Origin: Pelomyxa schiedti
Taxonomy: Eukaryota > Protista > Evosea
DNA length: 64,000 bases
Direction of reading: 5' to 3'
NCBI GenBank assembly: GCA_020536535.1
Contig: JAHLWZ010000199.1
Location: 14,026-78,025, forward strand
Below, piece by piece: positions 1 through 64,000 of the stretch (position 1 is the first letter of the stretch; the number at the start of each line of letters is the position of its first letter). The notes beneath the pieces were generated by a model. It was not told the origin of the DNA, searched no databases, and was given only the letters and a program-made list of their open reading frames with translations. The translations under genes were made by a program, and so were the position numbers.

Positions 1-2201
1 AAAACAAAACGAAAGAAGAAGAAGAAAAAAAAAAAGAGTTTGCATAAGAAAACATAGCACCATAGAGGGCGAACCTACCAAATGTAAAGCCAATAGCTTA
101 GTGAGTGCCGAAGCTGCCTTATGGGACACATGGCTACCAGATGTGCTCTTGGATAGAAATTCAGTCAACTCCCGAGCAACCGTTTCCCACAATCCCGCCT
201 CAGTGCACGCCGAAGTGGGCGATGTTGACGTAGTTCCGTGGCGTGCATCGGAACATCCACACGAAAGGCACCTTATTAGTGCACAGATTAAATACAGCGA
301 GTGGAGAGTTTGGACTTTGTTCACGGGCGGGTCTCCAAGAGAGGGCAAGAACGAAACAAACAATCATTGTGTTTTCACCTGAATGCTGGTGCTGTAATTG
401 TGGGAGGAACACAGGGACACAGGCCACACAGCCACCGTTCCATCACCTCGCCAAGTCCAAAATGATAGAAACTCTCATCACCACCATTTGTTTGGCGAAA
501 AGGCGAAATTGGCCTGAGGAGATCTGTTAGATGTAGCCTCGGACAGTGATGGACTGATTCCGGAATGCTCTTTTTGGAATGGCATTAGGAACCAAAGTGA
601 AGGCGCGCAGTACGAACCTGTAGTTCAGGAGACTTTTGCCAACTTCAGCATTTACGCGGCTGGCGCGGCCAATGCATGACACAATTTGCTGGAGTATCTG
701 TTACTTGGGCTTAGTTCTGTTGAAGGATTTTTTTTTAGGGTGATACAATGATAGGAATGCAGGAAGCGGGACTCCTTGCACCACAGCGGGGATGTGTTGC
801 CATGAGAAATGCAAGGATTTGCGTGTCAGAAACAATCTCTTCATAAGGTCAGCCTCATGGAAAATAAACGGAAACCCGACTTGTGACAACGGGATGTCGC
901 AGGATATCACACATTTTCAGTCGCTCACTTGCTTTGACAACGATCAACTTGGTGACTAAGTCCACTTCTGCAGTCACAATTAGCAGAAAGCATTACTTAT
1001 CTGGCACCATCTGCGTTCAGCAAGTCTTCCTCAAACTGAAAGTCTGCTACGATTATCCGTCTGAATATTTCAGGCGTATCCTCCCCCCAAAAGGGAGGAT
1101 AACCACATTCCCTTTTTAAAAAGTTACATCATCATTTATCACCCCAGTAAGAGGTACAAAACGTAAAGTAAGGCTCCAAGGCACCAACTGAACTTTGGTT
1201 CTCTTTCATAAGCTTCTCCCATTAGGATTTCGGGGGGTACAAAGTCTTACAACTGTTAAGGGTAATTTTGAAATTGTGCCTACCTGGAGATGGGCAAACA
1301 GTTGCCAGATTACTCACATGATCAACTGGCTGACAAGTAGATAAAAATGAGATAACAGTGGAACCAGAGCGAGCACACAGTTAAGTCAGCAAATTTGACT
1401 CTGAACCCATCGCCTGGAACCTCAACAATCATAACCCTTTCAGGGACAAGAAGGAGATCCAGCCCTAAAGATATATACTATATGAATACTAATAAGCATC
1501 ACTCTATTGTTAATTTCTTGTACCCCTTGGCATAGTTGTTCAATCACTGACCCAACATCAAATCGTGTCCTCTGTTTTTCTCCTGCACAGAGAAATAAAT
1601 AACAAGTAATGTTCCAACGGCGAACCCATCCAAGTGAGTACATCGACTGCTCTATTAGGTATGTCGATAGTTGTAAACATAGGCAGACACATACCGTTCA
1701 GTGATGAGAATGAAGCGATCTGATGTCTCGTAAACATCATACAGTTTGAGTACATATTGACTCTCTTGGTTCTTTTTGTGTTACCACTCAGTTCTATTTG
1801 TAGAGCCCAGTGTGTTGAAGGGTCCATACTTTTTGCAACAGAGATATATTATCAATGAAGCTGCAATCAAGTCTGTTTAATGACACAACTCTCAGACAAA
1901 CATCTTTGGAAGTCTCAGCCTCCACTGCATTGTACAAAGTCCCCTCACAACAACTACTCCTCGATGTCAACCGCAGGGGGGAAGAAAAAAAAAATCTATG
2001 AAACACTTGCCACGGTGTCTCCACAATGTCGCAGAAACGGTTTCTGGCCACAGAGTCGAATTCCTTGTATCTCCTGGGTTTATGGCTCTACATACACAAG
2101 GTAAAAAAAGACCACAAAGCGAAGGAAGATATATATATATACGAAAGCAATACGGGCGGTGGTCGCTGGTACGGCTGTTTGTGGGTTGCGCGGTTGCCCA
2201 T
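1..2201 (-). CDS. CAMK-like pseudokinase, possibly N-myristoylated, followed by an HPRCG module and a helical C-terminal region; multi-exon, 3' end runs off the left edge
   Basis: ATG at 2201 gives MGNRAT. Spliced pieces follow kinase subdomain order: GTLYNAVEAETSKDVCLRVV, QYVLKLYDVYETSDRFILITE, LLLVPERVMI, VKFADL, PPEILMGEAY..WCLGALLYVL, CGYPPFWGEDTPEIFRRI, ILRHPVV. The window starts inside a polypyrimidine intron tract. Confidence 0.6.
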
Positions 2202-2369
2202 GGCTGGCCCTGAGCCAAGATTAAATATCAAAGGCGCTGCAACAATCAACAAGATCTTTTAGTCCCCAAGAAAGAACAACTCAATGACAGCCACAACACC
2301 AACGGTGGCCGAAATCAAACCGCCGAACTTTTTTCTTTTTTGTTTGAAAAGCGGTGGTTTGACTCATTA

Positions 2370-4415
2370 ATGTCACGGGTTCAAGGGCACCGATCGCGAG
2401 GTGGACGTGGGAGTGCACAGTACGACAATCCATTTATTATAGATCCTGTGGAACAAGCACGGAGAAAACGCGAGGTGGCTTTTTCAATCTCTCATGAGAC
2501 TTCTTGCAGGCAACACTTTTTTTAAAAAAAAACTGCATCTAGTTGGTGGAGAAGTCACGCACTGGAAAAGTGCACGAGAAGACAACAGCTGCATACCGTG
2601 AGGGAATTTCCAGGAGGGCCTTCTTGGAACTTGACGATGACACGGATTATGACACTCCTGAGGATGACGCCGCGGTGTCCACAACCAAACCAAGTGAGCG
2701 GGCTCGGTTGCATTTTTGTAGTAGTTGGTTGACCGACCTTGTGGCAGGAAATTCATCTGAAAATCCACCAAAGGAAAGGGAGCTTCTATCCCAACTGATA
2801 GAGAGGAAAAGGGAAACTTTTTTAAAGGAATACTCTATTGCTGTGCAAGTTAACCAAGGAGCTCTCTCTTTTATGAAAGCTCATTTTCTGTTAGCGTGAA
2901 GAGATACAAAAGATCGAAGAAGCCATGGCCGAACGTAAAAAAGACTTGATTTCTGCTGAGACACGACAGCAAATGGAAGCTTCTATGTTTGAACAGCAAT
3001 TGAATGACATCAGTACCAAAACTATTGACACTCTAGAAAGGCATGTTACCTCTCCCAGCAGTAAATTTCCTTATACAATGCACAGGGTGAAGGCCGAAAC
3101 TAAAATAAACTTGGAAAAAGAGGAGGCAATTCAAAATGCAACTGCTACGATAGCCTCGTTATCTGAGGAGATTAGCCACATTGATATCTCACTTGAAGAG
3201 GTTCGAAAATACAAGCAGTTTCTTGATGCAGCCGCTTCATTTGAAGAAACTTGTGCGCTAAAGGGAACTGCCAGCAAGGTAGAATTCTACCTTAGACAAA
3301 TTAATTGTCGTAATTGAATGCTAGGAGCCAACAAGCAAGTCTCCTCCTTTTCTCTCTATCTTTTGGGAGTGATGTATATATATTTCAAGGGATAGAAGTT
3401 TGGGAAGACCCAACACGCTTACTGAGGCTTTTCAGCCAGCTTGAAAAACAAAATATTTTGTTACTTGCTCAAAAGGAGGAGAGTGACCAACTTCTTGACC
3501 ATGCCACAGTAAAGAAGAAATATTTAGCAACTAAAACGTACATAGCCCATCCATCTCTTCAGTACAGAAGAATATTAAATCCCGGTAGGGACCACGAGCA
3601 GATGGAGTTGCAAAGGCAAATTGAAGAAATTCAACAAGCTGTTGATATAGAAAGAGTAAATGAGGCACAGCTGCTCGAAAGAGAGATGTATCTTAAACCT
3701 CCCAATTAAAAATTCCTGTGCTAATTTTATAATGCTAATAATGACACCAAGTCAACAGAATGATGCAAGTAACGTTCATGATCACGTTGAAGAAGTTATA
3801 CAACTTGAAGAAAAGATAAGTGAAATATTTCAGGACCTCACAGTAGAAACCTCAACAACCAAGCCTCTTAGTTCCATTGAGGTAATTAATAATTATCTCC
3901 AAGTTTCCAATTTTCAACAACATTCATTCAAACCAAGTAAGTGGTTTTAATTTCTTTCTTCAGATGATAACAGAAATTGAGATATGTGCAGACAAACTGC
4001 TCGCACAGCTCAATGCCCTTCCTGCTGACTATGTTCAAAAGGCTTTGAAAGTTGTCTCCTACCTACCTTTTCTGCTTTGGCTAAAACAATGAAAGGACAA
4101 AGTCAAAGACCGACGAAGAAGGCAACGAGACTCTAAACGAGAAATCGAGAAAACACACGCAGAAGAATTGAGGAGCAAAGTCTCCTCCGATCACACCACC
4201 CTCAAGTCCACAAGAAAAAGGGTACTTTCTCACACTCTATCCAAGCCTTCACTTTTGATGAGGTAAAACAGGATGGAAAACCAGCAATGTTCCGCTCAAC
4301 ACTATCTTTAAAAGCCAGTAGTGTCACAGCCAAACACCACACAAAGGAGGAAGAAGAGGACCTCTTGTACTTTGGTCTTGCACCACTTACTGACACAACC
4401 ACTCAACGCCTGTGA
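2370..4415 (+). CDS. CFAP100: Cilia- and flagella-associated protein 100 (CCDC37/MIA1-like, DUF4200 coiled coil), multi-exon
   Basis: Segments match the family as I recall it: DNPF, LIERKRETFLKEYSI, EASMFEQQL..ETKINLEKEEAI..KYKQFL, EDPTRLLRLFSQLEKQNILL, and C-terminal GKPAMFRS..EEEEDLLYF. TGA at 4413-4415. Confidence 0.8.
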
Positions 4416-4681
4416 TGATGACTGAAAAGAGCTAGCACCTTGTCTTTTCGGAGAAACACAACACAGAGGAGGAGGGTAACCTGGACAAGAAGAAGATATT
4501 GGATTTGTTGTGTCAGGTACGATATGATATGTGCAGTGCCACGTACGTGGTTGAAGCCAGATTAAAAAACAGTTTTAACTTGTGGATCTCTCTCACACCC
4601 CCTCCACGTCAGTCTTTATTTATTGCCTAGAATATGTGAGAAATAAACTTGATTCAGCAACCATTTGCCAAGCTTTACCAT

Positions 4682-4942
4682 TTATTTTCCCAGCACTTGG
4701 GGTGGTGCCATAAAAAAAAATGCACGATGTGATGCGCAGAAGCGAATTTGGGAGGGAAATGTTGTAGGAGTTGTTGAAGTGCACGGCAAGCCGAGAACAA
4801 ACGGGAGGGCAAAAAAAAAACTAATGGCCCCGCTCAGAATCGAACTGAGATCAAGAGAGCCAAAATCTCCCATACTAACCATTATACTACGGAGCCTGAA
4901 CATCTTGGTGCCTCTGGAACACAGAGTTGGTTCTGCTGCCAT
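4682..4942 (-). CDS. Short hypothetical ORF; 5' part duplicates the ORF at 44003-44503, then diverges (likely truncated copy)
   Basis: MAAEPTLCSRGTKMFRLRSIMVSMGDFGSLDLSSILSGAI is nearly identical to the 44003 ORF; similarity stops at about 4822. Confidence 0.35.
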   Translation of the reverse strand: MAAEPTLCSRGTKMFRLRSIMVSMGDFGSLDLSSILSGAISFFFALPFVLGLPCTSTTPTTFPSQIRFCASHRAFFFMAPPQVLGK

Positions 4943-5114
4943 GCTTTTTTCCAATAAGATCTTATGATGGATCACCCCTCACGAACACACTTTGGGGCTT
5001 GCATGAACTCGAGGAGTGTGTGTCTGTTGTGTTGTCGTTCCACGGCCATTCCAGTGTTCCACTTCGACGTGAACGGGTGGCTCTTTTCTCTCAAATCTCC
5101 ACAATCTGATTCAA

Positions 5115-7478
5115 TTGCCCGCAGTTGCGAATATTAGAAAAAGGCAAACACAGAAGCAAACACAGAAGCAAACACACCAAGCTCCGTCGTGCGAAACCGA
5201 CATGGAGCGCGAGTTGTCGGGTCTCCCGCCAGACATCCAGGCTCTGCTCATGGCCGCACCGTTCGGCCGAGACGCCCGCGGTGCTCCCCTCGCCACCCAG
5301 CCAAATAGGCCCAGGAGGGGCACCCGCGCGCACCAATCATCATCACCATCATCATCAGCCATCACCGCCGCCCCAACCACAACGACCACGGCCACGAGCT
5401 CCTCCGCCGCGTCGGGTTCATCATCATCATCATCAACTCCTGACCCAGACAACAACACCCCCGCAGCTGCTGCTTCGTCAGCATCATCCTCGTCCTCTTG
5501 TGCCACAACCACAACCACAACCACATCCACAACAAGCGCTTCTTTGGGGTCTCCTTCCCCGTCTGCTCCCCACCGCTCGTCCTCGTCCTCATCGTCGCCG
5601 AGACAACAACTATCCACCAAAACCCGCTCCTTTTCCTCTTCCTCTTCCTTGTCCTCCTCATCCACAGTCATCACCTCTTCCACCCCAAGTGCAGTGACAA
5701 AGAGCCAGCACAAGCCCAAGCCCAATCCCCCAAAACCCAAAAGGGGGAAAGTATCCGGCAAGGTGGAGCCACGCAAACCACTTGTTGCTGTTGGTCTCAC
5801 TCCAACCATCAGCACAATCACGCCTCCTGCTGCTCTTGCTGAAGGTGCACGAGTCGCCGAAACGGTAACGGAAACAAATGTGCCGAGCGTCACATCCTCT
5901 TCTTCAACAAAGCCAGAGGATCCAATTGGAACTCTCACCAACAATGCCTCTGAGGATAAATCCGCCGTTCCGTCTGACACCACAACAGCAGCCTCAGCCG
6001 ATAATAATGGTGCAGAGACAAGAATGACTTCCGCTTCCACAGGAGTGACAACGCTGGTGGGACACGTCACCACCACCAAGGTTCCTTCTGGAAACTTCCA
6101 AGTGACAACAAGCTCCGTGGAACTGCACATTGAGGGAATTTACTTGAGAGAGCAGATGGTGAGCCTCCTCGCGGGAACTCTTCCCAGGTGCGGAAGTGCA
6201 TCTGCCCTGCGATTTCTGACGCCCTCGTTGTTATATTCCGTCTTCATTTGGGCAAGGGCAACCGAGAAGAGGCTGGTCATCGTGCTCCGCACCAGCACCG
6301 GTCAAGGAACTCCTGAAGATCGAGCACTGAAGCTCGGACTCTGGCAGGATGCGGGTGTCATATCCTCGGAATTGGAAGTCAATCCCGTGTGGCGTTCTCC
6401 TGAAGAGCCCTGGTTGGTCACCTTCGCTGGAGAGGATCACTACGTCGTTCACCAGAAGAATGGCCCGGGAACCCCTTCCATTTTCAAGCTTCGCAACGTG
6501 CAAAGACCGGGTGACTCGAGGGTCTTGCTGGTGATCCCCACCCCTCCCCCTCGAGAATTTCACTGCAGAACAAACAGCCACTGGGTCCTTTATCACTATG
6601 GAGCTGAACCAGAATTTTACGTTGAGCCTGCCCTGCTTCCCCCCACACCACCACAAATTGGAAGTGCCTCCTCCTCTGCCTCCTCTTCCTCCTCCCTGTT
6701 GAAAGTTCAACAAGAAGAACTGGGCCTGTTGGAAGGGCACGTGATTTCCCTGGTCACTCTGAGCAAGAGGGAGCCCCACCTGGCGCTCCTTGTTTCCTGT
6801 AAGGTAAACGCGAATTCCACGCAGGCTGAGTGTGACATAATATTCTGGAATGTTAAGAAGTCAGTGGAGAGCAAGCGATTCCACTAGATCGAGAGGTGGC
6901 TGGTGACTGGGATGCAGCCCCGGGAAGGTGAGACCATTTCGAAGCCGTTTGTGATCAGGTCTGGTTCCTCTGATGATGACTGCAACCTGGGCGACGACGC
7001 AGTCGTGGTTGCCAAATCATTGATGGGCAGAGTACACGTCATCAAGAGGAAGAATCCATCAGCACCTCACCTCGTCCAAAGTGCCGGGTCTGAAGCCAGG
7101 AACTTGTTCCCAATTGGGAACGGAACCAAGTTCTGCATCACATACGACGGGAGATATGAAACACGAGACGTGAACATGCCGGAGAACGTGCTGATGACCG
7201 TCGACACCAGGGGGTTCATGTCGGTGCAATGGGAGACAGGCACCGGGCTCATGTTGGCCATGTCAGAAAAGAAGAAGAAGAAGGTGGTGGGGCCCACGGA
7301 GAGTGACGACAACAACAACAACTCGGACACCATCCAGCACATCGACGTGAGGAACATGGAGGACAACAGACCACTCTTCAGGGTGACCCTGATACAACGT
7401 TGGTACGCTGATACCTCCATCGTCAGGTGTTTATCTTTCAGTTCCCCGCACAACAACAACCACCACCACACCCCATAA
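5115..7478 (+). pseudogene. Intronless paralogue of the 817-aa ORF (S/T-rich N-terminus, HPRCG-type module, beta-rich C-terminus), interrupted by an in-frame TAG
   Basis: ORFs 5115-6887 and 6903-7478 are in the same frame. CAC-TAG-ATC at 6882-6890 corresponds to CAC-GAG-ATC (His-Glu-Ile) in the copy at 41381-43834. Confidence 0.75.
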
Positions 7479-7637
7479 CCCCAGAAACCAACAATTTCGC
7501 TTTTCTTTTCAAGAACAAACCTCGACCCATAAGTCTGGACGGAGCGAAATTTCGGTTCAAAAAGTCGGAGAACGGCACCACGAAAATTACGGAAAAACAC
7601 TCATTTCCAAGGCGTAATCACATTTCATTGATTAATC

Positions 7638-7880
7638 TCAAGCGAGCAGGGGGCGAAAGTAGCTCTCCTTGAACCGAAAACCAAAGGATACCCTGTGCGT
7701 GATGGAATAGGCGAATGGGATTCGATGCGCTCTAGTCCCTGACGTTGTCTGATGCCTAGGAGGCCAGATAGCCCACCCGGAGTAGGTCAACGTCGGCTCG
7801 GGCGAGAGCCTTGGTGAGCAAGAGTGGTAAGGATCTCCCAAAAGAACTTGAAGGGGGTGAACACCAGTGGAAATATTCTT
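7638..7880 (-). repeat. Copy 1 of a triplicated ~240-bp degenerate ORF fragment (FTPFKFFWEILTT...GFRFKESYFRPLLA); other copies at about 40060-40300 and 40965-41214
   Basis: The same peptide fragments appear in ORFs 7638-7994, 39895-40151 and 40900-41214, with different frameshifts. Confidence 0.75.
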
Positions 7881-8102
7881 TTTTTTCCCTGCCATCCATC
7901 CACTCGATTTGTCGAGTATTGACACTGTGGGCAGGCAGACGACATACTTCTTTTTCTTGGCCGTTGCCAGCAAAGTTGACACTGGCACACTCACTCACCC
8001 CGGCACCCATTTGAAAATAAAAAAATCAATGTTTTTTTTTCTTTCTTTTTTTCGAAAAAATCAGATTTTACAAGACAAGACAGACTCTTCTTGGGCTGGT
8101 GG

Positions 8103-10581
8103 TCAAGGATTGGATGTGTAGACCCTGACCAAATTGTCCCAGGAGGATGTGAAGAGTGTGTCACCAGAGGGGGGACTCAGAGACACACACGTAAGCCTGT
8201 TGGTGGCACTTGTATCTCGCCATGCCAACCTGCCGGTCAGGACTGACCACCCTATCAGCTCCCCAGAGTCGCAGGTTGAAAACAGACTGTGCCCGCTCGC
8301 TGAGAACGCAACGCTGGTGGTTCCGCACAACACAGATTCGTGTTTGAAAGCCGCGGCGGCGCGTGTCGAACGCCGGTCATACACACGGCAAATTGATTCA
8401 TCTGTGCATTTTGTGTGTGTGATTGTGTGTGTGTGTGGATGGAGAGTTAGTTGACGGCGACGGCGACGGCGACGGTGGTTACGAACGTGCAGAGGGGGGG
8501 GGAGAGGGGGAGAGGGGGAGAGGAGGAGGGGAGGAATTCAGCCACACAAACAACCTCCAGCGGATGCGTATAATGTTCCATTCCCGGAAACGCACACGGA
8601 ATTGATGTCGCAATCTGCATCGGACCACGTGATGACCGGATCTGGGTCCCGTATGTCATAAATTCGCGTTCTGGTATCACATGCTCCACTCACGAATTCA
8701 TTTGGGTTGCTGGGGCTAACGGCCACCGTCATCNNNNNNNNNNNNNNNNNNNNNNNNNNNNNNNNNNNNNNNNNNNNNNNNNNNNNNNNNNNNNNNNNNN
8801 NNNNNNNNNNNNNNNNNNNNNNNNNNNNNNNNNAAAAGAAGTATGTCGTCTGCCTGCCCACAGTGTCAATACTCGACAAATCGAGTGGATGGATGGCAGG
8901 GAAAAAAAAGAATATTTCCACTGGTGTTCACCCCCTTCAAGTTCTTTTGGGAGAGGGGGAGAGGAGGAGGGGAGGGAATTCAGCCACACAAACAACCTCC
9001 AGCGGATGCGTATAATGTTCCATTCCCGGAAACGCACACGGAATTGATGTCGCAATCTGCATCCGACCACGTGATGACCGGATCTGGGTCCCGTATGTCA
9101 TAAATTCGCGTTCTGGTATCACATGCTCCACTCACGAATTCATTTGGGTTGCTGGGGCTAACGGCCACCGTCATCACGTCGCCCTGTGTGTGGAATGGTG
9201 TGTGTTTTTAGACTGGCCACATAGACTTTTTTGGGGTTCCTACATTTGCACCTGTGAATTTAGTGATGGCGGTTCCCGTTTCCACATCCCACAGAATGCA
9301 ACTTAGGTCTCCGGAGCTGCTTAAAAGTCTCTCTGTGGTGTTCATAAATCGCACTGCAGACACATATCCATTGTGCCCATGAAATTCTTTGCACGGGGTA
9401 CTGCTTGCTGTCTTCCAGTCATACAAACTGACCGTGTCTAAAGCAATACACAGTTTGTCCATGGAGAAAGGGGGAAAAAAAAAAGACCAAGGAAAGAAAG
9501 TACTTACTATCAAGCCCACCACATCCAGCATACTTAAGGCATGGGGAAAGAACACTGGACATCATATAACTGGAGCGAAGAGGAATTCCTAAAAGAAGGG
9601 ACAGTTTATGTTTCCTGGAACTCCATTTCTACGTTGATGAGTGCTGTGGGGTTAATGGCACAAAACTAGTAACTCGTACCCATAGTGCCAGTCTCCCATC
9701 TTTTGAGTTGGTGACAATAGTACCGTCGTTGCCTGCATACATATTGTATATGTAACTCGCGTGGTACGTTCCTTGTGCACTCAAGTGCAGAGTATCATAA
9801 CATGGCTGGGGGATACTGGAGAGTGGAGTTGGGGTTGGCGGGGAACTCCCGAAGGTTGGGACAATAATAGACTGCAGTCTTGTAAAAAAGCTAGGTGGTT
9901 GCCGCTTTGGAGTGATCAGTGGGTCTTTATACAGTGGCTCCTTGCTAAGAATGCATAGCTCGCGGCCTGGCGCCCCATTGAAAATAGTGTACACCTATCC
10001 GACAGCAGAATGAATAAAGTAGAATGGAATGGAATGAACAAAAGGGGGTAGTAACTCACAAGTGTTTTCCACCTTTTGCACACCAGACAGCACACAACAG
10101 CAGGTCTCACCCTCAACTCATTTAGAGCCACACCCAGAATACGCAATGACACTTCAGCCCTTGCATCAGTACTTCCAGAAGGATCGGAACTGGAACCGTA
10201 ACCAGAATCAGAACCAGAATCCGCATACAATTCACAGCACTCCCTAGTTGGAGGACTCAAAGAGGTACTAGCATGAAATATGTCCAGGGCCAGTTCGAAA
10301 TAATCAACACTTCGCCCAGTCACAATTGGGTGAGGTTTAGAGGGCGTCGCCGCAGTGGCAGCAGTGCCCGGCTGCGTGGACGGCGACGGCGACGGCGACG
10401 ACGCGGAAGCACCATCACACACCGACGGCGATGATGGGATCCCCAACAGCCTGTCAATTGTCCCCGAAGCACCAAACACAAACCCAAAAACCACCAACAT
10501 GGGCTCGTCGGGCAAACATGCCACGGACATCAAGCCAGGCGCTGGTGCTCCCTTATTACTCCGTCTGGATGACGACGCCAT
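8103..10581 (-). CDS. F-box protein with a G-protein beta-subunit-type 7-bladed WD40 propeller; multi-exon, start may lie at 10694
   Basis: F-box halves LPDEPMLVVFGFV and VCCLVCKRWKTL. A phase-0 intron at 10059-9995 joins this to VYTIFNG...HASYIYNM..TNSKDGRLALW. Then follow Gbeta-diagnostic IPLRSSYMM..CGGLDN, GHNGYVSAVRF..SSSGDLSCILWD, GDVMTVAVS..FVSGACD, DINSV, CGTTSVAFSASG and TSSWDNLVRVY. An assembly gap lies inside the gene. Confidence 0.75.
8734..8833. other. 100-N scaffold gap with duplicated and inverted flanks
   Basis: Run of 100 N. About 8535-8733 is repeated at about 8975-9174, and 8834-8953 is the reverse complement of about 7836-7955. Confidence 0.95.
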
Positions 10582-10866
10582 AACGCCCAACGAATAGCCG
10601 GGGGAAAAAAAAACTACAAAAATGATGCCAAACATCACCTTCCCAGAACCCGGCCTCTGGTTGTCTGATGACGGAATACTATTTTCAAGCAGCATTGACT
10701 CCTCCGTTTGTGAACGTTGTTGGAAGCTCCACAACAAGTTTGGAAGAGAAAGAAAAAATTTTCATTTTTCTTGCTAATATGCACCCAAGTGCTGTGTGCA
10801 ACAAAAGGTTGTTTGGACCTCACATGGCACGAGATAAGAATCCAAAAGTGATTTGGTGGGTTGGTG

Positions 10867-12381
10867 TCATGATGACACTCGTGGCTTTTTTCCTCTTTCT
10901 GCAGACGCCTGCATTTGTTCAGCTTCACGCTTTTTGCGCCTATTTGGTTGTTGTGATGGAGTCAGATGATGGATGATGAGAATGGTGCAGAAAGCAAGCA
11001 AGGAAGGAGAAAAAGAAAAGTGGGAATGCATACACATAATCGGCATAAGTGCTTCCTCCAGTGGGTAGGGAAGATTGCATTAGTGTAACGCGAGTGGAGG
11101 AAGATTCTGTACAATCCCACTTGCTGCCGGCTCTTTGGTGCGTTGTGGTTGTAGTAGTGCTCGATGTGATTGTTGGAAGTTGTTGTTGTGGCAGAGGAAG
11201 GACAGAGGTTGAAGTTGAGGTTGCGGTTTGTACTACAAGAGTGGCTGCGGTTCCTGATTGAAGGGGGATTATGGTTGCCGGTTTACTATTGGGATTGGGG
11301 TCGGAGGTTGGTACATTTTTGATTGTGGAAGGCGGTGGGACGGGAAGTGTTGCAGTACCTGCGGCCTGGAAATCAATTGAAGTACGATTTTTAGCAGCTT
11401 GTTCTCGTGCCCTTTCTGCCTCTGCTTGTTTACTGGCTTTTTTTTTTTGGAAAAAAGGTGAATTTTGTGGAAGCCACTAATGCATTTACAAATGGCATCA
11501 TAGTGATCAGCTTCTTCAAATCTATGTGGATCAAACACTTCCTTTGGGTAGTTTGTACCAATTTGGTCAATTTCATGGTACTCAATGAGTTTATCCAGAA
11601 TTGTTGGGTTGTTGAAATGCTACGATGTCTTGAGTTAAGTCATGCAGATAATTAAGTACCTTGGTGCGTCTTAGGCTCGCACTAAGGCTTGCACCCTGTT
11701 TCTTCTTAAGCCAGAATTTTCTCAATTTTTCCTGCATAGGAAGTTAGTACCCTTGGCTTCAAATGATTATATAAATTGATGGCACTAATATCATACAGAC
11801 AATTCAGGTGAAATTCCACCAAGTGCCTGTGAGGTTGCTTGAGAAGCAGAAGGCGAGTCGATGCTATTTAGTTTTAGTTTTCGTTCATCTCTACTACTCG
11901 GTGTGAAATTTTTATTTAGAATAAGCAGTAATGGCAGGACTTAAACAAAAAAATAAAAATAGTAATGGCGATAATGACAATAACCAACGAACCTCTGTGA
12001 GAGTTCCCCACCGTGCTCTGAATATCCAATTCGTGCCAACGGTGGTGTCGTTCTTTCGTTCGTGAGATTCCCGCGTGGTGATGCACACAGTAACTTTTTC
12101 TCCGACGACGATGGCTTCGACAAACCCACATTTTCTGCTGATGATGCTGTGCGAGTTCCATGTTTGCAGTCGTTCTCGTTCTCGTCCTCCTCGTCGTCGT
12201 CCTGGTCCTCAGTTTCGTCGTCGTCGCGGTCTTGTTCGTTTCTGAATTGAGTCGACGACGGAGGAGCCTGTTGGAGACGCGGCAATGAGCACCCTTCGTG
12301 AGTGTCCTCCATTCGTTGCACATCATTGCCTGCCGCTACATCGTCGTCTTCGTCACCGTACGCGGACACCAAGTTATACAT
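10867..12381 (-). CDS. SAP30BP: SAP30-binding protein (HCNGP family), multi-exon
   Basis: Start MYNLVSAYGDEDDD, acidic tract, then the spliced HCNGP core HFNNPTILDKLIEYHEIDQIGTNYPKEVFDPHRFEEADHYDAI, then NRTSIDF and KWD. Confidence 0.8.
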
Positions 12382-12863
12382 TTAGGTCTTTCTGAAAGTT
12401 CAGATGCTGGATGGATGGAGGTCTGACAGAAGAGACTCGTGTTGGGGAGTACTACCACCGCACACTGACTATTCCAAGAGGATCCTCTCGGAGGCTAGAC
12501 TCAGGAGAAGGGACTCACAGACAAGATCCGGTACATGAGATCTGCACCCGGCCGGGCTAGCCGGATGACCTCAATTTAATCACTTCCAAATTAACGCCAA
12601 TCGTGGAAAAGTGGTTCTGGAAAACAACTCGAAAAGGACCGAACCTGCCCGACATAGACCCGGTGCAGAATAGTTATTAGGACAGTCATCACAGACGCAG
12701 AGCCGACGTGCAAATTAAGAACAAAGTGATGAAAAGTTCGTTTTCTTTGGGGAAAAGTCGAAAATAATATACACCGTTAAACCCTCACACAATTTATTGA
12801 GCATAAAGAAGATTTAAACCGGCACAAAACAAAAAAAACAAACAAACAGCAAACAACAAACAG

Positions 12864-14016
12864 ATGGACACGTCTCCAAAGGACAACAGACTCTCCGTTT
12901 CTTTTCTTTGTTTTGACGATAAGGTAGTTGCCTGCGTGCAATACGTACTAAGTTCTTAATTGTTATTGGTTTTTCTTATTGCACAACAAATAATAATAAA
13001 ACCAACCCCGCTACGTGCTGAGATTACGACAGGAACAAGTAGAAACACCCATTGCCAAACGAAGTAGAACTAACAACGATGACGTGAGGAACACTCCCTC
13101 TAAGCCGCTGAGCCATCCCTTGATATCCACAGAAAAAGAAGTACTCGCAAACGCCCTCTCGGCACTTATTGGAATGTCTTCTTCGTCTGTGGATACGGCT
13201 GTACGCTCTACATCACCCCCTCCTGTGGAGGATATGAACGGCCGGCACAGAAAGAGGCTTCCCTCAGAAGATAGAACTCCACCCACTCCAAGCCAAACAT
13301 ATGCGGGGGCTGATTTGCACGCGCAGATGATGAGATATGGTGCATCCTTGTTTGGGAAGGATGAGGATGGAAACTATGTGTGCTTCTTTGATAAGTGCAC
13401 TCAAAGAATGTCCAACAACTTTAGTCGGCACATCTTTGGGGTAATCCTATCCCTAACATATTCTGTCTTAACACATCGCTAGCACGAACAGAGAGGAGAT
13501 AAGCTCAAAGAACATCTACGCTCTCAAGAGGGCTCACGTAGTCTGTGTTTCGTTGATCAGACTTTCACTGCTCAGCCTCACTCCCAGAGGAAAAGGGGTT
13601 CAAGGCGAATAGGCACATCGGCTCCTAGTCCAACACTGAAACCCTCACACTCAACTTCAACATCCGTTGGAACCTATTGCCCTACGAACACCTCAGTAAA
13701 ATCTCCTTCCCTTCCGGCCGTGCAAGGCCACCCTCTCCCCACCTTCCAAACAACCAAGGGCGTATCATCTCAGGAAGAGTTATTGCTTCTGCTAGCCACT
13801 ACAGCTGTACTTGGCTCCGGTAACCCACAGCACTTCCCGCTCCTCTCTAAGGGTTCTGCAGTGACGGCTGCCCCAAAAGTGGATGTTGCTCAGTTACCAT
13901 CTGCCTCCCAAAGTGCTGCGAGCAGGCCCAGCACGTCGCCTCTACAATCGTCCCCATTGTGCTCGCCGGTTGTGAACCCAGCCACAGAATTTGACCTTCA
14001 AGGTACAAAGGAGTAA
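12864..14016 (+). CDS. Hypothetical protein with one atypical C2H2 zinc finger in an S/P/T-rich disordered context; 3' end uncertain
   Basis: ATG at 12864. CFFDKCTQRMSNNFSRHIFG joined across a GT-AG intron to HEQ gives C-x4-C-x10-H-x3-H. Confidence 0.5.
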
Positions 14017-14448
14017 GACACAAACACCAGACTAACTGCCACAAATAGGTTCCAGAACAACAGTCCCAGCTGTGGAACAACATCAGATAGTTGAAGCAAT
14101 TACAGCTATCCAAATCATGATAAGGGCTCTATCCAGTTGCCCTGTGGCGCTGTAATGCAACTGTATGAGTTTCATCCACGCACTGTATATTATGAGTAGT
14201 CTCCACTTTTTGTCGGCAATAGAGGTCACCCTGTTCATTCTCACACCACAACACCATTTTTTGAGGAAAAAAAAACAATAATTTTGAAAATGTTGATACC
14301 GCTTTCCCATGTTCCATTTGGTTCTGATGAACGATTCACTCTCACTGATCATGAGAGAACAACGACACTACAACGCGTGGAAACCAACTTTTCCTGTCGA
14401 ACTTTCTTTGTAAAAAAAATTATCATTGTTCCAATGTAGTATTTTTAC

Positions 14449-17400
14449 TTAATGCTTTGCCCAATGGGAAGAAGTTTTGGACGTGGTTGGGCTTCTGGGA
14501 TTGTGTGTCTCAGAATAAGGGTTTGTCTCAACATCACCAGTTTCAATGAGCACGAGCAAATGCTCCGTGGATGATGTCTCAGGGTTGGGGAAGTTGGGAA
14601 TGGGCCTGAGTACGGCTGTGCCAGTGGCCTCGTCAACAAAAACCCGCACTATTGCTGTATTCCCTGTCTCTGCCGCCAGTGGTGCTGCCACTGGAGGTGT
14701 GCCATGCAGTGGTGCTCTGGTTTCGCCCTGTGGGGACAGCGAGCGGGAGGAACGGGAGCAGGAGGAACGAGAGCGGGAGGAACGGGAATGAGACCCGGAG
14801 CGGGAGCGGGAGTGGGAAGTGGATATGGAGCGGGAGCCGTAACTGGAAGAACGGGAACGTGAGCGTGAACGGGAGCGCCTTGATGGATGGTTGTGACGAG
14901 AGTGATGGGCGGAATGGGAGTGGAGGGTTTGAGAATAGTGAAGGCTTTTGGAGGTGTTTCTTGTTCCGGGAGTGGTGGTTGGTGCAGCCGGTTTCTTTTT
15001 TGTGCAACGGAAAAATCTATCCTGGAGATGCTTGCACACAGCAAGAGTCAAGCGAGTATGCTTGTCAATTCGTTTGAGGATATCGCGGATATGACGTGTT
15101 CCGACTTTCTTGTTCTTGCACTCAATAGTGATTATCCCACCATCTATTTTGATGTCGGTGTGCTCTGCGTTTGGCACGCTTTTCAACGTGCTGAGTTTCA
15201 ACCCCACGAGTGCACGTAACACTGTGGGCCATTCGCAGTTTGGGGGTGGCATGAACCCAACCCCTGGGAATAAGAAATTGGCAGCAGCACTTGCGTCATC
15301 ACCTAGAGCAGGGGTCCCAACACAACAAGAAGGATCACTCCCAGTTGTTGTTGACGGTGAAGGAGGAGGGGCGAGGAGCTGACAGAACTGCTCCAGTCGG
15401 GGTTGAACTCCAATTTTTTCCAGTGGCTGTGTGGGGTTCCAGTTTCCATCCTTTGTTTTTGGTTCTTGGAGGAGGTGCCTCAAAAAGAAGCCAAGGAATT
15501 CTGTTGAATTCAAGCCTTGCTTCGAGAACCCAATGCTGCGTGATGCGGCACATGCGGCAACTCCAGCCAACTGCTCGAGGTAATTCGCACTTGAGCCTGG
15601 TGCCGAGGCATTGCTAATTGCTGTGCACCCACACGTGTCATAAAAGGCAAGTCGGGCTGTGGTTGCATTCCCGAACTTGTTGAAAAATGGTGCAAACTTT
15701 TGGGTTCCTAACAGAGACAAGTATCCTCGATTTGCAAAGAAGTTCCCCAACTGTTGACAACTTCAACGTGTGCACACCTTCCTCGAGGTCGAGGTGTGCG
15801 AAATGCATCGCCACAAATTGTTGTTTGGACTTTTGAGAAGTGGTCTCGTTCTGCTTCTGGCTCACTGCTGTGGGTTTCTTCTTCTCGCTGGTCTGTCTTC
15901 TTCCACTTTTATTATTTCGGTCATCATGTTCTGAAGATGACGGAGCATGGGGGCAATTTTCAGGGAGGAAGTAGCAATCGGCACAGAACAGGCACACTTG
16001 TCCAGCCTTCCCATAGCTTGTTCCCCGTATGGTGGGCTTGGAATTCAACACCCACTTGAACAACTTGTTGCTCAGAATGTTCAGCAGTTCGGGTATGTTG
16101 TCAACCAGGTTCTGAAGGCAGCTGCTGTTTTGTCTGCTGGCAGATGAAGAGGTGGTGCTCGTGGTGATGCAATTCGAGCTTTTGTCCAAAGAACCCTTCA
16201 GGAGTGCAGCTTTGTTGTCCATTTCCAAAATCCATTGAGAGATTGCAATGGCAAAGCGAGGCCTGGCAGTGCGGATCAGACACTCCAGAAAGTCAGAAAC
16301 AGCTTTGTCTGCCAAAGAAATGTGGTCAAGCACAGGGGTGACATCTGAAACGACCATGGGACAAATGGATGGTGACTTCTTGTGAACGAGAATGCACCAT
16401 TGTCGGGACTCTATGGGGCAAGAGGAACCGGAAATTTGGAGAGATCCAGCGAAGTTTGCGATGTTCACATCCGTGCCACAGAGGATCAGACACACTCCAC
16501 ACATCAGAAGTGCGTTCCTGATGAACAAGTGCTCCTTGTCCTTGATATTGGCCTCGTCAAGGAAAAAGCAGGGGCACTCAGACTCGGAAAAGCTGAGTGC
16601 CATCTTCCTAACATCGTCTGCCACACACTTTTTCGAGAGTGCGACTGAAAAGGGTTCTTGAAATGCGCACCAAGGCCAGTCCATATCTCTGTGACTCAGC
16701 ACCCACTGGACCCATGCGTTGATCCACAGACTCTTATTTGACAGTGCTGCAGTGCTTATCCCCAGCTTTGCTCCACCGTACATATGTGCTATTTCTTCCA
16801 TGTCCTTCTTCACACATTTTAGCAGAGACTCAGTGAAAGGAATGAAAGGACGGACTACGCGCTGGCGCTCAGCCCTGTCTTCGATATCTGTGGGAACCAG
16901 GGGAACATATCTTTTTGGGAGTGTGTTAAAGGAGAGAAAGGAAACAGTGAGTCGCACATAGTTTTTCGTGAGAGACCAAAAGCAAGTTGAGTTTTTCCAA
17001 CTCCCGCAGACCCACAAACCAACACAAAAGGGCATTGCTCTGTGTTTATGCTGCATTCCCAGCACTGTTGGACCGCTGCTTCCAGGGAATTCAAGCTAGG
17101 ATCAGCACCCTTGAGTTGCTGGCCAATTTCTCTGTACTGTTTCACGACTTGAAGGTTTTTCTCTGCAGAAATGAGGAAAGGCATAGCACAAGTAAAAGTT
17201 GCCTGGTACTGGGGTGCATTGAACGTGGTGAACGATACCTGAGGATTTGTTTATTTTAAAATCTTAATGAGCAGAAGCGATACCTGTTAATGGGAGATTA
17301 TTCAACTTTGAATAGAGGAAATTTCTATCCCACTGAAATTTCTGTCTTTCTTGAGCCAGGATTTTGTCATTTTCTGTTAAAAAAATGTTGATCGGTCCCA

Positions 17401-18226
17401 TTTGGGTAAAGTGTGTCTCCAGCCTCTTGTTCAGAGAGGCTTTCTCTTCTTGCAAGTGATTCAGTTCAGTTTTTTGGTTTGTATTGCTTGAAATACAAAA
17501 CTCGATCGCTTTTATTCTTTTTTCGCATTCTTCAATCATGGTGTTCAACTTATTTTTCTCCTCCTTCCAGGGTGTGGCTGCTGCGTTTATCTCTTCCTCC
17601 CTTTCCCTCATTCTCTGCTCCAAGAGTTCAATATCTAGCTTTATCTGTTCTGCAGTGGCACTTGAGTCCTGCGCTTCCATGATAGTTCCTGGTTGAGCCG
17701 TACCCACGTCCACAGTGTCATCGATTGATGACTCGATCCCAACCCTCCTACGTTTGTTACTCACGTTTGCATTGCCTATGTGCGAAACAGGGTTGCCCAG
17801 GGGTCGTTGGGAGGGTAACTCGAACTCGGCATCGCCATCACTCTCCCCAATGCAGTGCAATGAAGGAGTCGATGAAGTTGCGGTTCCTCTGCCACGTTGG
17901 GTAGATTGACAACCAGAGTGCGGAGCACGGCTATGGCTGTGCCGATGCCTTCGAGGCGAACGTGGCCGACGGTTTCCGTGTCTTGTCTGGTGGCTATGTC
18001 TCGAGCTTGAACGGCGGTTGAGGGCACGGGAACGGGAGCGGGAGCGAGAACGAGAAGGAGAAAGAGAAATGGATGAGGAGTGGCGATGACGACGGCGGTT
18101 GCGATGATGCCGACAAGTACAGTCGTCGTGATAGCACCTGCTACGGCTGCGTGATCTAGACGGAGATGACGAACGGTGCCCCGGGAGATGCGGTGAGTGT
18201 GGGGAGCTCATTGTATCAATCGGCAA
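14449..18226 (-). CDS. Crinkler (CRN)-like effector: RS/His-rich N-terminus, coiled coil, P-loop NTPase, PD-(D/E)xK restriction-endonuclease-fold domain, RS-rich tail; frame break near 15750
   Basis: Walker A GSAGVGKT, Walker B FFLDE, IRNALLMCGVCLILCGTD, HFAHL, LEQLAGVAACAAS, and nuclease motif D-IKIDGGIITI-ECK followed by ILKRI..LTLAVCKHLQDRFF. Introns inferred at 17283-17163 and about 16958-16912. Confidence 0.75.
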
Positions 18227-18599
18227 AAAGATTAATGGAAACGCGATCTCGCAATTTCAGCCCCAAAAAAAATGTGTGGACTAATTTTGGTGAAACGAAG
18301 GTACACAAGGGTTACAACAAGCATAATTCCCGCCCTCTGGACTTGGGGGTTCAACAAAAGCTGGCGAAATGTACCCACATTTAATTGAGTGCTCCATGCA
18401 AAGAGGGTTGGTCAAGCAATACTCAGCATACGAGACCCAGTGCCGAAATCAGCGGCTGAAAGTGTCATGTGGCGGCACAGATAGACCTCGGTCTCCAGCG
18501 GGAACGGGTGGAGAAGCGAATGTGCGTGACTATACTTTCAATCTTTGGTTTTTTTGGTTGTGAGTAATAACATAGTTATGGCCCCTTACATCACTTTTA

Positions 18600-19030
18600 G
18601 CTAGCCCTTCTCTACAAGCCATATGAAACAGTGGGATTTTTGGAAGACATGAAACCGGCACGAGTCGTATCTAACATCGGCAGCAGATAGACCAAAGGTA
18701 TCCACAAGCCATTTGACACACTTGGAGGACTTGGTTTCATTATGGCTACGAAGGAGGACTTTCTCAATTCTTCTTTTGGATCACTTCCCACTTGAATCCA
18801 CCAGGAATTTCATCACTCCTATGCTCCAACTTAACAGGCCGTATTCATTGCGGGACCAAACTCCCACAGGTCAGTGAATCCGAAATTAGCCACCAGGGGG
18901 CTCATGACGTTGGCCAGATTGAACAGGCTTTCAACTGCCGTTGTTGCTGTGTGGACACTGTAATGGAGAAATCCGTCCCATAATACTTTGGACACCACAA
19001 TCGTAAGCCATGGATCAATCCCCAGTAAAT
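18600..19030 (-). pseudogene. Possible degenerate remnant of a helical-repeat protein gene
   Basis: Protein-like fragments (TAVESLFNLA; KCVKWLVDTFGLSAADVR) are separated by stops and frame changes; no family assigned. Confidence 0.2.
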
Positions 19031-19179
19031 AGTTTTGAGTACTCTTTTTGTGGTGGTGGCCACCGCACCTACGAGAAGGAGAATAGCGGCTCTCAGGTCG
19101 GATTCGGCGATTTGATCAAATTTCGGGTTTACCCAAAAAGGTTTTCTCTACACAAAAACCCCTCCTAACTTTTCTCACG

Positions 19180-22100
19180 ATGTCGCAACGACAATACCGC
19201 GGCGCCAACGACGAGAAGGAACGAAACGAAACGCCCCCACGCAGTGCCGCCGAAGGCACCAGAGGGGCCCCGCTGCCCTCGGCCTCGTCAATACTACTCG
19301 GCAGCCCCAGCATCAGCGAATCGTCGTCGACCGCGAGGCGCAGCGGGGGCGGGAGCGGCAGCGGGGCTTATTCCCTCTCGTCGTCGCCGTCCTCGCACCT
19401 GTGGTCCTCGTCGTCGCAGCCGCACATGCACTCCCACACGCACTCGCTCAGCCCCGCCACCGCCCCCCCGTCCCCCGGCCACACGCGGACGCCCACGGTC
19501 GGGGGGGGCACGGGCCTGGGGCAGCCCCTGGCGTCGGGCTCGCGGCTCTCCGTGTCGATGCCCGACATCGTGATGTCCTCGCCCTCCCCCAGCCCGACTC
19601 CCCCCGCGCAGCAGCCCTCCCTGCCCCCTCCCTCGCCCTCGCAGGCGGCCCTGCAGTCCTTGCTGCGGGCCAGCGCGCCGCTGCAGGACAAGCTGTCCCC
19701 TAGGGTGCCGGGGACCGGGCCGGCCGCCCACCCCCTCACGCAGGACACATTGAGCGCATCAGCCGACCACACGAAAATACCACCACCGCCACTCCCATCC
19801 ACGCCAGCGGCAGCAGCAACGGCATCAACAACGGCGACTGCATCATCATCATCGTCGTCGCCGTCATCGTCATCGTCATCATCATCACCATCATCGTCGG
19901 CAGCACAGGTGACATCGACGGTGACCATGCCTGCCACAATGCTGCTGTCTGACTCTTTTCTGAATTCACCATCATCATCACCGCAACCCCAACGCGTTCT
20001 AATGTCTGGGGATAGTATCAGTACACCAACACTTCCGGTTGTGGCAACTGGGACTCCCTCTAGCATTCTTGCTACTGCTTCTGCTGCCACAAACTGCCAT
20101 ATTCCTCGGTCTAGGAGTTATCACCAGTCACACGTGCACGGCGGCCGCAGCAGCCCATCCCCTCCTGCTGATGAAAGCCCAGACATCCACCTTTCCAACA
20201 TCCGGAAAAGTGAATCACACAAGCCCTCGTCACAATCACCAACTCTTGACTTGATCGATAAAAATACTCCCAGTAGAAAGCACAAACTCGATAAAGCCGC
20301 TACTGACCCTTGTCTCATCAAAGCTAAGGTGCTCCCACATTTGCCTTTTTTTTTTCGTGCCCTTACCTTCTCTAGGAATTTCTGGAGTCCTTGCGATCAA
20401 GTCGTGAAAAATTAGAAATGTACTGTGCTACCAAACTTTCCCCAGATATCAAAGAACCACCTCGAAAATTTACTAGCCCTGAGATGGTAACCACTTTTCC
20501 ATTTGACTATCCATAGACAATTCAGCAGAAAGACTGTAATCAACCTTTTGGAGCCCCTCTTTCATCCCTAGAGACTATTGTAGTAAATAACTTGCTGATA
20601 CCTGTAATTATACATAAAATTACTCGCTGCTTGTCTATGTTGAATCCCAAGAGTTTTTACTCACTAATCATTACCCAGAATTGTAAAAAATAACATCACA
20701 TGCAGTTGTATGTGTTTGACAGATCCGGATGGTTTTAGAATCCAAAAAGCTGGTATATATACTGGAGCTTTGCCAATCGAAGAAATTTCCGAACCAAATA
20801 CCTTAATCAACATTCTTCTAAGTTTCTTTGAAGAACTTCCACAGCCTCTTCTTCCAAGTTCCCTCTTACCCGCACTGTCATCCCCAAACCAAACAGGACA
20901 CACTTTGAAAGTGGTTATCGAGGCACTTCCAAAGGAAAACCGGCATCTACTTCAGTAGTCGTTCAGTCTCTTTGCTCCAGGCTGATTTCCTTCCTCAGGT
21001 TTATGCTGGAGTTTATTATGCAAAATTGTGAATACAACTCCCTGCATGAATGTTCTGCAGCATTCGGAGTAGCATTTGCCCACTGGTTTGCTTATTAAAT
21101 TATGTCATGATCTAAATTATTCCGTCTTCTCTTTTGTAGTACAGTGGAAAAGTCCTCAGCAAGGGATGCCATACATTCCTTACTACATAATTTTGAAACC
21201 ATCTTTTTGGTAGTTTCCATTTAGGAAAGTTAACTGCACTAAATGTCTAAGATTCCCCCCATTTCCAAGCCAGAAGAACAAGAAAGAAATTGTATATCAC
21301 TGGCTCACAAACTGTCACTAATCGCTTTATTGGTTTGCGAGACTCCACAAGGTTAGTCTTCCACAAATTCCTTGACTTAGGAAGCTGTAGAACCAGATTT
21401 CTTGAGTAGATACTGCCTCACCTATAGATATCACACAACACCAAAATTGCTTTTCTCAACACTGTTGAGGATTTGTCTGACCATTCCGCTTTGCGATTCA
21501 GCACACACAAAACAGCGCAAACTCGCCCAGTACTTCTGCACTCGCGTGGCTTCTCTAACATGTCTAGATTACAGAAAGTGTTTGTAAAGTTATTTGAGTG
21601 TGATTCTCCTGAGTTAAGTGTACACTTGGAGATTGACACGTAAGTCTTTCTATTTGCACAGTTAAAAACTCATAGTTACTAGCGAAATTAAGTTGGTTTG
21701 TGGACTTTTTCCTGTAATAGGGCAACGGATTTTGGAATTACAACTTCCAGTCATTGATAATAATGTTCTCCTATAACATTCCCACGCTTCACCGAAGCTC
21801 ACCAATCCAAGATAACAGCTCCTCCCCCCTCTGAGCAAATCGACTTGTGGGCCATTGACCCCTCTGCACTTGCTGAACAAGTCACAATACTCTTCTACAA
21901 GACTTTCCGTAAGGTTCCACTACCAGCCTTTACGTCAGCTCCTCAGGAAAATAAAAAAATGGCTAAGGCTCTACAAAATATGGTGGATTTGTGCAACAAG
22001 GTACTTGAGTGCATCACGAGAATACCTTTTGCTCACCAACTACAGCTCACGATGTGGGCTGTTTCAGAAATAGTGACCACAAACTCCCCGAAAACTGTAG

Positions 22101-22943
22101 GGAGATTTATCTCACTAGCTCAGGTTTTTCTTTTTTTCTTTTTGCTTTTTAATATTGAATTCTTTACTTGAAACAGAAATGTCTACACCTCAACAATTTT
22201 GCAGCAGCTTTTTCCCTCTACCTTGCGTTGCTCAATCAAAACGTCCAGCGGCTTGAAGATGCAACGAAGGTAAGGACTATACTTTGATCCACGTACGTTA
22301 CAAGCAACAGAAAATTAGCAGAAGCAAGCAAACTATGTATGACGAATTAACAACGTTTTGCTCCCTTGAGTCCAACTTCGGCGTATATCGGAGAAGGGCT
22401 ATTGAAGCACAACTCAATCACAAACCTTGCATTCCCTGCATTGGTTAGCCCTTACTCCTTCCCACCTTCCATGCTTATCGGTTTTGCAGCTGTAGTTCAA
22501 CATGACATTGAAATAATAGATGCCTTACCAACCACTATCATGTGGCCTGAAGAGCATCAATGCAACCAACCACCAGAACCTCCCCCGACCGAAACGGGAG
22601 ACCAGGGACACCCTGCAGCAACTGTTCTCTCTGCTTCCGAAACTATTTTGGATAGATTGACTGCACCCCTACAGCAACACCCTCCCATAACACCACAGGT
22701 ACCTCGAGAACCGCTTGTCAACTGCAACAAATTCCGGCAGACATCCTCCGTTTTACTCTCTGTAGCGAACATGCAGCGGACACCTTACGACATAGAACCC
22801 AACATAAACCTACAGAATGCACTACTGAACGTTACGGTAATTCGTACTCCACTCAGTAATATGCTGACATTCACAATTAGATATGGCCAGACGACATCCT
22901 TGAACGGTGGAGTCTTGCTTGTAAGAAAAAATCCACTCCCTGA
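19180..22943 (+). CDS. RhoGAP + RasGEF (REM and CDC25 domains) signalling protein with long S/P-rich N-terminus, multi-exon
   Basis: DGFRI..EPNTLINILLSFFEELPQPLL..LPKENRHLL (RhoGAP). LTYRYHTTPKLLFSTL (REM). IDPSALAEQVTIL, WAVSEIVT, RFISLA..LNNFAAAFSLYLAL, NCNKFRQ..MQRTPYDIEP (CDC25). Confidence 0.8.
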
Positions 22944-23152
22944 GGGCCATTCCTCAACACCCTCTTGTTTGCAACAGCCAGTACAACTAACCACCTAGCA
23001 TCCAAAATAGAATGTATTCACCTACCATCGTCTCTTAGAAAGAAAAACTTTTGTCTTTTTTCTGTAAATCGCACAAACGGGAAAAGATAACAGATTTCCT
23101 TATTCTATCCGCAGTTGCTTCGTAATATTAAGCCGCGCGACCGGGGAACGCG

Positions 23153-25650
23153 ATGGACGCCGTGACACTGCACATCGAAAAGTTTCAGGAAATAGTGCAG
23201 AGCCTGCTGCATTTTGATGTGCTCAAGTTGGGTGAGGCCAAAATAGCGATCAAGCAGTGCACGGACCACGAGTACAGGGTCAAGCGATACGATGTGAAGG
23301 TTTCGTTCTATGTGGACTACATACAGTTCCTCGTTGATCTGTTGAATCTGATGAAGGCCAGGCTGGATTTGAACGGTATGTTTTGGTTTTGGTTTTGGGC
23401 TTTGTATTTTTGTTTTGTCATTGATTTTTTTGCTCCTGTTTTTTTTTTATGGTGGGACTGAGGCATGTTTCAAGGTATCAATCATTCGGTCATTGCACCT
23501 CTTAAGGGATTCACTAGCAACATATTCACCAAAGCTATAAGGTAAGTTGATTGGGGTGTTCTTGGTGATGACACTGTTCCTAACTGTTGGTCTTTTGTTC
23601 AGCCGCTTCCCTACACACATGGAACTTGTGGAGGAACAAATCAAATTCAACCAGATGGAGATGCCTAGGAAGGTGTCTAGACTTCTGGCTCGGTAATATT
23701 CTGCCTGTTTTTTTGTGAGTGACTTAATTGTTTCTGGTAGGATTCTTCAGCGGTTCCCTACACAAGAAAAATATTGGCTCCATGCTATAGCCTGGGAGTG
23801 CAACGAAAACAAGAATTTCGAAAATGCACGCAGTGTGTGTTTTTGTATTCTTTCTTTACCTATTTACGTTGGCTATAGTTCTATTACAACGGGCTGTGAG
23901 AACAAATCCCAAGTCTTCCGTTTTGTGGGTCGAATTTATAAGATTTGAGTTGATGGTTCTCAGTTATTACACCAAAGTCACCATGTAAGGATTCAGATTC
24001 CACTTGCTCAATCTAAGTTGTACAAAGCGCAACACCGTATGCAGAGCTGTTAGTTGTTCCAATCACCATTTATAAGCACTCCCTTGAAGGTACCATTAGC
24101 TGGTTGAGAACATAACTAATTAACCTCAGCTGTTCCTCAATTGGATCACAGAAAAGCTATTTTGGGAATGTTGGAAGAATTTCCTACATCAGAACTTGTT
24201 CCCATGGTTTCTCATGCGTTTTTAAATCACTATCAATCCTTAAAAATACTACCAGGTAATAGAATCTATTCGAAAAGATTTTCCGGGTGACACCAAAGCA
24301 CTACTGACTGTAAGCAAGTGGTTTTGCACACACGAATCACTTGAATCAGGATTGGACGTCTTTGAACAAGAGATAATGGTAGCACTTTCGTCTTGTCATA
24401 GCCATTGTATTCACAGTTTTTTTCTTGCAAAGAGGTCTCCTCATCGCACAGAGTTATGGGCAGAATATGCAAATATGATACTCACGATAAATCTTCCACA
24501 AGTTTGTATTAGTGCCCTTTTTTTTGTTCCGCTAACATCACCTCAGGCCGAAAAGCTAAGGCTTAGTGCCTGGATTTTCCAAAGAGCAGGAAAATCGAGG
24601 GCTTTATCAGCTGAGCTTTATGGTAGGTACTGATCAATAACCCGAATTTTTCCCTTATTTTGCTTATTAGAAACCTGGCTTAAAATGCTGCAATTCCCAG
24701 AGCAGATCGAACTGGGGCTTAACATATGTGCTGTTGCTTGTGAAGCCCATCCAAGTACGACTTACTGGTCTATTACATGTATTTTTCTCTAGTACTGACC
24801 CATTTCCTTAGGTAGTCAAATCCTCTGGATGCACAGAATAACTTTATTGCTGCACAAATACAACGAAGAGCAGCAAAGTAAGATTACAGTGAAATAAAGA
24901 ACCTTCAAATATTCTTAGATTTTGGAGATGACAATCCAGAACAAATCTACGATATATTCAAACTGGCTATCAGTAAAGTTTATCCTGATGGACCTACTAA
25001 CCTCCTGTGGTTGCACTATATCTCATTGTGCATTTTGCACGGTCAACCATTTGAGAGCATCTTTTCCTTGTTTAAGGTTGGTGTTGCTATTTCAATTTTT
25101 ACCTTGAAGAGTTAATATCTAACAAGGAAGGCGTCACTCAATTAGCATCAACAGGCCAATCAAGGGAGGATTTATCAAGATACAAGGAAGATCTTATCAC
25201 TAAGGTGTACCAGGCTTTCGGCATCGAGGAAGCCCGGCAGTTGTATTCATGGTACTTTAATAATTACTTTGTCCTTGTGCACACTCACATACGAAATTGA
25301 TTCATGTAACCTCGAATTAGGTGTCTTCTGACGCACTGTGGCTTGATTGTATTCATGTGCATGATTTCGATTGAATCTAAGGAAATGGGACCGTCGGGTG
25401 ATAAACAGCGCCTCTTCGCGGTGTTCGAGGACGCTCTGGAAAGATATGGAACCAGTGAATCTGGTAATCCCACAAAACCATTAAAGCCAAGTAATAACCG
25501 AAGTTGGACACAGAATTGTGGTACGACTACTTCAAACTACTGCAGAATTCTGGAGAAATTGCAAAATCGGGACTCATATTCCAACGTGCCAAAAGAACAC
25601 TCACAGACCCTGCCGAGTTTATCCTTATCTGCGCCAAGGACGACTCATGA
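23153..25650 (+). CDS. UTP6: U3 snoRNA-associated protein 6 homologue (HAT repeats), multi-exon
   Basis: N-terminus EAKIAIKQCTDHEYRVKR..YVDYIQFLVDLLNLMKAR fits the UTP6 N-domain. HAT-like repeats (LQRFPTQEKYWLHAIAWE..NFENARS; ELWAEY). C-terminus IFQRAKRTLTDPAEF. Confidence 0.7.
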
Positions 25651-26340
25651 ACCAACTTGGATCAAGAACTGAGAAACCGCTACGGGAGAGATCTTGTGCA
25701 AACGCCTTAAATAAATTCTCCGTTTTTGTTTAAACGACAGACAAAAATTAATAAAATTTTGGGGGCAGGTCTCCGAGGTGATGTCCGGGACATAATGTCA
25801 AGGGCTTCCTTTTTTTCATTGCCCCTTCAATTTGGTTGTTATTTGGTAATTCCCTGCTTTTTCATTTCTTTTTCTTTGGCATATTACCCCTGCGCACTGG
25901 CGGTTACTTCGACAACCAACCAATTGCCCACAACTTAAAAAAAACCAGAGGGCGAAAGGCAGCTTGCGTGTCGTACACCAACAATATTTGCTGGCAATTG
26001 TGCACTACCTCTAAAGCACGAGTACACGTCGCAACGTAATCAGAGTTGCCTCAATAGAAAAGCATACTTCCAGCTTTGAATACACAATGCCTTCGCCGAA
26101 AGTTGATTTATCTCTCAGGTGCCCAAAATACCTCCACGCAATCATCCATTAAATAGCCAAGTAGGAGTGGCACTACCGTGTCGGCTGTTGTCTCTGCAAC
26201 AAAAAAAGAGACCTCGTTTCTTACACGCAAGTACCACCCCGTTCCCATTTATCATCGACTCGTCGCGTCACATAACGCATAAACCGTAATACAATAGCGG
26301 ATAAACAGCTCTTCTTTTCCATAACTAAAAACCCAGGCAC

Positions 26341-28809
26341 ATGAGCCAGAGAACCGCTCATAAACCTCATTTACGCGCGGCTCCGCGCACAGTTGTATGT
26401 AATGCACCGAACAGTCCTCAAATCTCTGGCTCCCCTCCGCGAAAGACTGGTGTGAAACCTGCAAACTGTGGTGATCAATCCCTTGGCTCTGTAAAGAGTG
26501 AAAGTGAAGAAAGAGTTGACACAGCAAGCAAAGCACACAAAATCAAGTCTGAAGACAACAGCGACACCGGTACCTGTACCGATACCAATACCGATAGCGA
26601 CAGTGCAGACTCCAAGGGCAGTTCAAGTGATACCTCTAAGTCTTCATCAGAAAGTGACAGTAGTCAAAGTGACACTGATACTAGCGGAAGTAGTGAAAGT
26701 GATTCCAGCAGTGGCAATGCTGGGGACAGTAGTGATGATGAAGAGGAGGAGGAAGAAGAGTACCGAGAGTGTGAGGACATGGTCCTGATGGTGCGTTTGC
26801 ACCTACAAAGACTGCAGATACGACGGTTGCAATTGGAGCATGAGCGCCTAATTGCTTTCGAGAAGAAACACAAGCCACTTCCCGAATCTGACTCGTCTTC
26901 AAAACCGAATCTTAAAGTAGTACCTCCAGTACATAGGGAACAGGAGGGACCTGAAGTTGTAGAATCTGATGAGTCACAATGTCAAACTGAAAGGAGGGAG
27001 AAACTAAGGACGAAGTCCTCTTCTCCCAAAGCCACTGAAAGTCATGGGACAGAGAAGATGAAGTTCGCAACGTCTGTGTGTGTGAATAGACCACCCAGGT
27101 CATCGCAGTCCTCCACTACTCCCCACATTTCCCTTCAGGAGGATGTCAATATACAGCCACTTCGCAGTAACACTGACCAAGCGCACCCAAGGAGTCCTGG
27201 ACAACTACAAAGCTCCTCCAAAAACGAGAACCCTACTGTAGTAACTAGATGTAATAAATTAAGCACCAGCCTACCTCCAAGTAATCCAATCCCAACAAAA
27301 ATCGCAACAAATACACCAAAGCCTTCACAACTACCAAATAGTGGATCGCTTTCCGGCATTAAAGATATCACACCGCTCAGACGACCAACAAGCAAAGCTC
27401 CTACGGTAGTTCCGCTGGTATCGAACCTGCGCCCAAAGCAACCGTCTCGCACTGTTGTAGTTGTGAGGAATCTCAAGGCCAATTCTCAACCAAGTAACAC
27501 ACAAACTACCTCCCAAAGTATCGAGGGTGATCCCAATAATGGAGGGCAAGATCCCTCCAAGCCATGCAAGGGGAAAACACCTGAAGACATACCTTGCACT
27601 CAAAGGACAGGCAGTAAGTTAGAGAATCAAACTTCTACACCAAGCCAAGTTGTACGCACTCCCGGCAGAATCTTAATTCGTACATCATCTTCCCACACAC
27701 TTACTGTATCATTTGATGGCCACGAGGTCCCGGACAATTCTAAGTCACATCACAATGGCACAGAAAGGAATCTCTGTGATGGCAAAGACAGATCTCCTGG
27801 TAGCAGCATCAATCGCTCTGAAGGTGTTGACGAGCCTCTTATGCCTTGTACTTTAGTTAGCTCAGTGACAACCGCCGTGCCTTTTCAAGTGTCCCCGCCT
27901 CTTTCGCCACTCCTTCGTACACCTTCACCTCCAACATTTACTCCCTCGCCACCCCTTTCTCCTCCTTCACCACTCCCTGATACACCATCACCTCCCATCT
28001 CAGCCAGTCAATCACCTCCACATGTCACTGTCAGCGGTGTGTGTAGTACCAAGTGCCCTGAAGTGGAAAACTTTGGAAATTTTGTAGGAACTAAAAGAGA
28101 GGCCCAGCATTCTCACTCAGAAGCGAACACGCAATGCCACAAGAAGCCTAAACCATCTCCAATACGATTTGTGTTCAAGTCCTCATTAAGGAAAGTCCCA
28201 ACGCCAGAAACGTCTACATGTACTTTGGAGCCGCCCAGCCCCAGTGCCCAGATAGTTGAAGAAGAGGTACGCTCCATTCCCACTCCCACTAATTCCTCTA
28301 ATAGCACATCCCAGACTTGGCACCACACTGCTCAATTAAGCAACTCTGTCATACCCGATACTGCTGATACTTGCCTGCAGCCTGACGTCGACACCCCCAC
28401 GAATACTTCCTGTGACACTTCACCCGTTTCCCAAGCGTCTTCTTCACCCGTTCTCTCGTCAACAGCCACTCCCGTTACCTCTGTTACTATTCCAGCGTTG
28501 CCGGAGTGGGACCTGTCAAGGCACGGGTCTGAAACAACCGCATCTCCGCCATCTCCTTGGCCAATTTTCCCACTACCGTCCAACTCAACCTCAATGCTCA
28601 TGGATGTATTGTGGGAACAAACTTCAACCTGGCGACCACTTTCCCCTGACACTCTCCCTTGGGATCCATGGTACGCAGAAGACACATTTCCTTGGGCCTG
28701 TGGACCAGAAGACCCAATGATCCTACCGGAATCCCTACCCATATACCAAACTCCCGAAACCTTAGGTACTACACTGTTACCTCTCCAACCCAGCACTGAT
28801 TGGACTTGA
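26341..28809 (+). CDS. Intronless 822-aa low-complexity, probably disordered protein of unknown function
   Basis: Uninterrupted 2.47-kb ORF with an S/D/E tract, a short coiled coil, P/S/T-rich regions and a Trp-rich acidic tail; no recognisable domain. Confidence 0.65.
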   Translation: MSQRTAHKPHLRAAPRTVVCNAPNSPQISGSPPRKTGVKPANCGDQSLGSVKSESEERVDTASKAHKIKSEDNSDTGTCTDTNTDSDSADSKGSSSDTSKSSSESDSSQSDTDTSGSSESDSSSGNAGDSSDDEEEEEEEYRECEDMVLMVRLHLQRLQIRRLQLEHERLIAFEKKHKPLPESDSSSKPNLKVVPPVHREQEGPEVVESDESQCQTERREKLRTKSSSPKATESHGTEKMKFATSVCVNRPPRSSQSSTTPHISLQEDVNIQPLRSNTDQAHPRSPGQLQSSSKNENPTVVTRCNKLSTSLPPSNPIPTKIATNTPKPSQLPNSGSLSGIKDITPLRRPTSKAPTVVPLVSNLRPKQPSRTVVVVRNLKANSQPSNTQTTSQSIEGDPNNGGQDPSKPCKGKTPEDIPCTQRTGSKLENQTSTPSQVVRTPGRILIRTSSSHTLTVSFDGHEVPDNSKSHHNGTERNLCDGKDRSPGSSINRSEGVDEPLMPCTLVSSVTTAVPFQVSPPLSPLLRTPSPPTFTPSPPLSPPSPLPDTPSPPISASQSPPHVTVSGVCSTKCPEVENFGNFVGTKREAQHSHSEANTQCHKKPKPSPIRFVFKSSLRKVPTPETSTCTLEPPSPSAQIVEEEVRSIPTPTNSSNSTSQTWHHTAQLSNSVIPDTADTCLQPDVDTPTNTSCDTSPVSQASSSPVLSSTATPVTSVTIPALPEWDLSRHGSETTASPPSPWPIFPLPSNSTSMLMDVLWEQTSTWRPLSPDTLPWDPWYAEDTFPWACGPEDPMILPESLPIYQTPETLGTTLLPLQPSTDWT

Positions 28810-29061
28810 CTTTCACCCTGACACTCAAACTTTCACCCAACCACAATGTTTTTTTAAGTTTAAGTCAATAAAATTAACAACGGGGATAGAAGCACCCAAA
28901 ACCAAGCCCAGTCACACCACGTGGGGCTAAGCTCAGCACCACTCACCTTGGGGTTCAATGTGAAATGCAACTGAAAGAGGAAAAAAAATACCCAAGTACG
29001 AGAGGGGGAGATTCATCTGCCAAATAAAATAAAAACAAATAAAAGTAAGACCGATTCGGTG

Positions 29062-32000
29062 ATGGAGGACTTACTACCGGTAATAAACAAACTGCAAGAC
29101 GTGTTCGCCACTGTCGGTGGTATGTTACCTAGTTATTGTTGTGCGTGTTACGCGTAAAAACAACCAAAAAAAAAAAAAACCGCCAAGTATTCATGAAATA
29201 ATGCAAGCACCTTAACAATCGCTTTGTACCAGGCAATGCTGACTCGATGATCGACTTGCCACAAATCGTCGTTGTTGGCAGTCAATCTGCGGGAAAGAGC
29301 AGTGTTTTGGAGAACGTGGTTGGACGCGATTTCCTGCCTCGGGGTTCTGGCATTGTCACACGGCGACCCTTGGTCCTTCAGCTCAGGAATGTGGCGAAGG
29401 GTACCAGGCCCCACGTCACTTCCACGGGAATACCTCAGCACGCCGCTCACAACGGCCCACTGCCACAAACACCTGCTTCCACAATATCGCCACCCAACCA
29501 GATGCAAATGCAAACACCCACTCTTATGCAATCCCAGCTGGGCAATGCTGCCCCGGCAACTCCTGCCAAGCAACCTATGGTACTACAAAGAGGTGGCGCG
29601 GCAGTACAACCACAACCCACAGCACAAGCTATAGCCAATAGGTCTACAGCAGCAAGAACTCCCGCAGCTAACCTTCCAGCTCCTCCCCAGAGTACACCTT
29701 CCAACATTCCCGCTCCCCCAGTCCAAAGTGATGCTGAGGAGTGGGGCGAGTTTCTCCATAGGCCTGGACAACTTTTCACCAATTTTAATGACATAAGAGA
29801 TGAGATCGTTGCCGAAACTGATAGGATGACAGGTTTTCCACTTACTTTTTTAAGTTCTCTTTTTAACGTCATTTTTCCCTCCTCAAACAAAGGGAAGAAT
29901 AAGGGCATTTCATCCAAGGCTATAACACTAAAAATTTCCTCACCACATGTCGTAAATCTTACACTTGTTGACCTTCCTGGCATTACAAGGGTTTCTTTCT
30001 CGTTCAATGCAATAAATTTTTGTCAACACACTTTAGGTACCAGTTGGTGATCAACCAACTGACATTGAGCAACAAGTGAAGCGCATGGTCACAGAGTATG
30101 CGTGGCTGTGTAAGAATTTTCCATTAATCATATTCAGGTACATTATGAAGCCAAATAGCATTATTTTAGCTGTAACGGCGGCCAACGTTGACTCTGCCAC
30201 ATCTGATGCTCTTCAGATGGCCAGAATGGGCATGTTCCTTCGCGATGTTGCCCATTCTAATATGTACTAGTTGATCCTCAGGGTGTGAGGACACTCGGGG
30301 TTATCACTAAGCTAGATTTGATGGTAACTTATCCCCCTCAGCCACCTTTTTTTCCTAAGTTCACATAGGACAAAGGAACTGATGCCATGGATATGTATTG
30401 TTCCACTTAGCAGTCTATTCCTTTTATAAATCACTATTAGTTTCACTGGGAGATCAATACCTCTTAGCCTGGGATACATAGGTATTATAAATAGATCCCA
30501 GGAAGACATTAATGCAGGGAAACCAATAAGACAAGCTCTCGGTAAACCTATTTTTCGTGCCTCTGTCCCTAATTGAACAGAGGATGAAAAGAAATTCTTT
30601 GCGAGTCATCCCATCTACAAATCCATAGCAAAAAGGCTTGGCACCCAGCATTTATCATTTACTCTCAACCGAGTATGCCACTTAATTTTTTCAGCATTTC
30701 CTGACTTTTTACCAGATCCTTCTTAATCACATTCGCGATACAATTCCCGATCTTAAAGTAAAAGTGAATAAACTTCTTGCTGGTATTCCCTTCGGCCTTG
30801 TACCTTGCCAAGTTAATTGTTGAACAAAAGATGCAAAAGCGGAATACTCCCAGTATGGTGACCTTATTTCTTGCAACGGAGGAGAGGTGTCTGCTTTGTA
30901 TGTTTCTGTCTGGAAACCTACTCTTCCTAGGGAGCACTTCTGTTACAAATTTTGACGAAATTCTCTAATGATTTTTGTGCTATCATCGACGGAAAGTCAA
31001 TTGGAACTCAGCAGATTTCCCTTACTGAATTGTAATTGTCTGTAGATTTTTTGTTTTGCCTAACTTTGAAAACAGAACTGGTGGTGCACGAATCAGTTAC
31101 ATTTTCAATGAGATATACTCCTACTGTTTGAATGGGATGGATCCACTAAGAGACCTCACCCCCCATGATTTGAGGACAGTCATAAAAAATGCTACAGTTG
31201 ACATCCCCTCCTATTTTTGTAAAGTTAATTTACCCTCAGGGCCCACGTGCGTCACTCTTCATTCCAGAGTCATCATTTGAGTTACTTGTGAAGCAACAAG
31301 TTTCAAAGCTGGAATCACCAAGCATCGAGGTATTTAATAATTTCATATTTGCCCCAGAACTGATTGGTGTTACAGTGTTCTGATCTCGTTTATGAAGAAT
31401 TAATACGTATTGTGACACAACTTGAAGCCAAAGTAATTCCTTGGAGCTGAATTCAATTTAACCTCAGCAGGATTTAGCAAGATTTCCTGTTCTGAGACAA
31501 GCTGTTGTTGAAGTAGTGAATGCATTACTTTCTTCCAACAAAACCCCCGCTCAGACTATGATATCTGACCTGATTAAAGTATGTGTACTTTAAGCACTAA
31601 TATTACCTTACCTCGTAACAAGATTGAATTGGCATACCTAAACACATCACATCCCGATTTTGCTCTCGCCCAATCCATGCAAGTTGTTTCCCAACAGATG
31701 AGTGCAAAAGAGGAGGTAAACTCTTGTTGGGCTTTTCTGCTGTAACTGACTAACACCCCAGGCCACTGCTACCTCGACCGTTAATAGCGCAATAGCTACA
31801 GTTAAAACGAATGCGGCACAAGCTTCCCAATCAGTTCAGAACTTTGCACAGTCCCATCGGCCCAATACTTCCTCTTCAGCCACACCAACTCCTGGTGGAC
31901 CTGAGCCTCTTCCCCCTAAACCCAAACCAAAGACCTCGACGACACCTGCGGGTCCTGTGAAGCCTAGTGTACCAGTTCGTCACCCCCTCCCATTGTATAT

Positions 32001-32921
32001 GCCACAGAACTTGTAACTTCTTTTCCCAAAAGCAGTGCCCCATTTGCAATGAACAATTACCTGATGAACCTTCTATAGTCAATGCCCACGTCGATAACTG
32101 TCTGGCGAAAAAGAATCGTGTATGCTCTTATGTCTTGCGTAGTTATGTTTTTTTTTCCGACTTCATTTAGCAACCACCACAAACAACATTTTTGGGACAA
32201 TGGTTCGGCCACAACAAGGTATTCTTTCATTTTCCTTTCACACCCATTCACACTCACTAATACAGGGACCGGAGCAAAATGAGGTTGCCGCACAAGATAT
32301 GCTTCAGGATTCAAAACAGAAAATGCACCAGCAACAACTACAACAAGCAGCTTCGAGAGGACCAACAGCTTCCAGTCCCCCACCACAACAACAACCAGCC
32401 CAAGATACACGCACTGATTCTGTTGTTCATCAAGACGGTTTAATGTTTTCTGTGCGTTTTCCCTATTACACAAATCCTTAATTAATTTTCATGCATTTGA
32501 CCAGATGCCCAATTCACTGTTCCCTGGTGAGGTAACAGAAAAGGACAAATTCGAAGCCGAACTCATCAGTTAACACCCAACCATTCTCTTACAACTTTAA
32601 TTCGTTCGATAGAGTACTTATTGAGATCCTACTTCGATCTTGTGCGTAAAAATATTATGGACACAGTACCCAAGGCCATTATGCATTTCCTTGTAAATTC
32701 CACTAAGGAGTCACTACAAAACGAACTTGTAAGAGCGTTGTATAAACCGGAGAAATTTTCCGAACTCCTCGCGGTATCTCTATTTCTCTGTCTCTTTTTG
32801 GACTAAAACCGTATAGGAATCACCCCAAGTTGCTCAGAAAAGACAACTGTGTAAAGCTAAACTGGACACACTACAGAAAGCAGCGGATATCATAAGCGAA
32901 GTTCGCGATTTTTCCTTTTAA
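29062..32921 (+). CDS. dymA: Dynamin-related GTPase (DymA/Drp1/Vps1 class), multi-exon
   Basis: [63 protein letters not shown], middle domain GGARISYIF, and [37 protein letters not shown]. Confidence 0.92.
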
Positions 32922-33045
32922 TGCAACACACATGTAGAAAAATAAGACAATTCAGTCCAAAATCCATTTCTTCCTTTTCCTTGTTGCCAATACGGCATCA
33001 CCAAAACCAAAAGATACGCAAAAACTACAGTCGGAATGTTGTTTT

Positions 33046-36000
33046 CTACAGAGCACTGGATAGGGGTGTTGAATGTGATGGTGAAGGGAATGCCGCAGTG
33101 CCCCTGGGTGTGGGTGATTGTCTGGGTGTTTGCCGGCTGTCAAAACCGTCAATGCCGGTGGTGAAGGAGCGTGGTGTGTTTGGCCCCAGTGTGCTACTGA
33201 GTGTGGCTGGTTTGTGTGGTCTTGGTTTGGTGAGTTCATTGAGTTGAAGCTGGCGACTAGCTATTTCCGTTTTGAGTGATGCGTTTTCCGTTTCGGATTC
33301 TTTGAGTTTCGCAGAGAGTTTTTGTACTTGTAGGCTGAGGTTGTCAACCTAAAAAGTGGAATTATAACCTGGTTGGTGAGGTGAGTCTGAACTACCTTTC
33401 GGTAAAGAGAACTTTCTGTTAATTGCTTTGCTTTCTGAGATGGTAGTTGAGATGCGAACTCAGCTGCCTTCATTTGCCTTGGAATAAAGGTTATCGAAGA
33501 GGAACATATTTTCTTTTGAAAGGTAGATTACCTATAATATAGTTGGCTATCCATTTCAAGTTGGTAGTTCTTTGCTTCTAATTCGGCCAACTGTGCACTC
33601 AATTTATTAAGCTTCGCTATGTAACTTGGGCTTATGTGAGTGGGAGGAACCAAACCACCAGGAGGATACGTGCCTGAATGCGCACGGGCACGGCTGGGGG
33701 TGAGATTGCACTTGCATAACGTGGGTGGTAGTTGTCGTGAGAGTGTTAGATTCACTCAAGTTTTCAAGACTTGTTGGCTCAAAGGGTGTTGCTTGAACAC
33801 TAGACGAATCCCCATCAGGCTCAAGTGTTGCAGGTGTATCCTGACGAGAAGAATGGTGCTCTTCTGGTGTTCTTCTCTTTTCCCATACAAAGAGATTAAA
33901 AAATTAAGTGCAAAGTTGAACGAAGTACAGCTGTTAAGGGAGAACTGCCATCGACAGTCATTGACATATTGGATAACTTCCAGGTTTTTTCCCGTTCCGT
34001 CAGCACCCTGATTATCTCCTTCAAACGAGGGAATTGAATAACCAAACAACTATTTGAGAAGTACTTGATCACGCTCTCTCTCAGAGGACAAAGTATTACA
34101 CTTGTTCTTCCAGTTATCTATTTGAATTTGAACTTGTCTAATTGACGTTATATGAAAGTTCTCTTTGGTGAATAGAGGCTCACTGGAGTTGAGTTTTTGT
34201 CTCCTGAAGTTCATGGAGAAGACAGGAGTTATCTTTACGCAAACTAACCCTACAAGAAATAAGCAGAAATGATACTAAGGAGGATATACAATGTTTTTTT
34301 ATTGTCAATGTTCTGAAGAAGAGAATCATTAGAAAGGGTCTAAATGAAAATCAATGTTACCTCTCGCAGAGAATCTTCCTGTAAGGGAAAAAAATGTAGT
34401 GAGGAAAGTGACACTTGGTGAGATCTCACAAACCTTCTGGGTTAAAACAATGGAGGATACTTCTTGTTTGAGTTGAGTTATAGTAGTTACAGACACAGTC
34501 AAGTCATTTCTCAATTTAGCGGAGATCTTTTTTTCTTTCACCAATTCTTGTTGTGTCAGCTCTAGCTGCTTAGTCAATTCGATTATTTGTTTTTCTAACA
34601 TGACTGTAGAAGAAGTTTGAGCTAACTCTGACCGTAGTTCTTGTACTTGACGTGAGAGGGCAGTGTTTTTTTGTGTTAACTCATGGTGTTGCTTTGTTAA
34701 CTGCTCATTCGATACTGATAACCGTTGCAACTGCTCGAGAAGCTCACGATGTTTTAAGAGTAGAGATTTCTTCTGAATGTCAGCTTCTCTCTGTGCACAT
34801 TCAGCTCTCGATTCAATATCTCTCAGTTGTTGTTCACGGAGTTGGAGTGCATGAACTTTCTGTGAGACAGTCTCCTTCTGCACAGTTATTTCCTTGAAAG
34901 CCAGCTCTTTTTGCTTCTCCGTATCCTTTTTCATTGTTTCCCTCTCTCTCAAAATCTCCTTTTCGAATTCGGCTTTTTTCTGTGCTAATTCCTTCTCACA
35001 TTGATATCTGAGATTTGCTAACAATCTATCAGCTAACTCACGTTGTTGGAGTACGGCCTTTTCTGCGATCTCCTTCTGCCGAATGAGGTCCATGTTGGCG
35101 TCGCGCTGCTTAGCCAACTCTCTCTCGAGGGCATCTTTTTGTCTTACCAGCTCCTTACTAATAGCATCGTGAGCTGACACCTCACGTACTGCATCTTGCA
35201 ACTGTTTTGACAGTCCCGTAAAGCCAGATTCACTATGTACTTCCAGTTCCCTTATCCTGCTTTCCAAGGTTTGTACCAGCATTTGTTGCTCACAAAGTTC
35301 TTGTGTCTTCTGTTGAAGTTGGAGCTCGCGTTCTGCTAATTGTGATACTATGTTTGCTTGTTCTGGAAAGTAGTTGGAGGTTTCATCAGACTGGTGTTTT
35401 TGCCGTTCGACTTCTTTACACATTACCTCCAGTTTGGCTTGAAGGTTGCTCTCGTGTTCTCTTGCCTGTTGCTTGTGGTGCTCAAAATCACTTCTTGTGG
35501 TTTCTAGTGTTCTTTCGGTTGCCTCTAATTCTGCACATTTTGTACCAAGACAAACTTCGATTTCCTTGGATTTCCTTGTCAGATCCACAATCAATTGCTT
35601 GTCTTTTTCTGTTGTCCCACAGGTGCACACATGACTTTCTGAATCTCTTTTTGCTTGAGCGAAACTTGCCTCTAGCTTAAAAACTTGATCTCTCAGATGC
35701 TCTCTTTCTCGCGAATATTCATCGTTTGTTTTAGTCAATTTGTCAACTGTTGCCTTCGCAGAGTTCAACTCTTGGGAAATGAGTTTTCTTTGCAACCCTT
35801 CCTCGTCAGAGATGTGCTGTTGTTCTAGTAACTGCGCTTCCAACTCTTCCAATCTAGCTTTTATTGTACTCCTTGCAGTCAAATGATTGACTACTTCCCC
35901 TCTGAGTTTTGCTAGCTCAGCGTGAAGTCTACTTCTTTCCATTCTATGGCTCTCTTCCTGTTGTTCTGCTTGGGTTTTTTCATTCTGGAGAGCGAGGGTG

Positions 36001-37572
36001 GTGGAGTTCAGGGAAATCTTCAGTTCCGCGGTCTCCTTTTCATATTGCTGGTGCTGCTGATCCCTAACAGCCTGTGCAGATGAGGTTAATTCATTGCATC
36101 AGGAGAGTTGATGCATATGTGCCACATACTTGGGCCACAGATAGTCTGGCTTTGAGTTCTTCGAAATCCCGAGTTAATTTCTGGTGGCACAGAATAAATT
36201 AATGCCAAGATTTGGGGAACTTACCTTGATGATCTCACTTTCGTCATGTCCACAAGACAGAGTCTATAACAGGAATTAGAGTCAAAAAAAAAAAAAAAAA
36301 AAAAAAAAAAGCATGTGATTTGCCGTATTTTTCATTGCTTCATCACCCAACAAATCCTCTTCAGTGTCATTGTACTCAGGAAAGAAAGCATTTGCGCCTA
36401 TGATATGTCCTAGTTTGGACAAGCACCCAACGATTCTAGGAATGTTTTTGCTTAAAACAAGTTCGTGTGGTAAAAAGAGGTCTGAAGGCAGTAGACCTTG
36501 GGTCGTCGTCAGGTGAAATTTATGTATCAAGTCTTTACAAACCGACTTCCTTGCATGCATCAAGAAAAGCTTGGGAATTGGCAAGCGAATTTATGGTTCT
36601 TTCTGTTTCATCCTCCACTGGTTTAATTTCCAAGACAGAATTTTCTTTGATTTTGTTGGCAAGTTTACACAGTATACTCTGTTTAAATTAAAAAGTTGGC
36701 AAAACACATTAACCAGGGGAGATAAGGGGAAAAAAAAAAAAAACGGTAGAGTGAGGAAGAGAAAGAAAGCCTGGAAGGAAACACACTCCATCACTCAAGT
36801 CTCTTTCAAGCGTTTTCACAGAAACAGGTATCCCAGTCTGGACCCCTATCCACCTCGCAACGCCTTTCTTTACCAAAGCAACGCCACGTGCTTCCCCCTC
36901 AATCTCAATCTCCCCTCCAGGGGTCCCTCCGTCGCCAAGAGGTGAGCCTAGCACCATAGACTTGCCTGCCACCCGCGGTCTCGAATGAGATCCATCCCCA
37001 CCCTTTGCCAAAGTCAAATCCGAAGCCGGCGTCGAGCTGGGGGTCGCAGCCGAAGCTGAAGCTGAAGCCGATCCATCGTGAGAAGCACGAAGGGAATCCG
37101 CAGAAAAAGAGAAAGCCGGCGAGGCAAACGAAGATGATGGGTGCTGCTCCCGCTGCTGCCTATGCGGAGACACCGCCGCGTTGGCTTTTCCGGGTGCTTG
37201 TGCTTTGCCGTCGTCGTCGCCGTTGCCCTGGTGGCCGTGGTCCTCGGGCTCGGGCTCGACGGACAGGACGTAGCCCTCGTCGTCGCCAAACGAGATCGCC
37301 TCGCCATCGTCGCCTGCCCCGTCGCCGGCGTCGTCGTCGCTGCTGCTGCTGCCGAGGGTCGACTGCGCGCCGAGGGACGACGCCACGAGCGTCGCCGTCT
37401 GCGGCTTCAGCTCGGCCCGCGACACCCTCGGCCGCAGGGGAGTGGTTGCCGTCGCCGTCGCGGTAGTCGTGGCGGTCGCGGTCGTTGCCGAGAACGTAGA
37501 GGTGGTGACGGTGCTGCGGGATTCGTGGGTCGTCGCGCTTGCCGCGTTCGCCGATGCATTGCCGCTCTGCAT
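33046..37572 (-). CDS. Calponin-homology domain protein with long coiled-coil rod, multi-exon
   Basis: VARWIGVQTG..LERDLSDGVILCKLANKI..NSQAFLDACKEVG..PSDLFLPHELVLSKNIPRIVGCL (calponin-type CH). The 537-aa ORF at 34329-35942 is E/K/Q/L heptad-rich. Confidence 0.75.
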
Positions 37573-38857
37573 TTTCGCCGACGCGCGTGGTGTGTCGTAG
37601 AAAACTTGGAAAAACATGGGGGGGGTTTGATCACAGAGGGACCCGTTCTCAAAAAATCGGTTTCCACCCAGCCACCACTCCATGTGGTGTAGAGCCACAA
37701 ACTTGAAAAGGCGGAGCTTTTCTTCTTCTTTTCTTTTTCTGTGTTTTTTTTTCACAACTTCTGTGCTGGAGACTGAGTGACACAGCGTGTCGGTTCGTTT
37801 TTGCTCGCAGTCGTGGGTGTTACTTGTGGGTTGTGCGTGTGAGATTTACGTCGCCCGCGTGTGTCGATGTTGTTGGTGGCTCTTGGAAGATAACTCCGTC
37901 TTTTGGTGTGGAAGCAGCGTAGGTTCTTGACCTTTGAAATATCGCCTTTGAAGTTCAAGTTACATGGCCTCTTTTTTGGAAACAATACTTGGTGGGTGTC
38001 TATACGTGGTCTGTTTCATCTATCATGTTGTTCCTTTGTTGCGTTGTACTAACTAGTGTCCCGGAATACTTGCTATCTTATTCACTGCACACCAACACCA
38101 GGTGTTACAGTGGGGATGCCAATTATCAGTTGAGGTGTAGTTCTCGTCAAACAGTGGATTATTTTGGATGCATCCCTCAAAACGCATTAAACAGAACCTT
38201 TTGTTGAGCCTGGCACGCTGCTATGCCCGAAATCAACCTGAGTGATACCATGTTCACCTTCTCACAAAGGAATTGTAAAGGACATAACTCTGGCATACCA
38301 ATTATCAGGCCATATCTCTCTTACAAACAGCTGAGCTTAATAAGCTAATTTGTATTTCCACTGTTTACATTGTTGTGGAATGATTTCTCTAAAAGCAAGC
38401 ACCTCTGACAGATATTATAATGGCTGTGTAGATACTAACAAGCTCATCAAGTAAAACTGGAGGGTGAGAGTGCCGTAACTAACAATACAACAGCTTTTTG
38501 AAGATCCAAACCTTCCATAGCTACCGCCTTAACAAGGCAGCAATGACCATCAAAGCCCGAGGACCTGCAATGTCGTTGTGTCAAGAAGGATAGATAGAAG
38601 CCCCAAGTCCAACCAGACATCGAATCTGTGGAATCCAAAAGTGCGTAAGAAAGTGTGATATAATGTCGCGTATCTAATCACTGGCATCACAGTTATCATA
38701 TTATTCCAGTTAGAAGAAGATCTCCAAATCCAGGTTCCTGGTTCTTCAGCTCTATCTGATCATCATGGGAACGCCAACACCCCTCAGCCACAGGCATTCT
38801 TAGCATGGAGTCCATGGCATAAAATCCAGCTCATACCCATAGTCCCAGTCTCCCGTG

Positions 38858-39823
38858 TTGGTGGGCTTGATAGTAAGTACTTCCATGGACAAACTGTGTA
38901 TTGCTTTAGACACGGTCAGTTTGTATGACTGGAAGACAGCAAGCAGTACCCCGTGCAAAGAATTTCCTGGGCACAATGGATATGTCTCTCTGCCAGTGCG
39001 ATTTATGAAAACCACAGAGAGACTTTTAAGCAGCTCCGGAGAGACATAAGTTGCATTTTGTGGGATGTGGAAACGGGAACCGGAATCACTAAATAAATAC
39101 ACAGGTGCAAATGTAAGAACAGAACCCGAAAAATGACTGTGTGGCCAGTCTAAAAACACACACCATTCCACACACAGGGTGACGTGATGACGGTGGCCGT
39201 TAGCCCCAGCAACCAAAATGAATTCGTGAGTGGAGCATGTGATACCAGAACGCGAATTTATGACATACGGGACCCAAATCCGGTCATCACGTGGTCCGAC
39301 GCAGATTGTGACATCAATTCCGTGTGCGTTTCCGGGAATGGAACATTATACGCATCCGCTGGAGGTTGTTTGTGTGGCTGAATTCCTCCCCTCCTCCTCT
39401 CCCCCTCTCCCCCTCTCCCCCTCTACCCCTCTGCACGTTCGTAACCATCGTCGTCGTCGCCGTCAACTAACTCTCCATCCACACACACACACACACACAA
39501 TCACACACACACACACAAAATGCACAGATGAATCGATTTGCCGTGTGTATGACCGGCGTTCGACACGCGCCGCGGCGGCTTTCAAACACGAATCTGTGTT
39601 GTGCGGAACCACCAGCGTTGCGTTCTCAGCGAGCGGGCACAGTCTGTTTTCAACCTGTGACTCCGGGGAGCTGATAGGGTGGTCAGTCCTGACCGGCAGA
39701 TTGGCATGGCGAGATACAAGTGCCACCAACAGGCTTACATGTGTGTCTCTGAGTCCCTCTGGTGACACACTCTTCACATCCTCCTGGGACAATTTGGTCA
39801 GGGTCTACACATCCAATCCTTGA
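38858..39823 (+). pseudogene. 5'-truncated, frameshifted copy of the Gbeta-like WD40 exons (no F-box, no first blade)
   Basis: Begins abruptly at GGTGGGCTTGATAGTAAG. Has indels relative to copy A (GTCTCTCTGCCAGTG vs GTGTCTGCAGTG; GGAGAGACATAAG vs GGAGACCTAAG) and an internally deleted intron. The 3' exons remain open. Confidence 0.75.
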
Positions 39824-40419
39824 CCACCAGCCCAAGAAGAGTCGTCTGTCTTGTCTTGTAAAATCTGATTTTTTGAAAAAAAGAAAAAAAAACATTGATT
39901 TTTATTTTCAAATGGGTGAGTGAGTGTGCCAGTGTCAACTTTGCTGGCAACTGCCAAGAAAGAGAAGCATGTCGTCTGCCTGCCCACAGTGTTCAATACT
40001 CGACAAATCGAGTGGATGGATGGCAGGGAAAAAAAAGAATATTTCAACTGATGTTCACCCCCTTCAAGTTCTTTTGGGAGATCCTTACCACTCTTCCAGA
40101 CCAAGGCTCTCGCCCGAGCCGACGTTGACCTACTCCGGGTGGGCCTTCTGACCTCCTAGGCATCGGACAACGTCAGGGACTAGAGCGCATCGAATCCCAT
40201 TCGCCTATTCCATCACGCACAAGGTATCCTTTGGTTATTCTTTCCCCTGTGTGGGTGGTTTTCGGTTCAAGGAGAGCTACTTTCGCCCCCTGCTCGCTTG
40301 AGATTAATTTAATCAATGAAATGTGATTACGCCTTGGAAATGAGTGTTTTTGCGTAATTTTCGTGGTGCCGTTCTCCGATGTTTTCGACCGAAATTTCGC
40401 TCCGTGCAGACTTATGGGT

Positions 40420-40900
40420 CGAGGTTTTGTTCTTGAAAAGAAAGAGAAACACCTGACGATGGAGGTATCAGCGCACCAACGTTGTATCAACTTCAGTCTG
40501 AAGAGTGGTCTGTTGTCCTCCACGTTCCTCACGTCGATGTGCTGGATGGTGTCCGAGTGGTTGTTGCTGTTGTCCAATCTTGCCCTCAAAATGGTCTCAC
40601 CTCCCAGTCCCGAATATTATTTGATGCTCTGTCGGTGAGATAGTCGGCTTCATCTTACAGGAAACGAGGAGCGCGTTCTGCTCCCTATTGCTCAGAGCGA
40701 CCAAAGGAATTATGTGTCCTTCCAACAGGCCCAGCTCTTCTTGTTTAACTTTCAATAGGGAGGACAAGGAGGAGGCATTCCGATTTGTGGTGGTGTGGGG
40801 GGAAGCAGGGCAGTCTCAATGTAAAATTCTGGTTCACCCCCACAGTAATAACAGAGCCTGTGGCTGTTTATCCCACAGTGAAATACTCGAGGGGGAGGCT
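40420..40900 (-). pseudogene. Third, deleted and degenerate fragment of the 817-aa gene family
   Basis: Pieces DTIQHIDVRNVEDNRPLFRLKLIQRW and PPRVFHCGINSHRLCYYCGGEPEFYIETALLPPTPPQIG are separated by deletions. Confidence 0.7.
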
Positions 40901-41380
40901 TGTTCACTCCAGCAAGACCCTCTACCAACCAGGATAAGAAAATGGGAAAAAAAATGTTGCTGGGGTTCACTCCCTTCAAATTCTTTTGGGAGATCCTTAC
41001 CACTCTTGCTCACCAAGGCTTTTCAGACGAGCTGACATTGACCTACTCCGGGTGGACCCTATGGCCTCCTAGGCATCAGTCAAGGTCAGGGACTAGAGCG
41101 CATCGAATCCCATTCGCCTATTCCATCACGCACAAGGTGTCCTTTGGTTATTCTTTCCCTTGTGTGGGTGGTTTTCGGTTCAAGGAGAGCTACTTTCGCC
41201 CCCTGCTCGCTTGAGATTTAATCAATTGAATGTGATCATGTCTTGGAAAGGAGTGTTTTGTACGTGTTTTGCTTGTTTTCTCCGGGTTTTTTGGAAGGGA
41301 AATTCTGGGCTGCCAAGACTTATGGGTCCAGGTTTTTGAAAGAAAGAATTTCCAAAGTACTTTTTGTTTGGCTTATGGGG

Positions 41381-43834
41381 TTATGGGGTGTTGTTGCTGT
41401 GAGGGGAACTGAACGAAAAACACTGGAAGAAGCCGGTGTCGGCGTACCAACGTTGTATCAGGGTCACCCTGAAGAGTGATCTGTTGTCCTCCACGTTCCT
41501 CACGTCGATGTGCTGGATGGTGTCCGAGTCTTTGTTTTTGTTTTTGTCGGCACTCACTGTGTGGTCCCCCACCACCTTCTTCTTCTTTTCCGACAGGGCC
41601 AACATGAGGCCAGTGTTTGTCTCCCATTGCACCGACATGAACCCTGTGGTGTCGACAGTCATCAGCACGTCCTCTGGTGTGTTCGCGTCTCGTAACTCAT
41701 ATCTTCCGTCATATGTGACACAGAACTTGGTTCCGTTCCCAATTGGGAACAAGTTCCTGACCTCAGACGCGGCACTTTGGACGAGGTGAGGTGCTGATGG
41801 ATTCTTCCTCTTGATGACGTGTACTCTCCCCATCGATGATTTGGCAACCACGACTGCGTCGTCGCCCAGGTTGCAGTTGCAGTCATCATCAGAGGAACCA
41901 GACCTGATCACAAACGCCTTCGAAATAGTCTCACCTTCCCGGACTTGCATCCCAGTCACCGACCACCTCTCGATCTCGTGGAATCGCTTGCTCTCCACAG
42001 ACTTCTTGATGTTCCAGAATATTATGTGATACTCAGCCTGCGTGCCATCGGCGTTCGCCTTACGGGAAACGAGGAGCGCCAGGTGGGGCTCCCTCTTGCT
42101 CAGAGCAACCAAGGAAATCACGTGCCCTTCCGACAGGCCCAGTTCTTCTTGTTGAATTTTCAACAGGGAGGACAAGAAAGAGGCACTTCCAATTTGTGGT
42201 GTTGGAAGCAGAGCAGGCGCAACGTAAAATTCTGGTCCAGTTCCATAGTGATAAAGGACCCAGTGGCTGTTTGTCTTGCAGTGAAATACTCGAGGGGGAG
42301 GGGTGGGGATCACCAGCAAGACCCTCGAGTCACCCGGTCTTTGCACGTTGCGAAGCTTGAAAATGGAAGGGGTTCCCGGGCCATTCTTCTGGTGAACGAC
42401 GTAGTGATCCTCTCCAGCGAAGGTGACCAACCAGGGCTCTTCAGGAGAACGCCACACGGGATTGACTTCCAATTCCGAGGATATGACACCCGCATCCTGC
42501 CAGAGTCCGAGCTTCAGTGCTCGATCTTCAGGAGTTCCTTGACCGGTGCTGGTGCGGAGCACGATGACCAGCCTCTTCTCGGTTGCCCTTGCCCAAATGA
42601 AGACGGAATATAACAACGAGGGCGTCAGAAATCGCAGGGCAGATGCACTTCCGCACCTGGGAAGAGTTCCCACAAGGAGGTTCAGCATCTGCTCTCTCAA
42701 GTAAATTCCCTCAATGTGCGTTTCCACGGAGCTTGTCACTTGGAAGTTTCCAGAAGGAACCTTGGTGGTGGTGGCGGTTGTTGTGACGTGCCCCACCAGC
42801 GTTGCCACTCCTGTGGAAGCGGAAGTCATTCTTGTCTCTGCACCATTATTATCGGCTGAGGCTGCTGTTTTGGTGTCAGGAATCCCGGATTTATGTTCGG
42901 CGTTGTTGGTGAGGCTTTCTTGAGTTCCAACTGGATCCTCTGACTGTGTTGAAGAAGAGGAGGTGACGCTCGGCACATTTGTTTCCGTTACCGTTTCAGC
43001 GACTCGTGCACCTTCAGCAAGAGCAACAGCAGGTGTGATTGTGCTGATGGTTGGAGTGAGACCGTCAACAACAGCAACAAGTGGTTTGCGTGGCTCTGCC
43101 TCTGCAGATACTTTCCCCTTTTTGGGTTTTGGGGGATTTGGCTGCTTCACGGTGGGCTTGCGCTGGCTCTTTGTCACTGCACTTGGGGTGGAAGAGGTGA
43201 TGACTGTGGATGAGGAGGACGAGGAAGAGGAAGAAGAAGAGGAAGAGGAGCGGGTTTTGGTGGATAGTTGTTGTCTCGGCGACGATGAGGACGAGGACGA
43301 GCGGGGGGGAGCAGACGGGGAAGGAGACCCCAAAGAAGCGCTTGCTGTGGATGTGGTTGTGGATGTGGCACAAGAGGATGAGGATGATGCTGACGAAGCA
43401 GCAGCAGCGGGGGTGTTGTTGGCTGGGTCAGGAGTTGATGATGATGATGACGATGAACCCGACGCGGCGGAGGTGGTCGTTGTCGTTGAGGCGGCGGTGA
43501 TGGCTGATGCTGATGATGATGATGATGATTGGTGCGCGCGGGTGCCCCTCCTTGGCCTCTTTGGCTGGGTGGCGAGGGGAGCACCGCGGGCGTCTCGGCC
43601 GAACGGTGCGGCCCTGAGCAGAGCCTGGATGTCTGGCGGGAGACCCGACAACTCGCGCTCCATGTCGGTTTCGCACGACGGAGCTTGGTGCGTGGAGGAG
43701 GTGGAGAGGGAGCTGCTCGTTTTGTTCCCCTGCATGTCGACGATAACGAGCGAGGTAAGTTTACCGCACCTGCTTCTTTCTTCCTTTTTCTTCTCCCTCC
43801 TTTGGTTTTTGTTGCCTTTTTCTAATACTCGCAA
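41381..43834 (-). CDS. Intronless ~790-817-aa hypothetical protein: S/T-rich N-terminus, HPRCG-type module, beta-rich C-terminal region; true ATG probably MQGNK or MERE
   Basis: Uninterrupted ORF that reads through the position of the TAG in its paralogue at 5115-7478. Confidence 0.75.
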   Translation of the reverse strand: MRVLEKGNKNQRREKKKEERSRCGKLTSLVIVDMQGNKTSSSLSTSSTHQAPSCETDMERELSGLPPDIQALLRAAPFGRDARGAPLATQPKRPRRGTRAHQSSSSSSASAITAASTTTTTSAASGSSSSSSSTPDPANNTPAAAASSASSSSSCATSTTTSTASASLGSPSPSAPPRSSSSSSSPRQQLSTKTRSSSSSSSSSSSSSSTVITSSTPSAVTKSQRKPTVKQPNPPKPKKGKVSAEAEPRKPLVAVVDGLTPTISTITPAVALAEGARVAETVTETNVPSVTSSSSTQSEDPVGTQESLTNNAEHKSGIPDTKTAASADNNGAETRMTSASTGVATLVGHVTTTATTTKVPSGNFQVTSSVETHIEGIYLREQMLNLLVGTLPRCGSASALRFLTPSLLYSVFIWARATEKRLVIVLRTSTGQGTPEDRALKLGLWQDAGVISSELEVNPVWRSPEEPWLVTFAGEDHYVVHQKNGPGTPSIFKLRNVQRPGDSRVLLVIPTPPPRVFHCKTNSHWVLYHYGTGPEFYVAPALLPTPQIGSASFLSSLLKIQQEELGLSEGHVISLVALSKREPHLALLVSRKANADGTQAEYHIIFWNIKKSVESKRFHEIERWSVTGMQVREGETISKAFVIRSGSSDDDCNCNLGDDAVVVAKSSMGRVHVIKRKNPSAPHLVQSAASEVRNLFPIGNGTKFCVTYDGRYELRDANTPEDVLMTVDTTGFMSVQWETNTGLMLALSEKKKKVVGDHTVSADKNKNKDSDTIQHIDVRNVEDNRSLFRVTLIQRWYADTGFFQCFSFSSPHSNNTP

Positions 43835-44002
43835 CTACGGACAATTGAATCTGAGTGTGTACATCTGAGAGAAAAGACACCGTTCGGGGCGAAGTGGAAC
43901 ACTGAAACAGCGGTGGAATTACAATACAACAAACACACCCCCGACTTCTTGCGAGCCCAAAAAAGTGTGAGTCCATCAATTTTTTCTTTCCTGGAAAAAA
44001 GC

Positions 44003-44503
44003 ATGGCAGCAGAACCAACTCTGTGTTCCAGAGACACCAAGATGTTCAGGCTCCGTAGTATAATGGTTAGTATGGGAGATTTTGGCTCTCTTGATCTCAG
44101 TTCGATTCTGAGCGGGGCCATTATTTTTTTCCCCCTGTTGCCTTGTGAGACGACGGCTCCTTCACCTTTATTTGCAACGCCAAAGAAAAAACAACAGGTT
44201 GCTCTTGCAGGCAATGTACTTACAGAAATATTGCTCCATCTTGATAGCTTCAAGAACTTTTGCCTTAGAGTTCTGAATGACAATGCAGGCGTGTATGAAC
44301 TTCTTGATGGCTTACATAAAGCCAGCATGAGAACAGGAAGCAAACATGGAAAAGATGGCAGAGGACGTTCCTACAATGGAAGCAATCTAAAAGCTGTTTG
44401 CCCCACTATTTACCAACGTTTGCGGTGTTTTAACTCTGATGACTGCGGCATTTGCGATGTGCTGTTGTACTACTGCCTTCTTCAACTGGAACTTGTTCTC
44501 TGA
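44003..44503 (+). CDS. Small hypothetical protein, divergent from the 817-aa gene, possibly one intron
   Basis: ATG at 44003, open frame to 44503; the 5' part is conserved in the duplicate at 4682-4942. Confidence 0.4.
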   Translation: MAAEPTLCSRDTKMFRLRSIMVSMGDFGSLDLSSILSGAIIFFPLLPCETTAPSPLFATPKKKQQVALAGNVLTEILLHLDSFKNFCLRVLNDNAGVYELLDGLHKASMRTGSKHGKDGRGRSYNGSNLKAVCPTIYQRLRCFNSDDCGICDVLLYYCLLQLELVL

Positions 44504-44625
44504 TGAGTAAACAAATGCCGCGACAGTCGTTAGGAGAAAAGATGAGTTGTTCTGTTAAATACATGTGACACCCAAACAGCTTACACGGCTGATTGTGTGT
44601 TGATGGGAAAGGAGTTGTGGGATAC

Positions 44626-46777
44626 TCAGTCGACTTCCTCGATCTTGGGACCACCAGTCTTGGTTGCTCCACTGGATGACGACGAAGGTGTTGTTCTGGG
44701 TGATGGGGTGGGTCCTGCTCCTCCAAAGTTGGGCATCTCTCCTCCTGGGAACCCTCCTGGCATTCCACCGGGCATTCCTCCTGGCATCCCTCCGGGCATT
44801 CCGCCGGCTCCACTTGACTGGTACAGCTTGACCATGATAGGTTGCACAACGTCCTCCAGCTGCTTCATGCGGGAGTCATACTCTTCCTTGGTGGCCTGCT
44901 GATTGCTGTCTAGCCATTCAATAGCTTCTTTGCAAGCTTCCTCGAGCTGCAGAAAACGTCGTTAGGGTTATTCCAAGTGAAACGAGTAATAACAAGACAT
45001 ACTTTAGCTTTATCGTCTTCAGGTATCTTGGTGGCAATCTTTTCGTCCTTGATAGAGTTCTTCACTGAGTAGGCGTAGCTCTCCAAGTGATGCTTAGCAT
45101 CAATGCGGCCTTTCTGTTCCTCGTCATCGGCCTTGTATTTCTCGGCATCGTGGAGCATGGAGTCGATTTGCTCTTTTGACAGTCGGCCTTTATCATTTGT
45201 GATAGTGATGTTGTTCTTCCGTCCAGTGGTTTTGTCTTCAGCTGTTACATTGAGAATTCCATTCGCGTCCACATCGAAGGTTACTTCAATCTGTGGCACT
45301 CCCCTTGGTGCCGGTGGAATTCCAGAGAGCTCGAACTTGCCCAGAAGGTTGCAATGCCTTGTCATTGCACGCTCACCTTCATAAACTTGGATCAGCACAC
45401 CAGGTTGGTTATCAGAATAGGTAGAGAAGATCTGGGACTTCTTGGTTGGTACAGTTGTATTCCTTGGGATGAGCGATGTCATAACACCACCAGCAGTCTC
45501 TATGCCCAGCGTAAGGGGTGTCACGTCGAGCAACAGAAGATCCTGCACTTTTGCACCGCCCGCGCCTGTGAGTATGGCAGCTTGGACTGCAGCACCATAT
45601 GCAACGGCTTCGTCTGGGTTGACTGATTTGTTGAGCTCTTTGCCGTTGAAGAAGTCTTGTAGCAATTGTTGCACTTTCGGAATGCGAGTTGATCCTCCCA
45701 CCAAAACAACATCATGGATTGAGCTCTTGTCAAGGCGTGTGTCGCGAAGTACTTTCTCAACTGGATCCAGAGTTGATCGGAACAAGTCGATGTTCAACTC
45801 CTCGAATTTAGCCCTTGTGATCGTCGTGTAATAGTCAACTCCCTCAAATAGCTGGTCAACCTCTATGGACGCCTGGGCTTGCGAAGAAAGGGTTCTCTTA
45901 GCACGCTCGCAGGCAGTTCGCAGCCTCCTCAGAGCTCGAGCATTGCCACTCATGTCCTTGTTGTACCTCCTCTTGAAGTCCTTGGCAAAGAAGTCGACCA
46001 TCCTGTTATCAAAGTCCTCGCCACCGAGATGGGTGTCACCTGATGTTGCCTTGACTTCAAAGACTCCCTCCTCAATGGCCAGCAGAGACACATCAAACGT
46101 GCCGCCGCCCAAGTCGAAGATGAGGATGTTCCTCTCACCACCCTTTTTGTCCAGCCCATACGCAATAGCAGCAGCCGTGGGTTCGTTGATGATCCTGAGA
46201 ACGTTGAGCCCAGCAATAGTGCCGGCGTCTTTAGTGGCCTGCCGCTGAGAGTCGTTGAAATATGCAGGGCATCTGTAAAATTGTTATTAGTCAAATCTGT
46301 CTCTCACAACTGCAACAAAAAAGAGACTTACGTTATAACAGCGTCCTTGACTGGCTTGCCCAAGTAGGATTCAGCAATCTCCTTCATCTTTGTGAGCACC
46401 ATTGACGAGATTTCCTCAGGGGTGAAAGTCTTCGAGTCGCCGCGATACGCCACCTGGATCATGGGCTTGTCGCCCTTGTTGAGCACCTTGAACGGCCAGT
46501 GCTTCATGTCAGACTGCACAGAGGGGTCGCTGAAACGGCGCCCGATGAGCCGCTTGGCGTCAAACACGGTGTTCTCCACGTTCATCGCGATCTGGTTCTT
46601 CGCCGCGTCGCCAATGAGCCTCTCTTGGTCGGTGAATGCGACGTACGACGGCGTGACGCGGTTGCCTTGGTCATTCGCAATGATCTCAACTCGGTCGTTC
46701 TGCCACACGCCGACACAGGAATAAGTGGTGCCAAGATCGATGCCAACTGCCGGTGCTTTGCCTGTTGTTGTTGCCAT
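44626..46777 (-). CDS. HSP70: Cytosolic heat shock protein 70, three exons (46777-46332, 46272-45003, 44946-44626)
   Basis: [56 protein letters not shown] repeats and C-terminal EEVD*; GT-AG introns keep the frame. Confidence 0.98.
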
Positions 46778-47134
46778 TTTTTGTTGTTATTGCGGTCTTG
46801 TCTCTTTGGTTTGTGCTTTTTGATGCTTTGTATTTAATTGGGGAATCTGGTGGACCTACGAACTTGGCTTAAATGTGCTGGCACAGTTATTTGGGAAGAT
46901 TCTCACGAAGTTCTTGAAGAGATGCAAAGGAGATTTCCTTAGTTTTCCTTTGGTCTTTCCACAAGAAATAGAAAATTGTTGGGCCCATTTCGAGGGTTGG
47001 AAGTGAAGAGCAGCCTACGGTTCCCCACATGTGTTTGTTTTGCGGAAAAAACGGATGGACAGAAGACATGTTTCTTTACACAATCAATATGTGTACAGTT
47101 GGTAATACAACAAGGGTTTTGTGGTGTGTGTTAA

Positions 47135-50100
47135 TTACAAATTGTGAGCGTGGGCAACTATCTCCTCAAAGGCTGGTCTTGCTGTGGGGTCACCATTCCA
47201 GCACACCTCCATCAGTTGTATATATTTCACATAGGATTCTGTTGGTTGGTGGTTTGTTCAGAGGTTAATGTCATTGGGGCACGAGCGGAATGGAGAAGGA
47301 CACACGAGATGTGTTGTCTGGTATTGGCGGTCTTAGCCCTCTAATTATATCTGGAATCAGTTCGGCATCGGTCCGCTGCTCAAATGGGACTTTGCCGGTC
47401 ATAATTTCCCACCTAAATCAAAGAAACGAAAGGGTGTACAAACAGGTAAGCGATTGGTACCTGAATAGAATGCTCAGATACATTACTATTGCAAACGAAT
47501 AGGTGTCAGCTTTTTCGGTGTACATTGACTCGGCTAATACTTCTGGTGCGGCCCAACAAACTAAAAGAGAATCAGAAAAAGAGAAAAAAGCGGCTTCCAT
47601 TTACCGGTCCCACAAACTGTCATAGTTTTGTTTACACTTTTAAATCTACTGAGACCAAAATCGCAAATCTATTGGAAACAGAGGGTGTGACAAGTGAGTG
47701 GTAGAGGTTTTTTTTTACCTTGATATCCCATTTTTTGTTAACCTTTTTTGTTGTTAGGCTTGTATTTAGTTTCTTACTTCTCTGCTTGTTGCAGGGAAGA
47801 GCCTTCATACCAATACATTTGCGCATTTGAGGTCTCTATGGACAATAGCTGGTTTTCCTGTGTGAAGGAATAACATCCCTTGTGCAATAGAACCAATGCA
47901 AAGCTTAATTTGATTCCATGAGAGTTTTTCTCCTTTATCCAGTATGCCCTTTTATTTTATTAGATTTGTGAAACTGTTTGGTTTACAGTACCCTTAAACT
48001 GCCAAGTTCCATAAACTCAGTAATGATACACATATTTGGTGGTTTAATGCAAGCACCCATAAAGAGAATTATACTACTAGTGTAAGTTGCAGACAATAAA
48101 AGTAATGGGAAATACTTAGGGTGCCGCAATTCACTAAATGGGAAAAGTTACTACGGCCAGTGAAGTGGTAGAGACTAACCTCATTAAAGCGATTTCCTTT
48201 AGTTGGTTGTGCCTTTCACTTTCAGAGTCACCTTCCCGCTGATTTAGTAGGCATTTGACAGCAACAGTTTGTCCTCGCCACTTAGCATACCACACCTCTC
48301 CAAAGTTGCCCTTGCCAATAACATGCAACAACTCAATTTCACTCCATTCGACTTGCCATCCCGAGGATTCCCCTGGTATAACCGCACTCTGGGAACTCGT
48401 TTGGCAAAGAAAAGTGGAGTTATAAAATCCAGTTGAATCGAATTCTCTGCAGTTGAGACCAAGAGGGACAAACTATATTGATATAAGTGTAGTGGAGTAA
48501 GGGGGATAGAATAAAACTTGATAAAGTGTCTCGGAGTTAGAAAAACCCCGCAAATTGAATATTCCATAATTCCTGAAATCACCCAAGTCAGCAAGTTCCT
48601 TGTGCTGCTCTGATTTCTCTGCTTTACTCATTTCAAGACATATCTTTTGCATGTCTTCACTCAGAGTGATTTGTCCTCCCTTATGAGATGAGGATTGCAC
48701 AGGTAATAAAAATAATACCTGGGCACAGGAAGATATTCTGGAGGCTTTATTCACGGTAGGCCCGAAGTAATCCATTCTTTCTGAATCACAGTCAGGAGAA
48801 GGGGGATAAAAGACAAGCATACTTGACATTGGGTCCAAGTCGACATCTGGATGCCCATAGTGACATCCCATACGAACTTGTAATCCACAGAAGCCAAGTT
48901 TACCATCTAAAAACATTGAACAGAAGAAAGTTGGGGGTAGTTCCGTACCAATTAGTTGCGGGGCACACAACGGGTTTTCAAGTAAAGCTGCATCCCAAGG
49001 AGCTAATGGTGATTAGTTGAAGAAACCAAATGAAGTGAAAGAAAACCATTCAATAAGGCGATTTGCGCCTCCACACAAAAGCGAAGAGCTTTCAGTGGAT
49101 TTTTAAAGGTCAACATAAACGCATCGCCTTCAGTTTTAGCTTCATAACCATTGTTTTCTCTGTATATTTTTCTGATGATATTGTTGTGCAGTGCAAGTGC
49201 ACGCTTCCTGTGGAATTTGTTTTAAAACAAGGTAATTTCAAAGGGGAGCAACATTATATTAGCCTCCCATTCCCACAGGCTTGTTGAGCCCTTGATATCT
49301 AATACAAGTTTAAGTGAAGCAAACTTCTTTTCACACTTACCCGTAAAGACCAGAGCTACATTGCCGGTTGGTGCTTCAGCATTAGTGAAACTTTGTTCAA
49401 CTTCCTAAAAAGAAGTGAATGTCAGCTTGTAACTAATTATTAATTACAATGAATTGGTTGAGTTGCGAATCCAAGTTTTCCCATTCCTTTAAAATTTGGG
49501 CGAAGCTGGGTCTCATTCTTTTTGGTAAGGTAAGTCCCTGGAGATGAGGTGAAAGAATGATACTCTGGAAGAGAATTCCAGCATGCTTGCATAAGCTTCC
49601 CCACTGGTTCTACAACAGATGGTGGAATAGTCGGTCTGCCGAAAACAGTGAGTGGACATCCCAGGGTGGAAAAGGGTACCTTAAATTTTCAAGAGTCACT
49701 TTGTGTATCACTGTAAAAGGGTTTAAATTTTCATACAAGGGCTCTCGAGTGAAAATCTACAAAAAGTGTTACATTCTAAATTTATCAAATCAAGGAACAA
49801 CCTCCCATAACAATATACCATAGGAGTACACATCCGATTTGGTTGTGTAGGGTGCTTTGTTAAGCACCTCAGGGGCAGCCCACTGCACAGAACTTAGTAC
49901 TCTTTTTGAGCCAGCAACAAATATGGACATCCCGAAATCAGCAACCTAGAAGAAATAAAAAATTTCTAGAAAAGAGAGAAGTAAACTTACTTTACAGTTG
50001 AGTTTGTCATCAATCTGTTGTTTCAGTGTCAGCAACGAATGTTAATTTAGTGTGCAAACCAGTAGATTTCCAGGCTTTAGATCGCAGTGTATAATAACAG

Positions 50101-53033
50101 GATCAAATGTGTGCAAAAAGTTGACTCCTTTTGCCACATCCTTTGCAATGGCGAGCTTGTTTGTGAGGGAAAGGAATTTTCCCCTATCCATAAGAATATC
50201 TGCAAGGGAACCCTCTGACATGTACTCTGAGTATTGTAAGAGTTAAAGACACTAAGTAGGAAGAACAGAGGTACCAGTGACAATATACAAATAATCTTGA
50301 TCAACACCAAACGCCATAAACAGTACAACCTTAGGAAGTTAATCAAATGGAATAAAAATGACTATGCTGATACTTGGGGATGCCGTAGTAGTCTATACTT
50401 AGGTTAAACACCTTTTAAAACAAGTACAGTTTTACCGTAAGATTTCAACTTCCCGTTCAAACTCATCTAACTTGTGTTGCACAGCTTGAGCTTGTATTTG
50501 TTTTATGGCCACCTCTGTTCCACGCCACTCACCTCTAAAAAATATTATTTTTGTGTGGTATATAAGGAGCGTACTTATAGACTGCTCCAAACGATCCAAC
50601 ACCAATCTGTTTCGAGATCGTCAGTTCCTTTGGGTCAATTTTCCATGCATTGAGAGCTGTCTCCGACATTTCATGTATCTTCTTTAAAAGAGTTGGGAAT
50701 TGTCCAAGCAGCATAAAGGAATTGTACTCGGGAGTGCCGGATATATTTTACTCCAAGTAGAATTGTGACCATAAGAATAAGCATGGAAAAGAGGAAGAGT
50801 GCTACAGTCAAACCAATAGCTAAGTCTACAAACGCATTTAGGAAAAAGGAATGAACACTGGTAAACGCATACATGTGTTGTGCTTGCAAGCCACGGGGCC
50901 ACAAGGATAATGTTCATCGATGATTTTTTGTTCCAGATCAGCAGCAGTTACCAATGCTGTCAGAATATCACTGTAGCCAGAAGCCGCCTTACCTATCTCC
51001 TCCATATGGGGCGCCAGAAGATCAACATACTCAGGTAGCCTATTTTAATGAGGATAGCAGAAGGACAGGAGGGCAGAACCTCCAGAAATCTTTTGTGAAA
51101 GGAAATACCAAGCTATATATACTATTGTAGGGCTTGAGGCTTTGAAAAGAAGAACTCATGATAATATCCTAAAGACTTGAGTAATTTTTTTGGGGAATAC
51201 AATTGTGACCTTTCTTGTAGAAAAACCACCTCGTGAAGCCCACTCTTCTTGTACAGGCTTTGACAGAAGCCACGTGAATAGGTCCACTGCTGCTTCTAGG
51301 TTGGGAGACTTTGAATGGACACCAAGTCCCTATTTACCACCTGTGAGGACATGTTGACTCGTGGAAGAGATCCAACCTGTCCCCCAAGAGAAACGTCAAA
51401 GCCAATTGGAAGGGCAGCATAAGACAAATTAGATGAATGAAGGCAGGACAGGGAATCTAGGAAAGATGGTCCGAAGTTGATCTGTTTAGCAGTCAGGACA
51501 AACTTAATGCGACGACGAGAGACCCAAACAGTTCCCATCACTGCAGCACCACTACAAAGGAGCTGAAAAAGATTAAGATGGCCAAGAAAAAAAAGCAGTA
51601 CATACATCCACAACGTCGCCCAGCTGGGCAGATTCACATGGATAGCCAGTGACATTACAGGTAGACATCAATTTGCGCACATACAAAGTCGCATTAACGT
51701 TTTGGGGACTATCCAGAACACCCTTTATCTTGTAGGTACTTTCATCCCAGAGGTCCCCTGTTTTTTTTTTAAGGAAAAAAGAGGGGGGGATGGCGGGACA
51801 CAGACCACCAAATGCCCAGGATATTTGGTTCCAGTTACAAGCAAATTGATCATAACAAATTACTGCATCATGACACCATGCGGCAATGAAGCCAACTGGT
51901 GCCCCCCAAGAGGGATTTGTGTGAAACTGGTGAGCTAGAAAATATATTTCATCCCTAGGTGGTTCTTAAAATTCATTGAACTGTCTTGGTTTCTCACCAT
52001 GACTCTGGGACTGCAAACCCATGCTGTTCAAACAAATCTTTTCGATAAATCAAAGCACCACAATCTCCATTAAAGCCAAAGCCTGTTGCTTTTTAAAAGA
52101 AGGCAACTTACACATAAAGCTACTGTACCGTAATAACTGTTACTCTGAAATCGGGCATAATAATCCAATTTGTAATAATTTTCCTTTTCGGGTTCCACAA
52201 ATTCAGTTACCTGTGCGAGCACATGAGCATGCAACATGGGAAAGCGGGAACCAGTACATCCAAGATATAGCCATTAGTGACCACATCTCCTACCCACTGA
52301 CTATCATACAGTGCTAGGTCAGGCCCACCCCCAACAGCCCACCCATCAGACACGATACTTGAATACCACTAGTTGTTACGCCATCGTTACACCAAGTAAA
52401 AAAATAAAAGTAAATATAATGTTGCATACAGAGCCAACTGGGGGACATTCCTTCACAGTAATTAGAAATGAAGGGAAGGGGAACAAAAGAAGAGAAGAAG
52501 AAGAAGAAGAAGAAAAAAAAAAGATAGAGAGAACCATTGTAACAACTGCACCAGTATACAAGTCATCCAACATCTCCTGCAGGAGGTAGCAAGGTGCCCA
52601 ATCAAACCAAGTCATTGTCAATTGTGGAAGTGTTGCTGCCCCTGCACTCACATTACTCCTATTCCTGCTCTCCTCTGTCCTCCCATAATCCTGCTGTACC
52701 GTGCTCTTAGTCGTGGTGGTGGCCGTCGTCGTTGTCGTTTTCGTTGTACCCCCCGACCCACCATTGCCGTTTCCCACAATTCCCTCGTGGCGGGCGTCCC
52801 GCACGCGCCTTCCCAAACAACTTCGGGGCCACAGCGCGACCAGCACCACAACGACGACCACGACAACCAGCAACGCTGATAGTTGGCTGTGGAGATTTCG
52901 ACGACCACGGCCACCACAACCACCAAACCAAAGCGCACCCAGGCCAGCCGTTTTTGTTTCGTTATTGTTGGTTTCTTTTATTTTGTTTGTTCGGTCTGCC
53001 ACATTTGCTCCAGATGTTACTCGATTCCTGCAT
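47135..53033 (-). CDS. Receptor-type protein: signal/anchor, extracellular family-1 (sugar-type) solute-binding domain, TM helix, TKL kinase, class III adenylate cyclase, second TKL kinase; many exons, start uncertain
   Basis: SBP exons: TWFDWAP, PDLALYDSQWVG, NGDCGALIYRKDLF..PESWDE, SLGGQGLGV..EEWASRGG, TKDFW..PEYVDLL. TM: LAIGLTVALFLFSMLILMVTILLGV. Kinase 1: IGVGSFGAVY, VAIK, HCDLKPGN, DFG. Cyclase: FTDIKGST, KTEGDAFM, DYFGPTVNKASR. Kinase 2: GKGNFGEV, VAVK, HRDLKCAN, DFG, CWNGDPTARP. Confidence 0.8.
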
Positions 53034-53288
53034 ATGGTATGAGGAAACAACCAATTACACGGATGGGTTGGATCGTGCTGCTTCAGTTTGGTGGATGTTC
53101 GGTGTTTTAATTGGAAAAACGTCACCCCCAGGGCTGCAGTAACTGTTACTTCGTATAATTGCGAAGTTGAAAAAGAGAATGTTGTTGCTGTGGTCTGAAC
53201 TTAGGTAACTTTTAAAACCAAAGTACAGTGGGAAGGAATCGTCGTTTTGTTAGTACAAACCGCAGCCGTTATTGTGACTTCACCATTC

Positions 53289-54100
53289 TCAGGAGAGGGT
53301 ATAACCATCTGGGGTTGATGATCCCAGAGGTGACAGGGGAAGCTCCTCTGGTACAGTTTTCCAACCCCTGAGTTTGGTCCAGTAACCATCAACACAGCAG
53401 GTTATAAGTATCACAGTGGTGAGTGCAAGAATAAAAGCACAGAAGAATCCAATGCCAACCAGGGTCACCACAGTCATTCTGGATTCTTGGTCCCAGAAAT
53501 AAAGAATAATGTCAGAGTCTTCAGAGTCAACCCAGCAGTCCCAGGAATCGCCAGGAACCAAATCGGTATCCTCGATCTCACTGCTACACATGTAAGGGTA
53601 GTCACACCAATCCAGCGGAATTCCACAGGTTTGGTATTCAGTAGAACTTGTGTGACCATAAGTTGTGGTCACAGTCGTGGTGCCAGTCCCATTCAGGCCT
53701 TTGGGGGATGTGCAATTATCAACCTAGAGAACTGGTTGTAGGTGTAAAAATTAGTAGTAATAAAAAGAGCCTGACATATGCTGTTATATTACATGTGCAT
53801 TGGAAGTAACAACAAGGGTATGGATCAGAACACTCCTCGTCATTACAACATATAGTGCTCAGTTGATAAGAAATATTCCCCGAACTCACATAACAAGAGG
53901 TTCCGCACCTTTGTAAACGTTTCCAACAATACCCAGAGAGCAAATAGCAAAACAAAAACAAAAACGAAAAAAAAAAGTGACCTGTCAGTGCTTTCTGCCC
54001 ACATAGCTCCCCCATAGCAAACGAGTACAGTGCTTGTAATGAAAAAACCACACGCTCCCACAAACACAACAACTCTTATACCAGTCCACGGTACTGCCAT
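53289..54100 (-). CDS. Small two-TM protein with Cys-rich loop (paralogue of 60136-60799), multi-exon
   Basis: Hydrophobic VVVFVGACGFFITSTVLVCYGG and VVTLVGIGFFCAFILALTTVIL flank CCYFQCTC..CGIPLDWC..CSS..DSWDCWV. Confidence 0.6.
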
Positions 54101-54529
54101 CTGCTTCTCTAACCTCCAAAAACTTTTGTTTTTAAGAAAGGTTGACAGCTGAAAAAACACGCAACAACGGACTCACTGAGTTTGTTTTCCAAGGTGCCCA
54201 GCATTGGGGAATTAACCACGCGTGCCTGGATCTGCCCCATCTGTGACAATCCACAAGGTGCACGGAAAGTTCTGTAGCGTGCAGTGAACCTCAATTGGTG
54301 CGGTTGTGCAGATCAAATACCCCGAAAATAGGTGCAATGGGGTGATTGGCGTTCCCCAAACATTGGAGGCCGCACGCGGTCGGCTGCGAACCGCAACAAG
54401 CAGTTCCCTTTACAAGAAAAATAAATGTTCCAGCGGTTTTAAAGGTGGGAACACCTTTCAAGATAAAGCATAATTTAAATTAACAAACCGTCCACCGGGC
54501 GTTTGGTTCCTGCCTCTCTCTCCCACACC

Positions 54530-55894
54530 ATGAACAGGCTCGTTCTATTGTTGTTTGCCATGGTCGCCGTTGCATTGGCCCACAAGCCCAAACGCCAGCA
54601 GCAGGCCGATGACAACATCGACTGGGTGACCGCATACCAAGGCGAGGAGCTCTCGGACGCCTTCTCCGCAATCAGATACCTGGGCGACGGCATCGTGGTC
54701 GCCGGGAAGCGCTCCTCCACCGTCGGGAACCGCGTGTTCCGGTCCACCGAGTACGGCGTCCCAGGCAGCTGGTACAGCGTCGGCGAGATCACCGGGTACA
54801 CCGGCGCCCACACCTACTGGTTCGGCAGCCACGACGGCGTCGTCGTCAGCGGCACCGGGGACACCGGCAACACCTGCATCATCCGGTCCGCCGACTGGGG
54901 CGAGACCTGGGCCGTGGTGGTCGACTCGGCGGGCATCAAGACCCTGGCCGGCGGCGTCGACCCGCAGTCGGTGTACTCGCCCATCCACATGGGCAACGGC
55001 AGGTGGATATGCTGCCTCAGGAGCTCGCGGGCCGGCAAGCACATAATCGAGAGCCTCGACGACGGCGCCACGTGGCACCAGTTCGCGTCCACCGGCCTTA
55101 CCGCCGGCGCCAGGAAGATGGTCCTCACCAAAGACGGCTCCGTTCTGTACGGCGGCGCCTTCAACGACGTGGGCGAGACCACTGGCGTTTTCGTATCCAG
55201 CGACGGGGGCTCCACTTGGATCAAGAGGCTCGGCGGGGAGTCGATATTCTCGGGGCTGGACGACTGCGGCAACGGCATTTATCTGGCCGGAACCTACGCG
55301 CAGGGCAAGAGTGCTATTTCTACCGCTACAAGGGCCAGGACCAGCAACGTGGCTACGGTCACAACTAGGTCCGCTCACGGGCTTACAACGGGATCCACTG
55401 TTGCTATCTACACCATGGGAGACTCCTCATTTGATGTCAGGCCCAACACTACCGTAACGGTACTAAGCACTACAAGCTTCAGCTATCCATGCCCGGGTCC
55501 TAATGTAGCTACTACTACAGACACCAACGGAAGGGTTAACTTCCCAGTAAACCAGAAGATATTCAGGTCCACAGACTACGGCGATTCTTGGACTCAAGTG
55601 GCTACTACCACAGTGTATTCTTCTCTCACATACATCCGATCAATACAGTGCCTCTCTGGTGGTGTCGTCTACGCCTATGCCTGTGCTTCCGAGAACTCTT
55701 GGTCAGACCGCGGGCTGCAGTACTACAAGTCATATGACTATGGACTTACTTGGGAGTGGCTGCCAAATCAATACACCACCGGGTTGTACGGCCAGCTCAA
55801 CGCCATCTACGAGGTCTCTATCATTGAGAACAAGACCATTGTGGCAGCCACACAGCCGGACTCTGTAATTTTGGATGGCACAAACTTGATGTGA
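54530..55894 (+). CDS. Secreted, intronless Asp-box (BNR) beta-propeller protein with an inserted small beta-barrel; sialidase/endosialidase-like architecture
   Basis: Signal peptide MNRLVLLLFAMVAVALA. Six Asp-box-like motifs: STEYGVPGSW, SADWGETW, SLDDGATW, SSDGGSTW, STDYGDSW, SYDYGLTW. Insert RTSNVATVTTRSAHGLTTGSTV..TVLSTTSFSY. Confidence 0.75.
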   Translation: MNRLVLLLFAMVAVALAHKPKRQQQADDNIDWVTAYQGEELSDAFSAIRYLGDGIVVAGKRSSTVGNRVFRSTEYGVPGSWYSVGEITGYTGAHTYWFGSHDGVVVSGTGDTGNTCIIRSADWGETWAVVVDSAGIKTLAGGVDPQSVYSPIHMGNGRWICCLRSSRAGKHIIESLDDGATWHQFASTGLTAGARKMVLTKDGSVLYGGAFNDVGETTGVFVSSDGGSTWIKRLGGESIFSGLDDCGNGIYLAGTYAQGKSAISTATRARTSNVATVTTRSAHGLTTGSTVAIYTMGDSSFDVRPNTTVTVLSTTSFSYPCPGPNVATTTDTNGRVNFPVNQKIFRSTDYGDSWTQVATTTVYSSLTYIRSIQCLSGGVVYAYACASENSWSDRGLQYYKSYDYGLTWEWLPNQYTTGLYGQLNAIYEVSIIENKTIVAATQPDSVILDGTNLM

Positions 55895-55992
55895 ACCTAA
55901 ACAACAAGCAAAAAATTTTTTTGAATGAATTCGTGAATTCTTTTCTTTCTCGTAACGTCTGTTAAACCGACGAACTTTCCAAGTAGACTCTG

Positions 55993-58850
55993 ATGATAGG
56001 GTTGATTGTGTTATTGTCGTTACTTGTCAACACGGAAAAGTACGTGCGGGGGCTTCCATGACAATTGCACCAATACAATAAAGCGCCCGCAATGTAAAAA
56101 AAAACGTAGAGTGCAAGGCGATTTTCCAACTTCCTCCGTTGATGGGTACTCCGTTGGAAATTTTGGGGTGATGGCGGCAGTGTCGCCAGATGGTCAAATG
56201 TTCTCCAGGTGTTCAGTGCTTGAGTTTTTTTTTCCTCTTTGACATCTCACGCTTTAAAGTTTTCAAATCAACCCCTCAAAGTGGGGAGATTTTTTAACTG
56301 AAGTGGCACAGGGCTCTCTGTCTGTTGGCTTAAGTTCTGGCACCCTCGTCAGTGACTACGATTTAGAGAAAACTGAAAAGACCAGAGTGTGGCCAAAGTA
56401 CGAGGTACGGTGACTTGCTCGCTTCTTACCTCTCTAATTCGGCACCCACAACCTCGCAGGCAATTTCAACAGATAGCAGATTTCCTGATCTCACATGGCA
56501 CATATCCGCTTGGGCTCCAATTGCCATTCAGTCCCAAGCAGAAGACTTTGTCCCGTTCTTACCTACGGCAGTCATTGACCTTGACATAACGAATTCTGCA
56601 TTAGAAGCTAAAGATATTCGATTGGTGTACCAATTGGTTTCCTTAAAGCTGAGCGAATTGGAAAATTTTTTCATTGCTGTATGTACTTTGCTACCCTTCT
56701 TCTTTTCAATTCTTTTTCCAGACTGTTGGAATGTCAAATTCCTGTAAGGACTCTCTAGATGGGAAAGAACGCACAGTCGAGTGTTATTCTACTATTCCTC
56801 CAACGGCCTCTGTTTCTGTAAGCTTCATTATTGGGTACCATGAATTCACTGGCTACTACACTTCAGCTTTCCCAGGTATAACTTGGAAAGCATTCACTAT
56901 CATTTCATCCTAAATATCTCCAAGACAAAGAAAAAATGGCAGATTACCTTGTTTCCTCCTTATACAATTTACGGTGTGAGTGGACAGACTTCATCTCCTT
57001 GATACCATCCACTGGAAATACAACACTGGATGAGTATTTACATTGGTATCTGGAAGCCGGTGTTGTTCTTACAAAAGGAATATGGACAAAGGAAGTCATC
57101 ACAATGGGGTATGTCGAGTTAAATCAGAGAGATTCATTTTGGACCACTTGGATGCACTTAGTATTACTCTGTTTGAAAAGCCTATTGTAATGCTTGTATA
57201 GGTTTTTTGGCCTGATTTTGATGTTGCCATGATCCAGGAAACCATTGCAGCTCAACTGGATTCAGGAAAAATTCCGACCTGCATCTTACCATATATAAAC
57301 AGGGAAGATGACATTGGTGAGTACTTGGGGTTGGAATCTACAGTAAACACTTGTAGATATCACAGAATATTTCATCCTTCGGGTTTGGCGTCATTACTCA
57401 TGGTGGAATGACACTACGTTACTTTCTGAGAGCTACTCTGCAATGAAAAAAGCTGGTACTAGTAAAATTCTCAAGCTGCCAGAAGATGTAACCATTTATC
57501 TCAGTTGAGTACTTGGTGAGCCGCGACTTGATGAGTTCTGGCATTCCGGCACAGGCATCTTTCTGGGCTGATTGGAAAGATGTTTCACAGGTTTCTCTCC
57601 ATTTTGTCGTCTGTATTCACACAAGCAGGTATCTGGTCGGCTTTATGCACCACACTTTGAACTCTTATGGTTGACAACACTTGAAGTCATGTACAGTTCC
57701 GCTTGTATATTGGGAGACAGTGAGGGTGCAACACAGTACCTCTCCATGCTTCAGTCCTCCAAAGCTACAATCTTTTCTCCTATTGAAGATGGAGGGCTTT
57801 GGGACTCACAGTCTGGTATTTTCCGAGATGTCTGGTACCCGTCTGAAGTAAGCCTCTGACTTTAACCAAAACCAACAAACGCAAAGGGCTGGAATCAAAC
57901 CTACATGCTTATGGACCAAAGTGTTGGTGTTTTTCTTTATCAAGGAATGGAGATGGAAAAAAAGCTCTCTATTACGAATTACCTTCTCAACAGTGAGGGA
58001 AGTTACGGAGTCAGAGAAACTTATCCGTATGTCTATATTGCAACGTAGCTTTGCTGTTCACTTATATGTATAGATATATTCAAGGCTGGGGTGACCCTGG
58101 TGAGGGTAATTATCATGACGGTGGAATATGGTATGCTCAATGGTACTCAGCTTCACTGATTGATGAGCATTTTAGGCCTTGGCTTTCTTTTGTGGATATA
58201 ACAAACAACTTTCTTCTCGGCTCAAGTGATGTTGGGACACGCAGAATTGAGAAGCTTGGGTTATATGGACTTATACAACCGAGTGAGGTATGTTGGCTTT
58301 TCCTTTTAGATGGTTGACTTTCATTAGATCGGAACAACTCGCGTTCCTTTTGAATACTTGTTCGTTCCAATTTATTGTCCCTTGAATTGCCCTTATTATT
58401 GTAAGAAATGGAGATACAGGATTAGCTCGGGGAAATCATCCACAAGCGTGGGATGCAGCTGCATTTTTGGTGCCCTGGAAAGGAATCCAAGACGTTAGAC
58501 CAGTCTCCTTTTTATCTTATGAAATGCGGTATCTCCCACCAAGGGGGAAGGTTCCCTGACTATTTACAGAGTTCCGCCTTTCACATACACAGCGCACTCC
58601 TTCTCAGTTCTTTTACCTGTATTAATACCAAGCTCGAACCAAAAGCATATTCTTGTTGTGCAGATGGCTTGGGTATCCCATTCCAAACTTCAGGTTGTTG
58701 TACAACATCCAGAACCACAAATTATCTTGGAACTCACCCTCCTGGACTGTTATGGCCTTCCACACCACATAACAGTCACGCACACAGCCATGGTCCACGC
58801 ACCTCATTGCAATTAGGCAACTGTATTTACCATTTAGCTCTATGAGAAAA
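55993..58850 (+). CDS. Secreted six-hairpin glycoside hydrolase (GH116-like), multi-exon; 3' end uncertain, may extend to 59551
   Basis: Spliced signal peptide MIGLIVLLSLLVNTEKVQG. N-domain WPKYEA..ISAWAPI..LPTAVIDLDITN. (alpha/alpha)6-like IAAQLDSGKIP, EYFILRVWRHYSWWNDTTLLSESYSAMKKA, WADWKDV, APHFELLWL, HPQAWDAA. Confidence 0.55.
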
Positions 58851-59750
58851 AAAGAGTTGCAATAGCACTTGTGCTTCTACTTCCAAAAAAATCTTCCGCT
58901 TTCTTTGCTAGAGCATAACCACTAATGAAAGAAAAAGTTGAACATCACACAACCATCTGGGAATCCAGCATCAGGTATATCGAGCATACACTGCAACGAA
59001 ATTCTGCTGCGTCGCCACTTTCATGTGAGTGATCATGGTGGTGATGATATACAGCCAGCCAATTAGAGGCACCACATGCACAGACTACGCCGGATACTCC
59101 GTCCCTGTGCAATCTTATGTGAGGAAAGCAACGAGGGAGTAGGAAAGTAACCAGTCAATACTTTCTGGTATTATACTACCGCTACTATTGGCCGCGATTC
59201 CCGTTCCAGTATAGGTTAAGTCAAAATATCTTAGTGTGTTGTTATGTAAATAGTAGCTTTTTCTCTTACTCACGGGCTGCGTATAACCACAGACTTGACC
59301 AATTTGAAGGGCTCATTATGACCAAGAGATGCTGGAGTCAACAAAGGTTTAACAAAACAACCCAGACCGAGGCTGAAAGAACAGTATGGGAACATGTAGT
59401 AATTAAACCTCTTGCTCTTGTGCAGGTTGACACTCAAAACTGGAGCGTTGTTGATATAACAATGCTTGAAAAGGCTATAAAACACCCTTCTAGAGTCTGG
59501 AACATAGGTGGTGTTTACTGGGTGGTGTATTTAGATTTCGAAAAGATATGAAGAAAATACCTCTGCCAATGGAAATTGCCAAAGCTGAACGCGTGGTATA
59601 GAAATCCTCTCTTCCTGCACGTTAACGTGGTAACTTAGTCAAAAACCAAACAGAGAGTGCCAAAAAAAACCCCACACACTCTCTTTCCATTTCCTGCCTT
59701 CTGGGGCACTCACATGAGGCAATACCAATGGAAAAACCCAACCAAGATAT

Positions 59751-60070
59751 TCACAAAAATTCTTCCAAACATCTTCTCTGTCCACCACCTCTATCAATAA
59801 AATAAGCATTCACAAACCAAGTTCCACAACCTTTCCAAAAAGAACACACGCGTCTGAGGACAACAATTGTGTTCAAATCTCTGGGAACGATCACCCACTT
59901 GTTGATCACTTGTTCTACGACAAAGGCGTGCACCTGCTGCATCTCGACGTTCGTTTCAAATCGGAAAAGCCAGAATCAGCGGTTTTAAGTATCTAGAGGG
60001 TTCCTTGATTCTGTGGAAATCACGGAGCCCGGAGACAGCCTCGACGTTTCTTCCCACATCGCTATCATCA
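59751..60070 (-). pseudogene. Possible degenerate F-box-like fragment
   Basis: VVEQVINKWVIVPRDLNTIVVLRRVCSFWK resembles an F-box end; upstream frames are broken by stops. Confidence 0.2.
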
Positions 60071-60135
60071 CTACCAAATCAAATAAGTAGTCGGAGACTG
60101 CGGTGGATAAAAAACCGTAGCAGGACTGAACGGAA

Positions 60136-60799
60136 ATGAGAAGCAAAAAGTGTTGCTCGGAGTTGGATGAGTGCGCACGCCAAAAAAATTGGGCAGTCAC
60201 TTCCACATTTATAACTGGTTTTATCTTGAGCACTGCTCTGTTTCTTTGGATGAGCGTCCCGCATATAATAGAAGCCAATACACTGGTGAAAGAGAAGTGC
60301 ATGGTCTACAATGCGCAGGTGGCTTCTCAGTATATTACGTCTAGGTGTGATGGCCACAGTGATTCAGGGTGCTGTGCATACCAGTGCTCGTGTGCAGTCG
60401 GCACCGTGCGTATTTCTTAACGGTTCATTGCATTCTAACTTGGCCGAAACACAGATCACTGGCAGCCAGATACAGGCACAGGAAATTATTATCTCCAGGC
60501 CGGTTGTGTCTGTGGACTACCCGGAGTGTGGAATTCCTGAAGAACTGTGTGGTCCAAGTGGGTGCAGCAGTCCTTTGGCCGGGTTGGAAGTCGACGATAC
60601 CTGGGACTGCTGGGTGAGCACGGATGACTTGATATACATGAACAACGGGAAACCCTCTGGTCTGTGGTTTTTGATGGCTGCTGGAATTATGATGGGTGTC
60701 GGGTTACTCCTCGTTGTAGGTTGTTCAATATATACACTGATAGTTACCTTCATGCCAAAGAAGTATCTACCAAGGCCGATACCAGAAGCGGAGCTGTAA
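60136..60799 (+). CDS. Small two-TM protein with Cys-rich loop (paralogue of 53289-54100), one inferred intron
   Basis: TM1 TFITGFILSTALFLWMSV, then GCCAYQCSC..CGIPEELC..CSS..DTWDCWV, then TM2 LWFLMAAGIMMGVGLLLVVG. Confidence 0.65.
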
Positions 60800-60997
60800 A
60801 CAGCGTGCTTGGTGATACAAGGTGATACACTCATTGTTGTGGGGCACCAATCAACACATGTACATTCTAGCCAAATTGAGGTGTCCAGATTCGTAATTAG
60901 GGCTTTTTTTCCACAATTTTTACGGAGAGTGCCACACCCACACTTTCTTTCTGCACAGCACCACGACCACACCACTCTTGGTTCAATTGTGTTTTAG

Positions 60998-63708
60998 ATG
61001 GACACTGAGTCCTCACCCCCTCAGCAAAACATTCAGACCTCTGAACAAAATTTGATTGCCGACACAGCAACAAACACCCACGGGGAGGGACAACAAAACC
61101 ACGCAACAGCAGACTCAGTATCTACTTCCTCCTCAGGTGCTTGTGGTGATGTGACAACACAACTCACCGTGGCGCCAACTGAACCCATAATTTGTTCAAA
61201 AGAGGAGGGAGGAGAGAAATGCGTGGAAATGGCAGCAATCATCACGTCTCCGTCGACGTCGAGTGCAGTTCTTGAGTCTTTGGATCCTGGCTCTGTGCGC
61301 GACACCCAAGCTCAATCCGTCTCATTGACAATTGGTTCAACGAACGGTGATAGTTCAGCTGCAGTTGCTTCTGACTTGAATTCTGATTATTCTTGTGGCT
61401 GTGGGAAGAACCTTACTTGTTGCCATTGCTCTTCATGTGGATGTTGGGACTCAGTGTGTCTTTTCATGTTTGGGTGTTCGTGGACGCGCGGAGTGAGTAG
61501 TGAACTTGGCGCAGTGTGGAAGATGGCGTGGCCTGTGTGCTTGGGGTACGCCTTGCAGATGATTTTGACTGTTGTGAACCTCATATTTATTGGGAGGATC
61601 AAAGAGGATAGTAAAACAGAAATGGGTAATTCTCCCTTCACTTCTACTTTTTTTTTTTAATGCTCTCCAACAGCTGCAGCCTCCTTGGCGATAATGATAG
61701 CAAATGTAACAGGATATAGTTTCGGGATAGGGCTATTGAGCGCTATTGATACCCTCGCGTTTGTTCTCTTTTTCCCTCGGGGACTTCCAAATTATGACCG
61801 TACTTTTCTGTGCAGGTCACAGGCGTATGGAGCTGGAAATTTCAAAAAAGTTGGGGATATCCTCCAAAGAGGCTAGCAATACTTCTGTTATTCTTGCCCT
61901 TATTCTTATTCCAAGCTGTTTTGATTGCATGGATTTGTTGCATCCCCATAGCGGGTCTTTGGGGTATTTCGAAATATCTATTGCTACTTATGCAACAAGT
62001 AATTCTTCCTATGTTTTTTTTTTCTTTTTTTTTTAAAAAAAAAAAAATTATATGACAGGACCCAGAGATTTCTGAAATGGCGTCACAATATGTCCAAATA
62101 TTAATCCCCTCGTTATTTCCATATTTTTTGTATGAATCAATAAAGAGAACCCTGCAAGCTCAAGGCATTGTCTTTCCTATGATGGTACCATCCCGTTACT
62201 GTTTGAATTTTTTTTTCATTTATTCCGTAGCTTGTTTCCGGAGTATCAGTTGTTCTTCTTGCACTACTGAACTGGTTTTTTGTCATATACCTGGGACTCG
62301 GTTTGCCAGGTATCATGTAGAATTGTTCATTTTACCCTTTTTGCTTAAGTCTAGTCTCTAGGCTCTGCAGCCTCCCTGACACTTGTGTATTGGGCCATGC
62401 CTTCAATGATAATTCCTTTTATCTTCATAAGGAAATTGCATCTGAAGTGAGCCAACTTGTATCTATTTTCTTTGAAACCATTACAAGGACATGGGGAGGT
62501 CTTTCCCGTGAATGTGTGAAAAATTGGAAAGAATTCCTTTCCCTTGGATTGCCAGGAGTTTTCATGCTCTGTTCCGAGTGGTGGGCATTTGAGCTGTTAG
62601 CCATACTTTCCGGTTGTATTCCTTTCTTCAGAATCAGATGTCTTACCCTGTCTTCATTAATAACAGGGCTGATCGGAACTGTAGAACTCGCTTCAAATAT
62701 GGTTATTATGAACACATTTTCAATTGTCTTTATGGTTGTTCATAATTACTACTCTTGAGAGGTAATGAGTACCGATAGATTCCTCTGGGAATGAGCATTG
62801 TTGGAGGTGCCCGTGTGGGTAATTACCTTGGAGGAAACAATCCAATTCGTGCCAAGTATGCTATGTACCTACCATTCCTCTTATACCTTTTTTTCAAGGA
62901 TGGTTTCCCGTCTTACGATGACAATAACCGTTTTAGCCGCACTCGTTCAAGCGGGTGTACTTTTGGGATCTCATAATGTCTGGGCAAGAATTTACACAAA
63001 CGATGAGGAGGTCATCAAAATGGTATCAGAAGCTTATCAGGTAAGAGACCAATACCCACGCAGGTTGCAGACCTCCTGCTTTTATGTGCCCCAATGTCCT
63101 TATTGGATGGAACCCAAGGCTGCACAAGCGGAATTCTTCGTGGCTGTGGCCGTCAAAAGTATGGAGCATGCATAAACTTGGTATCGTTTTACGTTGTTGG
63201 CATTCCCTTGGCTGCGTCCTTGGCTTTTGCGGCCCACATGGGATTGTGGGGACTCTGGATTGGGGATTGTGTATGTTTCAGTTGCGCCTCTTGCTCTTTG
63301 ACCCTACAAAAGGTTGCACTTCTGGGAATGCCAACAACGTAAAACGATACCAAGTTTATGCATGCTCCATACTTTTGACGGCCACAGCCACGAAGAATTC
63401 CGCTTGTGCAGCCTTGGGATCCATCCAATAAGGACATTGGGGATTGTGTATGTTTCAGTTGCGCCTCTTGCTCTTTGACCCTACAAAAGGTTGCACTTCT
63501 GGGAATGTGTACTTCCGTTGTTCTTATAGTTCTCTTCACGAAGTGGCCACAGCTTGCTGAACAAGTTCATAGAAGAGAGACTGTTGAGAAGCCACATAAC
63601 AAACCAGATGACACCACACAAACACCAACAACCTCAGAATCTGTTCCTGTAGAAGTTGGAGAGGACTCCTCAGCTCGCTTGGTGGAAATGACAACACAGA
63701 GCATTTAA
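60998..63708 (+). CDS. MATE family multidrug/toxin efflux transporter, multi-exon; last exons disturbed by a local duplication-inversion
   Basis: MAWPV..QMILTVVNLIFIGR, GIGLLSAIDTL..SQAYGAGNF, LFPYFLYESIKRTLQAQG, FLSLGLPGVFMLCSEWWAFE, RVGNYLGGNNP, LLDGTQGCTSGILRGCGRQKYGA. Confidence 0.92.
63089..63507. repeat. Local duplication-inversion: 63324-63442 is the reverse complement of 63089-63207; 63259-63330 is directly repeated at 63436-63507
   Basis: Read directly from sequence; 7-nt microhomologies (GGGAATG and ATTGGGG) lie at the two junctions. Confidence 0.9.
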
Positions 63709-64000
63709 GACAAACTTTTTTTTGCATTGTTTTACTGAAGTGTAGGATCGTAAATGAACTTTTTGTACAGGTTCATCCTTTTCAAATATCTCATACTCCC
63801 CAGCTCAACCAAAAAAAGTGTTGTCAGGACTTTGAAATGAGGGTTTGTGTATTTATTTGTGCAAGGTCCTCACATCAGAGAACATTTTTGTTGTGGTTGA
63901 GCTGGTGGTCCATTTTTGTATGTAATGTTGAGGTAAGTTCGAAGGGCTTGCGTAAAGACTGTGTCGCAATTGATTTTATTTCTGCCACTTGTTTCAACAT

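What the first reader, a model, noticed from the sequence alone, without database searches (positions are those of the whole stretch)
8103..10581. F-box fused to a heterotrimeric G-protein beta-type propeller
Seen: an F-box (LPDEPMLVVFGFV...VCCLVCKRWKTL) splices in phase 0 (GTGAGT at 10059, AG at 9996-9995) into seven WD blades. These carry Gbeta-specific strings (IPLRSS, CGGLDN, SSSGD.SC.LWD, FVSGACD, CG.TSV.FS.SG, SWD) rather than generic WD40 motifs. Established: canonical Gbeta has an N-terminal coiled coil for Ggamma, and F-boxes bind Skp1 in SCF ligases. The Gbeta1 W99-equivalent is Tyr (SSYMM) and the W332-equivalent is kept (SSWD). Inference: a Gbeta paralogue repurposed as an SCF substrate receptor that could ubiquitinate Galpha or Gbeta-binding effectors. 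I know no described protein of this architecture.
Basis: partly seen in the sequence, partly recalled or inferred. Interest (0 to 1): 0.82.

Follow-up and report, generated by a model that had tools for sequence, protein, structure and literature searches.

The report
Split F-box fused to Gbeta propeller
An anaerobic amoeba (Pelomyxa schiedti) has a small gene family in which a true G-protein beta-subunit propeller has lost its G-gamma-binding helix and instead carries an F-box, the handle of SCF ubiquitin ligases, which points to a direct but untested link between G-protein signalling and protein degradation.

Summary
A six-exon minus-strand gene (10581-8103, 545 aa) is identical to a GenBank Pelomyxa schiedti protein annotated only as "G protein beta subunit".

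- **Gap:** it lies inside intron 5. Its flanks are assembly duplicates, and two RNA contigs join exon 5 to exon 6 in frame.
- **Propeller:** it is Gbeta family. Pfam WD40_Gbeta scores 199 bits (cut-off 150). It is 35% identical to Gbeta1 over residues 54-339, against 16% to beta-TrCP. It keeps 11 of 13 invariant Galpha-contact residues; K57 and W99 are Tyr. The Ggamma coiled-coil helix is absent.
- **F-box:** it is real but split. Helix 1 (LPDEPMLVVFGF) and helices 2-3 (…VCKRWKTL) are separated by a 120-residue coding insert. Intact sequence gives only sub-threshold hits. With the insert removed in silico, both Pfam F-box models pass their cut-offs.
- **Paralogues:** four other P. schiedti genes share the split F-box, the propeller and all five intron positions.
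- **Distribution:** no relative with this architecture was found elsewhere.
- **Exon 1-2 junction:** it has no RNA coverage and rests on comparative evidence.
- **Function:** an SCF-receptor role is inferred, not shown.

Verdict: a new variant of a known kind.

The parts
10477..10515 (-). F-box helix 1, residues 23-35 (LPDEPMLVVFGFV)
   Evidence: The LP[DE][ED] motif plus hydrophobic helix is conserved at the N-terminus of all five paralogues. It adds about 14 bits to the Pfam F-box scores when joined to helices 2-3.
10117..10476 (-). 120-codon Ser/Pro/Thr/Ala-rich insert inside the F-box (between helix 1 and helix 2), with a conserved (V/I)DY motif
   Evidence: It is open only in the coding frame: 0 stops against 3 and 11 in the other frames, and the same holds in three paralogues checked. 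dN/dS is 0.29-0.46 against paralogues. AlphaFold pLDDT is below 50.
10060..10116 (-). F-box helices 2-3, residues 156-174 (LRVRPAVVCCLVCKRWKTL), at the end of exon 1
   Evidence: Pfam F-box-like E 0.014, matching profile positions 16-34. All paralogues match at the same place with E 0.003-0.01.
10060..10581 (-). Exon 1 (ATG at 10581-10579; residues 1-174)
   Evidence: Identical to the N-terminus of P0221. dN/dS 0.34-0.38. No RNA coverage.
9995..10059 (-). Intron 1 (65 nt, GTGAGT..AG, phase 0)
   Evidence: Paralogues P0003, P0220 and P0026 have an intron at the same position and phase. Not covered by RNA.
9680..9994 (-). Exon 2: Pro-rich linker (residues 175-250) and the start of the propeller
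   Evidence: There is no in-frame ATG before residue 259 and a stop lies just upstream of the acceptor. An RNA contig covers it up to 9872.
9629..9679 (-). Intron 2 (51 nt, GTACGA..TAG, phase 0, holds an in-frame TAG)
   Evidence: Homologous introns occur in the paralogues. It is retained in RNA contig X1 record 2, which is spliced at introns 3-5.
9508..9628 (-). Exon 3 (IPLRSSYMM ... CGGLD)
   Evidence: The junction 9508|9437 is seen in RNA.
9244..9437 (-). Exon 4
   Evidence: Best Pfam hit is WD40_Gbeta, positions 122-183. Both junctions are seen in RNA.
8997..9183 (-). Exon 5
   Evidence: Best Pfam hit is WD40_Gbeta, positions 185-242. The junction 8997|8401 is seen in two RNA contigs.
8402..8996 (-). 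Intron 5 as assembled. It contains the gap (8734-8833), a duplicate of exon 5 (8555-8733) and an inverted copy of 7834-7954 (8834-8954). The true intron is probably about 153 nt.
   Evidence: Paralogues have a 47-57 nt phase-1 intron here.
8103..8401 (-). Exon 6 with TGA stop (8105-8103)
   Evidence: WD40_Gbeta positions 248-339 of 340. Gbeta1-5 are the best solved relatives. Covered by RNA.

Best explanation
This is an expressed Pelomyxa schiedti gene, one of at least five paralogues. It encodes an F-box protein whose substrate-binding domain is a paralogue of the heterotrimeric G-protein beta subunit.

What the sequence and the searches show:
- The seven-blade propeller is Gbeta family and is collinear with Gbeta1 residues 54-340.
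- It keeps most residues of the top-face surface that Gbeta uses to hold Galpha switch II and effectors.
- The N-terminal helix that pairs with Ggamma is gone.
- In its place is an F-box split in the loop between helix 1 and helix 2 by a 70-120-residue, largely disordered but translated insert. A Pro-rich linker follows.

What is inferred:
- The F-box binds Skp1 and brings the propeller into an SCF (Skp1-Cul1-Rbx1) ligase.
- The propeller then presents a protein that normally docks on the Gbeta top face for ubiquitination. The likeliest candidates are a GDP-bound Galpha or another Gbeta-binding partner.
- The subgroup P0026/P0151 keeps all 13 invariant contact residues and is the best candidate for Galpha binding.
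- The window's subgroup has K57Y and W99Y and has probably shifted its target.
For: - **Gene model:** it equals P0221, and RNA supports introns 3-5.
- **Gbeta family by sequence:** Pfam WD40_Gbeta scores 199.4 bits against a cut-off of 150, covering profile positions 54-339 of 340; the paralogues score 184-221 bits. Gbeta1 matches at E 4.5e-57, query 252-541 to Gbeta1 54-339.
- **Gbeta family by structure:** the top 50 Foldseek PDB matches are all Gbeta chains, with rmsd about 1.5 A and 34-35% identity. VIA-align gives Z 47.5 and 35% identity to Gbeta1, against 21% to RACK1 and 16% to beta-TrCP1.
- **Tree:** the five Pelomyxa proteins form one clade (99/96), joined with all Gbeta and Gbeta5 sequences against generic WD40 proteins (100/100).
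- **Contact residues:**
- **F-box:** every paralogue gives a sub-threshold hit at helices 2-3. Insert-excised composites reach F-box-like 31.1 and 31.3 bits (cut-off 24.3) and F-box 26.1 and 29.3 bits (cut-off 20.5). The only PDB sequences these composites hit are F-boxes (FBXO42, FBXO3, Skp2), aligned without gaps. The nearest clusters by protein language-model features are F-box/WD families, scores 0.93-0.95.
- **Fusion of exon 1 to the propeller:** the same six-exon structure and a phase-0 intron 1 occur in paralogues that are 31-34% identical. Exon 1 and the linker are under purifying selection, dN/dS 0.29-0.46. The insert is open only in frame 0. The linker has no ATG and a stop lies just upstream.
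- **Precedent:** Gbeta proteins act as substrate receptors of a cullin ligase (DDB1-CUL4A) that targets GRK2 (PMC4849471).
Against: - No RNA covers exon 1 or its junction.
- The intact sequence does not reach either Pfam F-box threshold. The composite test used junctions that I chose.
- AlphaFold gave low confidence for the whole N-terminus (pLDDT 30-59). It did not produce an F-box fold for P0026 residues 1-140 (pTM 0.25).
- The linker is Pro-rich and not predicted as the rigid helical linker known (from background knowledge) in Cdc4, FBXW7 and beta-TrCP.
- K57 and W99, both important in Galpha and effector binding, are Tyr in this copy.
- Whether P. schiedti has Galpha, Ggamma, a canonical Gbeta or Skp1 was not checked.
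- The family was found in one species only.
Confidence: 0.55

Rival explanations
1. It is a divergent Gbeta-like scaffold. The N-terminal extension only resembles an F-box and does not recruit Skp1. The protein acts as a Ggamma-independent Gbeta, or as a generic propeller adaptor, with no ligase role.
For: The intact N-terminus stays below both Pfam F-box cut-offs. The 120-residue insert interrupts the domain. AlphaFold does not fold it as an F-box. GenBank and the precomputed Pfam lists carry no F-box for any paralogue.
Against: Both halves of the F-box are the best-conserved parts of exon 1 across paralogues only 31-34% identical. They fall in exact F-box register, pass both thresholds when joined, and hit only F-boxes in the PDB. 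The helices 2-3 region has dN/dS 0.10-0.42.
Confidence: 0.2
2. The F-box binds Skp1, but not to build a ligase. Skp1 serves as the obligate stabilising partner that replaces Ggamma, as in known non-SCF F-box/Skp1 complexes. This would give a Galpha / F-box-Gbeta / Skp1 signalling complex.
For: The Ggamma-binding helix is precisely the part that the F-box replaces. The Galpha-contact surface is fully kept in P0026 and P0151. Non-SCF Skp1/F-box complexes are established (background knowledge, not tested here).
Against: There is no positive evidence. Most F-box/WD40 proteins are SCF receptors. Gbeta already has a documented cullin-ligase receptor role (PMC4849471).
Confidence: 0.15
3. It is a gene-model artefact. 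Exon 1 belongs to a separate small gene or is non-coding, and the real product is an N-terminally shorter Gbeta-like protein.
For: There is no RNA coverage of 9873-10775. All paralogue models come from the same automatic annotation. The assembly is from amplified single cells and holds chimeric duplications right next to this gene.
Against: - Exon 2 has 84 conserved in-frame codons upstream of its first ATG, and a stop at the acceptor.
- The exon-1 ORF ends exactly at a consensus donor in the matching phase in all the loci checked.
- Without splicing, exon 1 runs out of frame into exon 2.
- Exon 1 evolves as coding sequence.
Confidence: 0.06

Closest known systems
Heterotrimeric G-protein beta subunits (Gbeta1-4, Gbeta5, Ste4; Pfam PF25391 WD40_Gbeta)
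   Same: The seven-blade propeller is collinear with Gbeta1 residues 54-340 and 35% identical to it. It scores above the family's curated cut-off. It ends like Gbeta (SWD..(I/V)(W/Y)) and keeps 11 of 13 invariant Galpha-contact residues, or 13 of 13 in paralogues P0026 and P0151.
   Different: It lacks the N-terminal helix that forms the coiled coil with Ggamma. It carries an F-box and a Pro-rich linker instead. It sits on a long branch, and its position inside or beside canonical Gbeta is unresolved. K57 and W99 are Tyr in this copy.
FBXW-type SCF substrate receptors (Cdc4, FBXW7, beta-TrCP, FBXW9, Dictyostelium FbxA)
   Same: An N-terminal F-box is followed by a seven-blade (Cdc4 and FBXW7: eight-blade) WD40 propeller. 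The nearest clusters by protein language-model features are of this kind.
   Different: The propeller is not of the FBXW kind: 16% identity to beta-TrCP1 against 35% to Gbeta1. The F-box is interrupted by a long insert. No dimerisation domain or helical linker was detected (low confidence).
Gbeta as a DDB1-CUL4A substrate receptor for GRK2 (PMC4849471)
   Same: A Gbeta propeller serves as the substrate-recognition subunit of a cullin-RING ligase.
   Different: There the canonical Gbeta docks non-covalently on DDB1 (CRL4). Here the adaptor-binding module (an F-box, for Skp1/CUL1) would be part of the same polypeptide, and Ggamma binding is lost. The function here is untested.
TBL1/TBLR1 ('transducin beta-like', with an F-box-like domain plus WD40)
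   Same: By name and layout: an F-box-like motif N-terminal to 'transducin-like' WD repeats, with links to ubiquitin-dependent turnover (background knowledge, not tested here).
   Different: In those proteins 'transducin-like' means WD40 repeats in general. I could not fetch their sequences to test Gbeta-family membership. They also carry a LisH domain, which is absent here.

Membership tests
Gbeta family (Pfam PF25391 WD40_Gbeta) | Whole-protein score above the curated gathering cut-off (150 bits) | tested here: met
   P0221 scores 199.4 bits. The paralogues score 184, 187.5, 213.2 and 221. No other propeller-specific Pfam family reaches its own cut-off.
Gbeta family (Pfam PF25391 WD40_Gbeta) | Seven blades collinear with Gbeta1, and closer to Gbeta than to other WD40 propellers | tested here: met
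   Query 252-541 aligns to Gbeta1 54-339 at E 4.5e-57. All of the top 50 PDB fold matches are Gbeta chains. Z is 47.5 at 35% identity, against 13-25% identity for the other natural propellers and 28% for yeast Ste4. The tree gives 100/100 with Gbeta against generic WD40.
Gbeta family (Pfam PF25391 WD40_Gbeta) | N-terminal alpha-helix forming the coiled coil with Ggamma | tested here: not met
   Profile positions 1-53 and Gbeta1 residues 1-53 are unmatched in all five paralogues. The region holds the F-box, the insert and a Pro-rich linker.
Gbeta family (Pfam PF25391 WD40_Gbeta) | Conserved Galpha switch-II and effector contact residues on the top face | tested here: inconclusive
   P0221 keeps Y59, M101, L117, N119, Y145, D186, M188, D228, N230, D246 and W332, but has K57Y and W99Y. 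P0026 and P0151 keep all of them. Binding itself cannot be tested here.
F-box (Pfam PF00646 / PF12937) | A contiguous domain scoring above the gathering cut-off | tested here: not met
   The intact exon 1 scores 15.6 and 13.4 bits against cut-offs of 24.3 and 20.5, and only helices 2-3 are matched. The paralogues behave the same way.
F-box (Pfam PF00646 / PF12937) | All three helices in register (LPxE helix 1, a hydrophobic helix 2, V-C-K-R-W in helix 3) once the insert is allowed for | tested here: met
   Insert-excised composites score 31.1-31.3 bits (F-box-like) and 26.1-29.3 bits (F-box), covering profile positions 2-36. They align without gaps to the Skp2, FBXO3 and FBXO42 F-boxes. Both halves are conserved in five paralogues. 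Caveat: I chose the junctions.
F-box (Pfam PF00646 / PF12937) | Binds Skp1 | not testable with these tools
   No multimer prediction was available. Monomer models of the N-terminus have low confidence.
FBXW-type SCF receptors (Cdc4/FBXW7/beta-TrCP) | A propeller homologous to FBXW propellers, with a rigid helical linker after the F-box | tested here: not met
   Identity to beta-TrCP1 is 16% at Z 36.5, ranked 45th and below many unrelated WD40 proteins. The linker at residues 179-250 is Pro-rich with pLDDT below 60.

The most novel reading that the evidence does not exclude
Pelomyxa has rewired the heterotrimeric G-protein core. The Gbeta propeller no longer pairs with Ggamma. Through a built-in F-box it pairs with Skp1. 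This would give one of two things:
- an SCF ligase that reads the nucleotide state of Galpha and degrades it (GDP-Galpha as degron); or
- a new Galpha / F-box-Gbeta / Skp1 signalling trimer.

The 70-120-residue insert inside the F-box, with its conserved (V/I)DY motif and Ser/Asp-rich stretch, would act as a regulatory switch for Skp1 binding.
Probability: 0.15. Interest if true: 0.8.

Novelty: new variant of a known kind. Interest (0 to 1): 0.6.

Why it matters
F-box/WD40 receptors and Gbeta subunits are both textbook proteins. However, I found no described case in which a true Gbeta-family propeller is built into an F-box protein (literature searches; none described such a fusion).

If the F-box is functional, this is a natural, hard-wired version of a link seen only indirectly in animals. 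There, Gbeta acts as a CRL4 receptor (PMC4849471), and Gbeta-gamma is a CRL3-KCTD5 substrate (PMC11047111).

It would give a simple system for asking:
- how a Gbeta fold can exist without Ggamma;
- how the Galpha-binding surface can be reused for substrate selection;
- whether an F-box can tolerate a large insert in its first loop.

It also corrects the public annotation, where five proteins are filed as ordinary G-protein beta subunits.

Tried and rejected
1. **Stop-codon reassignment.** I considered it as an explanation for the in-frame TAG in the retained 51-nt stretch (9629-9679). I rejected it because the paralogues have an intron at the same place with GT..AG ends, so it is intron retention.
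2. **The insert as an unannotated in-frame intron.** A GT after FGF and an AG before LRVRP exist. This is unlikely: the insert is open only in frame 0 in four paralogues, and dN/dS is below 0.5. It is not excluded, because no RNA covers it.
3. **A contiguous degenerate F-box at residues 143-176.** Pfam aligns it, but it scores no better than helices 2-3 alone. The N-terminal helix 1 adds about 14 bits.
4. **Word-index search with P0026 residues 1-135.** It found only the query itself. This says nothing about the family's distribution.
5. **AlphaFold of the full protein and of P0026 residues 1-140.** The N-terminus came out at low confidence, so I ran no fold search on the second model.
6. **AlphaFold DB cluster search.** It returned only generic WD40 proteins.
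7. **Metagenome scan with the family alignment.** All 80 loci kept are canonical Gbeta genes with coiled-coil N-termini. None of them holds the F-box word.
8. **Named FBXW7, Cdc4 or RACK1 sequences for the tree.** I could not fetch them. I used structure-based identities instead.
Full report
**What is there**

On the minus strand between 10581 and 8103 there is a six-exon gene. The exons are 10581-10060, 9994-9680, 9628-9508, 9437-9244, 9183-8997 and 8401-8103, with a TGA stop. The first four introns are 65, 51, 70 and 60 nt. The 545-residue product is identical to database protein P0221.

Related proteins in the same collection carry GenBank names of the type [quoted passage not shown]. Their loci come from assembly GCA_020536535.1. 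The sequencing runs that hold the stretch are single-cell libraries filed as a protist metagenome. Earlier notes of this scan that called the genome amoeba-like, with a methanogen link, pointed me to Pelomyxa, and the protein names confirmed it.

**The gap**

The 100 N at 8734-8833 lie inside intron 5 as assembled (8402-8996). Both flanks are copies of nearby sequence:
- 8528-8733 repeats 8970-9175 at 99%. That stretch covers most of exon 5 and the start of the intron.
- 8834-8954 is a perfect inverted copy of 7834-7954.

Two RNA contigs run from 8997 straight to 8401. A second, partial copy of the gene in this window has exon 5, a 163-nt intron and exon 6 without interruption. The paralogues have a 47-57 nt phase-1 intron at the same position.

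The gap and the duplicate are therefore scaffolding artefacts of an amplified single-cell assembly and do not affect the frame. The true intron is probably about 153 nt.

**RNA evidence**

One 1059-nt RNA contig covers 8112-9872 with introns 3, 4 and 5 removed exactly as modelled. It ends in a Nextera adapter at 9872. It keeps the 51-nt intron 2, which holds an in-frame TAG. The paralogues have a GT..AG intron at the same place, so I read this as intron retention.

**The propeller is a Gbeta**

- Each of exons 4, 5 and 6 alone has Pfam WD40_Gbeta as its best family, in collinear positions.
- The whole protein scores 199.4 bits against a curated cut-off of 150, covering profile positions 54-339 of 340.
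- Against solved structures the best 60 sequence matches are all Gbeta1 (E 4.5e-57, query 252-541 to Gbeta1 54-339).
- The AlphaFold model has pLDDT above 90 for residues 240-545. Its top 50 Foldseek matches in the PDB are all Gbeta chains, with rmsd about 1.5 A.
- In a search of one chain per PDB cluster, Gbeta1 leads with Z 47.5 and 35% identity. Yeast Ste4 has 28% identity, RACK1 21%, WDR5 17% and beta-TrCP1 16%.
- In a maximum-likelihood tree the five Pelomyxa proteins form one clade (99/96). They join all Gbeta and Gbeta5 sequences against generic WD40 proteins (100/100). Whether they sit inside or beside canonical Gbeta is unresolved (67/67).

**Contact residues**

From the alignment to Gbeta1 and a 36-sequence alignment:
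- The window protein keeps Y59, M101, L117, N119, Y145, D186, M188, D228, N230, D246 and W332.
- It has Tyr at K57 and at W99, as do its two closest paralogues.
- Paralogues P0026 and P0151 keep all thirteen positions that are near-invariant in canonical Gbeta.

That these residues contact Galpha switch II and effectors is established knowledge, not tested here. The N-terminal helix that pairs with Ggamma has no counterpart.

**The F-box**

The intact exon 1 gives only sub-threshold hits: F-box-like E 0.014 at 15.6 bits, and F-box at 13.4 bits. These are limited to helices 2-3 (residues 156-174). The same weak hit recurs at the same place in every paralogue.

Helix 1 lies 120 residues upstream (LPDEPMLVVFGF). 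In the other subgroup the corresponding motif, LPEDVVHLILSMV, sits at the very N-terminus.

When the insert is removed in silico, the composites of P0026 and P0221 reach 31.1 and 31.3 bits for F-box-like (cut-off 24.3). They reach 26.1 and 29.3 bits for F-box (cut-off 20.5), over profile positions 2-36. In the whole PDB they hit only F-boxes (FBXO42, FBXO3, Skp2), aligned without gaps. I chose the junctions, so this is supportive rather than independent proof.

Protein language-model features put P0026 next to F-box/WD families at 0.93-0.95. That is a lead, not a test. AlphaFold could not fold the N-terminus with confidence.

**The insert is translated**

- It has no stop in frame 0, but 3 and 11 stops in the other frames. 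Three paralogues checked show the same pattern.
- dN/dS against paralogues is 0.29-0.46.
- It holds a (V/I)DY motif conserved in both subgroups.

**Is exon 1 part of the gene?**

- Five P. schiedti genes (P0221, P0220, P0003, P0026, P0151) share the split F-box, the linker and the propeller. Four of them are confirmed to share all five intron positions and phases, although the two subgroups are only 31-34% identical.
- Exon 2 carries 84 conserved in-frame codons before its first ATG, and there is a stop right at the acceptor. It therefore needs an upstream coding exon.
- The exon-1 ORF ends at a consensus donor in the matching phase.
- I put the fusion at about 0.9.

**Distribution**

- A full HMMER scan of 1.84 billion representatives with exon 6 found only P. 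schiedti proteins below E 1e-30.
- Word-index searches with P0026 and P0003 found the paralogues and then ordinary Gbeta and Gbeta5 proteins of 340-370 residues.
- A metagenome scan gave 80 canonical Gbeta genes with coiled-coil N-termini and none with the F-box word.
- Literature searches found no description of such a fusion.

**Mechanism**

Shown: the architecture, family membership of the propeller, loss of the Ggamma helix, conservation of the top face, and purifying selection on all parts.

Inferred: Skp1 binding, SCF assembly, and presentation of a Gbeta-surface ligand (Galpha-GDP or another partner) for ubiquitination.

A precedent is the DDB1-CUL4A ligase, which uses Gbeta as its receptor for GRK2 (PMC4849471).

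Rival readings are a non-functional F-box remnant, Skp1 acting as a Ggamma surrogate without a cullin, and a gene-model artefact.

**Verdict**

This is a new variant of a known kind, so far specific to one amoeba, and of moderate to high interest.

Noticed in passing
window 38860-39830 (+), within 38882-42853: A truncated, broken second copy of the gene runs from the end of exon 3 to the 3' flank. It lies inside an inverted segmental duplication of at least 3.9 kb (6000-9465 against 42853-38882, 88-94% identity). Its exon 4 has indels that give a frameshift and stops, while exons 5-6 are intact. GenBank model P0001 (290 aa, 'G protein beta subunit') is built on it. No F-box exon lies upstream.
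   Followed up: partly
L002:2014-3829 and L002:4001-5775: Two paralogues, P0220 and P0003 (84% identical), lie in tandem on another contig, next to a 2424-residue LRR-Roc-COR-kinase gene.
   Followed up: partly
L002:3923-4000: The GenBank start of P0003 is 26 codons too short. An upstream in-frame ATG gives MASSDRRRNKGAARAVTSVTCLPDEP..., which restores the LPDE start of F-box helix 1.
   Followed up: yes
window 9629-9679 (-): The 51-nt intron 2, which holds an in-frame TAG, is retained in an RNA contig that is correctly spliced at introns 3, 4 and 5.
   Followed up: partly
window 8834-8954 and 7834-7954: A perfect 121-nt inverted copy of the gene's 3' flank abuts the assembly gap. Inverted chimeras of this kind are typical of multiple-displacement amplification of single cells.
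   Followed up: partly
window about 10270-10290 (-), residues 101-106; P0026 residues 72-76: A (V/I)DY motif inside the otherwise unconserved F-box insert is invariant in all five paralogues. The window's subgroup also has a Ser/Asp/Gly-rich stretch (DSGSDSGYGSSSDPSGSTD) that looks like a phosphorylation cluster.
   Followed up: no
window 7875 (+) and 10776-10900: An RNA contig ends in a poly(A) run at 7875 on the + strand. This is probably the 3' end of the convergent + strand gene at 5115-7478. Other RNA contigs cover 10776-10900, upstream of the start codon, and I could not assign them to a gene.
   Followed up: no

Follow-up and report, generated by a model that had tools for sequence, protein, structure and literature searches.

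Receptors of the kinase-cyclase-kinase type occur in amoebae and have also been reported in amoeba-infecting giant viruses. A comparable layout is found in the receptors of the natriuretic-peptide receptor (NPR) type, which combine an ANF_receptor domain of type I with a pseudokinase and a guanylate-specific (Glu/Cys) cyclase. The kinase-cyclase-kinase receptors of amoebae, to which the original prediction pointed, number 67 genes in Acanthamoeba castellanii and 43 in Physarum polycephalum (Clarke 2013 PMC4053784; Schaap 2015 PMC4758236). The Acanthamoeba receptors display PstS-like PBP_like_2 ectodomains, usually plus EGF (Clarke 2013 PMC4053784, Additional file 1 section 3.3). The combination of this scaffold with a periplasmic-binding ectodomain of bacterial type has already been described there. 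A kinase is absent from the trypanosome receptor adenylate cyclase GRESAG4 (supplement to Clarke 2013, PMC4053784). Our literature search turned up no publication that describes SBP_bac_1 as the ectodomain of kinase-cyclase-kinase receptors or as a fusion partner of 7tm_3.

Here we analysed a window of 64,000 nucleotides from the anaerobic amoeba Pelomyxa schiedti; all coordinates below refer to this window. We consider it likely that one nuclear gene in this window encodes a type I single-pass receptor, in which a sugar-type solute-binding protein (SBP) head outside the cell is coupled to kinase-cyclase-kinase inside, with ligand-controlled output of both cAMP and phosphorylation.

Gene structure and expression

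The receptor gene occupies 53033-47135 on the minus strand and is divided into about 40 short exons, separated by GT..AG introns of mostly 39-69 nt. Its main features are as follows.

53021-53033, minus strand: predicted 13-nt first coding exon (ATG plus 10 nt); the GT..AG intron after it is 46 nt long (53020-52975)
52829-52882, minus strand: Val-rich hydrophobic segment LSALLVVVVVVVVLVALW, predicted signal peptide or signal anchor, then a Thr-rich linker; in frame with the SBP exon
50880-52630, minus strand: SBP_bac_1/CUT1-type solute-binding ectodomain, 12 exons (Pfam, homolog profile, paralog identity)
50728-50825, minus strand: transmembrane (TM) exon, with the helix at 50823-50749, then basic residues KYIRHSRK
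49448-50681, minus strand: kinase 1 (TKL group, CTR1/Raf-like), 10 exons (Pfam by exon and on the product)
48518-49404, minus strand: class III cyclase domain, 7 exons (Pfam, PDB)
47135-48472, minus strand: linker and kinase 2 (TKL, HRD), 9 exons including 18-nt and 24-nt micro-exons (RNA splicing, Pfam, PDB)

The original prediction proposed that many short exons reassemble into one receptor gene. Consistent with this, a 38-exon model running from 52642 to 47135, with the stop codon at 47137-47135, keeps a single frame of 1228 codons without a stop and uses GT..AG borders at every intron. The GenBank entry for this gene, KAH3765580.1, whose product is named only "serine/threonine protein kinase", agrees exactly with 35 of the 38 exons. 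It starts at the ATG at 52615 and omits the exons of the predicted signal peptide as well as SBP exons 52088-51998 and 51954-51806. These two SBP exons are conserved in the Pelomyxa paralogs P0130 and P0014 and in the Fabomonas transcript P0023. Our model corrects a public gene model that is missing the predicted signal peptide and about 80 sensor residues. Skipping the two SBP exons removes 240 nt and keeps the frame, so that the GenBank version may represent a genuine isoform. A single 166-nt intron after 52535 was considered and replaced by two introns flanking a 7-aa mini-exon (52450-52430), which agrees with the GenBank model and with a 7-residue gap in the profile tiling.

At the 5' end, the ATG at 53033 is the first one past the stop of the upstream gene. 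Splicing puts exon 53021-53033 in frame with the signal-like segment at 52829-52882, from which the frame runs to the SBP exon without a stop. An equivalent Val-rich signal peptide stands in paralog P0014 immediately before the same QLTMGW.DW..C motif. The signal peptide of the receptor gene is a prediction that depends on the putative 13-nt first exon.

The gene is expressed and spliced, and 16 of its introns were seen spliced in RNA contigs. These include three SBP introns (51605-51563, 51523-51482 and 51376-51330), the kinase-1 intron 50435-50393, and all nine introns bordering the exons of the linker and kinase 2 in contigs from three single-cell RNA runs. The RNA contigs all lie outside 48677-50392 and 51735-53134, and none spans the gene whole. 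In the second of these intervals, the 5' end, the predicted signal peptide and the inclusion of both additional SBP exons rest on homology and reading frame.

This incomplete RNA coverage, together with the bacterial symbionts reported for Pelomyxa (PMC10579272), could be taken to mean that the SBP exons form a separate secreted-protein gene, or contaminating bacterial or symbiont DNA, merely juxtaposed to the kinases. However, 11 spliceosomal introns interrupt the SBP part, and splicing of three was observed as above. One RNA contig (X1 record 4) runs from positions 50873-50964 of the last SBP exon through the TM exon (50728-50825) into 55 nt of the first kinase-1 exon. Neither a stop nor a start codon lies between the SBP and kinase parts, and the same fusion recurs in the paralogs and in the Fabomonas transcript. 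We therefore reject both the two-gene and the contamination readings, on account of the introns and the joining contig, and regard them as extremely improbable. The single chain originally proposed is borne out by this contig and by the same architecture in the KAH3765580.1 product, in two paralogs and in the one-ORF Fabomonas transcript. The TM helix expected between the SBP domain and the kinases is present in the RNA-joined exon and has a mean Kyte-Doolittle value of 2.83 over 19 residues.

The solute-binding ectodomain

The ectodomain is a complete CUT1-type solute-binding domain, like those serving sugar ABC importers in bacteria. It is assembled from 12 exons and contains all of the sugar-binding-protein motifs that had been noticed at the outset, as had the intracellular motifs given further below.

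52642-52535, 52450-52430 (the 7-aa mini-exon), 52368-52258, 52210-52129, 52088-51998 and 51954-51806, minus strand: SBP exons 1-6
51757-51606, 51562-51524, 51481-51377, 51329-51210, 51168-51080 and 51039-50873, minus strand: SBP exons 7-12
52368-52258, minus strand: exon with the DSQWVG motif
52088-51998, minus strand: exon with the YRKDLF..PESW motif
51377/51329 junction, minus strand, RNA-confirmed: LGGQ/G motif, split by the junction
51080/51039 junction, minus strand: KDFW/..PEY motif, split by the junction

We built a profile from nine homologous ectodomains and queried it exon by exon. Exons E01-E11 lined up consecutively along positions 3-408 of the 412 in the profile, at E-values between 4e-16 and 0.02. 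The ectodomain is 78% identical to that of P0130 (291/374) and retains all 7 of the mapped invariant residues of the family, together with 19 of the 20 near-invariant ones. In Pfam, single SBP exons gave weak but colinear matches, and the KAH3765580.1 product, even with two SBP exons missing, reached 32.4 bits for SBP_bac_1 against a cut-off of 26 bits. The two paralogs scored 72.9 and 84.6 bits over profile positions 43-307. Together with a PDB sequence match of the P0014 ectodomain to the trehalose/maltose-binding protein 1EU8 (5e-19) and the model match described next, these scores agree with the original view of an apparently complete family-1 solute-binding domain. A word-indexed search was less informative, as full-length P0014 was swamped by kinases and the P0014 ectodomain returned only six distant SBPs. 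Nor did Pfam, PDB and protein-atlas searches yield a useful match for the 116-aa read-through of 51953-51606, in which two exons are linked by an in-frame intron; its desmoglein matches in PDB were set aside as chance, driven by intron-derived residues.

An AF2 model of the P0130 ectodomain (pLDDT 94.3, pTM 0.91) matched maltose-, trehalose- and oligosaccharide-binding SBPs in Foldseek with TM scores of 0.72-0.80. Judging from this model of a 78% identical paralog, the ectodomain is predicted to adopt the two-lobed type II periplasmic-binding fold. No ABC permease was found near the receptor gene, where the SBP is fused instead to a TM helix and signalling domains.

By analogy with the nearest solved structures, the ectodomain may at the family level bind a saccharide. 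The same architecture could also carry an ectodomain for another small molecule, or one that serves as a ligand-independent dimerisation or adhesion module. SBP_bac_1 is functionally broad, with sulfoquinovosyl-glycerol binders among the structural matches, and the identity of the P0130 model to any characterised SBP among its matches is only 15-25%. In the related Chloroflexota operons, moreover, the neighbours of the bacterial homologue gave no hint of a substrate, with no adjacent glycoside hydrolase to name one. Against this, all 50 structural neighbours listed are ABC-transporter binding proteins, and every ligand named among them is a sugar, an oligosaccharide or a sulfo-sugar. In addition, 26 of 27 residues common to bacterial transporters and eukaryotic receptors are retained, which argues for a maintained binding function. 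We thus hold a non-sugar role to be unlikely, yet worth keeping in mind. To our knowledge, no member of the subfamily, whether from bacteria or from eukaryotes, has an established ligand.

The kinases and the cyclase

As first proposed, two kinases surround the cyclase, and kinase 1 has HCD in place of HRD. Kinase 1 shows GVGSFG, VAIK, HCDLKPGN, DFG and APE, and its best PDB match is Arabidopsis CTR1 (9e-60). Since it keeps all motifs except the Arg of HRD, it is a non-RD kinase rather than an obvious pseudokinase, and HCD recurs at this position among other Archamoebae paralogs. In kinase 2, the Gly-rich loop, the VAIK Lys, HRD..N (HRDLKCAN), DFG and APE are all present, with a PDB match to CTR1 at 2e-58. 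By their motifs, both kinases look active.

The kinase and cyclase exons match Pfam one by one, and in the KAH3765580.1 product the Guanylate_cyc domain (5.9e-24) falls between the two kinase stretches. The cyclase carries the motifs FTDIKGST, KTEGDAF and DYFGPTVNKASR, which supply the metal-binding Asp residues (FTDI, GDAF), the Lys (KTEGD), the Asp (DYFG) and the Asn and Arg (VNKASR). Among PDB entries it matches best the receptor adenylate cyclase GRESAG4.3/4.1 of T. brucei (5e-27), with which all six catalytic residues named in the original prediction align one to one. Beyond the family itself and euglenozoan cyclases, matches to this region were mostly fungal LRR-PP2C (Cyr1-type) adenylate cyclases at 40-50% identity. 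The residue pattern indicates an adenylate-type enzyme, and its activity is presumed from these residues.

In P0130, the closest paralog, with 67% identity over this region, the cyclase catalytic residues are all lost: the metal Asp pair, the substrate Asp, the Asn and the Arg have been replaced, and both kinases have been kept. The cAMP output is therefore not always maintained within the subfamily, and phosphorylation might be the main output of the present receptor too. The cyclase would then serve mainly for dimerisation or regulation between the two kinases and make little, if any, cAMP in vivo. We judge this improbable here, as all six catalytic residues are kept in alignment with a solved adenylate cyclase and the same positions are invariant across eight kinase-cyclase-kinase cyclase domains.

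Origin of the ectodomain

In the phylogeny of the SBP domain, the eukaryotic ectodomains of this subfamily form one clade (98/98) among Chloroflexota ABC-transporter SBPs. Identity to the latter is 40% for Pelomyxa P0130 and reaches 48% for the ectodomains of Fabomonas and Platysulcus. The Chloroflexota CUT1 binding lipoproteins (P0021; loci L006-L017) share with these eukaryotic ectodomains the motifs W-F-x-W-x-P-C, DSQWIGE and YRKD. Unlike the Pelomyxa receptor, they are free lipoproteins without TM helix, signalling domains or introns, encoded beside two permeases and two MalK-type ATPases. Sequence comparison thus supports derivation of the ectodomain by horizontal transfer from a Chloroflexota-like ABC-transporter binding protein, in an acquisition that is ancient. 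Of the horizontally acquired, intron-filled sensor in the original prediction, the bacterial origin and the introns stand, but the acquisition is common to other Archamoebae and other protists and not an event of this gene.

Members of the subfamily are fused to kinase-cyclase-kinase in Pelomyxa (including P0014 and P0130) and in the Fabomonas transcript, and elsewhere either to one kinase alone or to the 7TM domain of class C GPCRs. A component of bacterial transporters has thereby come to serve eukaryotes as the head of receptors with at least three different signalling chassis. We tentatively suggest, with rather less than even confidence, that an early eukaryote took up one Chloroflexota-like sugar-importer SBP a single time, or that this SBP passed from eukaryote to eukaryote, and that it turned into a versatile sensor outside the cell on kinase-cyclase-kinase (Archamoebae, the ancyromonad Fabomonas), single-kinase and class C GPCR (the stramenopile Platysulcus, uncultured protists) receptors. 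If so, the receptor gene would be one of a widespread, so far undescribed protist family whose receptors detect carbohydrates directly, and a bacterial homologue would be available for finding their ligands.

Proposed mechanism

For the receptor, we infer a sugar ligand and a dual cAMP/phosphorylation output. A di- or oligosaccharide-like ligand would close the extracellular binding domain, and this closure would reorient a receptor dimer across the membrane. The reoriented dimer would in turn control a head-to-tail cyclase homodimer producing cAMP, as well as the flanking kinases through auto- or trans-phosphorylation. The closest analogies are the natriuretic-peptide receptor guanylyl cyclases and the trypanosome receptor adenylate cyclases. 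Since the fold class of the ectodomain is well understood and easily expressed, and close homologues exist among bacterial transporters, screening for ligands is straightforward and would yield the first ligand for any amoebal kinase-cyclase-kinase receptor.

Comparison with known systems

No giant-virus relative appeared among the viral contigs scanned with a kinase exon or an eight-domain cyclase profile, a pattern method so narrow that this absence says little. The closest solved folds to the ectodomain are Thermococcus litoralis 1EU8 (for P0014, at the E-value above) and Thermotoga maritima MalE3 6DTQ (for the P0130 model, TM 0.78), at 23-24% identity, so that their ligands are not transferable. 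With the NPR-A type and GRESAG4, the receptor shares a periplasmic-binding-protein-like ectodomain, a single TM helix and a dimeric class III cyclase; compared with the NPR type, it has SBP_bac_1, active-looking kinases and Lys + Asp specificity residues, making that type an analogue only.

Within Archamoebae, the kinase-cyclase-kinase proteins of Mastigamoeba balamuthi (EukProt P0136-P0139, P0164, P0187) have the same intracellular scaffold. Their cyclase regions are 43-51% identical to that of the Pelomyxa receptor, and several of them likewise carry HCD in the first kinase. Their ectodomains differ, being ANF_receptor/Peripla_BP_6, Laminin_G_3, WSC or DUF4215, whereas the related Mastigamoeba SBP protein P0002 has kinases and no cyclase. 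The Acanthamoeba and Physarum cyclase kinases share with the Pelomyxa receptor a signal peptide (predicted here), a large ectodomain, one TM helix, Ser/Thr kinase-cyclase-kinase and a class III cyclase of the fungal (IIId) type. The Acanthamoeba and Pelomyxa ectodomains are both bacterial-type periplasmic binding domains of the same Pfam clan. Relative to the published description of the Acanthamoeba form, the Pelomyxa receptor has a single SBP_bac_1 domain, no EGF, and HCD in kinase 1. Because Pfam finds SBP_bac_1/SBP_bac_8 in the ectodomain and neither PBP_like_2 nor EGF, the receptor gene is a member of the amoebozoan kinase-cyclase-kinase family with a new ectodomain variant, in which only the SBP family is new.

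Gene structure and expression

Reading the three minus frames from stop to stop, we found a single, intron-rich gene at 53033-47135. Its coding pieces are short, and the GT..AG introns between them measure 39-69 nt, apart from two of 84 nt and 61 nt on either side of a 7-aa mini-exon. The gene, its parts and its neighbours are as follows (window positions).

53033-47135, minus strand: receptor gene
52535-53033, minus strand: 5' region with the likely signal peptide, which lies before the GenBank start
51806-52088, minus strand: two in-frame SBP exons (240 nt) left out by GenBank
50964-50873, minus strand: last ectodomain exon
50825-50728, minus strand: TM exon
50392-50374 and 48133-48116, minus strand: LRHP-motif micro-exon of kinases 1 and 2, respectively
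50014-49991 and 47742-47719, minus strand: 8-codon micro-exon right before DFG, kinases 1 and 2, respectively
47413-47481, minus strand: kinase 2 intron with two donors
44910-46777, minus strand: downstream neighbour, an HSP70 gene with introns and no link to the receptor
53292-53723, minus strand: upstream neighbour, an unrelated single-pass membrane protein (C-terminal part), with no receptor link

A 38-exon model, drawn up before any annotation was seen, begins at 52642, ends with the stop codon at 47135 and keeps a single stop-free frame of 1228 codons; this concatenation was used purely as a frame check, and searches were run on separate exons or pieces. Exact matches to GenBank KAH3765580.1, an entry of 1146 aa named "serine/threonine protein kinase [Pelomyxa schiedti]", were obtained for 35 of the 38 exons. 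The domain order originally noted (SBP, TM helix, kinase, cyclase, kinase) was borne out.

The SBP exons that GenBank omits, 52088-51998 and 51954-51806, matched our ectodomain profile at the expected place (1.8e-8 and 4e-16), and both occur in the Pelomyxa paralogs P0130 and P0014 and in the Fabomonas transcript P0023. About 80 residues of the SBP core are therefore missing from KAH3765580.1. It also lacks a signal peptide, because its model takes the Met of MTWFDW as the start. In frame 5' of this Met, with no intervening stop, are a hydrophobic, Val-rich stretch and a linker rich in Thr, and a 46-nt GT..AG intron puts 53033, the first ATG past the upstream gene, in the Val-rich frame. P0014 carries a similar Val-rich signal peptide immediately before the homologous motif. 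We infer that coding starts at 53033, with a predicted signal peptide.

Transcripts were followed in RNA contigs from three single-cell RNA runs of the same study as the genome. Sixteen introns were seen spliced out, every one GT..AG on the minus strand. Four SBP exons (51734-51606, 51562-51524, 51481-51377 and the start of 51329) lie on one contig, and overlapping contigs with common exons lead from the last cyclase exon to the stop codon, with kinase 2 covered throughout. A further contig links the final exon of the ectodomain to the TM exon and to the first 55 nt sequenced from kinase 1, which speaks against the separate transcription of sensor and kinase exons that would have refuted the original single-chain reading. 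Coverage in the three runs was zero over 48677-50392 and 51735-53134.

Two splicing details were also observed. The kinase 2 intron is 69 nt or 48 nt long depending on the donor; both forms, 21 nt apart, stay in frame, and the longer intron yields the canonical kinase sequence. At 50330-50373 (minus strand), a contig extends 9 nt beyond the predicted donor that follows a 19-nt micro-exon and then enters adapter, which suggests intron retention or pre-mRNA.

Sensor domain and its homologues

Pfam matches of single ectodomain exons are weak yet colinear, with the YRKDLF..PESW exon at SBP_bac_1 positions 112-131 and the GLGVHSKSP exon at 280-307. We built a subfamily profile from nine homologous ectodomains, excluding the gene under study, and searched it one exon at a time. 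Exons E01-E11 cover positions 3-408 of 412 in order, the sole gap, at 34-40, being the 7-aa mini-exon. Identity of the exon-encoded peptides to P0130 is 78%, and of 27 mapped residues that are invariant or near-invariant among 28 bacterial and eukaryotic family members, 26 are kept.

The piece 51953-51606 was used as query in an exhaustive phmmer search, whose 21 protein hits include the gene's own product. In P0014, SBP_bac_1 (5.9e-20) precedes a kinase, a cyclase and a second kinase; with the colinear exon matches, this SBP_bac_1 hit upholds the family-1 identity. The P0014 ectodomain also matches a Thermococcus trehalose/maltose-binding protein (5e-19). Fabomonas tropica transcripts have the same architecture. 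The other matches include relatives from Mastigamoeba and Mastigella, proteins with SBP and a single kinase, and SBP proteins with 7tm_3 (class C GPCR). A third Pelomyxa paralog, P0130, was found through a cyclase-region search, and the AF2 model of its ectodomain (pLDDT 94.3) gave TM 0.72-0.80 to maltose, trehalose, sophoro-oligosaccharide and sulfoquinovosyl binders.

Separately, in P0009, P0011, P0016, P0017 (Platysulcus tardus) and P0019 the SBP_bac_1 subfamily is joined to 7tm_3, replacing the usual ANF_receptor head; our literature search found no published description of this fusion.

Origin of the sensor domain

The phmmer match P0021 is a genuine bacterial lipoprotein of Chloroflexota; on its 1.47-Mb contig, genes for two permeases and two ATPases of the MalK type adjoin it. 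Its identity to the ectodomains of Fabomonas and Platysulcus is 48%, and to P0130 40%; four more ordinary sugar SBPs (P0243, P0244, P0246 and P0247) are 27-29% identical to it. A genome scan found kin in 12 Chloroflexota assemblies (57-88% identity), and the one such locus examined has the same operon. As a side observation, the more distant bacterial P0244 is directly followed by a HAMP-PAS-GGDEF-EAL protein instead of permeases (bacterial locus L001:1472-5751).

We placed 37 domains in a maximum-likelihood tree, where the receptor-linked sequences all fall into a single clade (98/98), in a polytomy with Chloroflexota groups. This clade is nested within SBPs that are further removed, those of Actinomycetota, Termititenax and the outgroup. 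Archamoebae form a clade (100/100) within it. With bacterial sampling narrow (a single pattern scan plus a search with one short query), the tree and the Chloroflexota relatives support a bacterial origin of the ectodomain, probably in a single event, and an acquisition older than the Pelomyxa/Mastigamoeba split, in keeping with the proposed horizontally acquired, now intron-filled sensor.

Kinases and cyclase

The TM helix is followed by basic residues. Both kinases are TKL-type, with CTR1 as the nearest solved structure. Kinase 2 is canonical; the Gly loop, VAIK, DFG and APE are all present in kinase 1, with HCD instead of HRD as originally noted. Pelomyxa and Mastigamoeba paralogs also read HCD in their kinase 1, which makes it a trait of the lineage rather than an error. 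The cyclase aligns with solved structures of T. brucei receptor adenylate cyclases and keeps the claimed catalytic set: two metal-binding Asp, the Lys/Asp specificity pair, Asn and Arg. Fungal Cyr1-type adenylate cyclases are among its nearest relatives outside the family.

Intron positions and phases are common to the two kinases, including both micro-exons, as would be expected if an old duplication took place with introns already in place.

The closest paralog, P0130, lies outside the window and is 67% identical in the cyclase region (residues ~700-860). There, both metal-binding Asp are Glu, the substrate Asp is Thr, Asn is Ile and Arg is Lys, with the SBP and both kinases retained. Judged by these substitutions, P0130 is probably a pseudo-cyclase.

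Comparison with known receptors

The gene is expressed and spliced, has this domain order and keeps its catalytic and binding-family residues intact. The original observation is confirmed and its interpretation supported. In the mechanism that we favour, the ectodomain would lie at the surface and bind a saccharide, the ligand would drive control of a cyclase homodimer, and the kinases may provide a further output. The chief use of the gene is as a tractable entry point to ligand discovery.

In Acanthamoeba, 67 genes encode a cyclase between two kinases, preceded by one TM helix and an extracellular receptor domain, a type also noted in giant viruses (Clarke et al. 2013, PMC4053784); the usual ectodomain there is PBP_like_2, a bacterial-type periplasmic binding domain, plus EGF, the cyclase belongs to the fungal IIId type, and receptor control of these enzymes is described as conjecture (Clarke et al. 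2013, Additional file 1, PMC4053784). Physarum has 43 such genes (Schaap et al. 2015, PMC4758236). In the protein atlas, our gene product neighbours a Discosea cluster that carries Pkinase and PBP_like_2, which we take as a lead. Given this literature, both the scaffold and a bacterial binding-protein head on it were already known. We found no description in the searchable literature of an SBP_bac_1 head on kinase-cyclase-kinase receptors, and the SBP_bac_1 ectodomain is a new variant on a known receptor scaffold.
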